A stretch of 63,146 nt of DNA, the filler included, from Octopus bimaculoides (Eukaryota): NCBI RefSeq assembly GCF_001194135.2. It is 7 parts of 7 records of this genome, joined end to end, with 100 filler letters (N's around TTAATTAATTAA, not from the genome) between each part and the next. Parts side by side here need not be neighbours in the genome. Positions count along the whole stretch, not along the records: positions 11,759 to 36,594 come from NC_068992.1; 6 more parts are not named here. One strand, written 5' to 3'. Positions within the stretch are counted from its first letter, which is position 1. Every line of letters starts with the position of its first letter. This document shows, one piece after another, positions 1 to 63,146 of the stretch. The notes below the pieces were generated by a model that did not search any database, was not told the DNA's origin, and saw nothing but the letters and a program-made list of their open reading frames with translations. Made by a program: the position numbers and the translations under genes.

Positions 1-329
1 ATATATATGTATGTATGTATGTATAAAACATACAAAATTGTATTTATCGGCATGCATTTTATTAATTGGTATGTAAAAGTTTAAGAGTTTATGCAAGTAT
101 ACTACAAATGAATGTATACTCATACATTTGTGCCACATATGCTCATTCTCAACCCTCTTTATGCATATGGTCACATGCACACACATACATATACATACAC
201 TCACACATGTACATATACTCACATGTACATACATTCACAGACACACAAGGACATACACACAAACACATGACTTTTTAATCTTGATTTTTACATAGCAAAT
301 TAATTGAATGGCAAGAACAACAGTTACAA

Positions 330-741
330 GAATAACAATAAGAATATGAACAACAACAACAACAACAACAAATCTTGACTACAACAATAATTAAGTTGCT
401 AACATTCTTCGCTTTCTGCCACTAAAATACAAAAAAAAAATAAAGAAAAAGAAAAACAAACTAAATATAACAATCTAGCAACAGCAACAATAACAATAAC
501 AATAATGATAACAACAACAATAATAATAATAAGGAGTAGCAGAAGAAGAAGTAGAAGAAGAAGAAGAAGAAGTAGAAGAATGATGATGATGATGATGACA
601 TAATAATAAAATAATAATAAGAAGAATGATGACGATATAACAATAATAATAATGATAATAATAGTGATAATAATATAAATGATGATGATGGTGATGATGA
701 TGATGATAAAAATAACAACTACAACAACAACAGTAGTATTA

Positions 742-776
<35 letters not shown>

Positions 777-800
777 AATATCACTAATAACTGCAGTGGC
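330..800. repeat. Compound trinucleotide microsatellite (AAC/AAT/AAG/GAT)
   Basis: Consecutive runs of caa, taa, gaa and gat. These explain the poly-I/L/S ORFs at 399-940. Confidence 0.95.
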
Positions 801-1169
801 CAGCAAATAAGAGACATAAGTAACTTAAAAGATAATTGACAAAAATAAAGAGCAACAAAAATAAAATTTACAGCAACAACAGCAATAACAACATGTAAAA
901 CAGATACAAGAGAAATAGAAACAATAACAAAGAGCAACATCGGAGAATAAAAGTTTACAACAACATCAAATGCAACAACAGAATAAGAAAGAAAACGAAG
1001 AAAACATTAGCACCAGCAGAAGGAACCTTATGAGAAGATACGAATGTGGCTACTTGATCTCAGCTAGAAATATCAGCCAAATCTCCCTCAAGTCATACTC
1101 TAACAAAAAGAGGAAGGCCACATTACATAGCATAGTTGATAAATAAAATTAGGTGTGTGTTTAAGAATT

Positions 1170-1266
1170 TCAATTTTTGCAAGTGATTTTGGATTCATTC
1201 CCATGGTATGCCACATTGGGTAAGTGTTTTTTCACTACAGCCCTAGGCAAATGGAAAACTTGTGAG

Positions 1267-1313
<47 letters not shown>

Positions 1314-1557
1314 ATCCAATGCTGCTGGACTGGCTCCTGTGCAGGTGGCAAGTAAAATACACCATTTAAAGTGTGGCCGTTGCCAGTACTGCCTGACTGG
1401 CCTTTGTGCCGGTGGTGCGTAAAAGCACCCACTACACTCTTGGAGTGGTTGGCGTTAGGAAGGGCATCCAGCTGTAGAAACTCTGCCAAATCAGATTGGA
1501 GCCTGGTGTAGCCATCTGGCTCACCAGTCCTCAGTCAAATCATCCAACCCATGCTAG
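1170..1557 (+). mobile_element. SINE family C: degenerate tRNA-like head, (TA)n(TG)n spacer, body with GGCGTTAGGAAGGGCATCCAGCTGTAGAAAC motif, 3'-truncated
   Basis: Body matches the copies at 8276-8545 and 57101-57373 in reverse complement. Head resembles the family A head. It stops at CATGCTAG, before the (GAT)n tail seen in the 57.1 kb copy. The motif resembles the V-SINE central domain as I recall it (unverified). Confidence 0.8.
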
Positions 1558-1561
1558 AAAA

Positions 1562-2032
1562 TATAAGGATGCAGATAATGCTTCAAAAGCCAGCTGTAGA
1601 TGATGTTTCCTGGGGCTAAATAACAGAAGCATTTGTCCTAATCTGGACTGTCACATTATGTTGGCAAACAATCTTTACTCTAAAGTACTGTTACTGAATG
1701 TTTCTCATTCAGAGATATAGAATAATAATTTTTCTATTTATGAGATCAGTGACAGTGTATCACTTTGAAAAGTATATATTTTGAACAAGAATTTAGTGTT
1801 GCCATCTCTAGCCGAAAAATTATTCTGTGCTGATGAAGAGAAATAACTCAGAAAACATTGGTATACAGATATTGCTTTGGGCTGAGTGGGGAGACTAAGC
1901 TCCCTTGTTTGAAACTATAAGGATGCAGATAGTGCATCAATAGCTAACTGAAGATGATGTTTCTTGGGGTTAAGTAACAGTAACATTTGTCCTAATCAAG
2001 ACTACCACATTATGTTGCCAAATAATCTATAC
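1562..2032 (+). repeat. Diverged direct repeat, 354-nt period (copies 1562-1678 and 1916-2032), probably Penelope-like
   Basis: Hand alignment is ungapped with 99/117 identities. A CTGATGA...GAAA motif lies between the copies. Confidence 0.8.
1824..1869 (+). ncRNA. Type I hammerhead ribozyme-like motif (degenerate)
   Basis: Helix I TCTGTG(1824-29)/TACAGA(1864-69); core CTGATGA(1830-36); helix II GAG/CTC with an A-A mismatch at its base; GAAA(1851-54); short helix III AC/GT; GTA cleavage triplet(1861-63). Confidence 0.45.
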
Positions 2033-2055
2033 ACATAATTATATTGTTAATATCA

Positions 2056-2268
2056 GTTTCAACTTTCAGTAGAAGATCAACAGTTTCAGAGAAGGGGGTA
2101 AGTTGATTACATTGACTCCCAATGGTCAACTGATCATTATTTTATCAACCCCAAAAGGATGAAAAGCAAAATTGACTTCCACGGAATTTGAACTCAGAGC
2201 GTAAAGACAGACGAAATTCTGCTAAGCATTTTACTCAGCACAGTAACAATTCTGCTAGCTTGTCACCC
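2056..2268 (-). mobile_element. SINE family B copy with 20-nt flanking direct repeat
   Basis: Contains ...ggatgaaaagcaaaattgac...gaatttgaactcag...gctaagcatt as in other B copies. Flanked by identical TAATTATATTGTTAATATCA at 2036-2055 and 2269-2288. Confidence 0.85.
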
Positions 2269-2465
2269 TAATTATATTGTTAATATCATAATTATATTGT
2301 TAATGTCATAACATACATTGTTAATATCACAATTATATTGTTAATATCATCATTATGTATTTTAAAGTCATCATTATGTATTGTTAAAGTAATAATATAT
2401 CTTGTTAATGTCATAATTATATATTGTTAATGTCATCATTATATTGTCAATATTGAATATATTTT
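2269..2465. repeat. AT-rich minisatellite, about 20-21 nt unit (TAATTATATTGTTAATATCA), roughly 9-10 decaying copies
   Basis: Recurring attatattgttaat(a/g)tca units. Confidence 0.85.
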
Positions 2466-2726
2466 ATTAATTTATATTACAACTATTGTCAGTCACATTT
2501 ACATCTTAATTAAGCTAATCTGAGATTCTCTATGTGGTTGCTCAGTTACTAGAAAGAGCAGCTATAGCTACCTCATATGACACCCCATTATTGTATTAAC
2601 CATCTTTATTACCTGCTCGAGACCACACTTGGTTCTGTGATACAAACTTCCTGCTTTAAAGGGGTCAAAATTAAAACCTTCTCTCAAAATCCTGAGTTAA
2701 TTTGTTTGCAAACTCTAGATTAATAA

Positions 2727-2995
2727 TACTCTTTTTTACTTTTCTACTTGTTTCAGTCAGTTGACTGTGGCCATGCTGGAGCACCACTTTAAGTCGAGCA
2801 AATCGACCCCTGGACTTATTCCTTGTAAGCCTAGTACTTATCCTATCGGTCTCTTTTGCCGAACCGCTAAGTTACGGGGACGTGAAGTGATGTTGGGGGG
2901 ACAAACACAGACACGCAAACATATACACACACATACGTACATATATACATATATACGATGGGCTTCTTTCAGTTTCTGTCTACCAAATCCACTCA
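2727..2995 (-). mobile_element. SINE family A copy, head truncated
   Basis: Reverse complement of the body (ccgatagaataagtactaggcttac...gctccagcatggccacagtc...gactgaaacaagt) plus the distal part of the head (gtgagtggatttggtagac). Confidence 0.9.
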
Positions 2996-3171
2996 TCACC
3001 ACCTTTCGACATTGTTGAGCAACCAATCCCAACTAGTCAGGATTCACAGTACAGGATGTACTATTCATACTTTCAAATGCTGAATACAAGACCTGACTCA
3101 TGAGACCTCCATGCTGGTGCGATTTTCCTGAGTCCTCATCTCACCCTTGTTCATCAATCCATCACAAAGTT

Positions 3172-3304
3172 ACTCGTTTACAGCTGAGCAGACTAGAACA
3201 ATGTGAAATGAAGTGTTTTGTTCAAGAACACAACAAACAACTTGTCTGGGAATCCAAGCCATGATCTCACAATTGCGAGTACAACACCCTAACCAGTAGA
3301 CCAG
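3172..3304 (-). mobile_element. SINE family D head (tRNA-like A/B boxes plus start of body)
   Basis: Minus strand reads TGGTCTACTGG (A box)...GGCTTGGATTCC (B box)...gtgttcttgaacaaaacacttcatttcac. It overlaps in sequence with the 39.2 kb fragment. Confidence 0.7.
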
Positions 3305-3432
3305 GGTCATACTATGGACTCTGTTTAACCATCATTCTTAGCAAGATCAAAATAGTGTTTTTACAAAATTTAGAAAAATTGATGGCATCTATTTAAAGTT
3401 AAAGCTTCTAGCCATGAAGTTTATGTAATATT

Positions 3433-3828
3433 GCTTTCAAACTTTGGCACAAGGCCAGCAAGCTTGGGAGATGGGATGTTGACTCCTCTGCTCAACAGTT
3501 TCTTATTTTATCGACTCCAGGAGGATGAAAAGCAAAACTGACCTCAGTAGAATTTGAACTCAGAATGTAAAGACAGACAAAATGCTGCTAAACATTTTGC
3601 CTGGAATACTGATTCTTATTTCTCTAGTGCCCACAAGGGGCTACACAGAGAGGGGACAAACAAGCACAAATGGATTAAGTTGATTATATCAACCCCAGTG
3701 TGTAACTGGTACTTATTTAATTGACCCTGAAAGGATGAAAGGCAAAGTCGACCTTGGCAGAGTTTGAACTCAGAACATAGCAGCAGATGAAATACTTCTA
3801 AGCATTTTGCCCAGCCAGCTTGTCACCT
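3433..3828 (-). mobile_element. Two nested family B SINEs (insert 3617-3813 inside host 3433-3616 + 3814-3828)
   Basis: Host breaks at GATTCT(3616) and resumes at GCCAGC(3814), rebuilding the gattctgccagc seen in intact copies. Confidence 0.75.
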
Positions 3829-3862
3829 TTAAAGTTAGTGATTCAAAGTTAATGCAATATTT

Positions 3863-4110
3863 GTTTTAAATTTTGGCACAAAACCAGAAAGTTCAGGAAA
3901 GGGGGTAAGTGTTGATTACATTGACCCCAGTGCTTAACAGGTACTTATTTCATCAACCTCAAGAGAATGAAAGGCAGAGTTTGAACTCAGCAGAGTTTGA
4001 ACTCAGCGGAGTTTGAACTCAGCAGAATTTGAACTCAGAATGTAAAGATGAATGAAAGGCAGCTAAGCATTTTGCCTGGTGTGCTAACAATTCTACTAGC
4101 TTGTTGCCTT
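3863..4110 (-). mobile_element. SINE family B copy with fourfold tandem B-box segment
   Basis: Family B motifs, with the 16-mer GCAGAGTTTGAACTCA repeated 4 times at 3974-4037. Confidence 0.85.
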
Positions 4111-4119
4111 CAAAACTTA

Positions 4120-4726
4120 TGTAATTTTGCTGTAATGTCTCACTTTTTGAGGACCTGCTTCACGAGATCCTGGGCTTATGAGTTTTATTTTTCAAATACA
4201 AGATTCAAGTTTTGAATCAAGGGCAAAAGTTTCTACTACCATAACAAATGCTTCTGTGTGTTACCGAAAAGTTTATAGAGAGTTTATAATTTACCGAGAG
4301 TTTATAGAAGTTTATAGAGAGCGACAAAAGCTTCTTCTAAGCGAACAACTCCAGACTTGTTTTTTAAAAAGAAATCTACAAGTCCGTCTATGAGTGCTTG
4401 TGAATCGGCGATGGCATCTACAAGTGATGGTGTATGTGAGTCTAGTGTGAGAGAAGGTGATTTAGAAAACGATAACAATAATATTTTCTATTATAAATGA
4501 TCATGACATTCCTTTTATTTTCCATGAAGTATTCTTCACTTTCTACTGTTGTTTTAGTGCCATTTATTTACTAGTATTATAAATTTTATAGGTAAAATAT
4601 TTTTCTAAGAATGAATTACGATTTATAGCATTGCTACTATGGGAAATTATTGCTCTGCTTTACAAGTTGTTGCTTTACGAGTGGTCTCCAGGAATAAATT
4701 AACTCGAATATCAAGGCATTACTGTA
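4120..4726 (+). mobile_element. Tigger/pogo-like DNA transposon, 3' remnant
   Basis: Translates as DSSFESRAKVSTTITNASVCYRKVYRE..RQK..QT.FFKK, resembling Tigger transposase C-termini (FERS..V...I.N...CYREI.RE.K..QT...FKK). Ends ...CTCGAATATCAAGGCATTACTG(4724) then TA, a Tigger-type terminal inverted repeat plus target site. Confidence 0.7.
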
Positions 4727-6751
4727 CATACTAAATCTTTTATCTATCATCGCATACTTTATCTTATCCTAAGGTTAGTGGAGATAAAATAAACATGAAT
4801 TGAATGTGCTGAAGTAGACAAGAAGACTAACCCTCCCATCATTATAAGAGATAGATTTAGATTTAATATAGGGAAGTTTATCATTTTAAATACTAAATGT
4901 TACTAAATTTCTAATTTATGAGCTCTAAATTTACTTGAATATTAACTATTAAGGATTTTAGTGTTTAAAATAAACTGAACATATGCAAAGATAACAAATT
5001 ATAATAAAAATCAAAGGAAAAAGGGAAGTACAATATACATACATGCATACATACAAACATACGTACATAGATACATACATAGATACAGACATACATACAA
5101 GCATACAAACACACATACACACAAATATACATACCTACACACACATACTTACATAAATACGTACACACACATACATACATACATACATACATATAAATAC
5201 ATGCACACACATACACATATATACATACACACACATACATACATACACACATATACATACATACATACATATATACATACATACATATACATGCATGTGT
5301 TGTTGTATGTAGATATATATATTTACTTATACAAAACAGTTTACAAAAATATCTGAATTTGCAAAATTATCAAACCTACATTAAAAAGCAAAAACAAAAA
5401 CAAAAATTAAAAAAAGAAAAAATTATAAGAGTATCAGAAAACGAAAAATTTTAAAAAACAATATACATAATATATTTTTTCTATAATAAGAAAAGATTTT
5501 TCAAAATGAGATTTATAACATAAATAAATTCCTTCGCACATCAAAGATCTCAATTGGAAAAAAGTAAATAAATAAATAAATAAATAAAATTAAGTTGTTG
5601 CCTTTGGTTGTTATTGTTTTTCTTTATATTTTGTTTATATTTGTTTTTCTTCTGTTTTCTTTTAATTTCTTTTCATTTTTGTTTCTACTTTTGTATTTGT
5701 TCTGGAGCAATTTATCAGGATGGTGCTGATGGCAGATATGATGGTGGTGAGGGTTGGGGGGTTTGAGAGTTGGGGGTTCGGGGTTTGGCGGTTGAGAGGG
5801 TGGGGGTAGAATATTTATCTTTTGAGTTGTTATGTCTATTCTAAAGCTTTTCTATAAATAGATTCTCTCCAAGAAATATACACGAACTCCACACCACCTC
5901 AACAGCAACAACAATAACAACAACAATGAAAAAAAAAAACAATAGCCATCGTAATCTCAACAACGGGACCTACAAAAGCAACAACGACAATAACAAGTAG
6001 AGTGAATCCCATGGTCATTACTATCTTTCTCCTCCTTCCCCTCCTCATCATCACCACCACCATCATCATCATTACCATCATCATAATCATCATCATAATC
6101 ATTATCATGATCATCATCCCCCACCACCATTGTCTTCCTCCTCCCTCACATCCTCCTTCTTAATACTACCACCACCACCACTACATCATTGTCATCATCC
6201 TCATCATCACCATCACGTCATCGTCATCATCATCATCATCAACAGCAGCAAAAACAAATACAATAGCCTCCATAAAAAGAAAAGCTTTGTGGTATGGTTT
6301 TTACAGAATTACATGGCCTGGTTCTCATATAAACTAATTAATGAATTTTAAACATTTTATCAATCAAATTTTTAATTATTTTCACATATTTACAAACATA
6401 AACATACATATTCACACAGTTAAAAGGTATGAATATGTGAATTAATATTTGTATATATATGCTATGCATGAATAATGTATGTATATATATATCTATTATA
6501 TTTATCTTATATTTATTATATTTATCTTGCTTTCTCCTCTCTCTGTCTCTCTCTGTCTCTGTCTCTGTCTCACTCTCTCTCTATCTATCTGTCTATCTAT
6601 ATAGTAATAATGATAATAATAATAATCTCCTGCATAGTTGGATGTGTCCAGTCAATCGAGGAATATGGACTATGATTGTAAGAAACATGTGATTTGTGGA
6701 AACATGCGTAGTGATGCATTAAAATATTTATAAATTCCATTTCCATCCATG

Positions 6752-6762
6752 GGTTATTATTA

Positions 6763-6829
<67 letters not shown>

Positions 6830-6901
6830 TATTATTATTATTTTTTTTTTTTTTATCATTATTATTATCATCATCATTATTTTTATTATTATTATTATTA
6901 C

Positions 6902-6939
<38 letters not shown>

Positions 6940-6940
6940 T
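6752..6940. repeat. (TAT)n microsatellite
   Basis: Long tattat run; source of the poly-Y ORF. Confidence 0.95.
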
Positions 6941-7379
6941 TATCCTACACTATATCAACACAGCTTTGTGTGACCCAAAATACTGGTATTGCCTGTTTTC
7001 AGCATTGGGCTGAAGCTGGCATAGTAAAATAGCAGCTTTTATATGTATATTCAAAAACGTTTCCCTTAAACTAACTTAAAGGATATGTGTGTGTGTGTGT
7101 GTTTATGTGTCCATGTCTGTGTGTTGTTACATGGATTTATAAGAATCAAGGCATATTCACTTGCTGCATGCCAAAAATGGCTAGGTACGATGACATAGAG
7201 CTCCCACTGAAATGCATCTGGCATTGGTGGGATACTGAAGATAAGTAAATACCAAATCCAATTTAACCCAAAGATCTGACTCAGGGGTGTGTCCTTGGTG
7301 TAGCATGGTTATAAAAAGTAAGCACTCTTTGTATTTGCTTCAATATGTGAAGTTATTAATCTAGACATGTTTTTTTTCC

Positions 7380-7545
7380 TCTCCATTTCTTTCTTTTCTC
7401 ATTCTTTTCTGGAGAAGAGCATAGGCTTGAAACTTCAAAGAATTCATTAATTTTTCCTGAGTGTCAAAGTAAAAAATAATGCACCTTGTTTGTTGTTCCT
7501 TCACCTGCCTCTGTTTTTTTGCTTTTTGTTTTCAGTACAATTCTG
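7380..7545 (+). mobile_element. Penelope-like terminal fragment with decayed hammerhead-like motif (7405-7440)
   Basis: Similar to the reverse complement of 24360-24530: ctgga/gaagagc.tagg.t.gaaac.t.aaaga...tgtttgttgt...cacctg.ct. Confidence 0.5.
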
Positions 7546-7547
7546 AA

Positions 7548-7588
<41 letters not shown>

Positions 7589-8201
7589 TATGTTAATATG
7601 GATGTATGTATGCATGCGTGAATACAAAATTATATGTATGCCTGTCTATATGTACTTGTATAGCAATTTGCATACTTGGAAGAATCTGTATGTACATATT
7701 TGTATGTATATATCTACATATATATGTGTGTGTATGTTTGCATGTGTGTGTGTGTGTTATTATGTATATATGCTTGCATGTATGCATGTATGTATGTTGG
7801 GTTGTATATAGATATGTATGTTTATATACTTGTATATACATATGTTTCCCTGGCATAATCTGCTGGTTTCAGCCTTCACATGCAGACAGAAACAAGCCCT
7901 CACTCACTGAAGGTTTGAGACCTGGCAGCTTCCCTCACTTGAAGAAGACATTGCCAAGGGTGTGGCCTCTGTTGCATGCAGACTGCAGGTGAGAGCTGGG
8001 TGTCAGGTGTGGTCCAAAGCAGACAAGCTACTCTGAAGAACACCACACACTCCCATGTCAGAGATGCTAACCCACTCAGACCCACCCATGCACATCATAA
8101 GTGTGCATGCTTGTATGTAAATTTATCTACGTATAGGTACACTATTTTTATGTGTGTGTACATGTATAACAATATGTATGTACATATATGTTTGTGTGTG
8201 T

Positions 8202-8275
<74 letters not shown>

Positions 8276-8278
<3 letters not shown>

Positions 8279-8545
8279 ATCATTGTCGTCATCATTTATT
8301 GTCCATTTTCCATGCTGGCTGGGTTGGACGTTTTAACTTAGGACTGGCAAGATTTCTACAGCTAGATGCTCTTTTATTACGTCAACCATTCTGAGAGTAT
8401 AGTGGGTGCTTTTTATGTGCCACTAGCACTGAAACCAGTCGGGCAGTACTGGCATCGACCATGGTTGAATGGTGCTTTTTATGTATCACTCAGGTGGCAC
8501 CGGCATCATCCACACTCGAATGATGCTTTTTACGTGAGCCACTCA
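8276..8545 (-). mobile_element. SINE family C body with internal repeats
   Basis: catcatt...ttccatgct...gggttggacg...ttctacagcta/gatgc...gggtgcttttta.gtgcca, and three atggtgctttt(t)a.gt units. Confidence 0.8.
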
Positions 8546-8562
8546 GGCAACACTATATATAT

Positions 8563-9018
8563 AGGTGCAGGCATTGTTGTGTGGGAAGAAGGTTGCTTCC
8601 CAACCACATAGTTCCAGGTTCAGTCCCACTGCATGGCACCTTGGATCAGTGTCTTCTACTATAGCCTTGGGCTGACCAAAGTCTTGTGAGTGGGCTTGGT
8701 AGATAGTAACTTGAAGAAGCCCATCATATATGTGTGTGTGTGTGTTTCTATGTATGTGTGTGTGTTTGCTTGTATGTGTGCATGTGTTTGTATCTGTGTT
8801 CGTACCTTGCCAACACTTGACAACTTGTGTTGATGCATTAACCTCCCCGTAACCTAGCAGTTTGGCTAAAGAAACAGGTAGAATAAGTACCAGGCTTAAA
8901 TAAATAAATAAATAAATAAATAACTATTAGGGTCGATTCGTTCAATTAAAATTATTGAAGCTGGTGCCCCAGCATGGCCACAGTCTAATGACTGAAACAA
9001 GTAAAAGATAAAAGATAA
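8563..9018 (+). mobile_element. SINE family A, near full length (older copy)
   Basis: tRNA-like head with GGTTCAGTCCC B box, (TG)n spacer, body and ATGACTGAAACAAGTAAAAGATAAAAGAT tail. Confidence 0.9.
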
Positions 9019-9850
9019 ACGATATGAATGTTTATGTTTTTTTATAGTTGTTTGCATGGATAAATTGTATTTGTATGGATAAATGTATGCATAGAAGCTG
9101 GCTAACTATCTGTCTATTTATTTATATATCTACCTTTTCCTTTGTCTTGCTATTTATGAGGTGTTGTAAGAATTTCAATATTTATGTGTGTGTTTGCATG
9201 TGTTTGTGTGCGCATTTACAAAATATGCAAACGCGTACATGCACATGCATAGAAATATAGCTATATATATATATATATATANNNNNNNNNNNNNNNNNNN
9301 NNNNNNNNNNNNNNNNNNNNNNNNNNNNNNNNNNNNNNNNNNNNNNNNNNNNNNNNNNNNNNNNNNNNNNNNNNNNNNNNNNNNNNNNNNNNNNNNNNNN
9401 NNNNNNNNNNNNNNNNNNNNNNNNNNNNNNNNNNNNNNNNNNNNNNNNNNNNNNNNNNNNNNNNNNNNNNNNNNNNNNNNNNNNNNNNNNNNNNNNNNNN
9501 NNNNNNNNNNNNNNNNNNNNNNNNNNNNNNNNNNNNNNNNNNNNNNNNNNNNNNNNNNNNNNNNNNNNNNNNNNNNNNNNNNNNNNNNNNNNNNNNNNNN
9601 NNNNNNNNNNNNNNNNNNNNNNNNNNNNNNNNNNNNNNNNNNNNNNNNNNNNNNNNNNNNNNNNNNNNNNNNNNNNNNNNNNNNNNNNNNNNNNNNNNNN
9701 NNNNNNNNNNNNNNNNNNNNNNNNNNNNNNNNNNNNNNNNNNNNNNNNNNNNNNNNNNNNNNNNNNNNNNNNNNNNNNNNNNNNNNNNNNNNNNNNNNNN
9801 NNNNNNNNNNNNNNNNNNNNNNNNNNNNNNNNNNNNNNNNNNNNNNNNNN

Positions 9851-9884
<34 letters not shown>

Positions 9885-9906
9885 AATGCACATACACACC
9901 TTTCAT

Positions 9907-10125
9907 GTCTTTTACCTTTTATTTGTTTCAGTCATTGAACTGTGGCCATGCTGTGGCACTGCCCTGAGGGGTTTAGTCAAACAAATATCAATCCCAGTAC
10001 TATTATATATATTTTTTAATGTCTGGCACTTATTCCATCGATCTTTTTTTACCAAACTGTTAGCTTTTGGGGACATAAAAAAACCAACACCGGTTGTCAA
10101 GCAGTAGTGGTGGGAACAAACAGGA
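9907..10125 (-). mobile_element. SINE family A body
   Basis: tttgtttcagtcatt..actgtggccatgctg...ccaacaccggttgtcaagc. Confidence 0.8.
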
Positions 10126-11270
10126 AAATGGACATACACATACATTATATGTGTATATATATGTATATATATATGTGTGTGCATGTGTGTGTATATGTAT
10201 ATATATATCTATATATATATGCATATATATATATATNNNNNNNNNNNNNNNNNNNNNNNNNNNNNNNNNNNNNNNNNNNNNNNNNNNNNNNNNNNNNNNN
10301 NNNNNNNNNNNNNNNNNNNNNNNNNNNNNNNNNNNNNNNNNNNNNNNNNNNNNNNNNNNNNNNNNNNNNNNNNNNNNNNNNNNNNNNNNNNNNNNNNNNN
10401 NNNNNNNNNNNNNNNNNNNNNNNNNNNNNNNNNNNNNNNNNNNNNNNNNNNNNNNNNNNNNNNNNNNNNNNNNNNNNNNNNNNNNNNNNNNNNNNNNNNN
10501 NNNNNNNNNNNNNNNNNNNNNNNNNNNNNNNNNNNNNNNNNNNNNNNNNNNNNNNNNNNNNNNNNNNNNNNNNNNNNNNNNNNNNNNNNNNNNNNNNNNN
10601 NNNNNNNNNNNNNNNNNNNNNNNNNNNNNNNNNNNNNNNNNNNNNNNNNNNNNNNNNNNNNNNNNNNNNNNNNNNNNNNNNNNNNNNNNNNNNNNNNNNN
10701 NNNNNNNNNNNNNNNNNNNNNNNNNNNNNNNNNNNNNNNNNNNNNNNNNNNNNNNNNNNNNNNNNNNNNNNNNNNNNNNNNNNNNNNNNNNNNNNNNNNN
10801 NNNNNNNNNNNNNNNNNNNNNNNNNNNNNNNNNNNNNNNNNNNNNNNNNNNNNNNNNNNNNNNNNNNNNNNNNNNNNNNNNNNNNNNNNNNNNNNNNNNN
10901 NNNNNNNNNNNNNNNNNNNNNNNNNNNNNNNNNNNNNNNNNNNNNNNNNNNNNNNNNNNNNNNNNNNNNNNNNNNNNNNNNNNNNNNNNNNNNNNNNNNN
11001 NNNNNNTTTACTTTGTAAACTAAAATATTTCATTCCCAGTCAATTGTTACGCCCATTTACAACATTTCTCAATTAAATTCTTTAATTTTGCTTGCTGATT
11101 TTATTTACTTGGTAGTTTGAAAATTATTTTCAGATGGTATTTACATTTTTTTTCTGTTTCTTTTCTTCTTCCATTTTTAGGTTAGCTTTATTTTTTGCTT
11201 CTACTTCATCTTGTTTGTTGCTTTCTGAAGATAATTTCTTGCTGTGTGTGTGTGTGCATGCACATGTATA

Positions 11271-11318
<48 letters not shown>

Positions 11319-11658
11319 TACAAATATATATGTATACATACATACAGAAGATTGACTTACACACATATATTATTAATTATAAACACATATTATACATATA
11401 GTATATATATATATCATTATAAACAGATATGTATATATCACGTGTGTTTATATAACTATATAATTATTTCTGTATAAACATGTATATATGCACTTGTGTA
11501 TGTATGTGTATGTGTACATATATCTATATATCTACATCTCTCTCTCTCTCTGTCTCCCTCTCAATATATATATATGTATGTATATATATATAAATCTATT
11601 TGTGTGTGTATGTATATTATGTATGTATGTATGTATATATATATATATATATATATAT

Positions 11659-11758
11659 NNNNNNNNNNNNNNNNNNNNNNNNNNNNNNNNNNNNNNNNNN
11701 NNTTAATTAATTAANNNNNNNNNNNNNNNNNNNNNNNNNNNNNNNNNNNNNNNNNNNN
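11659..11758. other. Assembly linker (44 N + TTAATTAATTAA + 44 N)
   Basis: Identical 100-nt construct occurs six times; the 12-mer puts stops in all six frames. Confidence 0.95.
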
Positions 11759-11852
11759 TGATCAATAATTGATCTTTACAGCCGTATGAGCCCTTGCAGC
11801 ATCCCTTCTGCTCTTCTGGAAACAGGTTGTTATTTTCCAGGTGTTTACTCAA

Positions 11853-11938
<86 letters not shown>

Positions 11939-12114
11939 TACTAATGATAATAATAATAATAATATCACCATTACCTCTGGTTACCTACTCTAAACTAAGA
12001 CGTAGAATTTATGCGTACGTTGTGAAATACATTTTGAAACAAGGCGCATTTTTCTTCAAACATGTCCAAGAAAAAAACCGTCCAAACCGAGGTTTGTCAG
12101 TTCACTTAAGTTGA

Positions 12115-12190
12115 GAGATTAAAGTTAATCGACTGGATATTGTTGTCAAAACAACCAAGAAAGGAAGTGCTTCTTAACTGATGTATCTCT
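12115..12190 (+). mobile_element. Small relic of an RLE (restriction-like endonuclease) non-LTR retrotransposon
   Basis: Reads EIKVNRLDIVVK, then after a frameshift KCFLTDVS. This resembles the RLE motif I.ANRPDIVV.D....C.LIDVS. Confidence 0.5.
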
Positions 12191-12854
12191 TTTCAATTTA
12201 AAGACTATGTATAAAACACTTGGATACATTTCCAAACTATAAATGTCTGAGTGAAACGTAGATGTTTATTGGGACTGTAAAAGAGGACAGTCTTTATAAG
12301 AGCAAATGATTTACAAATTAATAAAATAAATGCAGACGAGCGTATAATCAAAGCATCAGGAATCTCATATTTACACAATATTAAGAATATTCACTAACAC
12401 ATACTGGTCTTATGATACGGAGTGTACTTCATTATACACCAACCCACAAAGAAAAGAAACGCGTACATACAATCGAAAACAGCACTTTATATCCTGAGGA
12501 ATCACGGATATGTTTACGCTTTTGCACTGAGAACACAAACGGTACTGTAGAATGTATTATTAATGACACAGCCCGCATTCTGTACAGATATTCTCAAGTT
12601 ACCTATAAGGATAGATATAAGCACGTTCTAGGAAATTGCTGTACTTAGAGTCTAACCAATTTTTAAGGTATTCTCTAAGATTATTTAAACTTGATGTTCC
12701 AAATATCATGCATGTTGTCTAGCAAATACATAATTACCGTGTATGAAAGCCAGACTCTTCATGTACATCAGAATTAATAATATAAGTTACATAACGATAA
12801 TGAAATAAAGGGGCAAGGACAAAAGGTACAACAACAAAAGTAGTATTGTCATTG

Positions 12855-13200
<346 letters not shown>

Positions 13201-13909
13201 AAAAATAAGAATATAATTTAAAAACAACAAAGCGTATCTTTAAAATGGCGCATATCAATTGAAACTATCTAAAATATATTCCACAAACATTGTGCATTGG
13301 AAAACTACTTGTAATAGAATTATTGAAAAGCAGAGAAAAAAATAAATTAAATACACGCAACATCACATAATATAATAATCGATTTTAAATCTGAAATAAA
13401 ATGTTTTAGCTTTCAACCGGAGAATTTGATTTAAAAAAGAAATACAGAACCAATACACTCAGACAACTACATGCAACTACTTCAGACTGGAAAATTAATC
13501 TTAGCCTGATGCATTTAGTGCTACAGATGTTGCTGCTACCGATCTTTATATTGCAAATAGAACACTAACAAAAGTAATACTGTAACAATGCTGTTGTTAT
13601 GCTGATAACTTTCTGCAGTATTATTATTCTAAATATAATTAATTATTACATTTTAAATTTTAGCAGTAGTATTCGGAGTAGGTTTATTGGAAGAATTAAT
13701 ATTATTATTTAAAAAAATGGAGGAGCGGAGGTGGGTTTGTAGTAGTAGTATTATGGGTATTATTGTGTCACAATAACCTCCCTCGTAATGTTCTACTTAA
13801 TTATATCAATACATTGTTTTTCTTCGAGTTTCAAAACCAATACCTCACTGGTCAAATGACATTTCTCTTCACTCATTTTCGTCTAGCACAACAACGGAAT
13901 ACTACTTAC

Positions 13910-14067
<158 letters not shown>

Positions 14068-14105
14068 AGAAGTCAAACATAAAATAATAATAATAATAGA
14101 AATTA

Positions 14106-15053
14106 TCTGATTTGCATGGTAGATTCCCAAAGATAGTTGCAGTAAATAGTAATAGTGAGAAAGGGTTATTGTTGTAGAAAAGAAGGCTGAAGGCAGAGAC
14201 AATAGGTTTGTTAGTAGCTGCACAAGACCAAGCATTAAGGAATAATTGGATAAAAGCCACAATAGGCAATTCCAAGTAGATTTCCAATGTAGATTATGCT
14301 AATCAAAAGAAGAATGTGTTACTCATATAGTTAGTGAATGTAGCATGCTGGCACAAATAATACAAGAAAGGACACGACAATCTAGGGAGAGCAACCAACT
14401 GGCAGCTAGGTAGAAAGCTAAGATTTGAACATACTGATAAATGGCATGAAGAGGAACCTAATAAAGTACTAGAAAGTAAGAAATAAAAGATGTTGAGGAA
14501 CTTTAACATTCAGACTGACAAATTAATAGAAGCTAGAAGGCCTGATTTGTTAGTAGTAGATAAAGAGAATATAATATGCCAGATAATTGACTTTACAGTC
14601 CTAAATGATGGAAAATATTAATATGAGAAATATAGAGAAAATAGTTAAGTACCAGGAGCTAGTTATTGAATTACAGAGACTACGGAAAGTGCAGGTAAAA
14701 GGTATCCCAGCAGTTATAGGTGCATTAGGAACTATCCCTAAATCTCTGAAATAATAGATAGAGATGAGCATAAAATCCAATTTAGTACAGATGCAGAATA
14801 CATTGTTATTAGGGACATCAAGGATACTTAGCAGGGTTCTTGGCATCAAAGATTACTTGCTGTAACCCAATATGTGTGTTCTTTGCATCTAACGCTACTT
14901 TCAGATTCTGCAGGACTAGCCGAACAGAATCAGCAATAAATAGCCTCCTATGAATTACCGTTGCTCCCTGTAGACGCTACCGAATCCGACCCCGACATCC
15001 GGATCTTAGGATTCTTTTCTTTTCCAACAGTCTAATCTGTTGAGTGTGTATGA
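14106..15053 (+). mobile_element. 5'-truncated R4/Dong-like RLE non-LTR retrotransposon (C-terminal ORF relic plus 3' UTR)
   Basis: With stops and frameshifts it reads LHGRF...LKAETIGLLVAAQDQAL...CRLC..KEECVTHIVSEC (CCHC knuckle)...RHD...KWHEEEPNKVLE...IQTDKLIEARRPDLLVVDKE...IIDF...EKIVKYQEL..EL.RL...PAVIGALGTIPKSL...LLLGTSRILSRVLGI. Flanked by (TAA)n/(AAC)n. Confidence 0.9.
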
Positions 15054-15069
15054 ATAACAATAACAATAA

Positions 15070-15285
15070 TAACCCTTTCTACTGAACGCACAATGCTGAA
15101 CAATTATTGGGGAGGGGACTAGTCGATTATATCGACACCAGTGTTTCACCGGTACTCAATTTATCGACCCCGAAATGTTGAAAGGCAAAGTCAACCCTGG
15201 AAAAATTAAACTCGGAAGGTGGCACCTGGCGAAATACCGCTAAGTATTTCGCCCGGCGTGCTAACAATATTGCCAGTTTGCCAAC

Positions 15286-15288
<3 letters not shown>
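15070..15288 (-). mobile_element. SINE family B copy
   Basis: ccctttctact...tagtcgattatatcgac...atttatcgaccccgaa...gaaataccgctaagtatttcgcccggcgtgctaac; embedded in (AAT)n. Confidence 0.9.
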
Positions 15289-15325
<37 letters not shown>

Positions 15326-15374
15326 CAACAACAACAACAACAACAACACCAACAACAACACCAAAACCATCAAG

Positions 15375-15580
15375 GACAACCATTTATATCATTGACACAA
15401 AGCCTGATATTTTGATGCATGTTGCTAGTCCATTATATCGATACAAGAGCGCAACTGGTATTTATTTCATCGACCCCAAAGAATGGATCTAAGCGAAACT
15501 TGAACTCCGAATGTAATGGCGGGCAAAAGTCGTCAGGCATTTTGTTCAGTGTGCTAATAGTTCTGTCATCTCTGCCACAA
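15375..15580 (-). mobile_element. SINE family B copy (older)
   Basis: gcgcaactggtatttatttcatcgacccc...ttgaactccgaatgt...gtgctaatagttctg. Confidence 0.75.
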
Positions 15581-16927
15581 ATGTTTCTAATATTGATAGG
15601 AATAGAGGGTTATTATGAAGTAGCATCATAGTGTTTAGAAAGTGGTAGTAGAAGATAACTGGAAAAATTTACATCAAAACAAAAATCAAAATTCTAAATG
15701 TAGTAAAATTATCATAGCCAGCATAAAATGTGCATAAATAGAAGAATAATAGGCTGCCACAAATGATTGAAATATTTCGAACAAAAAGCAGTAACATGTA
15801 TGTCCCTGTTTAGCTGCTTAAGATCAATCCCTAGACTATAGAAACAAAATAGGTGGCTGGGATCAAATGTAAACTCTGCAACTATTAAAATGAGATATTT
15901 GGTCACCTTACTTCTGACTCACTGTCATTGGTATAGGATATTCACAGCTACGAAAAACACGGCAACTAGGATCTTCGGAAAATATCTTAACAGCAATAAC
16001 TGTGATGCTCTCAAGTTGTTTACCCTCCATACAATATAAACGTGACCTGATTATGACAGTCTGTGAATTTTCCCCACAATCTGATACTAAAATCTTAGCA
16101 GACTGCGAAGGTGAAAATTACAGGTTTGGGAACGAACGGTCCTGTTCTGTCAAAATTTCACTTTTGTCATAATGTAACCAGAAATATAAAAATTTTAAGG
16201 AATTTGTAGTGGAAAAGATTTGATTAAAAAGCAGAATTTTCATAGCGTTGAAGAAAACTACAAACTGACTCACAAATGCGCAAGGTTATTCAAAAATATA
16301 ACATGTATCTAACACAGCTAATCACATAATGCATCGTACGCAACAATTTTGAACTTAATACCACAACAACTTACGCAGTAAAAGTTCTTGACCACTCCCC
16401 AAACATACGCTACACAGTTACTATCCCAAAACAAAACGTGATATATATAAAAAGTCAGAAACCAACGAAGGTCGTTGTAAGTAGGAGTTATTTTGGTGAG
16501 AAATTACAGTCACATATGCCTCAACTTACAATATCGATAAATCAAAAAATACGATGGAGAAGCCAAGTTATCTTGGCCTATATTTGATTGCAGTAGATGA
16601 TGAAGAATGCATCTGTCGGCTGATATGACAATCTTGATGGTTTCAATAATGAACAGCCTATCAGCTTGATTTAACATACAAACTCAATTAAAGGAATACA
16701 ATCAGAACATAATTAGCAAGAGAAAGTAATCAGGTCACCATATATTGCATCATCCTATAACTAGTGCAGCGTTTTCAGTTGCATAAACTAAAAGTCGGCG
16801 GGGGACGGGTTAAAATACCTGCATTAACTTGCGGTAAAAGCAGGTAGTAATTTTACCTAGTTATTATTCGTAGTGCAAGGTTTGAAGAGTGCAGTTCCAT
16901 TTTAACAATTATCTTTTCAAAGCTATG

Positions 16928-17143
16928 ATGGAAATGACAAAAGAGCATATTCGACAAAGAGCATATTCGCATATGAGTTCAATAAAGGCAACAAGTCAAC
17001 GGAAAGTGCGAGGAATATTCATGCAGTATATGGGGATCGGACAATAAGCGTAAACCAGTGTCAACAGTGGTTCAAGAAATTCAAAGCTGCAGACTACAAC
17101 CTAGAAGTATAACAAAGCCGCGTTATTTATGGTATGACCCAAA
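16928..17143 (+). mobile_element. Mariner transposon relic: N-terminal HTH joined directly to a TIR-like end
   Basis: Reads MEMTKEHIR, then after a local duplication/frameshift YEFNKGNKSTESARNIHAVYGDRTISVNQCQQWFKKFKAADYNLE, typical of the mariner/SETMAR first HTH. The reverse complement of 17117-17142 (TTGGGTCATACCATAAATAACGCGGC) resembles a mariner TIR. Confidence 0.8.
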
Positions 17144-18080
17144 ACAAATATATGCGAAACCTTATTGCTACAGACTTCGGAAAAACAGCCCGGATATTTT
17201 TGTCTGTGTCAACGAGGAAAGAATTGCTTTGTCATTGAAATCAGAAATAGACTAAAGATTTCTGGGAACTATACGTGTATTTTTGGAGTTATTGTCTGCA
17301 TAATATCTTATATTCTACTTTTCCGATTCTTCCTTTCAGTTAAAACTGAAGTGATTCTTATTTCAACACATGCACCTAATGACGGTTTTAACATAATATC
17401 ATTGTAATTGCTATGTTTCTGAATTTCCAACGTTCAATATTTCCTGGATAAAAATGAAATTTTTAGGACATGCATGTTCATGTAGATTCAAGAGACCACA
17501 AGTGATGGTTCTGAAAACAGAGCTTGCGATCTCTTACCAGTTTGCCACGAATATGACGAGCCACGAGTCTAAATCCTCATACATGCCCATTACCGCTATC
17601 TTACTAATTTCCATATATTGCGTAGCGGTCAGTTTATTTCTTGTGTCCACCTGCTTGTGGCTCACTTAAACTTTGTGTCAAATTCAGTAAATCGGACGAA
17701 GCGCTAACACGACTTTTATCTGTTAAACTCGATGAAAGCTAACAATGTGGTATGACATGGACAGGACACATGGCCTATGCCTACCCGAGAAAATGCAGAA
17801 GCATCCAATTGCTCATATGTTTGTGAGTGTCTATGATATTCATAATCGGAACAGGAACGAAAATGCAAATTGCCAATATAAGAATTAATTTCACTACAAT
17901 GAAAAACAGAGAAGTGAAAAATCCAACTATTCACTGTCAATTAAATACTATATATGTGTATGCATACATACATACATAATTGCATACATAAATACATACA
18001 TACATACATACATGCATACATACATGCGTGCATGCATACATACATACATACACACATACATACATACATACATAAGAATG

Positions 18081-18111
<31 letters not shown>

Positions 18112-20084
18112 GCGCACACACATACACACATATAGACGCATTCACTCACATACCTGTTTGTGTGGTGTTTTGTAAATGTCACTGCAAAATTCAGAACGTT
18201 GCTTTTAATATCTCCATGACAAAAATATACAAGGTAAGGGTAAAATACATTCTTGTTACTATAGTGACATTTACGGAACGACAAACATTGAATAGATAAT
18301 TTCGAAACGATAAACAAATATGAAGTCATATAAATTATAAATTCTGAATACGAGGAAAGGAATTCATGCCATTTTATTCTCCCATTAATGTGTTTTATGT
18401 AAGAAAGTATTAAAATATTACATCTGAATGTTGCATAATATAAGTAACCAAATATATATTTAGAATATATATTTCCCATCATAAAACACTATTTATGGAA
18501 CCAATCAATTTGCACGTATTCTAACTGAAAGGAGCATAATAACCAAGTATAATTTTACCAAGATATGAGAGGTAAGAAAATATGTAGCTGGTGATCTCTA
18601 CACTAAATTTTAATAAATGTCAAATTATCATTTAGAATTGAAAAGAAAATATTTTTCATGTTTCTCAGCATAATAAATTTCGACTCATAAAGGAATTAAA
18701 TGCATAATAATATATATATAAACTACTCATATAATATATATGTATATGTAATTTTGTGTTTGTGAGTGTATGTACAGAAATAGACACATATGGTTGCATG
18801 TACACAACACACATTCATGCACGCACAATCATACACGTATACATATATATATATGTATAAACTCGCATCTGCCAATGTACAAAAGAAAGAACGACTAAGT
18901 GAGTTTGAAATGATTTATGCAAATGAATTATCATTTCTTAAAATCGAGCCAAAAGGAATGCATTGAACAAACCTAGATTAATGTATATTAATTATTCATA
19001 TATTCCTTTTCACAGATGTTTAAAAGATAACTCTTTGGTGGGTGATTATACTGAAATATTTATGTCATTTGCGTATTAAAAAAAATTATAGCATTTTTAA
19101 AATTCTACTTTTCCCGTTACTCACTATCATATTCTTCGTCTTTTTTATATATGCTTCTGCTTTTCGCTTCTTCTTTTTTTTACTTTTTCTTATTCTTCTT
19201 CGCTTTCTTATTTGCCATCGTAGAAGTAGAAATTGTTTTCTTCTTCTTCTGTTTTAGTGACCTTAGTGAAGGAATGACTAAGATCGATGCCTCAGGATAT
19301 TATTAGCCGAAATTATTTCATGTGGAGCCAAGCTCTCTTAAAGTTCTCCAAGTAATGCTTTGAAGAGGATGTTAATGGTGGAAAAGGTGATGCGGATTTC
19401 AATTAAATTTTATAAAAGGGAAATGATGCTGCGAAATTGATTTGGCTTACTGAAAATGCATCTATAATTTCACGGCAAGAACTGAGAAACAGCTTTTCCG
19501 TTTGGTGTATCAGAATAACTTTGCTGTGTATTTGATTGCTTCATTATTCCCCCTGAATTGTGACCCTTCCAATTTGAGGCTCCTTTCTCACCATTCTTCT
19601 GTTGTTCTCAGCTCATTGTAGTCTATTTCATTATTATCACTTCACCATTTTAAAAACTTTCTTCACCTTGCTCCTAATTAGTTGATCTCGACTTCGTCTT
19701 CTCTTGTTTGTGGTTTCTATTATCTTGCACTGTTCTACTCTGTGACTGTTGCCAATAACTTAAGTCCCTTATATAATTGTTATTTTGAATATTATTGCAG
19801 TCGTCATTGTTGGTGTTTGTGTTATTGTAGTAATTTATTACTTTATGATCTACTAACAATACTACTTCATGGACTACTTCGTCTTATGCTACCTGAATTG
19901 AAACTGCTTTTTCCAATGACGGTTTATACTATTCAAAAATCTAAAGATTTAACTTAGAGGCATGTATTTGGACGACAAGCAAATAAATGCATTCATGAGT
20001 AATTTACCTAAGTATCCCAAATTGATCCTTAATAATACAGGTGCGATCACTAGATTTGTTTTTTCACAGGGGTTGTATTCGATA

Positions 20085-20245
20085 ATATGTACTCTAGTAC
20101 TCAACTGGTACTCATTTTATCGACCATAAACAGAGAAAATGCAATGTTGGCGTCAGAGGAATATGAATTCTGAATGTGAGTTCGGGAAACATGTCACTAA
20201 GTATTTTTCTCGTCATCCTGACCATGTTACCAGCTCACCACTCTC
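20085..20245 (-). mobile_element. Highly degenerate SINE family B copy
   Basis: agtactcaactggtactcattttatcgacc...ctaagtatttt...ccagctcacc. Confidence 0.55.
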
Positions 20246-21820
20246 AGTATTCCCAAATAGCTGTTTCTGTTGTAAGCACAAGGCATGGAATTTTGTGGGA
20301 ACGGGATGGACAAATACAGTGGGAGCATTTCTTGACTGGAATATTGAAAACCAATGGATGCAGGGCTATTTAATACTAAAGATGCAAATAAACATTACAC
20401 TGGTGCGAGAAGAATTTTATTTAGCAGATTTCTTTACAAGTAAAAGAAAAGTATTTTTAAAGGAAATCTAGAATGTATTTTACATTTTTAAATAGAATTC
20501 AGTTTCAATTATAGTAACAATATAAAACGATTAGTTTATATAGTAGGATTCAATTAAATTGTTGAATTCAAAAAGTTATTCGCTTAGCATTACTTATGCC
20601 ATTAAATACTTGAATGTAATACGAATCTATGCATTTGTGTAGTACATTGTTGCAAACGGTTTAGACCATTACATTTTATATTTTTTACCTTTTAATCTGT
20701 TTACATATTTATAAATGAAAGGCGTTTAATGAATATATCATGTGGATTAAACGATGTTTTCTTTTTTTAATTGTGGTTATATACTAAAATTGTATAAATA
20801 TAAGCTTCATCAGCAAATAAGTATTCAAGTCATTGAAAATGTAATCTTGTGTCAGCAATGAACGACGTCATGCGCTGGAGGAAATGTATCTAATTGCAAT
20901 TTTAATATCTGAGTGAGTGACAACTGAGATGCTTTCTTATTATCAAAATGAAGAAGACATAAGATAAGCTTGTACAGTGTCCTTATCTTCATATTTTATC
21001 ACTTGAAGTTTTGATTCGTGTATTCTTTTCCTTTATCACGAATATTTCATGAAAAGATATGTTAGCATATATGTTATCATTAAACAAGTAGTTATACTGT
21101 AGTTGCAATTCTTAATTATGTTGTCTGTGATATCATAGATGCTGACGCACTCAGATTTAACAAGGACGCAAGTCATTGACTTTAATTCATTTTGTATATA
21201 TTATTTCTTTGTTTTATCCCCGCCTCCCTAGATGTATGAATTGCACTTCAGCTGCCGTACTCCCAGCAATAATTATTTTGTTTTTACATTACTTATTTTA
21301 ATAATATATTGGATTATTGATAATAACGAGATTATCATTTGCGTCATTGCTGTTTTAAATTTTACTCATGATTCTAGGTGGAAAATTTCGAATGACACTC
21401 ATTTTTGGTGTTCTCTTTATCTTTCATTTTCTCATCGTTTGCTATTTATGGTGAAGTTATATGTGACTTTAGTATATCCTATGCAGCATAGATAAAATTA
21501 CTTCATTCCACTCAATATAAAAAAAAAAAAAAACATGCCGGCAAAATACATTTGTGATGCCTGTTTCAGTGAGCAATCATATCTATCCATAATGTTCATT
21601 ACTACATACAATCTATCTACTATGCTCAGTAGCAGTAACATGTATTTTACATGCTGCTTCTAGCATATGTGTTACTGTGTCATGTTGTTGAAGATTTTCC
21701 TCGCCTAGGCATATTTTCATAATCAATACCTTGCCACAAATAAACATAGAGTGACGCAAACGTACACGCAAGAACACAAAAATATATACATATACGCACT
21801 CTCACACATAGAAACGCAAA

Positions 21821-21823
<3 letters not shown>

Positions 21824-21905
<82 letters not shown>
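21824..21905. repeat. (CA)n microsatellite, about 40 units
   Basis: Direct reading. Confidence 0.95.
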
Positions 21906-21907
<2 letters not shown>

Positions 21908-23349
21908 GTTCCATTATACTTCAAATGGCCGCATTGCATTAGGTTTATACCATGATATATAAGTTGAATCTATGATCTTCCTGTGCATTTTGACGTTACG
22001 TTTCAAGCCTAACTTTAATATTGTTTTTGATATTCGTGCAAGCGTTAGCATCATTTCCGTTGACCAAGGGCCTCCAGAAATTTGCTCTCATATTCTCACA
22101 ATAGAAACTTTTACCAACAATCACTGATATCATTTTATCTCACATTAGACACGGTCTTCTTTATATCATTCTTTCAGTAACATGTGAATTATATCTTTCT
22201 AATACCTTCGTACCGGTTACTTGATATATTTCAGATTTATCTTACGTTAAAATGAAATACTATTTTCAAAGAATCGGTAATACCAATATTACAATAACTT
22301 AGACTCTTACGTATTAAAGTGATCCGCATTTCAGTAGGTAAATGTTTTAATATTTGTAACGGTGAAATTTTCAAGATTGTCACATGTTTATCATAGAGGA
22401 TTTTATTTTTCACTGTACGTTTGAATTCTAAATACTCTCAATATCAATTCTTGGCTTGGTGGCTGACTAGTGTTTACATTCATGCTTCAATCCTATCTAG
22501 TTGTTCCACTAATGTTTGTAAATTTGCCATCTTAGCACATAATGTCTAGCAGTATTAATTATTGAAATTCTTGAAATTACATAATCAAGTTCAGAATTAA
22601 GTATCGTGAATACATCAAGTAAGTATATTTTGATGTATTACGATATGACTGTAGTAGTCGTGACGAAGTGTAATCACATCCATAATACATAGATGTCAGT
22701 GTTTCTTACTTCTTATAATATAAATACATCATATTATCACGTTTACTCCCTAAATACTGTTCTTTATGTGTTATTGATTGTTGATTATGTCAATGTTTTC
22801 TTTTTTCTGGAATCCAAGTTAGAGGTAAATAATGTATAAATGCCCTATAAGTAAAAAAAAAAAAAAAAAAACTTCCAAAGAAAAACAATAAATAAATATT
22901 TCATAGTTATATTTCGTAATTAACCCTCTTTGAAGAAGAAATGTTTCTTGTAGTTTTCAGGTATTTATTACATGGAAAAGGCTATGAGATATACTACATT
23001 TTGACATAGATCTAATATATGAACATAATTATCACAAATATTACGCCGTCATATTCAACGACGTGTAGCATTTATGTGAGATTCGTATGCTACTTTAAAG
23101 TAAATGATATGATGCGCGCAAAAGAGAGGAAGAGAGAAATTTTAAGATAAAGATATTTCTGAATATATAACTAAATATCAGAGGTTTATAATTTGCCTTT
23201 AATATATCCGAGTTGTAGATGTACAATATAGAAACACATATTGGTGTGAATATATTTTCTTTCTTTCTTTCTATCTCTCTTTCTTTCTTTCTATCTTTCT
23301 TTCTTTCTTTCTATCTTTCTATCTTTCTTTCTTTCTTTCTATCTTTCTT

Positions 23350-23388
<39 letters not shown>

Positions 23389-24274
23389 CAGAATCGGAAT
23401 TTTTGCGTTGAGGCCAGCTTTCAAACTAGTATTCTCTTCTAGTAACTAGGAGTCCAACCACAAGAGAGTATATCTCATCTACCATGTGAGAAAACCATCC
23501 TGACTAAACTGAACTGCTCTATACAATCTTTGAAAATAAACATCGTCACTTCTGATGCATCTCAATATACATATATNNNNNNNNNNNNNNNNNNNNNNNN
23601 NNNNNNNNNNNNNNNNNNNNNNNNNNNNNNNNNNNNNNNNNNNNNNNNNNNNNNNNNNNNNNNNNNNNNNNNNNNNNNNNNNNNNNNNNNNNNNNNNNNN
23701 NNNNNNNNNNNNNNNNNNNNNNNNNNNNNNNNNNNNNNNNNNNNNNNNNNNTATATATATATATATATATCCTGCGTTCTGTGCTAATCAAAACAAATTA
23801 ATAAAAGCTTGTTAAAATCGAAAATACTGAATGCCGTGAGAGGAATACATTCTGGTATAAAATGCAAGTGCATCGAGGGCCACGAATTACAATTACTATT
23901 AGAATAATCATACTACGTTAAAGTATAGACTCATTAATTTTAAGTAGGAAGAGAATATATAAATATCACTTGGTCATACGCTTCAAGTGGAAGATAGTAC
24001 ATTTCCTTGTACACATAGACATAAAAAGAAAGATACGTATACACCACACACAATATCCCCCCCCCCACACACACACGCGGGTACACGTACGTAGACATAG
24101 AGACACATACATGCGCGCGCGCACACACACATGCACACATATGTCATAACACCTCTATTGAGAAAGCTGTTGTCTCGCGATATTGTGGCAAGTTAGCCGG
24201 TGAGGGAATGATTTTATACAAATAAATATAATCTGTATTCAGAATGATCATCCACTACGTGAACAAAAAACACA

Positions 24275-24337
<63 letters not shown>

Positions 24338-24359
24338 TTAGGGAGAGAATTCAAAACAA

Positions 24360-24530
24360 AAACCTAAAGAAGAAGACAGGTGGTGTAGACAACAAACAGA
24401 TGTATATAACACTCGGGAAGTGAAACAGTCTTTAACGTTTCGAGTCTACGCCCTTCCACAGAAAGGAACACAGAAAGAAACAAGGAGAGAAAAAAAGAAT
24501 GTGTAGTAGCTAGCGATCTATCATGACGAA
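24360..24530 (-). mobile_element. Penelope-like terminal fragment with hammerhead-like motif (24430-24465)
   Basis: Minus strand CTTT-CTGTGGA-A-GGGC-GTAG-ACTC-GAAAC-GTT-AAAG; homologous to 7380-7545. Confidence 0.5.
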
Positions 24531-27208
24531 TCATATATATATGTATGTGTGTGTGTGCGTATGTGTGTGTGTGCGTATGTGTGTGTGCGTATATCAAACT
24601 GAAGTTTTGAATTTTTACTTATAGTATTTACACATTTTCTAAATACCGAGAAGGGTTCTCACTATATACATGGTTTTATAATTCATGTACGATTCATAAA
24701 ATATCCCTAATAATATTTCTCTATACTAGTTCTCTGAGGTCTGCTGCCGGAAGAGAAATCTTATTCTGCAAAATATAACATGAAGCGCGAATTAAGATAT
24801 ATTATATATGTTCACCTCAAGTGAATGATCAAAATATACTGTGTTTTACTTCGCAAATCCAAAGGCAAATCATACCTACAGCTAAGATAGATATTTAACA
24901 TAAGATATATGTATTTCCTCCATATGTGAATGGGTCACTGTCTGCAATATAATAATGTAATATCGTATTTTACTCTCCCACTTATATGCCACAGGACATA
25001 CCAGCATCTTTTCAATGAAAAAGCTGTTGAGTGCATAATTTCCTTGAGGTTGTTACCTTTATTGATATATTTCGGCATATCTAGGATGTGACACAATTTG
25101 TTTGGTAAATACAATTATATTACCTTATATAATTGTTTTATATATTTGTTCTCATATTCAGCACGTTGTTTAAACGTATAATGTATAAAGTAAATTTTTC
25201 TGAAGCCTCATTATCTCGCCCGCGTGTGTATCCGCTCTCTTATCCAAGAGATAATACATTTCTCAATGTACAATCTAAGGTAGACATAAAACATAGTTAC
25301 TTTCTTTGAAATTTTGGAAAAAGAATCGCTAATTTCTTACAAACCAATACACCATAAAAATAATTCTATGCATATCGATGATTATGGTTATGCCAATATG
25401 CCTACACGTCTACAAATACAAACGTTGAGCTTGAAATGTAAAAAGTATGCTCATAACAAAATCACACACATATGTGTATATTAATTTGCCTACATACACA
25501 TAGGTACACATATACGTTTGCCAAAGAAAGCACACACACAGAAACATACACATTTGTTATCAACAAATGCATCTAAAATTTAAAATGAATATTTTCTCTC
25601 TATTGCGTCACCTTTTGGTATTATAATTTGGTGGTGAAATATATTTCAAGACAGGCAAAAATTACCTTTGTATAGGCTTTGTTGCTCCCAACCTAATGGA
25701 GAAAATGTTGAATAAGAACTATCTCGTTTCAAATGCAACAAAGATTAATGAAGATATTGGTGAGAATGGCACAACAAAGGAGTAAAGGAAACGAATATTT
25801 CTTTTTTATATTTATTAAATTTTCGTAGAGAGACATTACGCCGAGCCATTAACAATTCTATGAATAAGTCACGAAAATTGAGCAGAAAAGAAGGCAATGA
25901 CGGTCATTTTCATAATGGATAAAGACATCTATAGATTATGCGCCTGAAATTTAAATCTTATAATAGGAACGGAATATCAAATGAGATCTAAAGAACGGAA
26001 TGGGCTTGAAGTCGACGTGTAATTTTTGAAAAAAATTATTTAAGAAATCCTATTATTATTTAATGGGTAAAAGCAGAAAAGGTATGTGCACATACAGAAA
26101 ATCATTCAAACTTACGTCGGTACACGCATGCAAGAATGCATTAAAATATGTGTGTATAGATATGTATGCATGCATGCGTGTGTATATATATGTATACATG
26201 TATTATGTGTGTATGTTGTGTGCGTGTACATGAATATGTATATAATACGCTGTGTGTCAACATATATATAAGTATACATTCTTCTAATTTAATGCCAATG
26301 CCAAGAATATTTTAAAGAATATGTAATTATATCTGTGAGCATGTATATATTGTATGTGCATTCCCCTTTATTCACCCCTCCCCACACACACATATATATA
26401 TATATGTATGTATGTATGTATATATAAATATATGAATATACATGTGTGTGTTCATGTATACACAAAAAACATGCGCATATATGTAACCAGGTAGTTATTG
26501 ATCTAACTGCATTTAACTAACTAAATATTTAGTTGTGTCTAGATGTATGCATATATGCAGGTATACATATATATATATAATACGTGTGTGTGTGTGTGTG
26601 CGTGCGTGTAGTGTGCGTGTGTGTAGTGTGTACAGAGATAGATGGATAGATTGAGAGAGAGATGACAGTAAATTATTTACCCAGGAGTGTATATGTAAAT
26701 CGTTTTTAAGGTATCTATGAGCTTGTTATTCATGAATGATTGTTCAAAGAAACTGAAATAAATCTCAGATGCTTCACTCTACACGATACACTTAGGCGGC
26801 ATTCGAGGCCTCATTTAATTATTATTTTCCCTATTCCATTGCATATGACATTTGAGCACTCTATACTTCACTTGAAATCAGTGCCATAATTTTGAGAGAT
26901 TTAAGAAATAATTGTTTACACCTGACTACAGTAAAATTCGCTGATAATAAAATAATATGCTCGTGAACCCCACTGAAGACAGTAGGCATATATTGCATAT
27001 CTTTCAATGTTTACATGACATGATTAGAAACATTTCTTGGACATTACAAGTTAAATGTAGAAAATAGTATGCAGTGTTGGTGTATCTTATTGCACCGATA
27101 TTTTCTGCGGATACCGTAAGTTTTCCTTTCTCAAAGTCATCAGTTTGTTCCACTTATATTTAAGTGTGTGTGCATTTCTCTCTCCCTCTCTGTCTCTCTT
27201 TCTCTCTT

Positions 27209-27262
<54 letters not shown>

Positions 27263-27669
27263 CATATATGTATTACACTTAATTATTATCGTAGTTTTTA
27301 TTCCTTAGTTATCCGTCGACGTCATCAATAATTGTATATGAAAATAATCATTTTCTAAGTCAGTCTTTTTTGGTGGGGTGGTGGATCGGGGATTATTTTT
27401 CTATGTAGATTTCAAATTGTCAAAAAATATACAATTGGTATGGTACTTTTTATCTTTCATTTTTATATAGTAAATTAGTTATTCAATGACGTCGCTGTTA
27501 ATTGATTAAATAAATGTTTTCAGTTGAATTTGATTTAGGTGTTCCTTTTTGTCAGCGTTTATTAACATTTGAATTTTTTTCTTTCAGATGTTCATTTGGA
27601 ACTTAACCAATTGGGATTACCTTCATAATGCTGTGTTGATATATATTTTTTAAGATATTATTAATTTTA

Positions 27670-27886
27670 AAGACTGCGAGCTGGCAGACTTTAGCAATCC
27701 AGGCGAAATGCTTAGCGGTAGTACGTCGGTCTTTATGATCCGAGTTCAAATTCCACCGTGGTCGATTTATTGCCTTCCATTCTTTCGGGGTCAATAAATT
27801 AAGTACCAGTTGCGTATTGGGGTCGATCTAATCGACTGGCTCCCTCCCCCCAAATTGTGCGCTTTGTGTCTATCATTGTTATTATT
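27670..27886 (+). mobile_element. SINE family B copy, sense orientation
   Basis: A-box-like GAGCTGGCAGA, B box GAGTTCAAATTCC, body ttccattctttcggggtcaataaattaagtaccagttg, (TTA)n tail. Confidence 0.9.
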
Positions 27887-28029
27887 TTTAATAATATTGC
27901 TTATATGTGTGTGTATGACCGCAGCCACTTGGCTGAAACACATAAATAAATAAATAAATATATATATATTCATATATATACCTATATCTATATACAAATG
28001 TATGTATGAGTGCATACACATATATATAT

Positions 28030-28065
<36 letters not shown>

Positions 28066-28453
28066 ATGTGTGTTTGTGTGTGTTAATGCAATTTAAACCA
28101 TTGTTGGACTTCTAGGGTTTGATCTAAAGTAAAGATACGATTTTCTTCGTGCATATTATTTAAAGTGCTAAGGTTTCGGAAGTGGGCGTTACCCGCAGTG
28201 TCCAAACATTGTTTCAGTGTATATCTCAAGTAGTGTGTCTGCAGAACGCGTTCACCACTTACGGCTTCTCTGCGTCATCTGCGATACTTTGCATTCATCG
28301 TTAGAGTTAGGTTCAGCAATTCCAGGGTGCATATAGGATATATTTTAAAGATAATAGATAAAATGGTAACGAAAAGGAAATATTAGTACATTTGCTTCGG
28401 CTTCTGGTTTCACTGCTCCCTAGAAGTCGTGGAACGATGTAATAATATCAGAG

Positions 28454-28536
28454 GCAACGCACAATGCAAGAGAGCCTCTTCAGGTAGTGTAAGCATATTA
28501 TGCCACCTGAAGAGGCTCTTTTACACTGTGGGTTAC
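28454..28536 (-). ncRNA. Candidate pri-miRNA hairpin (predicted pre-miRNA 28465-28523, minus strand)
   Basis: 39-position fold-back with 31 Watson-Crick pairs, including a perfect 15-bp core (28471-85/28505-19). Matches no miRNA I recognise; no expression evidence. Confidence 0.45.
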
Positions 28537-28583
28537 AGAAATATATGTTATAACACACACACACACACACATACACACACACA

Positions 28584-28615
<32 letters not shown>

Positions 28616-30545
28616 TATATGTATATATATATATGAAGAGAGATTGATACAGTAAGAGACAAAGATACAAATAGTGTTTGCTGCTGCCGCATGGAGGGAA
28701 TTTTCGACAACTGATTAACATCTATAACGAAGGTGATCGCACCTTGTGCCAAAGACACCTGTTGTTTTGTAAGTGGTAAGGTTTTCTATCGAATCTACAG
28801 AGCCCTGTAATCTTCCATATAGCTGATCTCCATTAGTGCAGTTATGGCATATTTCCTCCTCTCACACCAGCCCTAGAATCGTCTCCGTTTAAAGTATTTC
28901 GCTTATTTAAAAATATGCCACTGCTGATGAGGAACCGCTATAGTAATTCTTTCACAGACTTGTGCAGAAGAAGGCTTATGGAGACCATTCTCACACAGTT
29001 CTTTCAGCCTAAATTAATAAACCGTTTTTTCTCTTCTTTTCTAAATTTCATACTCTCTTTTCCTCTATTTATATGTATCAATTTTTTGCAATACATATGT
29101 CGTCATAAATAGCTTCGACATGGTGCCAAATTTGTTACTAAAAGTGTGTGTATCTTACATCCTATGCTAATGCGGGTTGGCAGTTAAGTTAATGCTTGCG
29201 GAAATAAACAATTTTTTTCATAAAATACAAAAAAGTATCTGGGAGACTAACCAGTAACCGTTCAAATACCATCCTTGTGATGACTGTTAACGTGTACATA
29301 TCTGATCACATATGCGATCACAGTTATCAGATATAAAACCAGAGTTTTATTTGTAGATATATGTTATGGTTTGTCAGAAGAGCTACAAGATTAAATGGAT
29401 TATACTGGCTGTAAACTATCCAGAAATAGTTTTTTTCTATTCCCGTATCGTTTTCATGAGGAATTGCGTATGTTCCCAAGAGAAATTTCAGAGAAAACCT
29501 ATAAACGTATTCAAACATATGGATATACTTCGGTTATATGTGCTTCTTTTTTAGTTTCAAGCTGCAATTTATGTAAGTGAAATGGTGGAAAATATCTCGT
29601 ATATCGTACATAATGAGTGCATTATATAATTAAGGTTATCATAGTGATCTAATATAGCATAGAATTTATAGATGTATTAAATGCATTTGATAACAATAAA
29701 AAGTAAACTAGAATGCTACTGATAAAACAGAAGCATAATAATATTAATAGTGATATTGATTATAAAAATAATAATAAGAAGGATATCAGTAATAATAAAA
29801 ACAATGACAACTATAATATTAAAGATAATATTTATGGAAATAATCAAAATATTACATGACTCATATTTAAAAAATATAAAACATAAGATAAGTTTTAGTA
29901 CCAGCTTAAATTTATAATCGGTTTACTGCGTTATACTATCCTTATAAACTAAGAAATTATTATCAATAATTTAAAGGAAATGATTACCTTTATAAGTTTG
30001 TAGTCTTAGATTTGACTCTCAAATCCTAAATTATTTTATACTGCATCGTATATATAGGTATAATTTCATAACAATAAAATTACATTACAAAGAGTCTTCT
30101 GCAACAGTCTTTAATATAATCAGTGAAATTACATATATTACGAGCTATTACATCTAATTATGCGACGTTTGGAAGAACATTCTCTCTTCTTAATTTCAGA
30201 AAAGATCATGTCCACGTGATCATGAGATATACGGCGACTAATTGTGATTTTGAAACCCTGACGGCTAAGGTGTACAATCGGCGCAATGCACGCGATAAAT
30301 CAGATGAGTAGCCCCCAGGAAATCCATTGAGTAAGAAGTATTGTGTTCTATGTATACATATATACATGTGTTTGAGCTTGTGTGCATATACATATATGTA
30401 ATATGTATATGTATATGCATGTATATATATATATGTAATATGTATATGTATATGCATGTATATATATGTATGTAAATATGTATGTATATATATGAGTATA
30501 TACATATATATATATATATGCATACATTTAAAGATAGATAGATGG

Positions 30546-30592
<47 letters not shown>

Positions 30593-30600
30593 AATGTTTG

Positions 30601-31370
30601 AGACAAGAATATGACTACTGGGAGGATCAATGAGTTATCATCGACACCATCGGTCACTAACGCGCGGTGGAGACGGCAGCGACAAATGAAGTTGGAGGAG
30701 GTGTGGGTAGTCTTCAACCCCTCCAGGGGGTATGCCACCGTTGGCAGTCATTTCCACTCAAAAATCAACCGTTCACATGTCCATGTCCGCGNNNNNNNNN
30801 NCTTCAACCCCTCCAGGGGGTATGCCACCGTTGGCAGTCATTTCCACTCAAAAATCAACCGTTCACATGTCCATGTCCGCGTCGTCGTCGTCGTCGTCGT
30901 AAGCGGCGAGGACGAAGAAGGACAAAGTAGGAATAGAAGTGGTCCAGACCCCGGCAAACGCGCATGGATTATCCGGTGACGGCTAGTTGTACATGTCCGC
31001 CGCCGTCCCGTGGTGGACTGGAGTAATTGAAAGTTCGTCGAGTAAAATGGTATTTAATTCGACGTCTGCGCATCGGGCCGCTGTGGTGGCTATTGCGGGT
31101 CGAGCTAGAGAGCTCGATTCGGCAGCGATGCGTCGGGAGGGGCATGTACCTTGCCGGACGCACTTTCGCAGGAAGAGCCTACCGACCGACCGAGTGAGCC
31201 GACTTCGGTCCCGCGCTCTATTACTGCCTCTGCGATTGATTTCAGCAGGAATGTGGTCAACGTGCGTGCAAACGGTGATGACAACGCGCCCGCGTTTTGT
31301 GTGTGTGTGTTTGTGTGTGTAGTGTGCGTGCGTGCGTTCGTGCGTGCGTGTGAACATGAAAGTAAATAAA
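30601..31370. promoter_or_regulatory. CpG/GC-rich unique island, possible promoter or 5' exon
   Basis: Sharp rise in GC and CpG against the AT-rich background, no match to any repeat elsewhere in the window, internal (GTC)n and (CGAC)n tracts. No recognisable ORF. Confidence 0.35.
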
Positions 31371-34300
31371 AGTGTTTAAGTAACAACAGATAAGAAAAGA
31401 TAATTAACTGGAGAATGAACTCAATCTCATTTGTAGTTAAAAGTGAACAACATATGAAAGATACAAATATAGATCTTCCAAACATAGCATATAATTACTA
31501 TAGCATAATACTGATATTATATAAATGCATAGTGCCCATGCAATAGTAATCGTTTTCATTTGTCAGTGCTAATGAAGTTTGAAGATTTTTTTCTAATTAT
31601 GTCAATACATTTTTAACGCTCTCATTTAATGTGTTCATTGCACAATAGCGATTGCTGATATGGGAAATCTCATTCATTTATATCAGGCTTACCTCATTGA
31701 AGAGCAACGTAAACAGCAAGAAATAGTAACAATCCTTTTTTAAGTGAAATCTTAAAATTAAGAGGAAATGCAATACATTGTAGAGAATGGTCTCTGATAT
31801 ATAGTTCAAATGATGTACTTAGAAATCTAGCATATTTTACAATATATATCCATCTACTTGTCAACACCTGCAAAATAGGCACACGTAAGAAACAATAATA
31901 CTTATTAAAGAATTCAAAGAACTTATACCATTTTAAAGATATTCCTTTAATATCTGCGATAATTCTTTTATATAGGAACTTATCTAGTTTTGTACAAAAC
32001 TTAAACGAATCACAATACTTTCTCATGTCTTTCATACCTAATTTCCTGTATTTCCTAATGTTTGCTTTATTGATATTTCTATATAGTTTGATTCTAATAT
32101 TCTAAATTAAATATATTTGCATAATTGTTTAATCCTTTGAGAACTACATATAGTAGCAGCTATTGTGAAAAAATATATATCTATCTAAATGTTTGAATGT
32201 GTAATATTTGCATTTATGTTGTGCATCACTAACTACTTCAGATCAACAACGTGCCGTGACAGATCGGATTAAACGAAGCTAATTTTAATCTTGTGGAATA
32301 TGTTACACTATACATCATATGTTAATTACTAAATGTATCTCTATTGAAAAAAAATGTGATATATTGAATGAAGGCACATGCAATGAAGAGCACAACAATT
32401 TACCATATATCAATGTATATGTTTTGCTACATACTGATGAAATTCATGATTTCTCTTGTATTCGTAAAATCATCCGTAATTTAAGTAATTTAAACAACTG
32501 CAAACAAAAAGCACTGCACGTTTACTATATGCGGATATAAATGTCCTGCAGGTGAGATAGTAATGTCCCGTAATCATCGAAACCACTGGCATCAACACCT
32601 AAGAAATGTAATACCATAAACTAGCTTCTGCCTCGTTAGTCAGTTACAGTCACGTTGAGATAGTGGTAATCTATCGACAGCAGTTCGTGAACACACTCCC
32701 CGTCTCAAAGTAGACAGGAAGTTAATGCTACTTAATTGTCAACATGTGTGGAACACAGAATTGTAGTGATTGTGAGCAATAAGCTTTGTAGGGCACTTCC
32801 AATTTCACAATATCTGCCATACTCTGAACATTGTCCTGTTTCTCCTAAAAAGTGATTTTGTGTGTGTGTGTGTGGTGTCTACAAACGAAAGAAAATATCA
32901 ATACATGCTGTAGATTTTCTATTTGTTAAGAAGAATCAATCTAAAATGTACTCCATTGCTGTTCACATTTTTTGCACAAATTTTAGACTTACAAAGCAAT
33001 ATTTTGTAAATATAGAAATCTGTTTGTGTGCCAAACAGCAGCGAGTCCAAATGTGAAAATATCTGACGTGATCTAATGTGTGTCAGATAACGATGATAAT
33101 ATTATCTTTCGACATATTGCATTTTATCGAAATTCCTTCCGGCCCATAGTCGGTAGTTTCCAGATGTGATAATTATGTGGATTAGGATAATAATGTGGAT
33201 TGCTCGCCGCCCTTTTGTCTCAAGTATGTGATATTAAAAACGAAAAATTGAATAAAGAAGCCGAAAATTTCTATAGCTATTTTGATACCAAGCTGAAGGC
33301 GTTATGATATATGTTCTATATCCAAAGACACCCTAATCGTCAGGCATGGCATTTCTGTTCTTACTACACATTTACTGAATCAGCTGTTTTCTGGGAGTAT
33401 TGTTTACTGTAGAGTTTGATCTAGAAGTAGAAGAACACATGACTTCTTATTTGAGTTAGACGTTACTGCGGTTCGTGAGTTTTTCTCGTGTTTTGGTCGG
33501 AAATTTCTTAATATACGAATTTCTTTTCGACAATAGTTGTTATTCAACGGTTGATTAAATCAGGTAAACTGACGTATGGTGTATGAATGATGAAAAACCC
33601 AAAACAGTTATATAGATACATACAAACACACGCACACACATACATATACATGCACACACACACGCACACACACATGTCTATGCGGTATGCGCATGTAAAA
33701 GGAATGTGGTATACGCATGTGTGAGTTGCGTATATATGTGTGTATCTATCTCACACTAGGCGCATATTACAGGTGCATATATTAAAAAATTAATTAATCA
33801 ATAATTCATTATCAAAAGCTCATAGAGCTATAATAGTTTGTATTCATTTCAAACTACTTTTAGGGAATGAAAATTGACTATACATATCTATTATTCAACA
33901 AATATTTCTATGCGAAAATTCGAAGTTATTTCAGAAGTTGCTTAGAGTTATATAGTTATATTAGGAGATATCAGAGAATCTATATAAGCTTAAGAGACAA
34001 AAGTAAAAAACAAAAAAAAAAAACGTGCAATTTGAATGGAAACATAAAGGAAAACGAATAAACAGTAACTCTGTAACGTAAACGTTTCTGCATGCATCGG
34101 TCTTATATAAGTAACTAAAATTAGCAATTGAATTAAGAATTTTGATAGGAAGTAGGGATGAGATTTATTGAAAAATCGACAGAGATAATTGTAGAATGAA
34201 TGAGAACAGGGAAAGAATTGTCTCAGAGAGTGCAAATCGAAGGAGATACAAACAGAAAATGAGACTGAAAGGAGATGCATTTTTATGAAAGAATAATAGA

Positions 34301-34939
34301 TATGTACACATGACGTCAGTGTCAGATGAGTGTTTGTCAAAATGAAGGGAACTCTAGGTCTTTGAAAAAAAAAAGACATGGAGATTCAGAAAGAAAACAA
34401 ACATTTCGTGTTAAACATACAAAACCAATGTAAAACGAAAAACGAATGTTTATCGAAATTTTAAATAGTAAAAGAAATAAAAAAAAAAACAGAGAAAAAA
34501 AGAGCAGATGAATAGTGATAATAGCAAAGGAACAACCAAATGTGGAAAAAATTCATAAAATGGGACAATATTATATCTCAGAGAAACAGAACGGTGATTA
34601 CAGAAAAACAATGAAATGGTAAATGCTGATGGGTGAACAAGAAGGGATCTAGGCGATAGCCAAAAGGAAAATAAGATGACTGAGACTACGAGAATACGAA
34701 TATTGTAAAAAGGTCGAACCCACAGGTGCGTGAATATTTTACGGATATATAAGCCACTTTCCCGATATGATTAAGATGACAGTAGCTAAATTAGAAGGGC
34801 TGCCAAAAAAAAAAAATATATATAATTCCCTGCTCTTCAACTTGTTTTTTTATTTCTTAGATGGCTAGAGTAAATGAAATTTGCATTATAAATGGAGAAA
34901 AATCTGATAAAATAAAAGAGAAATAGGTAAAAAAAAAAG

Positions 34940-34991
<52 letters not shown>

Positions 34992-36211
34992 TAGGGGTAA
35001 GAGAGAAAAGGTGAGTACAGCTGTGAACATATCAGAGTGGGATGACAGTGAAAAGATTTCTTTTATGTAGGGGCATATATGAAGTACACAATATGGAATA
35101 ATAGAAAGATGTGGTGATCGATATAAATGTTGAGAGACAATGCTGTAAAGCTGTAAATCTTAGGGACAATATCCCATTCAAAATAGTTGTGAAGGCAGAA
35201 AAGAGGCAGACGAAAATTTTAACGGAGTGCAACACAATAAAGTATAAGTAGGAAAAATGGAGAGGATCGGAGAGGGGAACTGAAGTTCTTAGCGAGAGAA
35301 AATCCATTGATATCACGCTATCTATTCATCTGTTTTTTCTTTGGTCCATTTGCAAATGAGATGCTGACGAAGATAACCACTTCCTGAGAGATGCAGAAAT
35401 GTTTTCTTTTTTCTGAGATGGTGAGTTTTACGTTTTATTTTCATTGCAAGATTTTTCCTGTTCATGTTTATTTGTAATTATATTATTTTAAATTTACTTA
35501 TTTCTTTTTTTAAGTTTTAACATTTTTGTTCATGTATAATACTGACATGGTTTGTGCATTAATATCTTTTAATTTTCATATCTCCCTAGACAGAAAATAT
35601 ATCGAAGATTGCCGTCTGACTATGTGTTACAAGAAAACTGCTGGAGTTTTTATTTGTTGTTTTTGTAGCTGTTGCTACTATTCTTGATGTTGCTGTTGTT
35701 GTTCTGTTTACTATTCTTATTATTACCGGTTCTAGCTACTTTTATTCTGATCTTTCCCACAAAACTATTCAAGTGAAATCAAATGTTGAAAAAAAATCAA
35801 TTAATTTAATGTGATTTCATTTGTTTTTGGCTTTTTGCATTGTTTTTATGTGTATTTATTTCTAGCGAATACATTGTGTAATTTTTGACTAAATAATTAC
35901 TTTTTCCATTTTTTCTTTCTGTCTTTTTTTTCTCGGGAAATATCTAACCAATAACAAGTAAAATCGTGTCCGAATTATTCACATTTCCTTTCATTTCTTA
36001 TTCGAATATGATAGATAATATAATAGAACAGTGCATGATAAAGAAGACATACTATATTTCATTATGAAACAGGCATGATACTCACCTAAGAGGACTTAGT
36101 CATTTTATACACTAGGATCTTTAAATGGGTGCCAGTAATACATTGTAATTTTGCTAATGGACTCAAAGATCGGTGTGTAACATTGCCTTATGCAGAAAGA
36201 GTAAATTTGTG

Positions 36212-36247
<36 letters not shown>

Positions 36248-36594
36248 CTTCTCACGGACGTGCTGTCACATCGGCTGCGAAGGTAAACGTTTATTTGACC
36301 TTTTACTGTCCACATTTTGTTGGAATTTTTAAATAATTTTGTTGCGAAGCACCTAGGCTTCATTTGTGTGTATTTTCAAGGGCAGGAATTGACCCCCAGG
36401 GGCAGTTTCGGCCCTAGCAAAATACAAAAATTTCCTTCTTGACATTTGAAAAATGTCGAGAAACATAATTTTGGAACGCTTGTCTTGTTCTTTTGACAAG
36501 CATTTCCCGAGGCTTCAGATGCCAGAAGAGAAAAAAGAACAGAATAGCGCGTGCTCATGCAGTGACACGAACGCAGTTGCTATAAACGTCACAA

Positions 36595-36694
36595 NNNNNN
36601 NNNNNNNNNNNNNNNNNNNNNNNNNNNNNNNNNNNNNNTTAATTAATTAANNNNNNNNNNNNNNNNNNNNNNNNNNNNNNNNNNNNNNNNNNNN
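36595..36694. other. Assembly linker
   Basis: 44 N + TTAATTAATTAA + 44 N. Confidence 0.95.
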
Positions 36695-36740
<46 letters not shown>

Positions 36741-37228
36741 GCATCTGTGTATGAATGTAAAATGTATACAAATTTCAGGAAATAATTCTCCGTATATGCG
36801 GTAGTATTTCTTTATAACAAATTACAATGATCGGAACTGTATGTAATATTTCATACATATTGAATGTGAATAAATGCATCTATATTATATTATACACACA
36901 CATCTTTTTGGAAGAAGTGTATGTGCGTGAGAGTGGACGTATACGTTATACACTCACAAAGACACACACACTCATATTTGTAGGTATACATAGACGCACC
37001 CGTGTGTGTATATGTATATATTATACTTATTTATATAGCGTATTGTTTATACGAAGCAAACATATGAATTAAAAAAATAGTATTGAATTTCAGCATGAAT
37101 ACGTTACCAAGCGCTATATCTACTTTTAGTTCGGTACGTGCTTGTTGATTCACACACACACACATACACGCATTCATATATCTTTATATATATATATACA
37201 TGTGTGTATATATACCTCTCTCTCTCTC

Positions 37229-37273
<45 letters not shown>

Positions 37274-38352
37274 CTCTGTATATATACTTTTATTTTTATT
37301 TTTACTACTTACATTTTTTAAATACTAACGCAAAAGCATGAAGAAATAAACGAATTCGTTTATTCTTTTCAACATCCATACACACACACAGAGAGGCACA
37401 AATTAGTAAAATCTATAGACATACACATTTATAAAGGATATATTGATTTGTTTTTCTTCAGTTCAGTCCGTAATAAAATCTCAACCTAACAACATATAAT
37501 CTTTTTATGTCTATTAGCCCTGATGAAAGTTTACTGGAATAATATTCTAAATGAAAATTTCTTTTTATTTATTTATTAATTTGTAATTAGTATTGAGTTA
37601 AATTGAAACATTTGTAGGCGTTTTAATTAACTATATGTCAGATTAATAAATTAAATTATATCTATGTACTCTCAATTTTCTTCTTCTTTATCATATTCTA
37701 CATTTTTAATATACTCATTTAATTGTTTGATCGTTCCTGTAATGATGTTAATTACCCACCAAAGCGTTAGAATTGATAGTTCCTGCTGCTGGTTTTCATA
37801 TCCAGTTCTAAATATTGTCGATTGTTGCTACGAAAAAAATATTTCAAGATATATGTGAAAAAAATAAAGATGTTTTTTGTCAAAAACTGTGGTGTAAAAT
37901 CGCTTTTCTCAGTCAACATCAATATCATATTGAGCGGTTCTATCAGCTCTCTGCTTTCAAAGATTTAATTCTAAGTCACCCCTCTGTTCAATAATTTTCA
38001 GAGGATTTATATAAAGTTTAGACAAACATTTTCTCGTCTAACTAAAATAGAAAGACTCCGTGTAAGAACGAGAATAACATAGAATATCGTTAAAAGGGGA
38101 TATATTTGGATTTGAAAATATACTTTTTATGTTACCTCAATGGCTGTACACACAATATTTTAAAACTGAATTTATAGACACGAAACTCAATTTCGACAAT
38201 AACATAAATACTGCCATAATTTTTAAAGTATGCGTTTAATCATATTGCAACTTATATAATTTTGAGGAAGTTGTTGTAGGGATCCACTAGAGGTAAGAAC
38301 GATACGTAAGCCACGTCAATGTCAACTATGTGTCACAGCTTTTAGCACACAG

Positions 38353-38386
<34 letters not shown>

Positions 38387-38412
38387 TTGTTTATACATAT
38401 CGATAGATAAAC

Positions 38413-38414
<2 letters not shown>

Positions 38415-38499
<85 letters not shown>
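38415..38499. repeat. (GATA)n microsatellite
   Basis: Direct reading. Confidence 0.95.
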
Positions 38500-38500
<1 letters not shown>

Positions 38501-39229
38501 AGACACGATGGGTAACAAATGAGTGGAACAGAGAAAAATGCTTAATATGTCTTCCTATCAACAGCACACAAATCTTTCCTTGAATTACAGCGAACACATA
38601 CATATTATAAGCGCTATATCTTATATGATGATGTATATTCACAAAGGAGTCGCCATCGAAGAACTAGACTGATACCATCATATAAAGTAATCGATTTAAC
38701 TAATTATCGAATAGTGTGCGAACTTTTAAGTACTTAAAAGTACTTATTATATGTAGTAGAACTAATTAGTCTTAATTACTCTTAGCAATTATAACCTTTC
38801 TTAGAAGTAGTATAAAATATTACGCGCCACGAAATAATGGACCTTTTGACTCGATTCTACTTTGGTAGTTTTTACAGTAACCAATTCAGAATATATATAT
38901 CAGGCGCAAGTGTAGCTAGATGGTTAAGCTTCGCAAATATGTTTCTTCAGATTAAGATTCTGAATGTAGGTCTGGAACACAATGTGTGATATTTTACTGC
39001 ATTTTTACAAGAGATTTTTATTCTTATTCTTTAAATGTTCACGCTTTTACAAAATATACATATCAGCAAAAGAAATGACTTATTCTAAATGCATTCAAAT
39101 CACTGTTGCATATTCGGTAACTGAACTGAATTTCGAATTCAAATCACCTCCGGTAGATTAGACGATGTCACTCGGTCTACGTGTTTTGATTATACGACAA
39201 ATTAGCTGCGTCGAGTGCTAAAGAAATCT

Positions 39230-39443
39230 TACGACGTCGAGGGTTCCAGTTGATCCAATCAATGGAACAACTTGCTGGCGTAATTATTGTGCAAGTCGCT
39301 GATAACTCCTCCACAGACACGTGTACCCCTTCACATATTTCTCAGGGAGATTCAGCAAGACACTGAATGTGAGAAGGCTGGCCCATTAAAATACAGAAAC
39401 TGCTCATTTCTGCCAGCTGAACGGACTGGAGGAACGTGAAATA
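39230..39443 (-). mobile_element. SINE family D body fragment
   Basis: Ends ...ccagctgaacggactggaggaacgtgaaataa, matching cagctgagcagactagaacaatgtgaaatgaa at about 3180-3210. Confidence 0.6.
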
Positions 39444-39458
39444 ATATATGTATACATA

Positions 39459-39498
<40 letters not shown>

Positions 39499-40454
39499 CA
39501 TGTATAACCGCTGCGAAATCTGAAGCCTTTTATATATGTGTAAGTATGTGTTTATATATTCGTGACAAAACTGTGCTTATGTATGTATGTTCCTATGTAT
39601 ATACATTGTGAAAGACTGCTGCATTTTACCAAAACGTGGAATCCCTGTTCAATGTGGTGCATGAGTGAGCATGGAAATTAGCATGGAAGTAATTTTTTTT
39701 ACGCACCAATCAAAAGTGAAATGAAATATATGCGAATTGAAGAAACAACATGCGACTAGATAAAAGTCAGCTTAGACTTACATAGAAATCAATAGATCTC
39801 GAACAACACATATGGATGAAAGATAAATATTTATGAAACCACATTACAGACGCATTAGATTAATACATAAAATTGAACTAAATGTTAAAAAGAAGATAAT
39901 ATAGCTAAATAATTTAACTTCGTCAGTAATAACGTATGATATTCTCAACTGGAAGCTAAGTGAAATATCAGGACGAGACAGGAAAACAATAATGACATCA
40001 TTTAGTATATACACCACCTCAAAGGCCGTTGCATAGAGATTATAATTACCACAAATACACTGCATGACCAATTCTTCACAAACCTGGCATAAATGGATAC
40101 ATCAATCTTGCAACATTGACTCTGAGGACTTGCACTAAAAGCTGTAAAATATAATCGATATCATAGCTTCTGGCTGACCAGTCTTCGGCAAAATCAGAAT
40201 GCATATTCAAGCAGACATAACAGAGTCGGTTTATTCATATACTGTAAATAATGTCAGAATTATGCAATGTCCTCAAAGAGACACTTCACATAGAGAGATG
40301 TTCAAAATAAATAAGCTCAGTACCGCCTACGTTTTACATTAGACAGACTAATCTCCTAAATACAATCTGAACCTTCACACTGACAATGTCTTGTTAAAAG
40401 AAGAATCGTTTTCAACAGCCACCAATTTATCTTTCAAAGTAATGGTTTTATGCT

Positions 40455-40590
40455 TAAGGTGGTCGATTTGCAGCCATGCGGTTTCGGATTCGGTGTCACT
40501 ACGCAGCACATTGAATAAGTATCTTCTATTATAGTCCAAAGTAAGACCAATGGCGTGTGAGTGACTTTGATAGATAGATAGATGGAAACA
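40455..40590 (+). mobile_element. Old family A SINE head
   Basis: ggtttcggattcggtgtcactacgcagcacattgaataagtatcttctattatag...gtgtgagtgactttgataga aligns to the family A head. Confidence 0.55.
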
Positions 40591-40645
40591 GTATGGTTGC
40601 TTAACACACACACACACACATACACACACACACACACACACACAG

Positions 40646-40679
<34 letters not shown>

Positions 40680-40734
40680 ACACACACATATATATATATA
40701 TATGAGAATCTAATTTGCAATTACTTGAAATTTA

Positions 40735-40880
40735 TGCAAGCGTAGCTGTGGTAACAAATTTCCTTCCCCATCAGTTGTATGCTTGTTTAGTCCAATTGGG
40801 TAGTACATCAGGCGACGCGTGTGTTCTACTATAGACGCGAGCCAACCAAAGCCTTCCGAATGAATCTGGTACACGGATAA
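40735..40880 (+). mobile_element. Old family A SINE head
   Basis: gtgttctactatagacgcgagccaaccaaagcctt...gaatctggtacacgg. Confidence 0.5.
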
Positions 40881-40891
40881 AGACACTTGCT

Positions 40892-40950
<59 letters not shown>

Positions 40951-41389
40951 CGAACTCATTGACAGATGTGCAGAACTACTGCAACCACAATTCCTAATCT
41001 TCCCCTTATAAAAATTTGCTATTTGGACCTCAACCCAAATACGACTGAATGAAGAGGCCTCATTTATCGAACAATATAATCCGGAATCAAATATAAATCC
41101 ATATTGAAAATTAAAGATTTACGATATAAGCCAGAATTAAATGTAGACCAATATTAAGAATTACAGATTTATCACACCTTTACTCTAAAATACCTTGGTT
41201 ATCAATTATCTCCACTAGCAAAGAAAAATGCCTAATTCAGAATTTCATCCAAAACTCGAAATTTGAAAAGCGAAACCGGTTTATTATGTTTGAAGAAGAA
41301 AAAATGTATTTTGTACACTATTGTATATACTCTTGCTATTACGATTCTAATATATTTATTAGTCTTGTAAAACAAATCTTCTGTGTGTT

Positions 41390-41590
41390 TGTTCCAACTA
41401 CCATTCGTCAATCGGTGCTTGGTTTGGTTACACCCTCATAATTTAGCATTTTCACAAAAGTGATCGAAGAAATAGATACCAGACTAGAAAGCAGGTACTG
41501 GGTGGTATTTGTCCAACTAAACACCTTCACGGCTATGCTCCAGCATGGCTAGAGTCCAATGACTGCAAAAGTAAAACGCAAAAGACAAAA
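41390..41590 (+). mobile_element. Old family A SINE body
   Basis: atgctccagcatggctagagtccaatgactgcaaaagtaaaa tail. Confidence 0.6.
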
Positions 41591-43300
41591 CTAAACTATT
41601 TATGGTATTTTATTCTTTAGGGTTATTTGATGGCCTTGCTGTAAAGATGTGTTCTTCATCGCAATTTGCTCAATTGACTTCGCCTTCAAGTAAGCCATTT
41701 CGGTCTATTTACTGTGATTGTGTTTTCATGAGGTACTGATTATTTTCGTTAAATTATATATTCTGAAATGAAATCCTTGTGGCAGAACATGTAAAGTCAT
41801 ATTTTATTATACAATAAATTGGATTCTATATAATAATTGTATTGTACAAGCTTAGGTCAATTCAATAGATTATATGTTCAAGATATTTTTCAGAATTTGT
41901 CCTCTTTTCCAATCACCTGAAAAAAATATTTTCCCTCTTGTAATTGTTGATAATATTGTAAATCCTAAGAACCAAATACGTATGTTTACTCCGATGAATA
42001 AAACAGCCTTAAGAATAGTCTAGCAATACGTAAATACAAACATAACACGTTATTACCTGGGAGAAAAAAAAAAGCAAGCAAAGGTTGCTTGTATAATTTA
42101 AATGTTATAACCTTCAGCAATCCATCTGTGTATTTTTGTTTTCAATGCTGCAATTTGTTGGTGCTAAACTTCGTAGAATTTCTTCTACATTTGTTTTTAC
42201 TTCTTTCTTTAAACGTTTTGAAGTTTTAACACAACACAGGAAATTCGGTTTACGAAGCCAGCTAAATATTTGAAGTTATCAGAGATATGAGAGCGACTGA
42301 TCTAGAGTAAATGAAAGTGGTAAGCTCCAGGCTAAGTGAAACATTGAGACGGGCGTCAAACTTGACTGATACAAACAAAAGTATGTCTGCGTGTGTGTAA
42401 GCGTGTATGCGCGTATATATTTACTCAGACATATATATTTACATTTATATGATATTTACTCATACATACACATACATGCATATAAACATACATATATACA
42501 TACGTACACATATATGTGCGCGCGTATCTGTTTATCTACGTAGGAAATATACAAACAAGCCAATTTGGCAATTTCTCCACTAATGGAAACAATGAGGTGC
42601 AGCTTGAATCGATTTTCGAACATTATTAGGTTCTAATCACTTGACCAATTCAAAAAAAAGAACAAAAAAAACCATATTAGCCAATCTGTTTATATGCACG
42701 GGAAATCCAGTAACTTCAAACAACTAATGCTACTACATTGCTTCCTCTAAATACTTACCACTCTATTTCAGATCAACACCTTGTCAACGCAACGAGGGTC
42801 CCAATGCACACGGTATTAAGCAGTGATATGGTAAAATGTAACGTACATAACAGCGAGAGAAACAGGAAAGGAATACTTTGATCAATTGTCCAGTCAAACA
42901 CATTGTGATTCATTTAGACAGTAAGATAACATTACTTTGCATATGCAATATGGAAATCCGAAGTACAACCACCGAACAAATTTAATACAAGGGTACCGAG
43001 TATGATTCAATGTTTAAACAGCTTCATTAGAAATCATTAAAAAAATCACGGCTTTGATATGATATCTTAGAAATTCGATATGATAAAACTTAGATATGTT
43101 TCCACTAAAGATTGGTCATGGACATGTCTAACTGCATAGCACCACCTGATAGGATTATAGATTTTAGACTTAACTGAAAAATATAGGTAATTGAAAATGC
43201 GCTCATCGCAGGAATAACACATATAACACAAATATTTAGCGTTTACATATAAGGTATCATACTTGAGAATTATGTCATGGCTACATATGTTAATGGAATT

Positions 43301-43580
43301 GATTTGGTAGACGGAAACTGAAAGAAGCACGTCGTATATATGTATATATATATATGTATGTGTGTATATATTTGTGTGTCTATGTTTGCCCCCCCCCCCA
43401 CATCGCTTGATAACCGATGTTACGTCACCTTAACAAAGCAGTTCGGCAAAAGACACCGATAGAATAAGTACTAGGCTTACAAAGAATAAGTCCTGGGGTC
43501 GATTTGCTCGACTAGAGGCGGTGCTCCAGCATGGCCACAGTCAAATGACTGAAACAAGTAAAAGAGTAAAAAGAGTAAAG
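43301..43580 (+). mobile_element. SINE family A, 5'-truncated
   Basis: gatttggtagacggaaactgaaagaagc, microsatellite, intact body and GTAAAAGAGTAAAAGAG tail. Confidence 0.9.
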
Positions 43581-44148
43581 GTGTGTGTGTCTGTGTGTAT
43601 ACATATATATATATGTATACATATATATATATGTATACATATATATATATGTATACATATATATATATGTATACATATATATATATATGTGTATATATAT
43701 ATATATAACGAAGTGTACAATATTATACATCCACTGCGCCAGATCGGCCTGGGGATTCAACATAGTCTTATTATATAACTTGCGCTCATCAGAGATAGCT
43801 GTTATTTCATTCAATAAAAGCTTCCTCTGCTGAACGCAGAGTCACGTAATCGGACAATTACATAACACTCAGTTAAATCCTTAGCGCAAAACCGGTTGGT
43901 AAAACCGGCCTTAATGGCTATCTTATATCGTACACTTGGATTATTATACCCAATCTATTGACAGATATACGAGTGCATTTGTTCTTGACTTATGGACTTA
44001 GATGACATATGTGTGTGTGTGTGTGTGTATGAATACATCCATATATATATATACATATATATACATACAGAAAAATACATACATATTTATATATACACAT
44101 ATATATATATATATAAATATATATGTATATGCGTATACACACATACAG

Positions 44149-44182
<34 letters not shown>

Positions 44183-44247
44183 TTATATATGCGCATATAA
44201 ATGTCTATACACGTTCACATACATACATACATATGTATATATATATA

Positions 44248-44397
<150 letters not shown>

Positions 44398-44796
44398 GGA
44401 TACGTTCATACATACATAAAAGATTATATATATATATGTGGGGGGGGCGTGTGTATTCTTCCATACTATAAGAGAATATATAGAGTTTAGAAAATATAGA
44501 GAGAGGAATATATGTCGATGTAAGAGAAATACTTGATACAATAAATACCAGCCTCTATTAAAACAGAATATATCGTTTGATGTTCATCTACTGTGAAAAT
44601 TTAATTCCCGGTACTATAACGAGAAATTCCTATAAAATGCCACTCTTCTTAACTATGTCCAGTCTCTGATTCTAACGTCGACGGCTATTACTGTAGAAGC
44701 TTCAATGAATTAAATATTTCACAACCCAAATTATTCGTATTAAACGAACAGGTTTGTCTCGAAGATAAATCAGAAAACAGACAATATACGTGTGTG

Positions 44797-44835
<39 letters not shown>

Positions 44836-45765
44836 TTGTGTGTGTGTATGTGTGTGTGTTCGGATTTATGTATACGTGTGTTTATGTATGTACGTAGGTG
44901 TGTAGGTAGCTTCGTAAGTAGTTAGGTGGATGGGTAGGTAGGTGGGTCGGTGGTTGTTTATGTAGGTCGGTAGGTAGTTTTTTAAATGAGTATCATAAGA
45001 TGTGGATTTAGAGGAATCGTGCAGCCGGAAGAAGCACTGCTAAGAATTTTGACCGGCATGCTAACGTTTCTGCTACAACAAAGATTGTAGCACCAGTATC
45101 AAAAGGAGATGTAGCAACCAAAATCTCCGTCAAATAACATACAAATCTCTTCAAGAGAAATGCCGTTGTATAATTCTTATCTGTCGATATGTACACAATG
45201 TCTAAAGCAAGAAATAAAGACGTGTAAGTCAGGTTTCAATAGACATTTATCATTCATTATCTCATTCAAAGCTGCCCTCTAACTAAGCTACAAAAATAGA
45301 AAACTGTATTGTTAAAAAGACGCAAGCGGTTTATATTTTTGAACTCAATTTGGTAACTTGAGATGGTACTACATCGGTGTTTATTCTGTGAGTTCCAGAA
45401 CTGTATCATACACTACGGTTCTATTTGTACCATTGACTGGACGTATTCCAGTAAATAATTAATAAACCAATCACACAGATGTGTAAAGGAAACCTACGTA
45501 GGTCAATAGTTGTTTTTCTATATCAGTTCACTTCTCTATCGAATTCATTAATATTCATGCGTTGAAACTAGACAAGCACGGAGTTGATTAAAACGAGTAA
45601 TAAAGAAAAAAAAACAAATACGAGAAAAAATGCTACACGCACAAACGCAAAGATACACGCATGTGCACACACAGACACACGGATACGCACACACACATAC
45701 ACATACATACATATACACTTCTACCAGACACAAACAACATAAGGTATGTGATGTATATATATATA

Positions 45766-45865
45766 NNNNNNNNNNNNNNNNNNNNNNNNNNNNNNNNNNN
45801 NNNNNNNNNTTAATTAATTAANNNNNNNNNNNNNNNNNNNNNNNNNNNNNNNNNNNNNNNNNNNN
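45766..45865. other. Assembly linker
   Basis: 44 N + TTAATTAATTAA + 44 N. Confidence 0.95.
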
Positions 45866-46739
45866 GTGGCCAGCGTGACATGAATAAATAGATCTATCTA
45901 TCAGCCTATCTACCCACCCTATTCTCTTCAAAACAAAACCCCAATAAATCATCTGTTTTATATAAATGAACAAGTTGTTTGTACATTCACAAAATTTTCT
46001 TCGAGAAAGAAACGAAAGCGTTAATAATAATGAAGAGATAAAAAGAATTATAGAGGGCATTAAAACATTCGGACAGATAGACGATATAAACGCGGACAAG
46101 AGAAACAACAATTAGAGGGACAGGCAAAAAAAGACGGGTCATTTTTGGCTTTCTTTCATCAGTCAAGTCCCAGAAATAACGACCATTACGGGCAGTTACA
46201 CTTGAGATGGTTCGATCTGGTTGCCCCACAGAAAAGTCTAAGCTAAGAGCATTAGAGCCTTTGTAAGAAAGCTTGCGAATGTGTACGGCAACAAAGCCAA
46301 AAACAAAAAATAAATAAACAAAAAAACGGAGAACATGGTACACAATTACGAATACAAACAAAGTGCAATATGTAATAAAGTGATTTTATCGTTAAATGTT
46401 AACTTTCAAATAATATAAGCAGATGTTTATAGTGAACTATTTTCTAGAGCTAGACTTCCATGAGGACAAACCGTGGAGTATAACAGTTTTTAAACAGTAA
46501 TAAGATGCCTTAGGTATACCTGTGTTTGTGAGCGACGCGGGAAAATCCACGGGTGATAACTGTTCAATCTGACAGTTAATTACTTGCCGCAAACTGCATT
46601 GAAAGGGGTTAATTAAATAAAATATACGTTCCTCTTTACAATGTAATAAACAATAGAATATACATACAATTATGAGTGTGTATGTGTGCTTGTGTGTATG
46701 TGTGCTTGTGTTTGTTCCCTTACGCTGCTTGAAGCTCAC

Positions 46740-46910
46740 TGTTGGTTTGTTTACGACCCCGTAACATCCGACAAAAAAATATAGACCGATAGTATAAGTA
46801 CGAGTCATTAAAAGAATAACTACAGGGATCGATTCGTTCGATTAAACCCTCCAAGAGCGATGCCCCAGCATGGCCGCAGTCCAATGACTGAAATAATTTA
46901 AAGGTAAAGG
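46740..46910 (+). mobile_element. SINE family A body (older)
   Basis: gtttacgaccccgtaac...gaccgatagtataagtac...gccccagcatggccgcagtccaatgactgaaa. Confidence 0.75.
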
Positions 46911-47235
46911 TAGTTGATAAAACGTTATGTATTTTCTAATTTTTAAGAAATTTCATTAATTTATATTTTTAGTGCAATGTTTTGTGGTGTAATTCTGAAA
47001 ACTTCATCTTTTTTACGTTACACTTGTGTACAGATCATGTTTTTTTCGTCTTCAAAATACATCGACGGGCTGTAAAAAAAATCACTCTACACCTGCGTTC
47101 TCTCGTCAATATATTAAATCCATAGCTTCAGGCTTTCAGGTTTTTTTACTGTTTTTTTTTTTTCCTTTTCTCACTCTGAATTCCGTTCTATGTTTGCAAA
47201 GCTCCAACGATGGATGCACTTGTTTTCCACCCCTC

Positions 47236-47294
<59 letters not shown>

Positions 47295-47657
47295 NNNNNN
47301 NNNNNNNNNNNNNNNNNNNNNNNNNNNNNNNNNNNNNNNNNNNNNNNNNNNNNNNNNNNNNNNNNNNNNNNNNNNNNNNNNNNNNNNNNNNNNNNNNNNN
47401 NNNNNNNNNNNNNNNNNNNNNNNNNNNNNNNNNNNNNNNNNNNNNNNNNNNNNNNNNNNNNNNNNNNNNNNNNNNNNNNNNNNNNNNNNNNNNNNNNNNN
47501 NNNNNNNNNNNNNNNNNNNNNNNNNNNNNNNNNNNNNNNNNNNNNNNNNNNNNNNNNNNNNNNNNNNNNNNNNNNNNNNNNNNNNNNNNNNNNNNNNNNN
47601 NNNNNNNNNNNNNNNNNNNNNNNNNNNNNNNNNNNNNNNNNNNNNNNNNNNNNNNNN

Positions 47658-47711
<54 letters not shown>

Positions 47712-47860
47712 GTACGTATATATATGTATGTATATGTATCTGTATGTATGTATCTATCTATCGAGATATATATGTATATATACATACACACACACATATA
47801 TATAAGTATATATACACGCACAAATACAGGGTCATAAATATATATATGTATACATATATA

Positions 47861-48000
47861 GGCGCAGGAGTGGCTGTGTGATAAGTAGCTTGCTTACCAA
47901 CCACATGGTTCCGGGTTCAGTCCCACTACTATAGCCTCGAGCTGACCAAACAAAGTCGTGTGAGTGGATTTGGTAGACAGAAACGGAAAGATGCCCGTCG

Positions 48001-48035
<35 letters not shown>

Positions 48036-48225
48036 TTGTTTGTCCCCCTAACATCGTTTGACAACCAATGCTGGTGTGTTTACGTCTTCGTCGCTTAGCG
48101 GTTCGGCAAGACAGACCGATAGAATAAGTACTAGGCTTACAAAATATAAGTCTTGGGGTCGATTTTCTCGACTGAAGGCGGTGCTCCGGCATGGCCACAG
48201 TCAAATGACTGAAACAAATAAAAGA
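47861..48225 (+). mobile_element. SINE family A, full length with a 27-nt head deletion
   Basis: GGCGCAGGAGTGGCTGTGTG (A box), GGTTCAGTCCC (B box), (TG)n, body, tail. Confidence 0.92.
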
Positions 48226-48263
<38 letters not shown>

Positions 48264-48783
48264 ATAGATATGCATTCTTAACATACATATATGCTCGTGG
48301 TATGTGACCGATAGAAAGCCCATCGTGACTCCTTATTTAGACAGAGTTACTACAATATATACATATGTAACTCAGCGTCAGAAGACAATCTACTTTGCCA
48401 ACGTCTCTATAAACTGCGTCTTGTAATCAACCTGAATAAAATTCATTTACATATTATTTAGCGCCATAGTCGCTTCGCGTCAATTCGGCTAAGAATAATA
48501 TTTATCTTAGCCATATCAATGGGAATTACAAAAGACCGAGTTAATATATTGATTGGCTGTTTTGTCTACTGATGATCCGGTATTCGTTGCAAATGTTTGA
48601 CAAGGTCTTGTTAAAACTTGATTGTCATTCCTTCGGCTTTGTTAACGCTAACACCTTCCGAATAGAAACCTGGGATAGTGGCTAACAAGTTTCTCCACTT
48701 CAGCATTATCTAGCCTCATTCTTTTATTATTATTATTATTATTATTTAATCTCTTAATGAAGTAACAACTGCTCATGTGTTCA

Positions 48784-48816
<33 letters not shown>

Positions 48817-49349
48817 TTCTTATCATCTATTATTGGAGTAGAGTGCACATATATTTTGAAACATATGTAGGAATTAAAGGAATATTGATTATAAGCGTTT
48901 TGCTCCATTTATTATTATTCTTCATATCTACTCAAAATACATCACTTTAACTTGGTATTTCTAACTATTAACCGGGTATGATATCCCAGTTTTCGTGTAA
49001 TTTTTGCTACCCTGGTAACTATTAACGTATTTTCATTGTCGGAGTTTTTTCAACTGAGATAATATTAATATATACATAAATTTTAAGCAAAGGATCCCCA
49101 GTATCTAAAAGTTTCAATTTTATGATAAAATGAGTAATAGGCAAGAAGCATCCGGTACGTAAGTTTAAAGGAACTGTGGAATACGTACTTAATAACCATA
49201 GACTGTATTAGGTTACTCAAACAGGAATAATCTATAGATATATATCTGTCTGAGAAACCGACACCACGTTGGGGAAAACTCTAAAGTAACAGGCCACTAG
49301 CTCCGTATAAGTAAATGCATAAAGAGTGTGTGTCTGTGTCCGTGTGTGA

Positions 49350-49385
<36 letters not shown>

Positions 49386-49395
49386 NNNNNNNNNN

Positions 49396-49439
<44 letters not shown>

Positions 49440-49674
49440 ACGTCTAAATAAATATGTGTGTGTGTGTATAATTCTAAGTACAAAAACACGCATATACATA
49501 AGTATGTATACATATACATGATGACGATATTCCAATATCATGCGACGAAGTACATTGAACGCACACACGCACACATACAATGTATATATATATATGTATG
49601 TACATATGTATACATGTATGTAGATATGTGTTTGTGTATATATATTCTTTTAATATTTTATGCAGAAATCGAAG

Positions 49675-49948
49675 AAATCGACTCAGGCACTTATACTTTG
49701 TAAGCATGGTTGTCAAGCGATGGTGGGGAGACAAACAGAGACACAAAGGCACACACAAAAATATACACATATATATATATATACGACGGGCTTCTTTCAG
49801 TTTCCATCTACCAAATCCACTCACAAGGCTTTGGTCGGCGCAAGGCTATAGTAGAAGACCCTTGCCCAAGGTGCCACAGTGTGGGACTGAACCTGGAACC
49901 ATGTGGTTGGGAAGCAAACTTCTTACCATACAGACATGCCTGCACCTA
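49675..49948 (-). mobile_element. SINE family A, intact head and internally deleted body
   Basis: Reverse complement of the head through aagaagcccgtcgtata, then a partial body. Confidence 0.9.
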
Positions 49949-50149
49949 CATATAGATAGATAGATAGATAGATATGCATATATATATATATATATTTATA
50001 TATAGTCAAGCATATATATGTACATACGCACACACATACATATGTACATAGATGCATACACACACACATAAAGTAGAAAAGTAAGTTGTAATAAGCCGTT
50101 AATGTTTATGAATAAAATACGTCTGAATATATGTGTATGTGTGCTTATG

Positions 50150-50203
<54 letters not shown>

Positions 50204-51465
50204 TGTGTCTGTGTATTTCATACCCTTTTTCTTTGTTTGACTTTATTTCTTCACATTCTCCTTCCTCCTGTCATTCTTTTTCTTTGCCCNNNNNNNNNNN
50301 NNNNNNNNNNNNNNNNNNNNNNNNNNNNNNNNNNNNNNNNNNNNNNNNNNNNNNNNNNNNNNNNNNNNNNNNNNNNNNNNNNNNNNNNNNNNNNNNNNNN
50401 NNNNNNNNNNNNNNNNNNNNNNNNNNNNNNNNNNNNNNNNNNNNNNNNNNNNNNNNNNNNNNNNNNNNNNNNNNNNNNNNNNNNNNNNNNNNNNNNNNNN
50501 NNNNNNNNNNNNNNNNNNNNNNNNNNNNNNNNNNNNNNNNNNNNNNNNNNNNNNNNNNNNNNNNNNNNNNNNNNNNNNNNNNNNNNNNNNNNNNNNNNNN
50601 NNNNNNNNNNNNNNNNNNNNNNNNNNNNNNNNNNNNNNNNNNNNNNNNNNNNNNNNNNNNNNNNNNNNNNNNNNNNNNNNNNNNNNNNNNNNNNNNNNNN
50701 NNNNNNNNNNNNNNNNNNNNNNNNNNNNNNNNNNNNNNTATATATATATATATTATCGAGTTAACAAAATATTCATTATTACGAAGAGGCCATTTTGTTA
50801 CAAGTTTATGCAAATGGCGTCTTTCCTCTCCGTAACAGTTAAACGCCATTTCTGTTGCTATTGAAGTCTTTGCTATTGGAGTTTTATTATCTTGCTTCGA
50901 CTACTACTACTGCTACTACTATCATCACCATCCCCTCCACCAGTAGTAGTAGTAGTGGTGGTAGTGGTAGAGGTGGTGTGGTAGTTGTGGTGATGTTTAG
51001 TGATGGTAATACAGTTGTGCAATAAATTCGTACGAAATATTCTCACCACACATGTCGATAAGAAAGCTTTTACTTTAGTTGGTAACTTGTGTTTTTTTGT
51101 ATTTGTTAAGGTGTGTTGTTTCTGTTTAGTTTTATTTATACTCCTCCTTTCGTTTTGTTTTGCTTTTGTTTTGTGTCTTCTTCGTTCCCTCATTCATTCA
51201 TTCATGTATCCTTTTTATAGAATTATTGAAGTTATATCTTTACGTTTATGGAGTGGAACTTCCACAGACAAAACGACATACATAACTCACACAAGCACAT
51301 TTTCACACAAACACTATCTCACATTCACACTCTCTGACACAAGCAAACACACACACACACACGCACACACACATGTATATATGTATATATATATATACGT
51401 ATATATACATATATATATATGTATATATATATATTTATATATGTATATATATATATTTATATATG

Positions 51466-51514
<49 letters not shown>

Positions 51515-51523
51515 TTATATATG

Positions 51524-51558
<35 letters not shown>

Positions 51559-51591
51559 TTATGTATATATATATATATGTATATATATATA

Positions 51592-51691
51592 NNNNNNNNN
51601 NNNNNNNNNNNNNNNNNNNNNNNNNNNNNNNNNNNTTAATTAATTAANNNNNNNNNNNNNNNNNNNNNNNNNNNNNNNNNNNNNNNNNNNN
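51592..51691. other. Assembly linker
   Basis: 44 N + TTAATTAATTAA + 44 N. Confidence 0.95.
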
Positions 51692-51875
51692 TTCAATACC
51701 GAGTTTATTAATATTAACTTCAATACCGAGTTTATTAATATTAACTTCAATACCGAGTTTATTAATATTAACTTCAATACCGAGTTTATTAATATTAACT
51801 TCAATACTGTGTTTATTAATATTAACTTCAATACCGAGTTCAATACTGAGTTTGTTAACTTCAATACTGAGTTAT
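51692..51875. repeat. 27-nt minisatellite TTCAATACCGAGTTTATTAATATTAAC, 5 full units plus degraded partial units
   Basis: Units start at 51692, 51719, 51746, 51773 and 51800; partial units at 51827, 51839 and 51860. Confidence 0.95.
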
Positions 51876-53364
51876 ACCATTTCTGAAAAGTTAAAAGCAA
51901 AAAATTTCTTTCAAAGTGGAGCCGATGCAAGAGGTTTGGACTTGCTTCAAGACTGACTGCAAAGACTGATACATAAGTGATAACAGTAGATAAGTCACAC
52001 TCCATTCAATGTATTTATAAGCATAATAAATTACATGTATACATTGCATACATATATGTACATAAGATAGTGTGAGCATAGAAGTTTGTGTATGTGTGTG
52101 TAGATAGTTGAGTATGGAGGGATCATTGTGTGTATGTCTATGTGTGAATATTTGGGCTGGTGGTAATATGCACATGCATGCTAGCATGTGTTTATAAATA
52201 TTTTAGTTTCAACTTTTGAATTGTATGCTATAACTGTAAATTATGTACATACTAATGTGAATTAATTGTAAACTGTAAATTATAATATTGTCACTCCTTG
52301 CCAATATAATCTAACAAAGTCCCAAAAACATAGCATTGTGGTTTTAAATTCTAAGCTTGGTACAAAGAAATTAATTGGTGCTATTAAACTGCCACTATTA
52401 ACTGTCTTTAACATACAGCATCTAATAGGATTACAGCTGGCCAGTAAAGAACTACATANNNNNNNNNNNNNNNNNNNNNNNNNNNNNNNNNNNNNNNNNN
52501 NNNNNNNNNNNNNNNNNNNNNNNNNNNNNNNNNNNNNNNNNNNNNNNNNNNNNNNNNNNNNNNNNNNNNNNNNNNNNNNNNNNNNNNNNNNNNNNNNNNN
52601 NNNNNNNNNNNNNNNNNNNNNNNNNNNNNNNNNNNNNNNNNNNNNNNNNNNNNNNNNNNNNNNNNNNNNNNNNNNNNNNNNNNNNNNNNNNNNNNNNNNN
52701 NNNNNNNNNNNNNNNNNNNNNNNNNNNNNNNNNNNNNNNNNNNNNNNNNNNNNNNNNNNNNNNNNNNNNNNNNNNNNNNNNNNNNNNNNNNNNNNNNNNN
52801 NNNNNNNNNNNNNNNNNNNNNNNNNNNNNNNNNNNNNNNNNNNNNNNNNNNNNNNNNNNNNNNNNNNNNNNNNNNNNNNNNNNNNNNNNNNNNNNNNNNN
52901 NNNNNNNNNNNNNNNNNNNNNNNNNNNNNNNNNNNNNNNNNNNNNNNNNNNNNNNNNNNNNNNNNNNNNNNNNNNNNNNNNNNNNNNNNNNNNNNNNNNN
53001 NNNNNNNNNNNNNNNNNNNNNNNNNNNNNNNNNNNNNNNNNNNNNNNNNNNNNNNNNNNNNNNNNNNNNNNNNNNNNNNNNNNNNNNNNNNNNNNNNNNN
53101 NNNNNNNNNNNNNNNNNNNNNNNNNNNNNNNNNNNNNNNNNNNNNNNNNNNNNNNNNNNNNNNNNNNNNNNNNNNNNNNNNNNNNNNNNNNNNNNNNNNN
53201 NNNNNNNNNNNNNNNNNNNNNNNNNNNNNNNNNNNNNNNNNNNNNNNNNNNNNNNNNNNNNNNNNNNNNNNNNNNNNNNNNNNNNNNNNNNNNNNNNNNN
53301 NNNNNNNNNNNNNNNNNNNNNNNNNNNNNNNNNNNNNNNNNNNNNNNNNNNNNNNNNNNNNNNN

Positions 53365-53722
53365 TACCACACAGCCACTCCTGCGCCTATCTAAGACAGG
53401 TTTCTTTAAGTTTCCGTCTACCAAATCCACTCACAAGGCTTTGGTCGGCTCGAGGCTATAGTAGAAGACACTTGCCCAAGATGTCATGCAGTGGGACTGA
53501 ACCCGGAACTATGTGGTTGGTAAGCAAGCTACTTACCACACAGCCACTCCTGCGCCTATCTAAGACAGGTTTCTTTAAGTTTCCGTCTACCAAATCCACT
53601 CACAAGGCTTTGGTCGGCTTGAGGCTAGAGTAGAAAACACTTGCCCAAGGTACCATGCAGTGGGACTGAACACGGAACCATGTGGTTCGTAAGCAAATCA
53701 CTTACCACACAGCCACTCCTAC
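53365..53722 (-). repeat. Tandem array of family A SINE heads, 169-nt period
   Basis: TACCACACAGCCACTCCT recurs at 53365, 53534 and 53703; the array runs into an N gap. Confidence 0.9.
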
Positions 53723-54124
53723 ACGTGATGTTTTTACATTCATTTTTTAATGAAGAAGTATGATTTATCTAACAAGCACACACAGTAGGTCTTGAAAGTA
53801 TGGCATGAAGACAGACAATAAATAGTTTTATGTTTTTCTGTTTATGCTGTTCTTTAGGCTTAGGTCAGTGCTGGTTGTTCAAAAATATTTCAGGTGGAAT
53901 TACTACGTTCTATTCTCAGAGATAGTATACCTAAAACAACATTATTTAATGTTGTCATTCATCTTTTTGTTTTAATATGGTAAGGTGATTTGAAGGAAAT
54001 TTGACTGCTATTTCTAGCATGTCAAGTAACTACAAAGGTCACAGCAGTAGCATGCTGTATTTGTTTGTCTACACCTGTGTGTGCTTGTTTGTATATTTGC
54101 AATTGTGTGTATGTGTGTGTGTGT

Positions 54125-54565
54125 GTGTTTGCAAGAATGTGTGTGTGCGTGTGTGTTTGCAAGAATGTGTGTGCATGTGTGCTTGCAAGAATGTGTGTGC
54201 ATGTGTGCTTGCAAGAATGTGTGTGAGTGTGTATTTGCAAGAATGTGTGTGTGTGTGTGTGTGTTTGCAAGAAAGTGTGTGTTTGCAAGAAAGTGTGTGT
54301 TTCTGTGTGTCTGCAAGAATTTGTGTGTGCGTGTGTGTGTGTGTCTGCAAGAATGTGTGTGTGTGGGTGTGTGTGTGTCTGCAAGAATGTGTGTGTGTGT
54401 CTGTTTGCAAGAATGTGTGCGTGTGTGTTTGCAAGAATGTGTGTGTGTGTGTGTGTGTTTGCAAGAATGTGTGTGTGTGTGTGTGTGTGTGTGTATTCAC
54501 AAGAGTGTGGTGTGTGTGTATTTGCAAGAGTGTGGTGTTTGTGTGTGTTTGCAAGAATGTGTGTG
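54125..54565. repeat. Composite minisatellite: 16 (G/A)CAAGA(A/G) anchors separated by variable (TG)n
   Basis: Anchors counted from 54131 to 54551. Confidence 0.92.
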
Positions 54566-54823
54566 TATGTGTTTACGTGTATGTGTGCATTTGAATATGT
54601 GCATGTGTGCGTGTGCATGTATGTATATTCTGGAGAGTACATACCAAAGTAGTGTATGTTTACATAGGTGCATTCCCAAAGGTTCATGAGTGCATCTGGA
54701 CTAAATTTGGTTACAAGAAGACATGCATGTGTAAATACATGCATATGTGCATGAGTAGAATTATCTGAAGTTGTCTCCCGTGTGTTAACATTTGAATGTA
54801 TTTATGAGCATTTGCAATTATAG

Positions 54824-54998
54824 GTGTACATTATGAATGGCTGTGTGGTAAGAAGCTTGCTTATCAACCACATGGTTCTGGGTTCAGTCCCACTGCGTGG
54901 CACCTTGGGCAAGTGTCTTCCACTATACCCTCAGGCCAACCAAAGCCTTGTGAGTGGATTTGGTAGACAGAAACTGAAAGAAGTCTGTCATATATATG

Positions 54999-55045
<47 letters not shown>

Positions 55046-55241
55046 TCCCCCCAACATCACTTGACAACCAATGCTGGTGTGTTCATGTCCCTGTAACTTA
55101 ATGGTTCAGCAAAAGACACCGATAGAACAAGTACTAGGCTTACAAAGAATAAGTCCTATGGCCGATTTGCTTGACTAAAGGCTGTGCTCCAGCATGACCG
55201 CAGTCAAATGACTGAAACAAGTAAATGAGTAAAAGAGTAAA
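54824..55241 (+). mobile_element. SINE family A, full length
   Basis: A box TGGCTGTGTGG, B box GGTTCAGTCCC, (TG)n spacer, body, GTAAAAGAG tail. Confidence 0.93.
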
Positions 55242-55695
55242 ATTTCAAATGCTTTGACCACAGTAAGCAACTATGAACAGGTTTTGTGGCCGCATTGAAC
55301 TAAACTATAATAGATATGTGGCAATGAAATTTAAGAAGAGGAAGAGAGAAAAGACTAACACAGTACTAAATAAATCCAGCTAATCTAAGCCTGTGTGCCA
55401 CAACTGGTATGTCATGGCACACTGGTGTGCTGCACTATAACCTGAATATAATATTTTTCCCTACACTTTTAATGATATTTTTAGTTCAGATGTGCCACTG
55501 AATTTTGAAAAGATATTAAGTGTACTGCAAGTGGAAAAAATGGCTGCAGAGCACCGATCTAAACAACCATGATTACGTAACTTCATTCAGCTATCCCACT
55601 AGAAGTTTAGCACTGGATGGCTACATAACAATTGTAATTCTCTGCTCAGTTGTCACTGTTTTTGCTGAATGTGCTACTCCCAATTATATTATACA

Positions 55696-56052
55696 GGCAT
55701 AGAAGTGGCTGTGTGGCAAGTAGCTGGCTTACCAACCACATGGTTCTGGGTTAAGTCCCACTGTGTGGTACCATGGGCCGACCCAAGCCTTGTGAGTGGA
55801 TTTGGTAAACGGAAACTGAAAGAAGCACGTCATGTGTGTGTGCGTGTGTGCGTGTGTCCAACATCACTTGACAATCAATGCTGGTATGTTTACGTCCCCG
55901 TAATTTAGCAGTTCGGCAAAAGTGACCAATAGAATAAGTAGTAGGCTTACAAAGAATAAGTCGTGGGGTCGATTTTCTCGACTAAAGGCGGTGCTCCAGC
56001 ATGGCCACAGTCAAATGACGGAAAGAAGTAATAGAGTAAGAGAGTAAAGAGT
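55696..56052 (+). mobile_element. SINE family A, full length with a 26-nt head deletion
   Basis: Same motifs; junction at TGGGC/CGACC. Confidence 0.92.
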
Positions 56053-57100
56053 ATTGTGTTCAAGATATTATGGAATGAATATGTAAAACCATATTGCCTC
56101 TCAGAGATTTGTTATCTATGGTATGTAAGAGAAAAGAAGATACGAAAAACAGGAGGAATAAAAGGAATGAAAAGTTTAAAAAATGAAACTAAAATGATTA
56201 AAAGATAAAAGCAAAAACAAAACAGAAGATCCGGGCTAAAGGAATAGGGAAAAGGTAGAGGAGAAAAGGAAATAGAGTCAAAAGCATGATGTGCTATATT
56301 TTAGTTTCTATTAGACCCAGAAAGCATTATAAGAAGAGGTGATTAACTCCAATTTTCATAGTATTTAAGTGGATGAGAGAGATACAGTTCCTCACAGATA
56401 GGAAACCATTCTATACCAGGAAAACATTTCCAGACCTTCCCAACTCATATGTGAACAAAGACAGATGATGTCGACAATTACCAAGAAAAAAAAAAAAATG
56501 CTTCCGTCAGAATTTTAACCCCTAAAGGCATTAGCAAAACCTTTAACTCATTATCGCTCCCCCTCATCCCACTACCCAGGATTTAAAAACACATCTATAT
56601 ATATATATATATATATCCTGAAGACAGAGAACAATGAAAAACAAATATATAATAAAAAAAGTAGTAAGCGGGAATTCCCAACTAGTTTAAAATTATATCA
56701 TTCTGCTTGTGCCTGTCTGTCTTTTCCGGGTATTACACTTATGTCATCAAGGGTGAGTAGGTGGGTAGGCAGGTAGGTAGGTGGTTAGACAGATTGATTG
56801 GTTTATCGATTGCCCCTTCAGTACTACCTACGTGCATTTTCACTTCTCGAGAATCAAATGTTTTAGAAAAATATACAATTTCACCATATAATTTTCAAAC
56901 TATGGAATTTCCATTGGCGTTGCTAGTAAACATACATAAATGTACTTACTAAATAAAAAAGATCACATTCTAAATCTTTGAACATTGGCTTTAATATAAG
57001 CTTCACAAATAGAAAAAATATATTTTGACCCATACAAGCTTGAAAAGTTGGTACATCAGCTAACCCCGTTTTAACACCGGCGTTTCGAAGAGCTGGGTAA

Positions 57101-57373
57101 TGTATCATCATCATCATCATCATCATCGTTTAACGTCCGCTTTCCATGCTAGCATGGGTTGGACGATTTGACTGAGGACTGGTGAAACCGGATGGCAACA
57201 CCAGGCTCCAGTCTAATTTGGCAGAGTTTCTACAGCTGGATGCCCTTCCTAACGCCAACCACTCAGAGTGTAATGGGTGCTTTTACGTGTCACCCGCACG
57301 AAAACGGCCACGCTCGAAATGGTGTCTTTTATGTGCCACCCGCACAAGCCAGTCCAGAGGCACTGGCAACGAT
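57101..57373 (-). mobile_element. SINE family C body with (GAT)n tail, cut by the linker
   Basis: (cat)n-cgtttaacgtccgctttccatgctagcatgggttggacg...ggatgcccttcctaacgccaaccac. Confidence 0.9.
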
Positions 57374-57473
57374 NNNNNNNNNNNNNNNNNNNNNNNNNNN
57401 NNNNNNNNNNNNNNNNNTTAATTAATTAANNNNNNNNNNNNNNNNNNNNNNNNNNNNNNNNNNNNNNNNNNNN
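57374..57473. other. Assembly linker
   Basis: 44 N + TTAATTAATTAA + 44 N. Confidence 0.95.
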
Positions 57474-57509
<36 letters not shown>

Positions 57510-57579
57510 GGATTCAAATAGAATCGGGTGCTTGAACTCACTTTTACTTTTTACTTTCTTTATTCTTCATCCTTACTTT

Positions 57580-57820
57580 ATCTTCGGTCCTCCCCCAACT
57601 ACCCTCTTCTCTAAGCCTAGTATAATAAAATATCACCTAGTCTATCAAAGAACCAGTCTAGCAGACTCCTATCTCACCCGGGTCACTGACCTTAGATATC
57701 ATATTGCACCCTTTTTCAAACTATATTCTAATGCCCACAACGGTCAACTTTGTTGGTCATTCTCCCATTTCATAGTTAGCCGAGACAGACGTCAACTCCG
57801 TCCCTGCCTGGGATATTCTT
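57580..57820 (+). mobile_element. Possible highly decayed Penelope GIY-YIG relic
   Basis: PPPTTLFSKPSIIKYHLV and QLCWSFSHFIVS(E/R)..RQLR loosely echo PLE linker and C..C...YIGET.R.L motifs. Weak. Confidence 0.25.
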
Positions 57821-57948
57821 TTCTTTGTAAAATTACGTTTCATCGGATGATTACGGTTTTTCGTAATGAAGTAATATATTTAAAAATGCGTAAGAAACAG
57901 CTGTAATGAGCTGACATTTATCTATCGTCGTCTGTTATTATTCATTTG

Positions 57949-57987
<39 letters not shown>

Positions 57988-58248
57988 ATTTTCCAGAGGA
58001 TGTAGCAACCGTTACATGAAATCTAACGAGATTCTAAGGATTTAATGATAGTTACGTATGTGTTTTTTCGTGTTTTGTTCGAATGGTAACCACTCCTAAA
58101 GAAGTGCCAAATGTCTAAATCCAATGGACCAGTCACTGGATAAGTTTGGCACAGAAATGTTAACATAGAGTGGTGAATAAATCGATATATCGAGTTTGAA
58201 GTCTCTGTCTCTTTTGAATATGAAAATTTAAAAGTTAAAAACCTTATA

Positions 58249-58303
<55 letters not shown>

Positions 58304-58325
58304 AAATATATATATGAGCGTGTAT

Positions 58326-58358
<33 letters not shown>

Positions 58359-58997
58359 CATATATATATGGATATTTATGTATGTACATTATATGTATAC
58401 ATAAACACACACATTATTGGTGTGTCGGCATGTCGCAAGTTCTCTATTCTGACAACAATAACAACAACAACAGAATCTGTTTAAGGTTACATACCCACAT
58501 TCCGATACGACTCTGCTTCCCCATGATAATAACAAAAAATACTTCACGTGTTCATGTGCTGTGTTGCGTATCTATGCATCTCTGCTAATCAGGAGGACCA
58601 TATATGTCGAATCAGGTCTTAGATTTGTTGGGATTAAGGATTACATGGATTTACACAATCATAATTATAGTGCATAGCACGGTCATCGTTTAGTTTTATT
58701 CGTGTAGATATGCGGTGGTCGTGAGCTTTATATGCGTTGGCATGAGTTTACACAACATAACATAACTCAGTCAGTATCACTTGAACTTGAGAGAGTGTAT
58801 CTCGAATATTCAACACGCCTATATATACACATGCATTTATACGTACATAAACATACATATAGGTACATACAGACACGCATGCACACACACTCATACATAA
58901 ACAGATCATTTAGAAGCGTTATGTACCCGTTATAATATCGTCAATGAAAACATTTCAATTATTCATTAATTTCCATAATGATAATAATAATAATAAT

Positions 58998-59424
58998 CCT
59001 TTCTACTATAGGCACACAACCTGGATTTTGTGGGGAGGGGGACAATCGATCACATCGACTCCAGTACTCAACTGGTACTTAATTTATCGACCCCAAAAGG
59101 ATGAAAGGCTAAGTTGACCTCGACAGAATTTGAACTCAGAACGTAGCGACGGCGAAATATCGCTAAGCATTTTGCCCGGCACGCTAACGATTCTGCCAAC
59201 TCACGGCCTTTAATAATCCTTTCTATTATAGGTACAAGGCCTGAAATTTGAGGGGAGGGGTAAGTCGATTACATCGATTCCATTGCGTAACTGGTGCTTA
59301 TTTAATCGATCCCGAAAAGATGAAAGGCAAAGTCAACCTCGGCGGAATTCGGACTCCGTAGCGGCAGACGAAATACCGCTAAGCATTTAGCCCGGCCTAC
59401 TAACGATTCTGCCAGCTCGCCACC

Positions 59425-59489
<65 letters not shown>

Positions 59490-59700
59490 CCTTTTTACTA
59501 TAGGCACACAGCCTGAATTTTGTGGAGAGGGGGTAGAGGATTACATCGACTACAGTACTCAACTGGTACTTAATTTATTGACCTCGAAAGGATGAAAGGC
59601 AAAGTCGACCTCGGCGGAATTTGAACTCAGAACGCAGCGACGGACGAAATGCCGTTAAGCCTTTTGCCTGGCATGCTGATGATTCTGACAGCTCGCTGCC

Positions 59701-59702
<2 letters not shown>
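58998..59702 (-). mobile_element. Three tandem family B SINEs (58998-59210, 59218-59426, 59490-59702) separated by (AAT)n
   Basis: Each copy has cctttctactataggcaca...ttatcgacccc.aaaggatgaaaggc.aagt.gacctc...gctaagcattt...ctgccagctcg; the copies differ from each other at many sites. Confidence 0.93.
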
Positions 59703-59742
<40 letters not shown>

Positions 59743-60152
59743 TGTGAAAATAGTAGTAATAATAATTACTTCAATTTTATTTTGTGGGAACATGTAAAGT
59801 ATAATTAATTAAATCTCATTGAAATAGAGGGATTGGTGTCGTTAACTGATGTGCTTCCATGTGTAGCTAAAAAATCAATTACAAAAACTACTTTTATAAC
59901 TTAACAATCAGATCAGAAAGTATGTACTGAATAAGTTTGTCCATAGGTAAGTTGGATTAGATCTCTGGGATGGTGAATTAACGAAAGACAACAAAAACAG
60001 TAACACTAGCCACCCTGTAAAGGGTTAAAAATAACAGCTAGTCGTTCGACCTACTACCCTACGTATCTCAGGTCTGTTAACCGTTCAGGGCTGACCTGAA
60101 GGGCTACACAATAAAAGCAGCATATTATGTACGAGGGTCAGTACTAGAGATG

Positions 60153-60184
<32 letters not shown>

Positions 60185-60447
60185 CAACAATAACAGAATC
60201 GGTAACAACAGGGGTTTGTGTTAGGACAGGCATAAGGTTATCGTTATGAAGAAAAACTAGGTAAATCTCGACTTACCGCTATTTATTTGTGTTTCTTTAC
60301 TGTTGACAGTCTGTTAAAATTACCGTTTGCAATACAGCCCCACCTACCCTATACCGCTCAATCTTTCTTTCTTCCTCCCTTTCTTCATTCCTATTTTTTC
60401 CTTTCTTCCTTTCTTTATATCTTTCTTTCTTTCTTTCTTTATTTATT

Positions 60448-60478
<31 letters not shown>

Positions 60479-60646
60479 GTCTGTCTGTCTCTCTGTGCCT
60501 CTCTCTGTCTTTCTATGTCACTGCACCTCTAACTTTTTTTTTTTACTCTCTTCCACTTTCTCGCTCGGCTAAAGTTACCGTTTGGAATAAAGCCTCCACC
60601 TACACCTCACAACTTTTTTCTTTCTCCACCCCATCTCTCTCTCTCT

Positions 60647-60746
60647 NNNNNNNNNNNNNNNNNNNNNNNNNNNNNNNNNNNNNNNNNNNNTTAATTAATT
60701 AANNNNNNNNNNNNNNNNNNNNNNNNNNNNNNNNNNNNNNNNNNNN
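60647..60746. other. Assembly linker
   Basis: 44 N + TTAATTAATTAA + 44 N. Confidence 0.95.
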
Positions 60747-60891
60747 CTTTCAGTTTCCGTCTACCAAATCCACTCACAGGGCTCTGGTCGGCCCGATGCT
60801 ATAGTTGAAGACACTAGCCCAACGTGTCACGCAGTGGGACTGAACCCGGAAGCATGTGGTTGGTAAGCAAGCTACTTACCACATAGCCACT
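60747..60891 (-). mobile_element. SINE family A head
   Basis: ctttcagtttccgtctaccaaatccactcac...gtgggactgaacccgg...cttaccacatagccactc. Confidence 0.9.
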
Positions 60892-60963
60892 CGTATGTGT
60901 GTGTGTGTGTGTGTGNNNNNNNNNNTGTGGTTGGTAAGCAAGCTACTTACCACATAGCCACTC

Positions 60964-61007
<44 letters not shown>

Positions 61008-61181
61008 ACTGGTAATGGACAGAGTAGCAATTAAGGTGTTAGTAGTGGAAGTTGTAGAAATAGTGGTATAGGTGACGATTCTGGTAGCAAAACGTAGGTG
61101 GCGTTATGAGCTGTTTCTATAAATATCTGTATTTGGAAATTGCATAAAAGAAAATCAAAAGCAACGACAACTACAACAACG

Positions 61182-61239
<58 letters not shown>

Positions 61240-63146
61240 TCAATACTTTTGAAAGGTGTTGTTGTTGTTGTTGGTTGGTTGGTGGTGGTGCGTCATTCTG
61301 CAGTGACGGAATGAGTGATTATGAGGAAGAGAAAAAGTTTGTTAGTGACATAGTGGCTGTGTTAAGGATGATGATGATGAGGTNNNNNNNNNNNNNNNNN
61401 NNNNNNNNNNNNNNNNNNNNNNNNNNNNNNNNNNNNNNNNNNNNNNNNNNNNNNNNNNNNNNNNNNNNNNNNNNNNNNNNNNNNNNNNNNNNNNNNNNNN
61501 NNNNNNNNNNNNNNNNNNNNNNNNNNNNNNNNNNNNNNNNNNNNNNNNNNNNNNNNNNNNNNNNNNNNNNNNNNNNNNNNNNNNNNNNNNNNNNNNNNNN
61601 NNNNNNNNNNNNNNNNNNNNNNNNNNNNNNNNNNNNNNNNNNNNNNNNNNNNNNNNNNNNNNNNNNNNNNNNNNNNNNNNNNNNNNNNNNNNNNNNNNNN
61701 NNNNNNNNNNNNNNNNNNNNNNNNNNNNNNNNNNNNNNNNNNNNNNNNNNNNNNNNNNNNNNNNNNNNNNNNNNNNNNNNNNNNNNNNNNNNNNNNNNNN
61801 NNNNNNNNNNNNNNNNNNNNNNNNNNNNNNNNNNNNNNNNNNNNNNNNNNNNNNNNNNNNNNNNNNNNNNNNNNNNNNNNNNNNNNNNNNNNNNNNNNNN
61901 NNNNNNNNNNNNNNNNNNNNNNNNNNNGTGGTGGTGGTGGTGGTGGTGGCGGCGGTGAAAGATTTAGTGTGTAGGCTATTTATAGAAATATCGGCTAAGC
62001 AAAAGAGAATGAATTGTTTATAAGAAGGAAAGGGGGAGGAATAACGCGAGTTTTGAGTGAGAAAATAAAGGCGAGAGAGAGAGAGGGGGGAGAGGGAGAG
62101 AAAGAGGGACAGAGAAAGATAGAAGATGAAGAAGAGAAAGAAAGAGAGTGAGCGAAAGAGAGAGTGAGCAAGAGAGAGTGAGAGAGTGCATATGTTCGTT
62201 AATGCAATTATAACTCTCTTCTGCATTCTTCTACCCCCACATCTCCACCTCTCTCAAAATTGTTCTGTTTGTATGTGCGCTGGTACATTATATGTGTGTG
62301 TGTATGCATATATATACATATATATACATATATATACATATATGTATGTATATATATATAGAACATTGTACGTATGCGCACTTTTACACAAGTTTATTTA
62401 TTCATTTATTGCGTGCGTATGTTTGTGTGAATGCAGAAGACCGAAAAGCGAAGACGGATGGCGAGAGGAAGAGAAAGACAGGTAAGTTATGGAAGAGGGG
62501 GTGTGAGCTAACGAAAGAGAACGAGGCGGCGGCGATAATCGGTTATATGAATGGCTGACAGAACTGTCCAATGAAATGTAGTTTACAACACAGGGACGGA
62601 AAGAACGCGTAACAAACACTATACTATATAAAGAGACCGGGGAAAACATTAGGCAGTGAAACAACGCACTACGTACTATACCCTACACATGCATAAACTG
62701 TGTGTTCCGCTTGTATATGTGACTCTCGTATGATAAAAAGGCACAGAAAGAGAGTGACAGAGAGGAAGAAAAAAAGAGGCATCCAATTGTTTTCGTTTAT
62801 ATATACCTGTATATATATGTGCACGGTTTCATTGAAAAGTTATCTAAGACTATTAAAGCGAACGGCCATAACACAAAAACTCAGTTGATTGATATATAGT
62901 TAATACAGAACTAAGATAATAATAATAGTAATAATAATAATAACAACAACAACAATAAAGAAAATTTTGATTTGGCCTTATAATTGACGGAGAAACATTT
63001 CAGAGAAGGAATTTATAAAAAAAAAAAAAGGCAATCAGGAAAAAAATATAAATAAAAGAGAGAGAAAGAAAGTGCGAAAGAAGAAAGATAAGGCAAAAAA
63101 AAAAATATATATATACATATACAAAAACAAAAAGAAGAAACATTAG

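What the first reader, a model, noticed from the sequence alone, without database searches (positions are those of the whole stretch)
28454..28536. Candidate novel microRNA: 83-nt hairpin with Drosha/Dicer-compatible geometry on the minus strand
Seen: arms pair in one register (coordinates sum to 56990) over 39 positions with 31 Watson-Crick pairs. On the minus strand four further positions are G-U wobbles. Placing the 5' cut 13 nt above the stem base gives 5p UAAAAGAGCCUCUUCAGGUGGC (28523-28502) and 3p UACCUGAAGAGGCUCUCUUGCA (28486-28465). Both are 22 nt and U-initial, with 2-nt 3' overhangs at both ends, a 15-nt loop, an 11-nt lower stem on the 3' side and UG at -14/-13. There is no CNNC at the canonical distance and no apical UGU. 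The sequence is unique in the window and matches no miRNA I recall. Established: coleoids have a large expansion of lineage-specific miRNA families. The alternative is a decayed fold-back or MITE (an AG dinucleotide flanks both ends).
Basis: partly seen in the sequence, partly recalled or inferred. Interest (0 to 1): 0.72.

Follow-up and report, generated by a model that had tools for sequence, protein, structure and literature searches.

The report
Lone miRNA-shaped hairpin, gene status unproven
An 83-base inverted repeat really does fold into a hairpin with the dimensions of a microRNA precursor, but nothing available here shows it is a microRNA gene rather than an ordinary, slowly decaying DNA palindrome.

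Summary
Positions 28454-28536 form an imperfect palindrome with 39 paired positions, 31 of them Watson-Crick. It folds at -50.3 kcal/mol on the minus strand (z = -11.6) and -46.8 on the plus strand (z = -8.9). It is the strongest 90-nt fold in the 24.8-kb piece and the only strong one that is unbranched and not low-complexity. It is unique there and far beyond chance.

The microRNA reading is untested, and the indirect evidence is neutral to slightly negative:
- The arms differ by 7 transitions and 1 transversion. The transitions give G-U on the minus strand 4 times and on the plus strand 3 times, so there is no strand-specific compensation.
- The stem is more perfect than typical curated miRNAs.
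- CNNC and apical UGU are absent, and an mGHG-like mismatch sits two positions off register.
- There is no neighbouring hairpin and no Rfam family match.
- The held lists of octopus and squid miRNAs contain no match.

Small-RNA reads, genome copy number and orthologues could not be reached, and the source organism could not be identified.

Best reading: a solitary inverted duplication that is at most a proto-miRNA. I put the probability of a real miRNA at about 0.2.

The parts
28454..28536 (-). 83-nt imperfect palindrome that folds into a hairpin. The minus strand is the slightly better RNA fold, but both strands fold.
   Evidence: RNA folds; DNA fold, -24 kcal/mol, z -6.5; pair table; top fold of the piece.
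28498..28536 (-). 5' arm on the minus strand (hairpin positions 1-39).
   Evidence: pairs with 28454-28492 in one register (coordinates sum to 56990).
28454..28492 (-). 3' arm on the minus strand (hairpin positions 45-83).
28488..28502 (-). 15-nt apical region: a 2x2 internal loop, a 3-bp mini-helix and a 5-nt loop.
   Evidence: dot-bracket.
28502..28523 (-). Hypothetical 5p product UAAAAGAGCCUCUUCAGGUGGC. It is placed by rule (cut 13 nt above the basal junction), not observed.
   Evidence: Geometry only. Its 5' end sits on U-G, A-U, A-U and an A.C mismatch, so it would be the favoured guide if the hairpin were processed (inference).
28465..28486 (-). Hypothetical 3p product UACCUGAAGAGGCUCUCUUGCA. 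Placed by rule, not observed.
   Evidence: Geometry only.
28458..28460 (-). G-C-G on the 3' strand opposite C-C-C, with a C.C mismatch. This is an mGHG-like element at positions 5-7 from the basal junction; the canonical position is 7-9.
   Evidence: for the pairs; canonical definition read in PMC7668254.
28553..28635 (.). Compound (CA)n(TA)n microsatellite 17 nt from the palindrome. It is complementary to the (TA)n(TG)n block at 27942-28083.

Best explanation
The feature is a solitary, partly decayed DNA palindrome. It is a short local inverted duplication, 39 positions per arm around a 5-nt centre, lying next to a compound microsatellite in non-coding, transposon-littered animal DNA.

Shown: because it is a palindrome, either strand, if transcribed, would fold into a roughly 35-bp hairpin that happens to have the dimensions Drosha and Dicer accept.

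Inferred: it arose by a single mutational event, for example a replication template switch, and has since drifted neutrally. It is therefore at most a proto-miRNA, meaning raw material from which a miRNA could evolve, and not an established miRNA gene.
For: 1. The palindrome is real, far beyond chance and unique in the piece.
2. Both strands fold strongly as RNA (-50.3 and -46.8 kcal/mol), and the plus strand, the one tested, also folds as single-stranded DNA. That is what a DNA-level repeat predicts.
3. The eight arm differences are 7 transitions and 1 transversion. The transitions give G-U on the minus strand 4 times and on the plus strand 3 times. This is the even split expected from neutral decay, with no sign that pairing is protected on one strand.
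4. The stem is nearer to perfect than curated animal miRNAs usually are (the comparison is from my own knowledge). It has 17 uninterrupted pairs in a row (16 Watson-Crick and one G-U), only two 1x1 mismatches in 34 positions, and -60.6 kcal/mol per 100 nt at 47% GC.
5. CNNC and apical UGU are absent, and the mGHG-like mismatch is two positions off register.
6. There is no second miRNA-like hairpin within the piece and no Rfam family match (best is mir-245, 30 bits against a gathering score of 70, with a different seed).
7. None of six candidate 8-mer seed sites appears in the held part of the Octopus vulgaris miRNA target table, while positive controls are found 34 and 99 times. There is no arm match in the files held for the Euprymna paper, whose content I did not inspect, or in any full text.
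8. The ends of the palindrome are sharp and lack a convincing target-site duplication, so a one-off duplication fits slightly better than a transposon insertion.
9. The surroundings are non-coding, with mariner and retrotransposon-like remnants and dense microsatellites.
Against: The geometry is a good fit to a canonical pri-miRNA: 34 stem positions, single-stranded flanks, an open 15-nt apex, a basal UG at exactly -14/-13, and a strong-type mGHG trinucleotide nearby.

The 15 central positions of the proposed duplex are perfectly conserved between the arms, while 5 of the 6 main-stem differences lie in the lower stem. This pattern is suggestive of selection on the duplex but is not significant (p about 0.17).

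The negative database checks are weak. The octopus tables held are truncated, MirGeneDB itself could not be queried, and Rfam does not cover cephalopod-specific families. Absence of expression has not been shown, because it could not be tested.
Confidence: 0.5

Rival explanations
1. It is a bona fide, lineage-restricted canonical microRNA gene, most likely on the minus strand. It would be transcribed as part of a longer Pol II transcript and cropped by Drosha about 13 nt above the basal junction. Dicer would then cut it to a 22-nt duplex, with the 5p strand (UAAAAGAGCC...) favoured as guide.
For: - Stem length is about 35 bp, with single-stranded flanks, a 15-nt apex and 2-nt overhang geometry.
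- A basal UG is present, and CCC/GCG resembles the strongest mGHG type, CUC/GCG.
- The minus-strand apex is more open than the plus-strand apex.
- The hairpin is single-copy in the piece.
- If the source is a coleoid, that clade gained 90 new miRNA families, and the authors call their count an underestimate (PMC9699675).
- Molluscs appear to lack a separate endo-siRNA pathway, so a Dicer product would enter the miRNA Argonaute (PMC12479628).
Against: - There is no expression, conservation or copy-number evidence of any kind.
- The G-U wobbles are not strand-biased (4 against 3).
- The stem is atypically perfect.
- CNNC and UGU are absent, and the mGHG-like element is off register.
- There is no match in the held octopus target tables, in the files held for the Euprymna paper, or in Rfam.
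- The prior is low: roughly 160 curated miRNA genes in a genome of nearly 3 Gb, against many repeat-derived hairpins. The genome size is from my own knowledge and assumes an octopus source.
Confidence: 0.2
2. It is one copy of a dispersed fold-back or miniature inverted-repeat element, or the internal hairpin of an unrecognised repeat family. It would be present many times elsewhere in the genome.
For: - Near-perfect short palindromes in animal genomes commonly come from such elements (own knowledge; for example MADE1 elements underlie the human mir-548 family).
- The piece carries a Mos1-type mariner remnant and other dispersed repeats.
- Octopus genomes are reported as about 66% repeats, including Tc1-mariner and MITE families (PMC13282606).
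- Arm divergence of about 0.24 substitutions per site fits an old insertion.
Against: - There is only one copy in 24.8 kb.
- There is no TA, TTAA or other convincing target-site duplication. The best flanking direct repeats (AATAT, CAGA) are offset from the palindrome ends and at chance level.
- At 83 bp it is shorter than most MITEs.
- The termini match no transposon end that I could test.
Confidence: 0.25
3. It is a functional double-stranded element of another kind. Possibilities are an ADAR editing or binding substrate within a long transcript, a non-canonical Drosha cleavage site, or a DNA cruciform affecting replication at the adjacent microsatellite.
For: - The duplex is long and nearly perfect, and the tested strand also folds as DNA.
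- Hairpins in introns and UTRs are noted as ADAR substrates in octopus (PMC9699675).
- The palindrome adjoins a compound microsatellite.
Against: No transcript, editing or conservation data are available. Nothing distinguishes this hairpin from a neutral one.
Confidence: 0.05

Closest known systems
Canonical animal pri-miRNA hairpins as curated in MirGeneDB
   Same: A single unbranched imperfect hairpin with about 35 stem positions, single-stranded flanks and an apical region of at least 10 nt. The geometry allows two 22-nt products with 2-nt 3' overhangs, and a basal UG is present.
   Different: There is no read evidence, no second-species evidence and no family assignment. The stem is more perfect than usual, CNNC and apical UGU are absent, and the mGHG-like mismatch is at positions 5-7 instead of 7-9.
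Transposon-derived palindromic miRNA hairpins (for example human mir-548 from MADE1 MITEs; own knowledge)
   Same: A near-perfect short palindrome that folds equally from both strands, in repeat-rich DNA that contains a mariner remnant.
   Different: It is single-copy in the sequence available, has no TA target-site duplication and shows no recognisable transposon termini.
Short inverted duplications from replication template switching, and the young 'proto-miRNA' hairpins they can seed (own knowledge)
   Same: An isolated palindrome with a small spacer, sharp ends, arm differences dominated by transitions, and a position next to a microsatellite.
   Different: The generating event cannot be demonstrated from one sequence, because no ancestral or orthologous state is available.
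Rfam mir-245 (RF00816), the best-scoring family on the hairpin alone
   Same: A generic hairpin shape and a shared UUGCAUUGU / GCUCU stretch in the lower 3' stem.
   Different: It scores 30.3 bits against a gathering score of 70. The match rests on the lower stem and flanks, while the 42-position centre of the model is left unaligned. From memory, the mature seed also differs. It is not a member.

Membership tests
Canonical animal microRNA gene (MirGeneDB criteria, as listed in PMC12539619) | Imperfectly paired precursor hairpin with at least 16 paired nucleotides in the stem | tested here: met
   32 pairs in 34 main-stem positions plus a 3-bp apical helix.
Canonical animal microRNA gene (MirGeneDB criteria, as listed in PMC12539619) | Small-RNA reads from both arms | not testable with these tools
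   No small-RNA data are accessible. The criteria were read.
Canonical animal microRNA gene (MirGeneDB criteria, as listed in PMC12539619) | 5' end homogeneity of the reads | not testable with these tools
   No small-RNA data are accessible.
Canonical animal microRNA gene (MirGeneDB criteria, as listed in PMC12539619) | 2-nt offsets left by Drosha and Dicer | tested here: inconclusive
   The structure permits a duplex with 2-nt overhangs at both ends. The cut sites were placed by rule, not observed.
Canonical animal microRNA gene (octopus study criterion, PMC9699675) | Presence of the locus in a second species | not testable with these tools
   No animal genomes are in the collections. Indirect routes failed. 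The criterion was read.
Optimal Microprocessor substrate (human-defined features; PMC7668254) | Stem of about 35 bp between a basal and an apical junction | tested here: met
   34 positions from the basal junction to the first apical internal loop, with single-stranded flanks in the 243-nt centroid.
Optimal Microprocessor substrate (human-defined features; PMC7668254) | Basal UG at the junction | tested here: met
   U28537 is unpaired and G28536 is the first paired base.
Optimal Microprocessor substrate (human-defined features; PMC7668254) | [quoted passage not shown] | tested here: not met
   GCG with a C.C mismatch is present but at positions 5-7 (definition).
Optimal Microprocessor substrate (human-defined features; PMC7668254) | CNNC in the 3' basal segment and UGU at the apical junction | tested here: not met
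   The only CNNC starts 11 nt after the proposed 3p end, and there is no UGU in the apex.
Any described miRNA family in Rfam 15 | Covariance-model score at or above the family's gathering threshold | tested here: not met
   No hit in the whole-piece scan. On the hairpin alone the best is mir-245 at 30.3 bits against 70.
Annotated Octopus vulgaris miRNAs (Zolotarov et al. 2022) | Seed-complementary 8-mer listed for an annotated miRNA | tested here: inconclusive
   None of CTCTTTTA, TTCAGGTA or the four +/-1-register variants occurs in the held part of Data S3, while control sites occur 34 and 99 times. The file is truncated and the source species is unknown.
Miniature inverted-repeat / fold-back transposable element | Target-site duplication directly flanking the terminal inverted repeats | tested here: not met
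   Only AG abuts both ends. AATAT and CAGA repeats are offset and at chance level.
Miniature inverted-repeat / fold-back transposable element | Multiple dispersed copies in the genome | tested here: inconclusive
   One copy in 24.8 kb. The genome itself was not available.
Hairpin-RNA / endo-siRNA locus | Long (hundreds of bp) inverted repeat processed by a dedicated siRNA pathway | tested here: not met
   The stem is only about 35 bp. A survey of 32 molluscs reports no evidence of an endo-siRNA pathway (PMC12479628). This applies only if the source is a mollusc.

The most novel reading that the evidence does not exclude
The hairpin is a young, lineage-restricted miRNA gene caught close to its birth. 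A local inverted duplication created a Drosha/Dicer-competent hairpin that is already expressed and processed from the minus strand. Under octopus repeat-clock calibrations the duplication would be roughly 30 million years old, if the source is an octopus. This would add one unannotated family to the coleoid miRNA expansion and give a concrete example of the still-unknown source of those new loci.
Probability: 0.2. Interest if true: 0.4.

Novelty: new member of a known kind. Interest (0 to 1): 0.2.

Why it matters
If it proved to be processed, it would be one more lineage-specific miRNA. It would also be a clean example of miRNA birth by local inverted duplication, in a clade where the origin of many new miRNA families is explicitly stated to be unknown (PMC9699675). 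That would be useful but incremental.

If it is what it most likely is, a neutral palindrome, it matters mainly as a caution. Perfect Drosha/Dicer arithmetic can be read off any palindrome of about 35 bp once the cut site is placed by rule. Geometry alone therefore cannot nominate a miRNA.

Tried and rejected
1. Reaching orthologous or paralogous loci through spurious ORFs. A six-frame translation of the hairpin and its flanks was searched against the 5.8-billion-protein set, with no hit at E <= 10. Ten window ORFs looked up by exact sequence were absent.

2. Identifying the organism through the mariner remnant.
- The word-indexed search found nothing.
- The exhaustive search found 223 relatives. 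The closest were only 58-74% identical, on anonymous JGI and Logan contigs plus a spider and an ant protein, so they are uninformative.
- A metagenome locus search found nothing.

3. Exact two-arm pattern scans of metagenome, viral and prokaryotic genome collections found nothing. This was expected, since none of them holds animal genomes.

4. Literature. The arm 15-16-mers appear in no full text and in no held supplement of the octopus miRNA paper. The seed 8-mers are absent from its truncated tables. The arm 13-mers are absent from the files held for the Euprymna paper. The mollusc small-RNA survey has no held supplements.

5. Rejected ideas.
- Transib-like ends: the heptamers CACAGTG and CACAATG sit 6 nt inside each end, but the flanks are complementary rather than direct repeats.
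- Mariner-like ends: TCAGGTG lies in the core, but there is no TA flank and the reading implies an implausible 31-bp element.
- Assembly artefact: artefactual palindromes would be perfect, and these arms differ at 8 positions.
- Membership of a larger fold-back defined by the flanking complementary microsatellites: the symmetry centres differ, 28318 against 28495.
- The 11-nt inverted match GACTTCTAGGG / CCCTAGAAGTC at 28105 and 28419 is at chance level.

Full report
**What is there.** On the minus strand, window 28536-28454 reads GUAACCCACAGUGUAAAAGAGCCUCUUCAGGUGGCAUAAUAUGCUUACACUACCUGAAGAGGCUCUCUUGCAUUGUGCGUUGC. It folds into one unbranched hairpin of -50.3 kcal/mol. Two hundred dinucleotide-preserving shuffles average -18.7 +/- 2.7 (z = -11.6), and none reaches it. 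It shows 39 positions, 31 Watson-Crick pairs, and on the minus strand four G-U pairs and four mismatches. The main stem has 34 positions with two 1x1 mismatches, C.C at positions 6/78 and A.C at 17/67. It is capped by a 2x2 internal loop, three A-U pairs and a 5-nt loop. In a 243-nt context the hairpin is retained and its immediate flanks are unpaired in the centroid structure.

**Is it more than chance?** I folded every 90-nt window of the piece on both strands (9754 windows, mean -12.0, sd 6.5). This locus ranks first. The other strong folds are either microsatellite self-pairing or branched GC-rich structures. The arm core occurs nowhere else in the window, and self-BLAST of the piece matches the region only to its own reverse complement. 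By my own binomial estimate, with a match probability of about 0.28 assumed from the base composition, roughly 1e-5 such palindromes are expected by chance in 24.8 kb. It is the product of a mutational event or of selection, not of chance.

With the 5' cut 13 nt above the basal junction, 5p is positions 14-35 and 3p is positions 51-72.
- Both are 22 nt and start with U.
- Position 14 pairs with 70 and position 33 with 51, so both ends carry 2-nt 3' overhangs.
- Fifteen nucleotides lie between the products.
- The lower stem is 13 nt on the 5' side and 11 nt on the 3' side.
- U28537/G28536 is a basal UG.
- There is no CNNC at +16 to +18 (only one starting at +11) and no apical UGU.

All of this is correct, but it is partly circular. 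Any palindrome of about 35 bp yields such products once the cut is placed by rule.

I add one point. The C.C mismatch flanked by G-C pairs (5' CCC / 3' GCG) resembles the strongest mGHG type, CUC/GCG. However, it occupies positions 5-7 from the basal junction, whereas the canonical motif occupies 7-9 with the mismatch at 8 (PMC7668254). These motif rules were defined on human substrates, so their weight in another phylum is uncertain.

**DNA palindrome or RNA gene?**
- The plus strand folds almost as well (-46.8 kcal/mol, z = -8.9) and also folds as single-stranded DNA (z = -6.5).
- The arms differ at eight of 39 positions: seven transitions and one transversion. Each transition gives G-U on one strand and A.C on the other, and the split is four (minus) to three (plus).
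They are not evidence that pairing has been protected on that strand.
- Five of the six main-stem differences lie in the lower 17 positions, while positions 18-32 are perfect. That would fit selection on a duplex, but it is not significant (about p = 0.17).
- The hairpin is also 'too good' compared with what I know of curated animal precursors (own knowledge). It has 17 uninterrupted pairs in a row (16 Watson-Crick and one G-U) and -60.6 kcal/mol per 100 nt at 47% GC.
- The minus strand does have the more open apex. On the plus strand the apex closes to a 5-nt loop. If either strand is processed, the minus strand is therefore the better candidate.

**Age, if neutral.** Eight differences in 39 positions give a Jukes-Cantor distance of about 0.24 between arms, or about 0.12 per arm. 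If the piece is from an octopus, the calibration reported for O. vulgaris repeats (0.09 = 25 My, 0.2 = 56 My; PMC13282606) puts the duplication at roughly 30 My. That is old enough for an orthologue to exist in sister species, which makes the conservation test informative. This estimate is inference and rests on an unverified source organism.

**Transposon test.** The palindrome ends sharply, and the nine positions outside each end do not pair. Only AG abuts both ends. The best flanking direct repeats (AATAT, CAGA) are offset from the ends and are at chance level for AT-rich sequence. There are no TA or TTAA flanks. The heptamers CACAGTG and CACAATG near the ends, and TCAGGTG in the core, recall Transib and mariner termini. 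Their flanks do not behave as target-site duplications, so I treat them as coincidence. The nearest dispersed repeat (27656-27876, related to 15089-15487) is about 580 bp away and does not include the hairpin. Copy number in the genome could not be measured.

**Context.** The piece is AT-rich (about 32% GC) and crowded with di-, tri- and tetranucleotide arrays. It has no credible long ORF and no tRNA, and it contains two N gaps. It carries a Mos1-type mariner HTH remnant (Pfam HTH_48, 8.8e-16). It also carries a frame-broken retrotransposon-like ORF remnant, which I recognised from memory and which has no Pfam hit. The hairpin lies 17 nt from a (CA)n(TA)n array. That array is complementary to a (TA)n(TG)n array 470 nt away, but their symmetry centre is not the centre of the hairpin. 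No second miRNA-like hairpin lies nearby.

**Comparison with known families.**
- Rfam 15 gives no hit on the hairpin in the whole-piece scan. All miRNA 'hits' elsewhere in the piece are microsatellite artefacts far below threshold.
- Scanning the hairpin alone, the best family is mir-245 at 30.3 bits against a gathering score of 70, and the match rests on the lower stem and flanks. Other hits occur on both strands. It belongs to no Rfam family.
- Cephalopod-specific families are curated in MirGeneDB, which I could not query.
- As a partial substitute, I searched the held portion of Data S3 of Zolotarov et al. 2022, which lists 8-mer target sites for O. vulgaris miRNAs. The six 8-mers implied by the proposed 5p and 3p and their +/-1 registers are all absent, while two control sites are found 34 and 99 times.
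- The arm cores are absent from all held supplements of that paper, from the files held for a Euprymna miRNA study, whose content I did not inspect, and from all searchable full texts.
- These negatives are weak. The files are truncated, and the species of the piece is unknown.

**What could not be done.** No collection available contains animal genomes or small-RNA reads.
- I tried to reach related loci through spurious ORFs, through the mariner remnant, and by exact two-arm pattern scans of metagenomic, viral and prokaryotic collections. All returned nothing useful.
- The closest mariner relatives are 58-74% identical, lie on anonymous contigs, or belong to a spider and an ant.
Composition, repeat load and draft-assembly gaps are compatible with it.

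**Verdict.** Three of the four MirGeneDB criteria are not testable here: reads from both arms, 5' homogeneity and observed 2-nt offsets (PMC12539619). The same applies to the second-species requirement used for octopus (PMC9699675). Only the structural criterion is met. Given the low prior and the lack of any strand-specific or conservation signal, I rank the readings as follows:
- A solitary, neutrally decaying inverted duplication, at most a proto-miRNA: 0.5.
- A copy of an unrecognised fold-back or MITE family: 0.25.
- A genuine young miRNA: 0.2.
- Another double-stranded function: 0.05.

The low prior reflects the roughly 160 curated genes in an octopus genome against abundant repeat-derived hairpins. 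If the locus is transcribed in a mollusc, a Dicer product would be expected to enter the miRNA Argonaute, since no separate endo-siRNA pathway has been found in that phylum (PMC12479628). Mapping existing small-RNA libraries and a genome-wide BLAST would settle the matter quickly.

Noticed in passing
window 16906-17109 (+): Remnant of a Mos1-type mariner transposase N-terminus (Pfam HTH_48, E = 8.8e-16). The downstream frames are broken. The closest relatives among 1.84 billion representatives are only 58-74% identical and come from anonymous contigs, a spider and an ant.
   Followed up: yes
window ~14175-14900 (+): Frame-broken ORF remnant with the motif ...IQTDKLIEARRPDLLVVDKENIICQIIDF... 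I recognise it from memory as the 3' part of a non-LTR retrotransposon ORF. It has no Pfam hit, so the assignment is untested.
   Followed up: partly
window 15089-15487 and 27656-27876: Two copies of a dispersed repeat in opposite orientation, 70-72% identical. The first is interrupted by (TAA)n/(AAC)n arrays. The family was not identified.
   Followed up: partly
window 30712-30791 and 30802-30881: An 80-nt stretch repeated with 100% identity on both sides of a 10-N gap. This is most likely a gap-closure or scaffolding artefact of a draft assembly. A second gap of 175 N lies at 23577-23751.
   Followed up: partly
window 27942-28083 and 28553-28635: Compound microsatellites (TA)n(TG)n and (CA)n(TA)n are mutually complementary (up to 87-92% over 38-71 nt). 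They bracket a 470-nt segment with the hairpin at its right edge. In a long transcript they could pair and enclose the hairpin.
   Followed up: partly
window 17950-18140, 24270-24600, 26130-26610, 27960-28070, 30350-30590, 33610-33745: Dozens of sub-threshold Rfam 'miRNA' hits (mir-297, mir-466, mir-3149, mir-1277 and others, 25-58 bits against gathering scores of 75-119). All fall on TA/TG/CATA microsatellites and are composition artefacts.
   Followed up: yes
window 30600-31500: GC-rich island (0.44 against about 0.32 for the piece) with CpG-rich sequence and a branched -47 kcal/mol fold at 31069-31158 (+). There is no Pfam or Rfam match, and its nature is unknown.
   Followed up: partly
window 36339-36523 (+): Two further short hairpins (-35.6 and -28.4 kcal/mol per 90 nt) close together near the end of the piece. 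One has a stem of roughly 20 bp (GTATTTTC...GCAAAATAC). They were not examined further.
   Followed up: no
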